From Azolla caroliniana (Eukaryota; Plantae; Polypodiophyta), in assembly GCA_043228905.1 (NCBI GenBank), contig JBHGNT010000557.1, forward strand, positions 1 to 20,832: a stretch of 20,832 nt of DNA, given 5' to 3'. Positions 1 to 20,832 of this stretch are shown piece after piece. The notes under the pieces were generated by a model. That model did not search any database, was not told where the DNA came from, and worked only from the letters and a program-made list of their open reading frames with translations. The stretch's first letter is position 1; every line of letters starts with the position of its first letter. The position numbers and the translations under genes were made by a program.

Positions 1-124
1 CTGCCATGAAACTACTCCCCCTACATAAGTCATCATGTATCTGGACGTGGATATGCTCGTATCCTTCCAATTAGGATACGTGATGACTTATGCAGGGGGA
101 GTAGTTTCGTGGCAGTCGAGGCTG
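1..124. repeat. Inverted duplication within the copia RNase H (41-bp arms at 1-41 and 75-115)
   Basis: 1-41 is the reverse complement of 75-115 with 3 mismatches. The plus strand at 74-124 reads GYVMTYAGGVVSWQSRL, a flipped copy of the copia sequence. Confidence 0.9.
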
Positions 125-1164
125 TCGACACACATGTGGATCTAGACGTGAATCATATATCCTTCCAATGTGGGGCTACCCCAGCCGAATCGGAGACACA
201 CATTTGAGGTGCCTCTCAGGTACCAAAGTATCCACTTCACAACAACCCAATGCTCTCTTCTAGGATTGCTCATATATCGGTTGACCACTCCGACTGCATA
301 CGCGATGTTCGGCCTAGTGCAAACCATTGCATACATCAGGCTTCCGATTGTTAAGGCACAAGGGACTTTTGACATCTCGGCCTTCTTGGTTTTCAATTTC
401 GGACATTGTTCTTTGCTTAGCTTGCAGTTTGTCGGTAGTGTCGAGCTGACCGATTTCGTGCTTTCCATGCCGAATCTCTGGAGCATCTTTATCACATACT
501 TCTCTTATGATAGCCATAACAATTTCTTTGTTCGATCCCAAACAATGTGCATTCCCAGGATTTGTTTTGCTAGACCAATATCTTTTATCGAGAATGACCT
601 ACTCAAGGCCTTCTTCAAGCTTCCGATTTTCTTCGGGTCTCTTCTGACAGTCAGTATGTCATCCACATACAATAGGAGGATGAGAAAATCTCCTCCATCA
701 TACTTCTTGACAAAGAAACAATGATCAGCTTGTGTCTTGCTGAAACCATGATCCACCATGAAAGATTTGAACTTTCGGTACCATTGCCGAGGTGCTTGCT
801 TCAGACCATACATGCTCTTTCTCAATCGGCATACCAGGTTTTCTTTACATTTTTCTTCGTATCCTTCTGGCTGGTGCATATATATCTCCTCTTCGAAATT
901 TCCATGCAAAAATGCTGTCTTGAAATCCATTTGTTCGACTTCAAGATCCATGCTGGTGATTATGCTCAACACTGTTCGGATGGAGGTCATCTTCACTATT
1001 GGGGCAAATATCTTGTTGAAATCGACACCCTTCTTCTGTTGGAAACCCTTTACAATGATTCAAGCTTTATATCTTGGTGGATTTTTGCTATCTCCCGGCT
1101 TCCGCTTGTATACCCACTTATTCCTGAGTGCCCTTTTCCCTTTCGGCAACTCGGTCAATTCCCA
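1..1164 (-). pseudogene. pol: Ty1/copia retrotransposon pol fragment (reverse transcriptase to start of RNase H), degenerate
   Basis: Minus-strand translation gives WELTELPKGKRALRNKWVYK, QMDFKTAFLHG, IYMHQPEGY, LRKSMYGLKQAPRQWY, LLYVDDIL, GSLMYAMVCTRPNIAYAVG, LEGY and STSRYMMTYVGGVVSWQ. These are canonical copia RT/RNase H motifs, broken by in-frame stops. Confidence 0.96.
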
Positions 1165-1324
1165 GCCACAATGAGAAAATCAGACAAGTCGGTGGAATTG
1201 GCAAGGTGCAACATGTGCACATGTACATTAGAAGATGTATGTACAATAAAAGGGGGGAGGGGGTATATTTATCCCACATTGTAATGCCTCTCCCTCCTTG
1301 TGCTATAAAAGGAAAGGAGGGTCC
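1158..1324 (+). repeat. Truncated 5' LTR fragment of element A
   Basis: Aligns to 1844-2007 and lacks the first 10 bp of the LTR. It joins the copia sequence through a shared ATTCCCA. Confidence 0.85.
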
Positions 1325-1802
1325 TCCACACATGTTCCGGAGACCTCGACAGTTCGGCCATCGTGGAAATGTAAGACCGAGGAGAAGGAAGGTGGCGGTG
1401 AGGGGACGAAGGTGATAGCGGACGACCAGACCGAGCAAGCAATCAAGGCATTGTGGAGAACGTATGGGGGCCAAGCGGGCTGGAGTAAGGGGGTGTTTCT
1501 TGGACGCAGTACTGTGTTGAAGATCGCGGAGGACACCGATGCAAAACGATGGAGCATGGGCATGCGTGTGGTCGATCGAGGATTTAAGGATGAGCATGCA
1601 TTCGGAGGAGTTGCGGAAAACGACCTACTACGGAGGTCAAATTAAGCCTACAAAGGGGCGAGTGCGAGTCGCAAAGGAGGGAACCAAAAACCGACGGTTT
1701 AGGACCAGCGAAGGCCGACACAGCAACCGGGAAGTGGAGTACGGAAGGCCCAGTTTGATCATCGTGGCCGGAATCTACCATCCTCTCTCTCTCTTGGCAC
1801 AT

Positions 1803-1833
1803 ACCAGTGGATGTGCGGTTTGGTGGGGGCGAA
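1803..1833 (+). promoter_or_regulatory. Polypurine tract region of element A
   Basis: ACCAGTGGATGTGCGGTTTGGTGGGGGCGAA lies immediately before TGTCGT. The same motif precedes the 3' LTRs at 14334 and 18973. Confidence 0.8.
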
Positions 1834-2290
1834 TGTCGTAAAGATTCCTAGCCACAGTGAGAAAACCGGATAAGTCGGCGGAATCGGCAAGGTACAACAT
1901 GTGCACATGTACATTAGAAGATGTATGTAGAATAAAAGGGGGGGGGGATATTTATCCCATATTGTAGTGCCTCTCCCTCCTTGTGTTATAAAAGGAAGGG
2001 AGGGTCCCTTGTAAAAGGGGTTGCCCATTTTGAGTTAGGAGAGTATACCACTTAGGTCTAAGGTATGGTAGCTTTTCTCTTCTTACTTACTTTCTTTGAG
2101 GTTTCATCTAGGTCTTCTTCTTCATCCTCATCACGTGGGTTGAGTCTTCATGTCTATTTAGGGTTTAGTCCGATTATGAGCTCGTATGTCCTAAGGGGTT
2201 TTCGCTTCCACTCTGTCTCCTGTGCAAGACCCTGCTTAGCGCGACGGGCCCGAGAGCTCCACAATCGACGGCTTGGTAGCAGACCGTTGT
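1834..2290 (+). repeat. 3' LTR of element A, 3'-truncated (same LTR type as E)
   Basis: TGTCG start and TATAAAAGGAAGGGAG box. Shares ATTTATCCCA.ATTGTA, GGGTTGCCCATTTTG and CTCCTGTGCAAGA..C...GCGCGACG..CCGAGAGCTCC blocks with 10865-11260. The right boundary is approximate. Confidence 0.8.
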
Positions 2291-2537
2291 GTGAGTCTTA
2301 GGTGGGGTAAGTAGGTGTACCCCCGCTTGGCTTTTTTTAATGATCAAATCTTGTACTATTTAAAACACACCTATGGGGCATGAAAGGAAAGAAATATAGT
2401 GAAGTTAACCCTCAAACTTGTGTCTATCTTGATTCCCTCTCTCTCATTCTCTATGCATCTCGCTCCCGCTCTCCCACATTCAACCACCTTGGGAGGGGGG
2501 TGGAGCCGATCTTGGCTCCACCCCCCACCCATCAACA
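2291..2537 (+). repeat. 5'-truncated LTR of a second family (F)
   Basis: Ends CCCCCACCCATCAACA, the same end as the reverse complement of solo LTR 3577-3911. Also shares TGTA.TAT.TAAA...CTATGGGGCAT and CC.CCTTGGGAG blocks with it. The left boundary is approximate. Confidence 0.7.
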
Positions 2538-2539
2538 CT

Positions 2540-2557
2540 TGGCACGATTGGTGAAGC
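2540..2557 (+). promoter_or_regulatory. Putative primer-binding site of element F (tRNA not identified)
   Basis: TGGCACGATTGGTG... begins 2 nt after the CAACA LTR end. A TGG start is the complement of the tRNA CCA tail. Confidence 0.5.
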
Positions 2558-3030
2558 GGAGAGTCGACCCAGCCACGGCCGAGAAGCCGAGAGTCGGCCC
2601 AACCACGACCGAGAAGCCGAGAGATGGCTGACCCACGACCGAGAAGATGAAAGTCGGCCAAGAGTATGGTTGAGTGACAACCAGGCCAACAACCGAGTGA
2701 CGGCTGCGACGCGGCCAAGAGAGTGCCGGACAATAGCCAAATAGAGGACTGAGGGACAATTGGTCGAGACGTGGCCAAGAGAGGGCCGGATAGCGAGCAA
2801 GAGATGCGACCGAGAAATGGTCAAGAGCCTTCTACGCGCCGGCTGAGAGACATCCGAGAGCGTGGCCAAGAGATGGCCGAGGGAGCGACAGTCGCATAGA
2901 AATGGCTAGTGTCCAATGACAACTGGGAAGCAGCCGAGAAGAGCTCAGGCCGGCCGAGATAGCCAAATAGAGGTCGGCCAAGAGAGTTGACTAGATAGAG
3001 AGATGGCCGCCACGACCGACAGATAGAGAC
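2551..3030 (+). repeat. GC-rich tandem and degenerate repeats in the 5' leader of element F
   Basis: About 3.7 copies of a 30-bp unit (GAGAAGCCGAGAGTCGGCCCAACCACGACC) at 2551-2660. These are followed by recurring GGCCAAGAGA and ATAGCCAAATAGAGG motifs up to about 3010. Confidence 0.8.
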
Positions 3031-3128
3031 GACCATTGGTGTCGTGAAGATTTTTGGCAACGGTGTGAAAATTGTGTGCAACAAACGAAATCGAGAAGGT
3101 GCAATGTGCACCTGTGAAAGGGGTAGAA

Positions 3129-3186
3129 GCAAGGCTTGAACCTTGCACCTCCAAGACAGAAGGAAATTAACTTACCACTAAAGCTA
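3129..3186 (-). promoter_or_regulatory. tRNA-like Pol III A-box/B-box module in LTR B
   Basis: Minus strand reads TAGCTTTAGTGGTAAG...GAGGT GCAAGG-TTCAAG-CCTTGC, an A box plus a T-arm-like hairpin at tRNA spacing. Confidence 0.55.
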
Positions 3187-3576
3187 CTACCAAGTTCTCC
3201 AGATTTTGTATATTTCCTTGTCATATTCAATAATCCATAGGAAACAAATGTACAAAACCATGGTTTTAAGCCTATTGTTTTGTGCATGCCACAAGAAAAA
3301 CCGTGTGCCCAAAAACCATGGGTCCAAGCCCATGGTTTTGTGCATGTTAGAAGCATGGATAGATCTATAAAACCCCTCATAGGGGTTGTGTAAGGGGGGA
3401 AATTTAATCAAAGATTTGAATTATCCTAATGGTGATGTAGTTTGTCTCGTAAAACTAAAGTCAAGGGTTCAATCTCTATCTCAATTTGTCTCATAATTGG
3501 AATTTCAATCTCTATCTTAAATACTTTCTCACTAAAGCTAGTACAACCTTTGAATCATTTTGGTCCAGGACCCCGG

Positions 3577-3911
3577 TGTTGATGGGTGGGGGATGAAGCC
3601 ATTCTCCCAAGGGGGTTAAGTTAGAGAGAGAGCGAGAGACAAAGACAAATAGAAAATGACACCAAATGAGAGGGGAAAAATGTATATCCATTAGATGCCC
3701 CATAAGGGGTTTATATAATACATAATGTAACGATAAATAATGATCGTTACAAAAGAGACGACCGTTACACTCTTGTCACATGCACATAATTGTGCATGTG
3801 CTCACACATACTCATCCTCACATACTCATTTACTTTACACATACACATCATGTCATCAACCACATCATTACACATACCCTTATTCCTCCCCGTATATTCT
3901 CACAGGTAACA
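3577..3911 (-). mobile_element. Solo LTR (335 bp), related to family F
   Basis: TGTT...AACA termini and a perfect 5-bp TSD CCCGG (3572-3576 and 3912-3916). TATATAAACCCC lies on the minus strand. Removing the insert restores the conserved U5 motif of LTR B. Confidence 0.9.
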
Positions 3912-3967
3912 CCCGGTGGTCCCGCTTCATTTTCGCAAACACGCGAGGATTTCCTCGACATATAATT

Positions 3968-3982
3968 TGGTGAACCCGACGT
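3968..3982 (+). promoter_or_regulatory. tRNA-Trp primer-binding site of B, split by insertion of C
   Basis: TGGTGAACCCGACGT here plus GAA at 20166-20168 rebuilds TGGTGAACCCGACGTGAA. Confidence 0.88.
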
Positions 3983-4034
3983 AGTCATAGTGTGATTCGC
4001 ACGTTATGTGAAAATTGCATTTTGGTTCCTACGC

Positions 4035-4165
4035 ACCGGATGAAGGAGGAACCGGTAAGGAGGACCCGGTAAGGAGAACCGGATGAAGGAGGACCTAGTA
4101 AGGCGAACCGGTAAGGAGACCCGGATCAAGTAGAACCGGCAAGAGCCGGATAAAGAAGGCCGATG
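4035..4165 (+). repeat. ACCGG-core minisatellite in U3 of LTR C
   Basis: Units of roughly 11-16 bp such as ACCGGATGAAGGAGGA and ACCGGTAAGGAGA. A shorter array lies at 19025-19120. Confidence 0.85.
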
Positions 4166-4231
4166 AGAGCCTCTCATTGGATGAAGAGACAAATTTGTAA
4201 ATAGAAAAAAAAGATTGTTACATGCACAGGG

Positions 4232-4287
4232 CAAAATTCGAACCTTGTGCCTCTACATAGACAAACCCCAACCTTACCATTGTACTA
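4232..4287 (-). promoter_or_regulatory. tRNA-like A-box/B-box module in 5' LTR C
   Basis: Minus strand reads TAGTACAATGGTAAG...GAGGCACAAGGTTCGAATTTTG. Confidence 0.5.
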
Positions 4288-4853
4288 ACTTATCCTAAGC
4301 GTTTAAAATATAGATTTAATACATATAAGACCTTTGTTTACGCCTACCTTTATTAAAAGGTAAGTCATGCATTTTTAGAATGCATGAATACTTTATTTAT
4401 AAGAAAAATGTACACCAATAAAAAATTACTCATGCATATCTAGCGAGCATGAGCACTATATTTAGGAAATAAAAGCATAGTGTAAAAGGCAACTCATACA
4501 CATTTTAAGTGTGCATGAACACGTTAGAAAAAAGCATGAGGCTATGCTTAGCCTCTGCCATCCTTATATAAGGAGGAGAGAAAGATGTATGGGGTTATTG
4601 ATTATTTTTACAAGGATTGATCAATCTAATATATTCGTGGGATTCACGAGTTTATCATCAAAATTCTCTTTCTTACAATCTAAATATTGATTAAATACAC
4701 TAAACACGTGGGATCCACAAGTTTAATTTCTTACTTCTCTTTCTACCTATTCATAACCAGCCTTATATTGTATTCTTCTTTCTCCTAGTCCAAAACCTCA
4801 GTGGTTCCCACCCGACTCACGCAACGATCCTGAGCCGAAAGGCACGACACAAG

Positions 4854-4871
4854 TGGTGAACCCGACGTGAA
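4854..4871 (+). promoter_or_regulatory. Primer-binding site of C, complementary to the tRNA-Trp 3' end
   Basis: TGGTGAACCCGACGTGAA is the reverse complement of ...TTCACGTCGGGTTCACCA, the plant cytosolic tRNA-Trp 3' end as I recall it. It starts 4 nt after the LTR. Confidence 0.88.
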
Positions 4872-4887
4872 ACCGGGTGGCAAAGAG

Positions 4888-6730
4888 ATGGAAAATTAAC
4901 CGGGGGCTAACAACATGATGGCGATGTTTGAGCGGATGCTACAATAACAACGCGCGATGTCGGAGATTGCAGTGGCAGTAGAGCGGCTCGTGCAACGGAA
5001 CGGGCAATTCAACGGGAAAGACGTGTCGCGATATTTGCGAGATTACAAGGCGGAAATGCTACGGTGCGGGATTTCGGAAGGACTACAAGTGACATCCTTC
5101 AACTGGGTGGTGACCGACGAGCTTCAAGGGAGTATCCACGGGATACAACAACAAAATCCGACGTGGGAGGCATTTGAAGAGGCGCTAAAGACGACGTTCG
5201 CCATCGAGGACTCCTCCATGGCAATGAGGAGGGGATTCGAAGATTGGGTGGAAACACCGGATAAGGGGATGAAGGTCCTCGATGTGTTTTCGTCATTCGA
5301 AAGTCGGTTCGGGAGGTTGTTTGTGAGAGATCAAGCTATCCTTGCATCAGACAAAGTGATCATGTTCCTACGAGCCGTGGACATCCGGGACCGGAAAGAT
5401 CTTGGAGTGCTTTTGGAGGACATGACCACTGAGAGTGGCCTCACCGAAACATGGGAAAGCGTGCGGGATATCGTCACGCGATACACGAAGAGGGGGCAAT
5501 GGCTTGCTAGTGAAGAAAAGAGGGTTTTAGATTCGATTCCGAAACCGAGATCCCATTTGGAAGACCATCAACCGAGGGCTCGAGAGACTACGATCGAGAA
5601 GGGAATCGATGCAACCACAGTCAAGCAGTTGTTGAAGGAGATGGAGAATCTGAAAATCGTGATGGTGAAGAAGTCAGATGACCGTCCCACAAGTTCCAAG
5701 TATATGGACCGTCGGTGCATATGGTGCGATAGCACCGAACATGATCAAAGGGATTGCGACGAGCACAAGGAGTCGTTACGACGGGATCTATCTACTACGA
5801 GGCAAATCAAATCCATTAGATGGACTCTCAGAAGCCACTCCGACCGAACTTTCAGAAAGGCGGCATGAAGAAGGTCCTCGAGGAGGAAATAGCGGCGAAA
5901 AGCAATTATGCGACAACTGCGGGAATACGTGTCAAGGAGTCATCGGGAGCAAAGGTGTCTTTTTGGCCGGAAGTGCTAGAAAACTCCGAGAAAATCGATT
6001 CCAATGATATCTAAAGCACCGTGGAAGGCATCCGAGAAGCTACGGGATGGGAGTGTCCCATTGATAAGAATAGTGTATGCGCCCTATGCCAATTGCATGA
6101 GGTGTATGTAGACGAGAAATGACGGCGCACGGATGATGCGGCCGGACCATCAAAGACACCTGAAAGGTGGAACTCTGGAGGGAAGTGGAAAGAAAAGACG
6201 ATTCTGGCATTCAAACTCGCCACGGACATCGAACAACAAACAGACTTGAAAAAAGTGTTCGAGGAGAGAATCCTCGATAGCAGGGTAGAATTTTCGCTTC
6301 GGGAATTACTCGAAATAGCGAAGGAGTTCCATGATCTTCTTGTGGATCTCGTGAAGAGAAAAAGACAAAGTACGGAGGAGAACGCTCCAAGGGTAAATGC
6401 AAACACGATTTTGATGAATGACACCGAAGGGGGGGACGAAATTCCGAACTCCCACTACACAAGGCCACATTGGGCACGTGCAACTACGGAAACTCCAGTC
6501 CAAATTGGCAACATCAAAGAGCCCATGCTAGCATTGATTAATCATGGATCGGAGATCAAAGTGATGTCCATGGAGTTCTACCGGAAGGGGAAGTGGCCTA
6601 TAAACACTAACCATGGATGGAAGATTCGAGCAGCCACTAAAGCAATGGAAGATCTATTTGCGGCTTGTCCGGCTGTGACGATGAAGATTGGGGATGTCGA
6701 GATCGACCAAAATTTCTTCGTACAAGACGA
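4888..6730 (+). pseudogene. gag: Element C gag-protease, N-terminal part (stops and frameshift, cut by D)
   Basis: ORFs 4957-5868, 5820-6014 and 6246-6770. Zinc knuckle CIWCDSTEHDQRDC (CX2CX4HX4C) and protease-like ALINHGSEI...IDQNFFVQ. Confidence 0.9.
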
Positions 6731-7831
6731 TGTCGTGAAGATTTTTGGCAATGGTGTGAAAATCACATAAAACTACAAAAAGATGGAGGTCTTGAAGAGC
6801 TTTCGGATGCACTTTACTACATAAGAAACGGACATCTAAGTGTCAACTTATGTGGGTAGGAAGTTTGAAAAGATAAAGAGAAAAATAAAATTGTGAGATA
6901 TCCCAGATAGACAGGAAATAAGGATCTCACCATATATAAGGTAGAGCAGAAGATATTATCTTTGTGTCTATGTGTGGAGCATAGAGAGTACAAGGTGACT
7001 TCAACTAAGCTATTGGATGAATGGGTGTGGCCTGGCTACTTGGAAAGGTTTTGGCCAAACAAAACCGGACTGACGACAGAGCCGGTAAGCCCGCGACAAT
7101 CGGCGTCCGACGACGGAACCGGCATCTGCCGACCCGAACGGGAACCTGCATCCGGCAACTGGACGGTAATTGACATCCAACGGCGGAACCGAGATCCGAC
7201 GACCAAACGGTAACCGGCATCTGGCAACCGGCGACCGACGACTAGATGGATAAATAAATAAATAAATATTTATACATATACACAAGGAAGGAAAGTAAGG
7301 ATTTGAACCTTGCACCTCCAAGTTGAGAGTCAATAGGCTTACCACTAAGCTAACACATTTTTTTGGAATTATATTTTTATCATTGTAACTTTACATGTAA
7401 ATTCTCATACATGAGAGCTAAAGTGAGTGACATGGTTATCATGCACCACATGTAATACATGAGGGCCAAATGGCAAACATTCATTTTATGCATGTCTTGT
7501 ACCCTCAAATGCATGAGGCCATCTATAAAAGAGGAGAGGAAAAAGATGATAGGGCTAATGTAAATTTTTTGGATGATCAAAGAAGAAACTTGTAACCCTA
7601 TTGTTGATGTATCTTGTCTCTTAAATCTAAAGTTAAAACTCTCTATCTCTCTCTTGCCCTATCAATCTCTCTCAATCTAAAGTCAAGTGTTTAATCTCAA
7701 TTTCTCTCTCTCTCACTCACTCTATCTTAAATACTTTCTCGCTAAAGCTTGTGCGTACTTAGAGTCATTCCGTTCCAGAACCTCGACGGTTCCGCCTCAC
7801 AATCCACACATAGTGACGGATCTTCATGACA
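6731..7831 (+). repeat. 5' LTR of element D
   Basis: 12-bp terminal inverted repeat TGTCGTGAAGAT / ATCTTCATGACA (1 mismatch). Aligns to 14334-15237 and has a TATAAAAG box near 7524. Confidence 0.94.
7295..7352 (-). promoter_or_regulatory. tRNA-like A-box/B-box module in 5' LTR D
   Basis: Minus strand reads TAGCTTAGTGGTAAGC...GAGGTGC AAGG-TTCAAAT-CCTT. Both boxes fit the consensus, with a 7-nt T loop and tRNA spacing. Confidence 0.62.
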
Positions 7832-7839
7832 TAATTAAG

Positions 7840-7857
7840 TGGTGAGCCCGACATGAA
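7840..7857 (+). promoter_or_regulatory. tRNA-Trp primer-binding site of D (2 mismatches)
   Basis: TGGTGAGCCCGACATGAA, starting 8 nt after the LTR end. Confidence 0.82.
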
Positions 7858-7903
7858 AGAGGCGGTAGGAAGGATCAAGTGGAGGATCAACCAATACTTG
7901 GAG

Positions 7904-10070
7904 ATGGCATCCTCAAGCAATCAAGTGGGAGAATTCGAAAGGATGATGATAATCGTTGAACAAATGATGAGATCTCGAGACAACGATGCGAGCGTGGAGA
8001 AGGCCGTCAACCGCGTTGTAGAGCTCAAGGGTCAATTTGATGGAAGGATGCATACAAAAGGGAGACGAATCAAAGGGACGTGTCTGAAGCACGACAAATC
8101 ACGAGTTTCAAGAGGGTGGTCGCCAACGACATCCAAAGACGTGTCATCGAGCTTCAAGAAGGTAAGACAACATGGTCTGAGTTTGAGAAAGCAATATTAG
8201 TGGAGTTCGTGACTGAAGACTCAACGAGGATGACTCGACATGCCTTGATGAAGTGGATAGAGAAGAATAATAAGAAGATCAATGCCTCAAGGGTGTACGA
8301 CAAATTCGACCAAATTTTTCGTCATATCCCCGCCACAGACCAAGTGCTACTTGAGGAGGACAAAACTTTGTACTTCCTAAAAGCTGTGGATATAAAGGAT
8401 AGACGAGAACTGGGTACTCTCCTCGAAGACGATACCCAAGTGAACGGACTTCTGGCGGACTGGGTTGTGGTGAAGCGGGCATGCAATAGGCTCGACAAGT
8501 GTTGTCACTGGGTTGATGACACCGACTTGGTGGGATCGACTATCGCGGAGAAAACAAGACAACCGAAAGTAGCTGAGCCGCCCAAACAAACTAGCCTGGA
8601 AGAAAAGAAGATTGATGATGACATCATTGAAAAGCTAGCGAAGAAGTTTGAGATGGTCACGCTAGCGAACATGAATCGTCGGGGCCCCAAAGGAAAAGAA
8701 CCCTTTAGATGCGTGTGGTGCGATAGCATGGACCACATGGGAAGGGATTGCGCGAGCCTTTGAGAGGCGATCCGACAAAATATCGTATACATATATAACA
8801 ACATGATCTGCTCGACTGAAACTCGAAGACCCCTATGGGTGAATTTCGGAAGAGGGGGAATGAAGAAATCTATGGAAGATGTTGAGGCGACTCATGTGGA
8901 TTATGCTGCAACGGCCGAAATAAGAGTTGGGAAAGACAAAAATGAAGCTGCAAAAGTGCGAGCAAAGTTTTGGTCTTCCGTTCTCGAGTATGAGAAGATA
9001 GGGAAGCTCACATCGAACGAGGTAGAGCTTGCGGACCGAAGCGTGCAAAGCATAACCGGGTGGTCGGATAAGATGGATGACAACACCATACTCGCGGAAG
9101 TGATGTGCGACAACCACGAGGTGTTCGTCGAAGGAAAGGGAAAAAGAATAGAAGAGCAAGGTTCATAAAAAAGACATGAAACAAGGAACGCAAAAAAGAA
9201 AGAAGATGCAGAAATGGGTCGATCTTTACAAATGGAGGAAGGTGACGCTAGCTGAAAAGTGGAGTCGAGCAAACGAGTCGAAGAAACAGTTTGGCGTGTG
9301 AAGATTGATGTCAAAGACCCTGCTCGAAAGACAAGGACTATGCCTACCTATAAGCTAAGGTCAGACATAGAGCAGACGATAGACCTGAAGAAGATTCTCG
9401 AGGAACGTGTTCTTGATAGCCACGTGACTTTGTCCTTGAGGGAACTACTCGGTATTACGAAGGAGTTCCATGACACGATCATGGACCTTGTAAAAAGAAA
9501 GAGGCAACAATCGGACGTGGAAGAAGAGAAGCCACAAAGAGCAAAAACAAATGCCATAACGATGGCAAGAGACGAAGTCGATGAAGAAATGGTGGACAAC
9601 CACTATACTTGACCTCATTGGGCACAAGCGACAACGGAGACGCCGGTGAAGATCGGGGAGAAGAAAGAGACCATGGTAGCCTTGATTGACCATGGCTCGG
9701 AGATCAACCTCATGTCAACCGACTTCTACAAAATAGGAAGATGACCAATCAATACAAATCACGGATGGAAGATTCGCGTGGCAACAAAGACTACGGAGGA
9801 CTTGTACGGAGCTTGTCCCAATGTTAAAGTCACGGTCGGGGATGTGGAGATGGATCAACACTTCTTTGTGCAAGAATCGGCGTCGCATATTGTCATCCTA
9901 GGACAATCGTATATCACATCATCTCGGATGGAAACCAAAGTGTTCGACAATGGTGCAACATTTTCTCGAATAAAGAGTCTTGACAACCAAAGATCTGTTC
10001 AAATCCTAACGGTGCAAGCTAATCATTTAAGAAATCGAGATAGTCTTGGAGGCGATCGTCGGATTTTTAG
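7904..10070 (+). pseudogene. gag: Element D gag-protease, degenerate
   Basis: Fragmented ORFs across 7853-10119. Zinc knuckle CVWCDSMDHMGRDC and protease ALIDHGSEINLM...FFVQ...VILGQ. Homologous to the gag of C and B. Confidence 0.9.
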
Positions 10071-10864
10071 AACGGATTTTCACAAGTCCCCACAAGAAAA
10101 TAGAGCACGTGGATTGTGACGAGAAGCTACATGTGTCACATCTAGTGGCGCATGTAAAGTAGTACTACCCGACAAGGACAAGCGTCGGATACAAGATTTC
10201 GAGAAGATGCTGAAAGAAGAAAACATAATAGAAGAAGAAGAGTTCGTGACTCATATTATGGAAGAAGCCTCATTTAACAACACCACTGGCGAAATCGAGG
10301 ACGTCGTGGACTTGAGCTATCTTCACGACCAACGCGTGATTTTGGTTAACTCCATCAACATGTTTGCTATCATCGATGAATATTATTGTGGCATCTTGAT
10401 GGAGGAAGCTGAAGTCAACACAAAATATAAAACGGTGGATAAGAAGATCAAGCCAGTTGCGGTTCCGCTACTGGAAGATAGCTGGCAAAAGATGAAGGAA
10501 GTTGTGAATGATCCAAGCTTAAGGGATCCGAAGGCAATAGGTCATGTCTTCACCGAAGAGATGAAAAGAAAGCTATGAGTTGGAAAGGAGGATTTCCTCC
10601 TCCCCGAAGAGGAGCGAAAGTTTCGTGAAATGCTTGAAAGGCATGGGAAAGCCTTCGCGTTCTCTCCCCAGGAAATCAGATGTATTGACCCGAAGATTAT
10701 AGAGCTAATGGTGATTTTCATGGTGCCGCATGTGCCTTGGAATTTGAAACCGATACCGGTTCCAAGAGCGCACCTTCCGAAGCTGATCGAGCTCTTAAAG
10801 GAGAAAGTGAATATGGGTATTCTAGAACTGTCGAATGCTCCTTACTCTAATAGGTGGTTCACGG
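10071..10864 (+). pseudogene. pol: Element D pol, N-terminal part up to the start of RT
   Basis: KYKTVDKKIKPVA, HVPWNLKPIPVP and SNAPYSNRWFT match C pol at 15409 onward. Cut by solo LTR E. Confidence 0.88.
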
Positions 10865-11603
10865 TGTCGTGAAGAATTTCGTCCAGAGGTGGAAACTGGG
10901 AAACATTGGCTACATCGGCGGGGTGCAGCATGTGTGCTCACCCTTGTACATTTAGTGTGAATAACGAGGGCGCCTTTATGGTGCCGAAGAGTAGTTAAGT
11001 CGGGATTTATCCCACATTGTAACGCATCCCTCTCCTTGTTCTATAAAAGGAAGGGAGCGCCCTTTGTGAAAGGGTTGCCCATTTTGGCGTTAGAGGGTAT
11101 ACCGTTAGATTTAGGGTTAGTTATGCTTCTTCTTCTTCTTCTTCTTCCCCCTTCGTGTTTTGCTTAGGGTTTGCTTTGGCTCGGCCTCCTGTGCAAGATC
11201 CCGCTCGGCGCGACGAGCCGAGAGCTCCCTGACGGCGGCTTGACAGCAGACGACCGCTGTAACCTACCTTGGTCTGGCTCGAAGCCGGAAATGTACTCTT
11301 CCTTTTATATATATACATTTGCGTCTGTCTGTGTATATTCGCGTCTCTGTTGGTGTCGGGTGCTTCCCCTTTCCTGCGTTTCCTGTACATAAGGTCGTGA
11401 GTCGGGTCGGCATGTGTGTGTATGTGCGTGAGTCGGTGTTAAGCGCGCGCTCCCTCTCTTTCTCTCTCTCCCTTCGGTCGCTTCCGGTGTTCTTCTGGGA
11501 TTCCCCGGAAACGGTGAAGCACGACTTCCTACGCTCCGTCACTCCCTAGTCCAAGACCCCCGTGGTCCCGCCTTTCTCCACGCACGCGCGTAACAATGCG
11601 ACA
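10865..11603 (+). mobile_element. Solo LTR E (739 bp) inserted in the RT of D
   Basis: TGTCG...CGACA termini and TSD ACGG (10861-10864 and 11604-11607). Removing it restores WFTVPKKNG. It has no PBS or internal region. Confidence 0.93.
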
Positions 11604-11607
11604 ACGG

Positions 11608-14261
11608 TGCCGAAGAAAAATGGATCATTGTGATTCATCCAAGATCTTCAACCCGTTAACAAGGTGACAATTCGAAATGCTGGAATTGGTCCGAGCGTGG
11701 ATGAATTTGCCGAGGCGTTTGCGGGCCGGTCCATCTACTCCATTGGTGATCTCTACTCCGGATATGACCAATTCCAATTGGCAATCGACAGTCGTGACAT
11801 TACAACCATGAGGACTCCGATCGGGCTCGTGCGGATGTGTACCTTACCTCAAGGTGCAACGAACTCGGTGGCTCATATGGTGAATGCCATGAACAAGGTC
11901 TTAAAGGATTGCATCCCGGACATCACGATGCCATCCTTGGATGATATTCCAATAAAAGGATGTTCGGATGAAGAGAAGAATGAATCAAAAGATAAGGAAG
12001 GGTGTAGAAATTTTGTCGTGGATCATATGAAAGATTGCGAGAAGGTGCTCCAAAGGCTCGAAGATGCGAATTTGACATTTTCGGGAGAGAAATATGCATT
12101 CGGGCAACTAGAGATCTTGGTGGTAGGTCACTCATGTGGAGAATACAGTCGGAAGCCTTCGCCATCAAAGGTGAACATGATCCAGGACATGAAAGAAGAA
12201 TGCGTAAACCAAACGGAGGTTCAAAGGTTCCTTGGAGCATGCGCATTTTACCATATTTGGATTCCGCACTACGCCCATGTTGCCGAGCCTTTATATGGAT
12301 TGCTAAAGAAAAGAATGAAGTTCGAATGGCGAGACGAGCACACGAACGCGATGCGAAGATTGAAGAAACTACTTCTTGAAGCTCTAGCACTAAGAAAGGC
12401 CGACTATACCGAAGGAAAGCCAATTTATGTGACTGTAGATATGAGCCCAACCGGAATCGGGTGGGTCATCAACCAAGAAGGAGAAGATAATGCGCGGTAT
12501 GCCATTTGGTTCGGAGCAAAAGTTCTCAGCGAACGGCAACACAGATACACCCAAGTCAAGCGAGGACTTTGGGGTGTTGTGTCGGTAGTGAAGACGGACA
12601 AAGATTACCTGATCGGGTCGGAAGTGATAATAGAGACAGATTGTCTCCCAATCCTCAGAATGATATTGGGATGTGCGACCCCAGATTTAGCTATGCTAAG
12701 GTGGATCGCCTATATCAAGTCTTTAAGCTTAGAGATCTGCCACATTGCAGGCAAGAAGAATGCCATGGCTGATATGCTGTCAAGAGCAAGATTTGAAAGT
12801 GAAAGTGACATGGTTTCGGAAGATGAAGACGTCACCCTCGACTTCTTCAAGATGGCTCGATTATCGGCGGAAGACAAGGACACACTAACTCTCCACGCCT
12901 TCAGTGAGGACGAGTACGAAGGAGAGTGGTTACTGATCGACAAATTCTTAAGAACAATGACGACAGATGCTTCATTGATAAAGGAGGAGGCTCTACGAAT
13001 CCGGAAGAAAGCTTATCGATACTTCTTGAAGGGAGGCTTCCTTTGGCGACACCCAAAAAGAAGGACAGGAATACCACGCCGAGTGGTGGTGAAGAAAGAA
13101 GAGCAAGTGACGCTGATGACCGAATTCCACGAGAGTGCTTGGGCAGGTCAAAAAGGAGCATGGGCAACGTTCGAAAAGTTGAAGGAAAAGTACTGGTGGC
13201 CAAGCATGTACAAAGATGTACTCCATTTCGTGTCCACATGCGAAACTTGCCAAGTACATTCCAACATACATCAGCGTGATGAGCTATGACCGACATACCC
13301 GCTTACCATACACTTCAAATGGATGGTTGATTTGGTCTCGATGCCAATGGGAGTGGGACAAATGAAGTACTTAGTGTTGGCAAGAGAAGACTTGAAAAAT
13401 CAAGTGGAAGGGCGAGCCTTGACAAATAAGACGACGTCAACTGTTTGCAAATTTCTACTTGAAGAGGTTGTCTGCTGATACGGATGTGTGGGGAAGATAG
13501 TCGCCGACAGAGGGGAGTTGAATGCACACGAAGCAACGGAGCTTTTCGAACGACTAGGCGTGAAGCGCTCCCTCACTGCCTACAATCCAGAAGCAAATGG
13601 GAAGATCGAGCGAGGGCATGGACCCATCGTCAAAGCCATCGTATGAGCATGCAACGGTCGAGTCGGGAATTGGCCACGACTATTGCCCTATGCCTTGTGG
13701 GTCGACAGAACGACACACAGCTCAGTGACAGGGTATATGCTAACGGAGCTTATGTATGGACAAAAGCTGGTGATGCCCATCGAAAGGACGATCACCTCAT
13801 GGGTAGCGATACCATGGGAGAACGAGATGAGCCGAGAAGAATTATTAGCGGCACGGATAAGGAAACTTCAAAGGAAACCAGAAGATCTAGAACATGCGTG
13901 AAAAATGATGGAGGCAACCCGAGTGAAGAACAAAATTTGGTTCTACAAGATGCATCGACTACGTCCCAAGAAGATCGAAGAAGGAGATTGGGTATTGGTC
14001 TACGACAACAACCTTGACAATCAACACAGTACAACAAGAAAGTTCGCAAGAAGATGGTTCGGACCGTATGTGGTGATAAGTGCGAACGACAATGCCACAT
14101 ACCACCTTGCGGAGCTAGATGGATCAAGGTTGGCCATACCCATTGTGGGAAAAAGAGTAAAGGTTTTCAAGAAAAGACAAGACAAGGATCCTGACCTGGA
14201 TTACCTCGACGATGAAGATACTACGACGGATGTGAATGAGGACGTGGAGGGATCTAATTGA
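11608..14261 (+). pseudogene. pol: Element D pol: RT, RNase H, integrase (degenerate)
   Basis: RT motifs DLYSGYDQ, LPQGATNS and SLDD. RNase H motifs VDMSPTGIG, ETDC and NAMADMLSR. Integrase motifs CETC, WMVD, ADRGE, NPEANGKIER and WFGPYVV. No chromodomain. Confidence 0.95.
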
Positions 14262-14333
14262 TCACTGTAGCCGAAATCTCACACTCTCTCTTCTTGGCAC
14301 GTACCAGAGGACGTGCGGTTTGGTGGGGTTGGA

Positions 14334-15237
14334 TGTCATGAAGATTTTCGGCAATGGTGTGAAAATCACATAAAACTACAAAAAGATAGAGGTCTTGAAG
14401 AGCTTTTGGATGCACTTTACTACATAAGAAACAGACATCTAAGTGTCAACTTATGTGGGTAGGAAGTTTGCAAAGACAAAGAGAAAAATAAAATTGTGAG
14501 ATATCCCATATAGACAGGAAATAAGGATCTCACCATATATAAGGTAGAGCAAAAGCTATTATCTTTGTGTCTATGTGTGGAGCATAGAGAGGTCAAGGTG
14601 ACTTGAACTAAGCTATTGGATGAATGGTTGTGGCCTAACTACTTGCAAAGGTTTTGGCCAACCAAAACCGGACTGACGACGGAACCAGGACCTAGGATCC
14701 GGCAACCGGCAACCAACGACGGAACCGGGATTCGGTGACCCAACGGTAATCGGCGATCGGCGGCTAGATGGATAAATAAATAAATAAATATTTATACATA
14801 TACACAAGGAGAGAAAGTAAAGATTTGAACCTTACACCTCCAAGTTGAGAGTCAATAAGCTTACCACTAAGCAAACACATTTTCTTGGAATTATATTTTT
14901 ATTATTGTAACTTTACATGTAAATTCTCATACATGAGAGCTAAAGTGAGTGACATGGTTATCATGCACCACATGTAATACATGAGCGCCAAATGGCAAAC
15001 ATGCATTTTATGCATGTCTTGTACCCTCAAATGCATGAGGCCATCTATAAAAGAGGAGAGGAAAAAGATGATAGGGCTAATGTAAAATTTTTGGATGATC
15101 AAAGAAGAAACTTGTAACCCTATTGTTAATGTATCTTGTCTCTTAAATCTAAAGTTAAAAGTTCGATCTTATCTCTCTCACTCTCTATCTCTCTCTTGCC
15201 CTTTCAATCTCTCTCAATCTAAAGTCAAGCGTTTAAT
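14334..15237 (+). repeat. 3' LTR of element D, truncated
   Basis: Preceded by a PPT (14303-14333) and aligns to 6731-7695. The last ~135 bp and the right TSD are missing. Confidence 0.92.
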
Positions 15238-15399
15238 GTAACGGCTTTATGGATGGAGACAAAGGTGCTTGATAGCGGTGCGGCTTTCCCACGAATTCGG
15301 AGCCAAAGCGGAGGGAAATCCGTCCAATTCCTAACTGTGCCGGCAAATCATGAAAGGAACAAGAGAGAGCTCTTGTCCCAAACAAAGATGGATTTTTAG
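15238..15399 (+). pseudogene. Element C protease C-terminus, ending GAT TTT TAG
   Basis: VTALWMETKVLDSGAAFPRIRS...SVQFLTVPANHERN...MDF* aligns to D's ITSSRMETKVFDNGATFSRIKS...SVQILTVQANHLRN. Confidence 0.88.
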
Positions 15400-18300
15400 A
15401 GCGAACTATTGCGGAGTGGGGAAGTGATAGTCCGAGAAGATACCTCACACAAGAAGAAAACTCTCGAAGCAAAACAAGTACGAATCGGTCTGGATGGGGC
15501 ATCTACGTACACAGCCGTAACTGGAGGAAAGAAGAAAGAATACCGAAAAGTAGATGATAAGTTGCGGTCGGTATCAATAATAAAAGAAGACGAAGAAATC
15601 TTGGGGGTAGTCGAAGAAGTGTTCTATGGGAGGATGCTACAATGGCTTGAAGAGCTTGTGGAGGATAAAAGCCAAGGAGACCGGGTAGTCCTGGTGGAAT
15701 CGGTCGAGATGTACGAGATCATTGCGAAAATGGGGCTGGATGCGCTCTGCAAAGAAGAAGTAATGGTAAGTATGAAATACAAGACCATGGAGAAGAAAGT
15801 GAAACTAGCCGCGGGACCGCTACCCGCCGATAGCGAGCAAAAGAGGAAAGAAGTCTCGGGAGATCCGACACTTCGGAAGTCCGTGGATATCGGACATGCC
15901 TTCACGGATGAGACCCGGAAGAAACTTTGGATTGGTGGAGGTGGTTTCCATTTACAAAATGAAGAAGAACGATTATGTGGGATGTTGGAACAACATGGGA
16001 AAGCATTTGCATTCACATCGAAGGAGATAGGGTGCGTTGATCCGAAGATAGTGGAGCCGATGGTGATCTTGACGATTGACCATGTGCCGTGGAACCTGAA
16101 GCCGATTCTGGTGCCGCGGGTGCATATTCCCAAAATCATCGACTTGCTCAAGGAGAAGGTGGGGATGGGGATTCTAGAGCCATCAAACGCTCCGTACTCA
16201 AATCGATGGTTTACAGTTCTGAAGAAGAATGGGTTTATCCAAGACTTACAACCGGTGAACAAGGTAGCGATCCGGAACTCCGGAGTTAGTCCGATAGTGG
16301 ACAAATTTGCGGAAGCATTTGCTGGTCATGCGATATACTCCATCAGAGACCTATACTCAGGGTATGACCAATTCCAAGTAGCCGTGGAGAGCCGAGATAT
16401 CACTACAATGCGGACACCGATAGGATTAGTCCGAATGTGCGCACTACCACAAGGAGCGACAAACGCGGTTACACATATGATGAACGCGATGAACAAGGTG
16501 CTTCGAGATTGCATTCCGGAAATAATGATGCCGTTCCTAGATGACATTCCGATGAAAGGATGCGCGGTAGAAGAAAAAGATAAAACTATGGATGATCGGG
16601 GATGCCGAAAGTTCTTAGTCAGCCATATTTGTGATTGTGAGAAAGTGCTTCGAAAGTTAGAAGATGTGCACCTAACACTTTTTGGGGAGAAATCAACATA
16701 TGGGCAAGAAGAGATATTGGTAGTTGGACATCTATGTGGGCCCTACGGCCGAAGACCGTCACCAACCAAGATTGATGCGATTCAAGCTATGAAATAAGTA
16801 TGCGAGTCACAATCCGAAGTCTGAAGGTTTCTTGGAGCTTGTGCATTTTATCACATATGGATTCCGCACTATGCACATATTGCGGACCCACTCTATCACT
16901 TATTGCGGAAGGGGAAGAAGTTCGAATGGAAACTGAAACACACCAAAGCCATGAGGAAGCTCAAGAAAACACTATGGAGGGCTGGAGCACTTAAGAAGCC
17001 GAGCTATGAGTGACCGATCATACTAACGGTTGATACAAGTCCAACCGGGATCGGATGGGTCATCAATCAAGCCAACTAGGATGGTTTGCGATATCCGATC
17101 CGATTTGGAGCAAAGGTTCTCAACGAAAGGCAACGCGGATATGCACAAGTCAAAAGAGAATTATGGGGAGTTGTGTCGGCAATCAAATCAGATCGAGATT
17201 ATTTAATCAGAGCCGAAGTAGTGATCGAAACGGATTGTCTTCTGATACTCGGGATGATGCGGTGTTGCACGATACCGGATGTGGCAATGCTAAGATGGAT
17301 TACATATGTTAAGTCGCTTAACCCAGACGTACATACATCTCCGGAAAAGACAACGCGGTAGCAGATATGCTATCAAGGGCTCGGTTCGGAGACGACATAG
17401 CCGAATCAGATAATGAAGAAGTTTCTGAAGACTACTTTGCTTCAGAGCACATATGTCGAGTAAATGTAATTCGAGAATTCCGAGAAGAAGAATACGAGGG
17501 AGAAAGCTTGATGATCGGGAAGGTGCTACAAGAGATTGAGGAATCATCAGACGATAAAGAGAAGAGAGCTGAGATCCGAAGGAAGAAGAGGCAAGTCCAA
17601 AGGTTCTTCTTGAAAAATGGATTAATATGGAGGGAGCCGAAAAGACCGGATGGCATACCACTTCGGGTAGTCAGGACGAAAGAGAAATGAAACTGGATAA
17701 TGTCCGAGTTTCACGAATCCGATTGGGGTGGACATCGAGGAACATATGCATTTTTTGTGAAAATCAAACAAAAATATTGGTGGAAGAATATGTACAAAGA
17801 TATAGCGGAGTTCATGGAAAGCTGCGAGAAGTGTCAAATCTACTCCGGAGTTCGACACCAAGATGAGTTACATCCGACATTCTCACCGACAATCAACTTC
17901 AAATGGATGGTCGACATTGTAGCCATGCCAATTAGGATCGAACAAAAGAAGTACTTGGTGTTAGCTCGAGAAGATCTCACAAACCAAGTAGAAGGTTGGG
18001 TGCTACGAAGGAAAACGTGTTCTGCGGTATGCCAATTTCTTTTGGAGGAGGTGTTTTGTAGGTACGGGTGCGTAGGACAAGTGATTGCGGATCGGGGAGA
18101 ACTCGACTCTGATAAAGCTAGGGAATTCTTCACCAAACATGGAGTTCGGTTAACACTAACAACGACATACAATCCGGAAGCCAACGGGAAGATCGAACGA
18201 GGACATAGTCCAATCTTCAAAGCACTTACAAAAGCATGCGACGGAAGGGTGAAGGATTGGTTGCAGGTGCTCCTGTATGCACTATGGGCGGATCGTATGA

Positions 18301-18940
18301 CGCATAGTTCTGTGACTGGTTTTATGCCAGCCGAACTCATGACCGGACACGCACCGGTAATGCCGACGGAAGTCGCAAATCCGACATGGACAGTGCTTTC
18401 GTGGAAGGAAGGGATGAGCTAGGAAGAATTACTAGCGGTCCGGATACGACAACTGGAAGGAAGACCTAAAGACATAGCTAAAGCAACACGCCGACAACAG
18501 GAAGCGCGATTTCGGAACAAAAGCCGATTCAATGCAAAGCATCGACTACGGCCACGAAAGATTGAAGAAGGAGATTGGGTGATTGTGTATGATAGTAGTT
18601 TGGATCATCAACATACAACAACACGGAAGTTCGCTAAGAGGTGATTCGGGCCATACGAGGTTCAGAAAGTTTTCAACAACGGAACTTACCGACTATGCGA
18701 GTTGGATGGAACAATACTACGGGTGCCTATCGTGGGGAAACGGGTGAAGATTTTTAAGAAGCGGACTGATGGTGAACCTTATGTAAGCTTAGACAAGACT
18801 GACAACGAGGAGCAATCAAACAAAGCTCGTGGTGATGCAAAAAGCGAAGACAGTGGTCTACAATTAATAGTTGATATAAGGGAGGAATGGGAAGTGCTAC
18901 GGATGAAGACGAAGAACAAGCATCGGGAACTTCAACACAT
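15400..18940 (+). pseudogene. pol: Element C pol: RT, RNase H, integrase (degenerate)
   Basis: ORF 15409-16797 with PFLDDIP. RNase H motifs VDTSPTGIG and ETDC. Integrase HESDWGGH...CEKC, WMVD, ADRGE, NPEANGKIER and FGPYEV. Several stops and a frameshift are present, and the end coordinate is approximate. Confidence 0.95.
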
Positions 18941-19185
18941 ACCGGAGGATGTGCGGGTTTGGAGGGGGCGAGTGTCGTAGTGTAATTCGCACACTATGTG
19001 AAAATTGCATTTTGGTTCCTACGGACCGGATGAAGGAGGAACTGATAAGGAGAACCGGTGAGAACCGCATGAAGGAGGACCCGGTAAGAACCGGATCAAG
19101 CAGAACCGGCAAGGCCGGTGAGAGCCTCTCACTGGATGAAGAGACAAATTTGTAAATAGAAGAAAAGATTGTTACATACATAGGG

Positions 19186-19241
19186 CAAGATTCGAACCTT
19201 GTACCTCCACGTAGATAAAACCCGACCTTACCATTGTACTA
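19186..19241 (-). promoter_or_regulatory. tRNA-like A-box/B-box module in 3' LTR C
   Basis: Minus strand reads TAGTACAATGGTAAG...GAGGTACAAGGTTCGAATCTTG, with a consensus B box GGTTCGAATC. Confidence 0.55.
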
Positions 19242-19617
19242 ACTTATCCTAAGTGTTTAAAATATAGATTTAATACGTATAAGACCTTTATTTACGCCTA
19301 CCTTTATTAAAATGTAAGTCATGCATTTTTAGAATGCGTGAATACTTTATTTATAAGAAAAATACACACCAATAAAAAATTACTTGTGCACATCTAGCGA
19401 GCATGAGCACTATATTTAGGAAATAAAAGCGTAGTGTAAAAGGCAACTCATACACATTTTAAGGTTGCATGAACACTTTAGAAAAAAGCATGAAGCTATG
19501 CTTAGCCTCTGCTATCCTTATATAAGGAGGAGAGAAAGATGTATGGGGTTGTTGATTATTTTTACAAGGATTGATCAATCTAATATATTCGTGGGATTCA
19601 CGAGTTTATCATCAAAA

Positions 19618-20160
19618 TTCTCTTTCTTACAATCTAAATATTGATTAAATACACTAAACACGTGGGATTCACAAGTTTAATTTCTTACTTCTCTTTCTAC
19701 CTATTCATAACTAGCCTTATATTGTATTCTTCTTTCTCCTAGTCCAAAACCTCAGTGGTTCCCACCTGACTCACGCAACGATTCGGAGCCGAAAGGCACG
19801 ACTTCTCTTTCTTACAATCTAAATATTGATTAAAAAACACGTGGGATTCACAAGTTTTATTTCTTACTTCTCTTTCTACCTATTCATAACTAGCCTTATA
19901 TTGTATTCTTCTTTCTCCTAGTCCAAAACCTCAGTGGTTCCCACCTGACTCACGCAACGATTCAGAGCCGAAAGGCACGACTTCTCTTTCTTACAATCTA
20001 AATATTGATTAAAAAACACGTGGGATTCACAAGTTTTATTTCTTACTTCTCTTTCTACCTATTCATAACTAGCCTTATATTGTATTCTTCTTTCTCCTAG
20101 TCCAAAACCTCAGTGGTTCCCACCTGATTCACGCAACAATCCGGAGCCGAAAGGCACGAC
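19618..20160 (+). repeat. Three tandem copies (185, 179, 179 bp) of the LTR C terminal segment
   Basis: Units at 19618-19802, 19803-19981 and 19982-20160, each running TTCTCTTTCTTAC...AAAGGCACGAC. Confidence 0.95.
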
Positions 20161-20214
20161 AACGTGAAAGATGCGGTAGGAAGGATCAAGTCGAGGATCG
20201 ACTGATCCTTGTAG

Positions 20215-20832
20215 ATGACATCCTCAAGGAATGAAGTGGGAGAGTTCAAAAGGATGATGGCAATCGTCGAACAAATGATGAGATTTCAGGACAACGATGC
20301 GAGCGTGGAGAAGGCTGTCGACCGTGTTGTGGAGCTCGAGGGTCAATTTGATGGAAGGAACATTACAAAGTTCCTTGACACATACAAAAGGGAGATGAAT
20401 CAGAGGGACGTGTTTGAAGGACGTCAAATTGCGAGTTTCAAGAGAGTTGTCGCCAACAACATCCAAAGGCGGGTCATCGATCCTCAAGAAGGGAAGACAA
20501 CATGGTCCAAGTTTGAGAAAGCAATATTAGCAGAGTTCGTGACAGAAGATTTTTCGAGAATGACTTGGCATGTCTTGATGAAGTGGATAGAGAAGAAAAA
20601 TAAGAAGATGAGTGCCTCGAGGGTGTACGAGGAGTTCGACCAAATGTTTAATCGTCTCCCCACCGCAGACCAAGTGCTACTTGAGGAGGACAAGTCTTTG
20701 TACTCCCAGAAAGCTATGGATATGAAGGATATAAGAGAGTTGGGGACTCTCCTTGAAGATGACACCCAAGCGGATGGACTTGTAGTAGACTGGATTGCGG
20801 TGAAGTGAACGTGCAACAGGCTCGACAAGCGT
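20215..20832 (+). pseudogene. gag: Element B gag, N-terminal part
   Basis: 197-aa ORF closely similar to D gag (7904-8500). It ends at a TGA (20806-20808) where D has an Arg codon. Confidence 0.88.

What the first reader, a model, noticed from the sequence alone, without database searches (positions are those of the whole stretch)
7295..7352. Antisense tRNA-like Pol III promoter module retained inside three divergent LTR types
Seen: LTRs B (3129-3186), C (4232-4287, 19186-19241) and D (7295-7352, decayed copy 14817-14874) all carry a minus-strand TAG(C/T)..(A)(G/A)TGGTAAG A box. About 45 nt later comes a GGTTC(G/A)A B box inside a CAAGG/CCTTG-type T-arm hairpin, preceded by a variable-loop-like GAGG(T/C). 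This is tRNA U8-to-T54 spacing. The spacer between the boxes and the flanking U3 sequence align poorly between the three LTRs, but the boxes persist, always upstream of and opposite to the LTR TATA box. B also has GGTAG/CTACC acceptor-like pairing. LTR type A/E appears to lack the module. Known precedent: Cassandra TRIMs carry 5S-derived Pol III boxes in their LTRs, and TFIIIC-bound boxes can act as chromatin barriers. Inference: this may be a captured tRNA or SINE head used as an insulator against silencing, a source of antisense RNA, or a docking site favouring self-nesting. I do not know of a description for this lineage.
Basis: partly seen in the sequence, partly recalled or inferred. Interest (0 to 1): 0.8.

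Follow-up and report, generated by a model that had tools for sequence, protein, structure and literature searches.

The report
Backward tRNA promoter in plant LTRs
Three distantly related families of jumping genes in a non-seed plant carry a conserved, backward-facing copy of the tRNA-gene promoter boxes in their end repeats; it likely binds the RNA polymerase III factor TFIIIC and would help keep the element's own promoter open, but binding and function are untested.

Summary
Minus-strand A and B boxes at tRNA spacing lie in the U3 of LTRs B, C and D, and not in A/E. The elements are Phygy-type Ty3/gypsy (tRNA-Trp PBS, 4-bp NCGN TSDs); C and D share only 32% of gag residues.

A metagenome scan gave 97 LTR-type copies; 89 are orientable, all antisense to their LTR. 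The spacer is 19 nt (tRNA spacing) in 93 of 106 hits. In sequencing-run contigs of D-like LTRs, 3 of 36 box-region positions vary, against 21 of 39 in the spacer and near flank.

It is not a tRNA (no acceptor or anticodon stem), not a free SINE, has no fixed terminator, and shows no docking. An unreported 8-bp inverted repeat encloses the B box and covaries.

Best reading (0.5): an old tRNA/SINE-head capture, likely kept as a TFIIIC platform about 190 bp upstream of the TATA box that shields the Pol II promoter. Untested.

The closest known elements are Helenus TRIMs, which are non-autonomous (the plant one is sense-oriented). This scan noted tRNA-type boxes in fungal chromovirus LTRs before. 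New variant; interest 0.55.

The parts
7288..7352 (-). Module in LTR D1: A box 7352-7342, 19-nt spacer 7337-7319, B box 7309-7300, inverted-repeat arms 7316-7309 and 7295-7288
3122..3186 (-). Module in LTR B: A box 3186-3175 (one extra T), B box 3142-3133
4223..4287 (-). Module in LTR C1: A box 4287-4277, B box 4244-4235 (C61 is T in this copy)
19177..19241 (-). Module in LTR C2: A box 19241-19231, B box 19198-19189
14810..14874 (-). Module in LTR D2, decayed at A-box position 9
3040..3961 (+). 5' LTR of element B (TATA 3365; PBS at 3968; Copia-like solo LTR inserted 3576-3911)
3983..4849 (+). 5' LTR of element C (TATA 4564; PBS at 4854), inserted into B's PBS, TSD ACGT
18973..20161 (+). 3' LTR of element C (TATA 19518; triplicated 179-nt unit near its 3' end)
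6731..7831 (+). 5' LTR of element D (TATA 7523; PBS at 7840), inserted in C after ACGA
14334..15237 (+). 3' LTR of element D, 3' end deleted (TATA 15045)
10865..11603 (+). Solo LTR E, TSD ACGG, inserted in D's pol; lacks the module
1834..2290 (+). LTR A (E-like; 3' end approximate); lacks the module; its first ~87 nt align to LTR B up to just before the module
11634..13289 (+). D pol fragment (RT, RNase H, integrase zinc finger) used for classification

Best explanation
The module is a tRNA-type A-box/B-box unit fixed backwards in the U3 of Phygy-type gypsy LTRs; it was likely captured once from a tRNA pseudogene or SINE head and likely binds TFIIIC, which would keep nucleosomes or silencing marks off the LTR's Pol II promoter about 190 bp away. 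Shown: the sequence, the LTR residence, the fixed orientation, the tRNA spacing, conservation within and between families, the loss of the cloverleaf, and an 8-bp inverted repeat around the B box. Inferred: TFIIIC binding; TFIIIB loading on the A+T-rich stretch that faces the Pol II promoter; barrier or promoter support; selection acting only on replicating master copies. A short antisense Pol III RNA of variable length may be a by-product. The module is dispensable for at least one family (A/E).
For: Orientation: 89 of 97 LTR-type loci have independent LTR evidence placing the module antisense. 5 of them also show reverse signals, which were not all traced; none is sense-only and 8 cannot be oriented.

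Spacing: 19 nt in 93 of 106 hits although the pattern allowed 18-28.

Positions not fixed by the pattern, in 84 distinct loci: A14 80, R15 81, C61 73. The A-box 5' half TRGY-N2/3-AR occurs in 45 of 84 against 13 of 13,371 background offsets.

Between 11 flank-defined clusters, identity is 0.54 (A-box 5' half) and 0.53 (positions 59-72) against 0.29 expected, while the upstream flanks sit at background (0.32-0.37 against 0.29-0.35). C and D gag are 32% identical and RT/RNase H 68%.

Contigs of 4 runs with 4 organism labels, not selected for the boxes: 3 of 36 box-region positions have 10% or more other letters, against 21 of 39 in spacer plus near flank (Fisher p=2e-5, positions not independent). 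Two of the three are A/G swaps at R9 and R15.

Distance to the TATA box is tighter (CV 0.14, n=54) than to the LTR 5' end (CV 0.63, n=44). A+T is 0.76-0.81 in the 55 nt upstream against about 0.6 farther out.

TFIIIC/TFIIIB barriers are known in yeast (PMC9540200, passages). Divergent tRNA-like boxes drive a neighbouring gene in Leishmania (PMC4950102, abstract).
Against: There is no binding, chromatin, expression or mutation data. In the passages read, the plant barrier review cites TFIIIC only for yeast and tRNA genes for animals.

Positions 43-51 are as invariant as the B box and form a covarying inverted repeat (84.9% paired), which TFIIIC binding alone does not explain. About half the copies depart from even the loose A-box 5' consensus (45 of 84 loose, 25 of 84 strict).

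Within the D family a more distal U3 stretch (7373-7400) is also conserved (2 of 28 positions vary; one search lists 2 more), so the boxes are not the only conserved U3 part. LTR E lacks the module yet inserted after D.

The metagenome set was picked by a pattern containing the boxes and comes from one sample series. Within LTR pairs the module decays as fast as the rest or faster (C 7 of 59 against 39 of 771; D 4 of 58 against 45 of 826).
Confidence: 0.5

Rival explanations
1. The product matters: Pol III would make a short antisense RNA whose 3' hairpin is functional (self-regulation, a small-RNA source or decoy), as in foamy-virus LTR Pol III cassettes.
For: The distal stem is 84.9% paired with 12 G-C to A-U cells at one pair; 0 of 500 shuffles reach this, and slid registers give 31-54%. 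Departures are often G-U on the module strand. T33 and A37 persist. SFV LTRs carry A/B-box Pol III miRNA genes (PMC3993851, passages).
Against: A T4 lies inside the LTR in 59 of 68 copies against 54.5 expected by shuffling, at 11-260 nt, so there is no fixed 3' end. The stem is only 8 bp. Folding energy is equal on both strands (-12.0 against -11.7). The G-U bias is partly forced by the search pattern, and the compensatory cells may be few events.
Confidence: 0.2
2. The conserved core is a Pol II enhancer: the inverted repeat is a dimeric transcription-factor site co-opted from the tRNA-like relic, and TFIIIC is irrelevant.
For: Positions 43-52 are invariant. A similar GGTGCA-type inverted pair lies just 5' of the module in B and survives in module-less A and E. 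The distance to TATA is constrained.
Against: It does not explain the A box with R/Y-type degeneracy 36 nt away, the GTTCRA..C core, or the fixed 19-nt spacer.
Confidence: 0.12
3. Neutral relic of an old SINE or tRNA insertion, spread between families by LTR recombination.
For: A chimeric B/C LTR exists (L016). A/E lack the module. Similar modules occur outside LTRs in another plant host.
Against: The boxes are far more conserved than the spacer lying between them, which recent recombination would not produce. The families' flanks are unalignable.
Confidence: 0.07
4. A reverse-transcription signal: a Ty3-like 3' part of a bipartite primer-binding site in U3 (the genomic RNA carries the tRNA complement), or a hairpin in the minus-strand cDNA.
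For: The antisense orientation and U3 location are what the Ty3 bipartite PBS shows (PMC5371799, passages).
Against: The primer's 3' end, read from the window PBS, implies a T-stem 5' strand unlike the module's CAAGG/TAAGG (89 of 89 copies, a position fixed by the pattern) and does not resemble module positions 61-72. The A box varies between families. Similar modules occur in non-LTR DNA.
Confidence: 0.06
5. A landing pad that draws sister elements to TFIIIB, as Ty3 does at tRNA genes.
For: The window is a nested pile (B holds C, which holds D, which holds E). Notes from other genomes of this scan propose such pads (unchecked).
Against: Of 77 copies with at least 143 nt on the TATA side, 11 lose family homology within 200 nt. 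None shows a family LTR inserted next to the A box; one has a 63-nt non-LTR insert in the box. Target sites follow NCGN (PMC6317226).
Confidence: 0.05

Closest known systems
Helenus / TRIMp3 (Kojima 2024, PMC10886601; parts 1-4 of 6, passages and supplement passages read)
   Same: tRNA-derived sequence in the LTR, conserved A and B boxes, no functional tRNA, proposed origin from a SINE insertion.
   Different: Helenus elements are non-coding TRIMs of 311-1263 bp thought to be transcribed by Pol III. The one plant family (Selaginella) has the boxes in sense orientation and a 5-bp TSD. Here the hosts are about 8-kb gag-pol elements with a TATA promoter, antisense boxes, a Trp PBS and 4-bp TSDs. 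Kojima notes that 'not a few' Repbase LTRs hold tRNA-like parts but analysed only TRIMs.
Phygy lineage, Ty3/gypsy non-chromovirus (Neumann et al. 2019, PMC6317226; passages and one supplement row read)
   Same: 4-bp NCGN TSD, tRNA-Trp PBS, 7.7-10 kb size.
   Different: Described from Physcomitrella. The passages read mention no Pol III boxes in its LTRs.
Cassandra TRIM (as described in PMC10886601)
   Same: Pol III promoter boxes in a plant LTR.
   Different: 5S-derived, non-autonomous, drives the element's own transcript.
Simian foamy virus LTR Pol III miRNA genes (PMC3993851, passages read)
   Same: A/B-box Pol III units inside the LTR of an autonomous retroelement.
   Different: They have defined terminators and long miRNA hairpins; here the terminator position is variable and the stem is 8 bp.
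tDNA/TFIIIC chromatin barriers of yeasts and animals (PMC9540200, passages read)
   Same: The proposed way of working.
   Different: Host loci rather than a mobile element; not cited for plants in the passages read.
Leishmania U2 snRNA extragenic tRNA-like boxes (PMC4950102, abstract read)
   Same: A tRNA-like A/B unit upstream that is needed for a neighbouring gene.
   Different: The neighbour is a Pol III gene; here it is a TATA-type LTR promoter.

Membership tests
Phygy (Ty3/gypsy) | 4-bp NCGN TSD | tested here: met
   ACGT (C) and ACGG (E) on both sides, ACGA left of D; ACGT on both sides in L043
Phygy (Ty3/gypsy) | tRNA-Trp PBS | tested here: inconclusive
   PBS TGGTGA(A/G)CCCGAC at 3968, 4854, 7840; the Trp label is recalled, not from a call; Phygy is 81% Trp
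Phygy (Ty3/gypsy) | RT-RH-INT order, size 7.7-10 kb | tested here: met
   Pfam order; D spans about 8 kb without insert E
Phygy (Ty3/gypsy) | Placement in the REXdb RT phylogeny | not testable with these tools
   No reference set held; nearest named proteins are from Riccia and Adiantum at 54-57%
Helenus / TRIMp3 | tRNA-derived A and B boxes in the LTR | tested here: met
Helenus / TRIMp3 | Short non-coding TRIM (under about 1.3 kb) | tested here: not met
   C and D carry gag-pol; pol-less derivatives have 1.9-2.5 kb interiors
Helenus / TRIMp3 | Boxes oriented to transcribe the element | tested here: not met
   Antisense in 89 of 89 orientable loci; Helenus-1_SMo is sense
tRNA gene | Cloverleaf with acceptor and anticodon stems | tested here: not met
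   52% paired, equal to shuffles; acceptor 34%, anticodon 47%. No ARAGORN call at default in the window or at any module in 106 loci
tRNA gene | tRNA signature residues and spacing | tested here: met
   T8, A14, G18G19, T33, A37, T54-T55-C56-R57-A58, C61. Relaxed ARAGORN 46 of 91 against 18 of 910 shuffles. One copy scores 25.2 bits on RF00005, below the cut-off of 29
tRNA-derived SINE (independent insertion) | Own TSD, 3' tail, dispersed non-LTR copies | tested here: not met
   In the 97 loci the flanks are LTR-family sequence and no tail or TSD was seen by eye. Two distinct non-LTR loci in another host are unexplained
Type-2 Pol III transcription unit | Conserved oligo-T terminator | tested here: not met
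   59 of 68 against 54.5 expected; position 11-260 nt
Type-2 Pol III transcription unit | TFIIIC binding and Pol III transcription | not testable with these tools
   No ChIP or raw stranded RNA reads were available
Ty3-like Pol III-targeted integration | Insertions next to the Pol III start | tested here: not met
   0 of 77 copies

The most novel reading that the evidence does not exclude
A clade of autonomous plant gypsy elements carries its own TFIIIC-bound chromatin barrier, a domesticated tRNA promoter facing away from the LTR promoter, that lets copies stay active inside silenced transposon piles: a mobile tDNA-type insulator in plants.
Probability: 0.3. Interest if true: 0.8.

Novelty: new variant of a known kind. 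Interest (0 to 1): 0.55.

Why it matters
tRNA-type boxes in LTRs are described for tiny non-autonomous TRIMs, where they are thought to drive the element's own RNA. Here they face the wrong way for that and are kept across full-length families whose LTRs otherwise barely align. If they act as a TFIIIC barrier, this would be a cis-acting anti-silencing device in plant retrotransposons. It would also give a natural pair (families with and without the module) to test whether tDNA-type barriers work in plants, which the review passages read document only for yeast and animals. Such modules can also inflate tRNA-pseudogene and SINE annotations in these genomes.

Tried and rejected
Searches that gave nothing:
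- No whole genome is held and the loci's records cannot be searched by handle, so there was no genome-wide census.
- Rfam gave no tRNA match at E<=10 on the window or on copy B alone.
- Viral contigs: 0 pattern hits and no relative of pol.
- Prokaryote genomes: 2 pattern hits in 596 Gb, used as a chance control.
- Sequencing runs: no RNA holder listed; all runs laid were DNA contigs.
- No Pfam hit identifies the element around the non-LTR modules of L036.

Rows dropped before counts: 3 of 106 metagenome hits (L034, L081, L090) look like chance and 6 are non-LTR hits from another host. Further loci with short flanks or duplicate modules were dropped (84, 77, 74 or 68 used, as stated with each count).

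Rejected readings:
- Functional tRNA.
- Acceptor-like pairing as a family feature.
- A read-through copy of the present primer tRNA.
- Strand assignment of the hairpin by folding energy or G-U bias (confounded by the search pattern).
- Isotype assignment: relaxed ARAGORN gives many anticodons.

Literature: nine searches found no description of this module in Phygy or non-seed-plant LTRs. PMC7466625 has no mention of tRNA, SINE or Phygy in its main text. The library lacks most subscription papers and Repbase entries, so this is weak evidence of absence.

Full report
Setting. The window is a nested pile of decayed LTR retrotransposons. Element C (LTRs 3983-4849 and 18973-20161, TSD ACGT) sits in the PBS of element B (5' LTR 3040-3961). 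Element D (LTRs 6731-7831 and 14334-15237, the second truncated) sits in C, and solo LTR E (10865-11603, TSD ACGG) sits in D's pol. D's pol has RT, RNase H and integrase domains in gypsy order; its nearest named relatives are from Riccia and Adiantum at 54-57%. The host is therefore a non-seed land plant; fern or bryophyte is not settled. The 4-bp NCGN TSD and the size match the Phygy lineage (PMC6317226, passages and one supplement row). The PBS is Trp-type by recall. Tree placement was not testable.

Observation. A generic A/B pattern hits 4 times against 0.09 in 300 block shuffles. A PWM from metagenome copies finds exactly these five in the window and nothing in LTRs A or E. Between B and D the module is a significant island (score 51, null maximum 32); B-C and C-D are not significant by alignment alone. 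C and D are old relatives: gag 32%, RT/RNase H 68% identical.

Related copies. A pattern covering TGGTAAG and the B-box region gave 106 metagenome loci, 0 viral and 2 prokaryote hits. 97 loci come from one sample series and are LTR-type, 6 come from another plant host, and 3 look like chance. Of the 97, 89 have independent evidence (LTR homology outside the module, LTR start, PBS) placing the module antisense. 5 of those also have reverse signals that were not all traced, none is sense-only, and 8 cannot be oriented. By their flanks they fall into B-, C- and D-like groups. The spacer is 19 nt in 93 of 106 hits though 18-28 was allowed, which is the G18-to-T54 distance of a standard tRNA.

Conservation at positions the pattern did not fix. 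In 84 distinct loci, A14 occurs in 80, R15 in 81 and C61 in 73; T33 occurs in 76 and A37 in 72 of the 78 with a 19-nt spacer. The A-box 5' half fits TRGY-N2/3-AR in 45 of 84 (strict N2 in 25) against 0.1% background. Between clusters the unselected box positions are 0.53-0.54 identical, the spacer 0.45, the upstream flanks 0.32-0.37 and the downstream flank 0.38, with 0.29-0.35 expected from composition.

A test free of the pattern. Contigs of four runs laid on D1 show 10% or more other letters at 0 of 21 positions in 43-63, 0 of 7 in TGGTAAG and 3 of 8 in the A-box 5' half (two are A/G at R9 and R15). The spacer shows 10 of 19 and the near flank 11 of 20. Caveats: these are contigs, not reads; only copies 80% alike are laid; differences near ends are under-reported; and a more distal U3 stretch is also conserved (2 of 28, with 2 more rows). 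Within LTR pairs the module decays at least as fast as the rest, as expected if selection acts only on master copies.

What it is not. It is not a tRNA: cloverleaf pairing is 52%, equal to shuffled and slid controls, with acceptor 34% and anticodon 47%. ARAGORN at default calls none of the modules; relaxed, it of 91 against 18 of 910 shuffles, with mixed anticodons. One copy aligns over the whole Rfam tRNA model at 25.2 bits, below the cut-off. It is not a free SINE in this host: the flanks are LTR sequence and no tail or TSD was seen. It has no fixed terminator: T4 inside the LTR in 59 of 68 against 54.5 expected, at 11-260 nt. It is not a visible landing pad: none of 77 copies has a family LTR next to the A box.

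An added feature. Positions 45-52 pair with a distal arm about 13 nt on, enclosing the B box. 50 of 75 distinct regions have at least 6 of 7 Watson-Crick pairs against 3% in shuffles. On a 49-row alignment the stem is 84.9% paired with 12 compensatory cells at one pair, against 31-54% in slid registers. These cells may be few events, and the strand that folds cannot be told.

Loss. LTRs A and E align with B's first ~80 nt and then lack the module. A's PPT region is closer to D (74 nt, 84%) than to C (36 nt). Since the more distant C has the module, loss in A/E is the simpler inference. E inserted after D, so a module-less family was mobile later.

Mechanism. The boxes, their degeneracy and their spacing fit TFIIIC recognition, and the A+T-rich 55 nt upstream (0.76-0.81) fits TFIIIB loading as described for plant tRNA genes (PMC13578239, passages). 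The unit points away from the TATA box at a fairly fixed distance (134-258 nt in 54 loci; 179-285 in the window), while its distance to the LTR end varies widely (96-653 nt, n=44). It cannot transcribe the element, and no fixed RNA end is kept. I therefore favour a DNA-level TFIIIC platform that supports or shields the Pol II promoter (0.5), ahead of a functional antisense RNA (0.2), a Pol II enhancer palindrome (0.12), a neutral relic (0.07), a Ty3-like bipartite PBS or cDNA hairpin (0.06; PMC5371799, passages) and docking (0.05). Every functional step is inferred.

Comparison and novelty. Helenus TRIMs are the nearest described kind (PMC10886601; parts 1-4 of 6, passages and supplement passages), but membership fails on size and orientation. 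Foamy-virus LTR Pol III genes (PMC3993851, passages) and Leishmania extragenic boxes (PMC4950102, abstract) are analogies. A 2026 preprint mentions tRNA-like LTR motifs only for TRIMs (10.64898/2026.03.01.708851, one passage; its supplements are closed). Nine searches found no description for this lineage, but Kojima remarks that many Repbase LTRs hold tRNA-like parts, so unpublished precedent is likely. Unchecked notes of this scan report tRNA-type boxes in fungal chromovirus LTRs; a sequence look-up found no look-alike elsewhere. Verdict: real and likely under selection, a new variant of a known kind, function open; interest 0.55.

Noticed in passing
L004/L009/L036/L061 (one locus; L036 4001-4042) and L060/L067 (one locus; L060 2229-2274): A near-identical module, with the distal repeat arm, lies in A+T-rich DNA with TAGGT-type repeats and no Phygy LTR features, in another plant host (L060 has a PPR gene nearby). 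It may be the donor element or a second capture.
   Followed up: partly
window 3576-3911 and about 2290-2538 (minus strand): A 336-bp TG..CA insert with a 5-bp TSD (CCCGG) sits in LTR B, likely a Copia solo LTR; a related copy lies on the minus strand upstream.
   Followed up: partly
window 19618-20161: The 3' LTR of element C has a 179-nt unit near its 3' end in three copies, unlike its 5' LTR.
   Followed up: no
L016: Chimeric LTR: B-type U3 with the module joined to a C-type U5 end, showing recombination between families.
   Followed up: no
L008, L048, L079: Short derivatives with 1.9-2.5 kb interiors lacking most or all of pol keep module-bearing LTRs.
   Followed up: no
L038 171-937: tRNA-Val, -Ser and -Leu genes that look organellar (by eye) lie about 440 nt from a D-type LTR; an organellar insertion or a chimeric contig.
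   Followed up: partly
L066: Two D-type LTR halves face each other, joined near their TATA boxes, each with its own antisense module.
   Followed up: no
L065: A 63-nt insert with short inverted ends interrupts the A box; MITE-like.
   Followed up: no
window 1-1157: Minus-strand Copia RT fragment cut by an LTR-A fragment, with a 41-nt inverted repeat at 1-41 and 75-115.
   Followed up: no
window 7400-7515, 3270-3360, 4360-4540: CATG-rich repeated motifs lie between the module and the TATA box in B, C and D; candidate Pol II enhancer elements.
   Followed up: no
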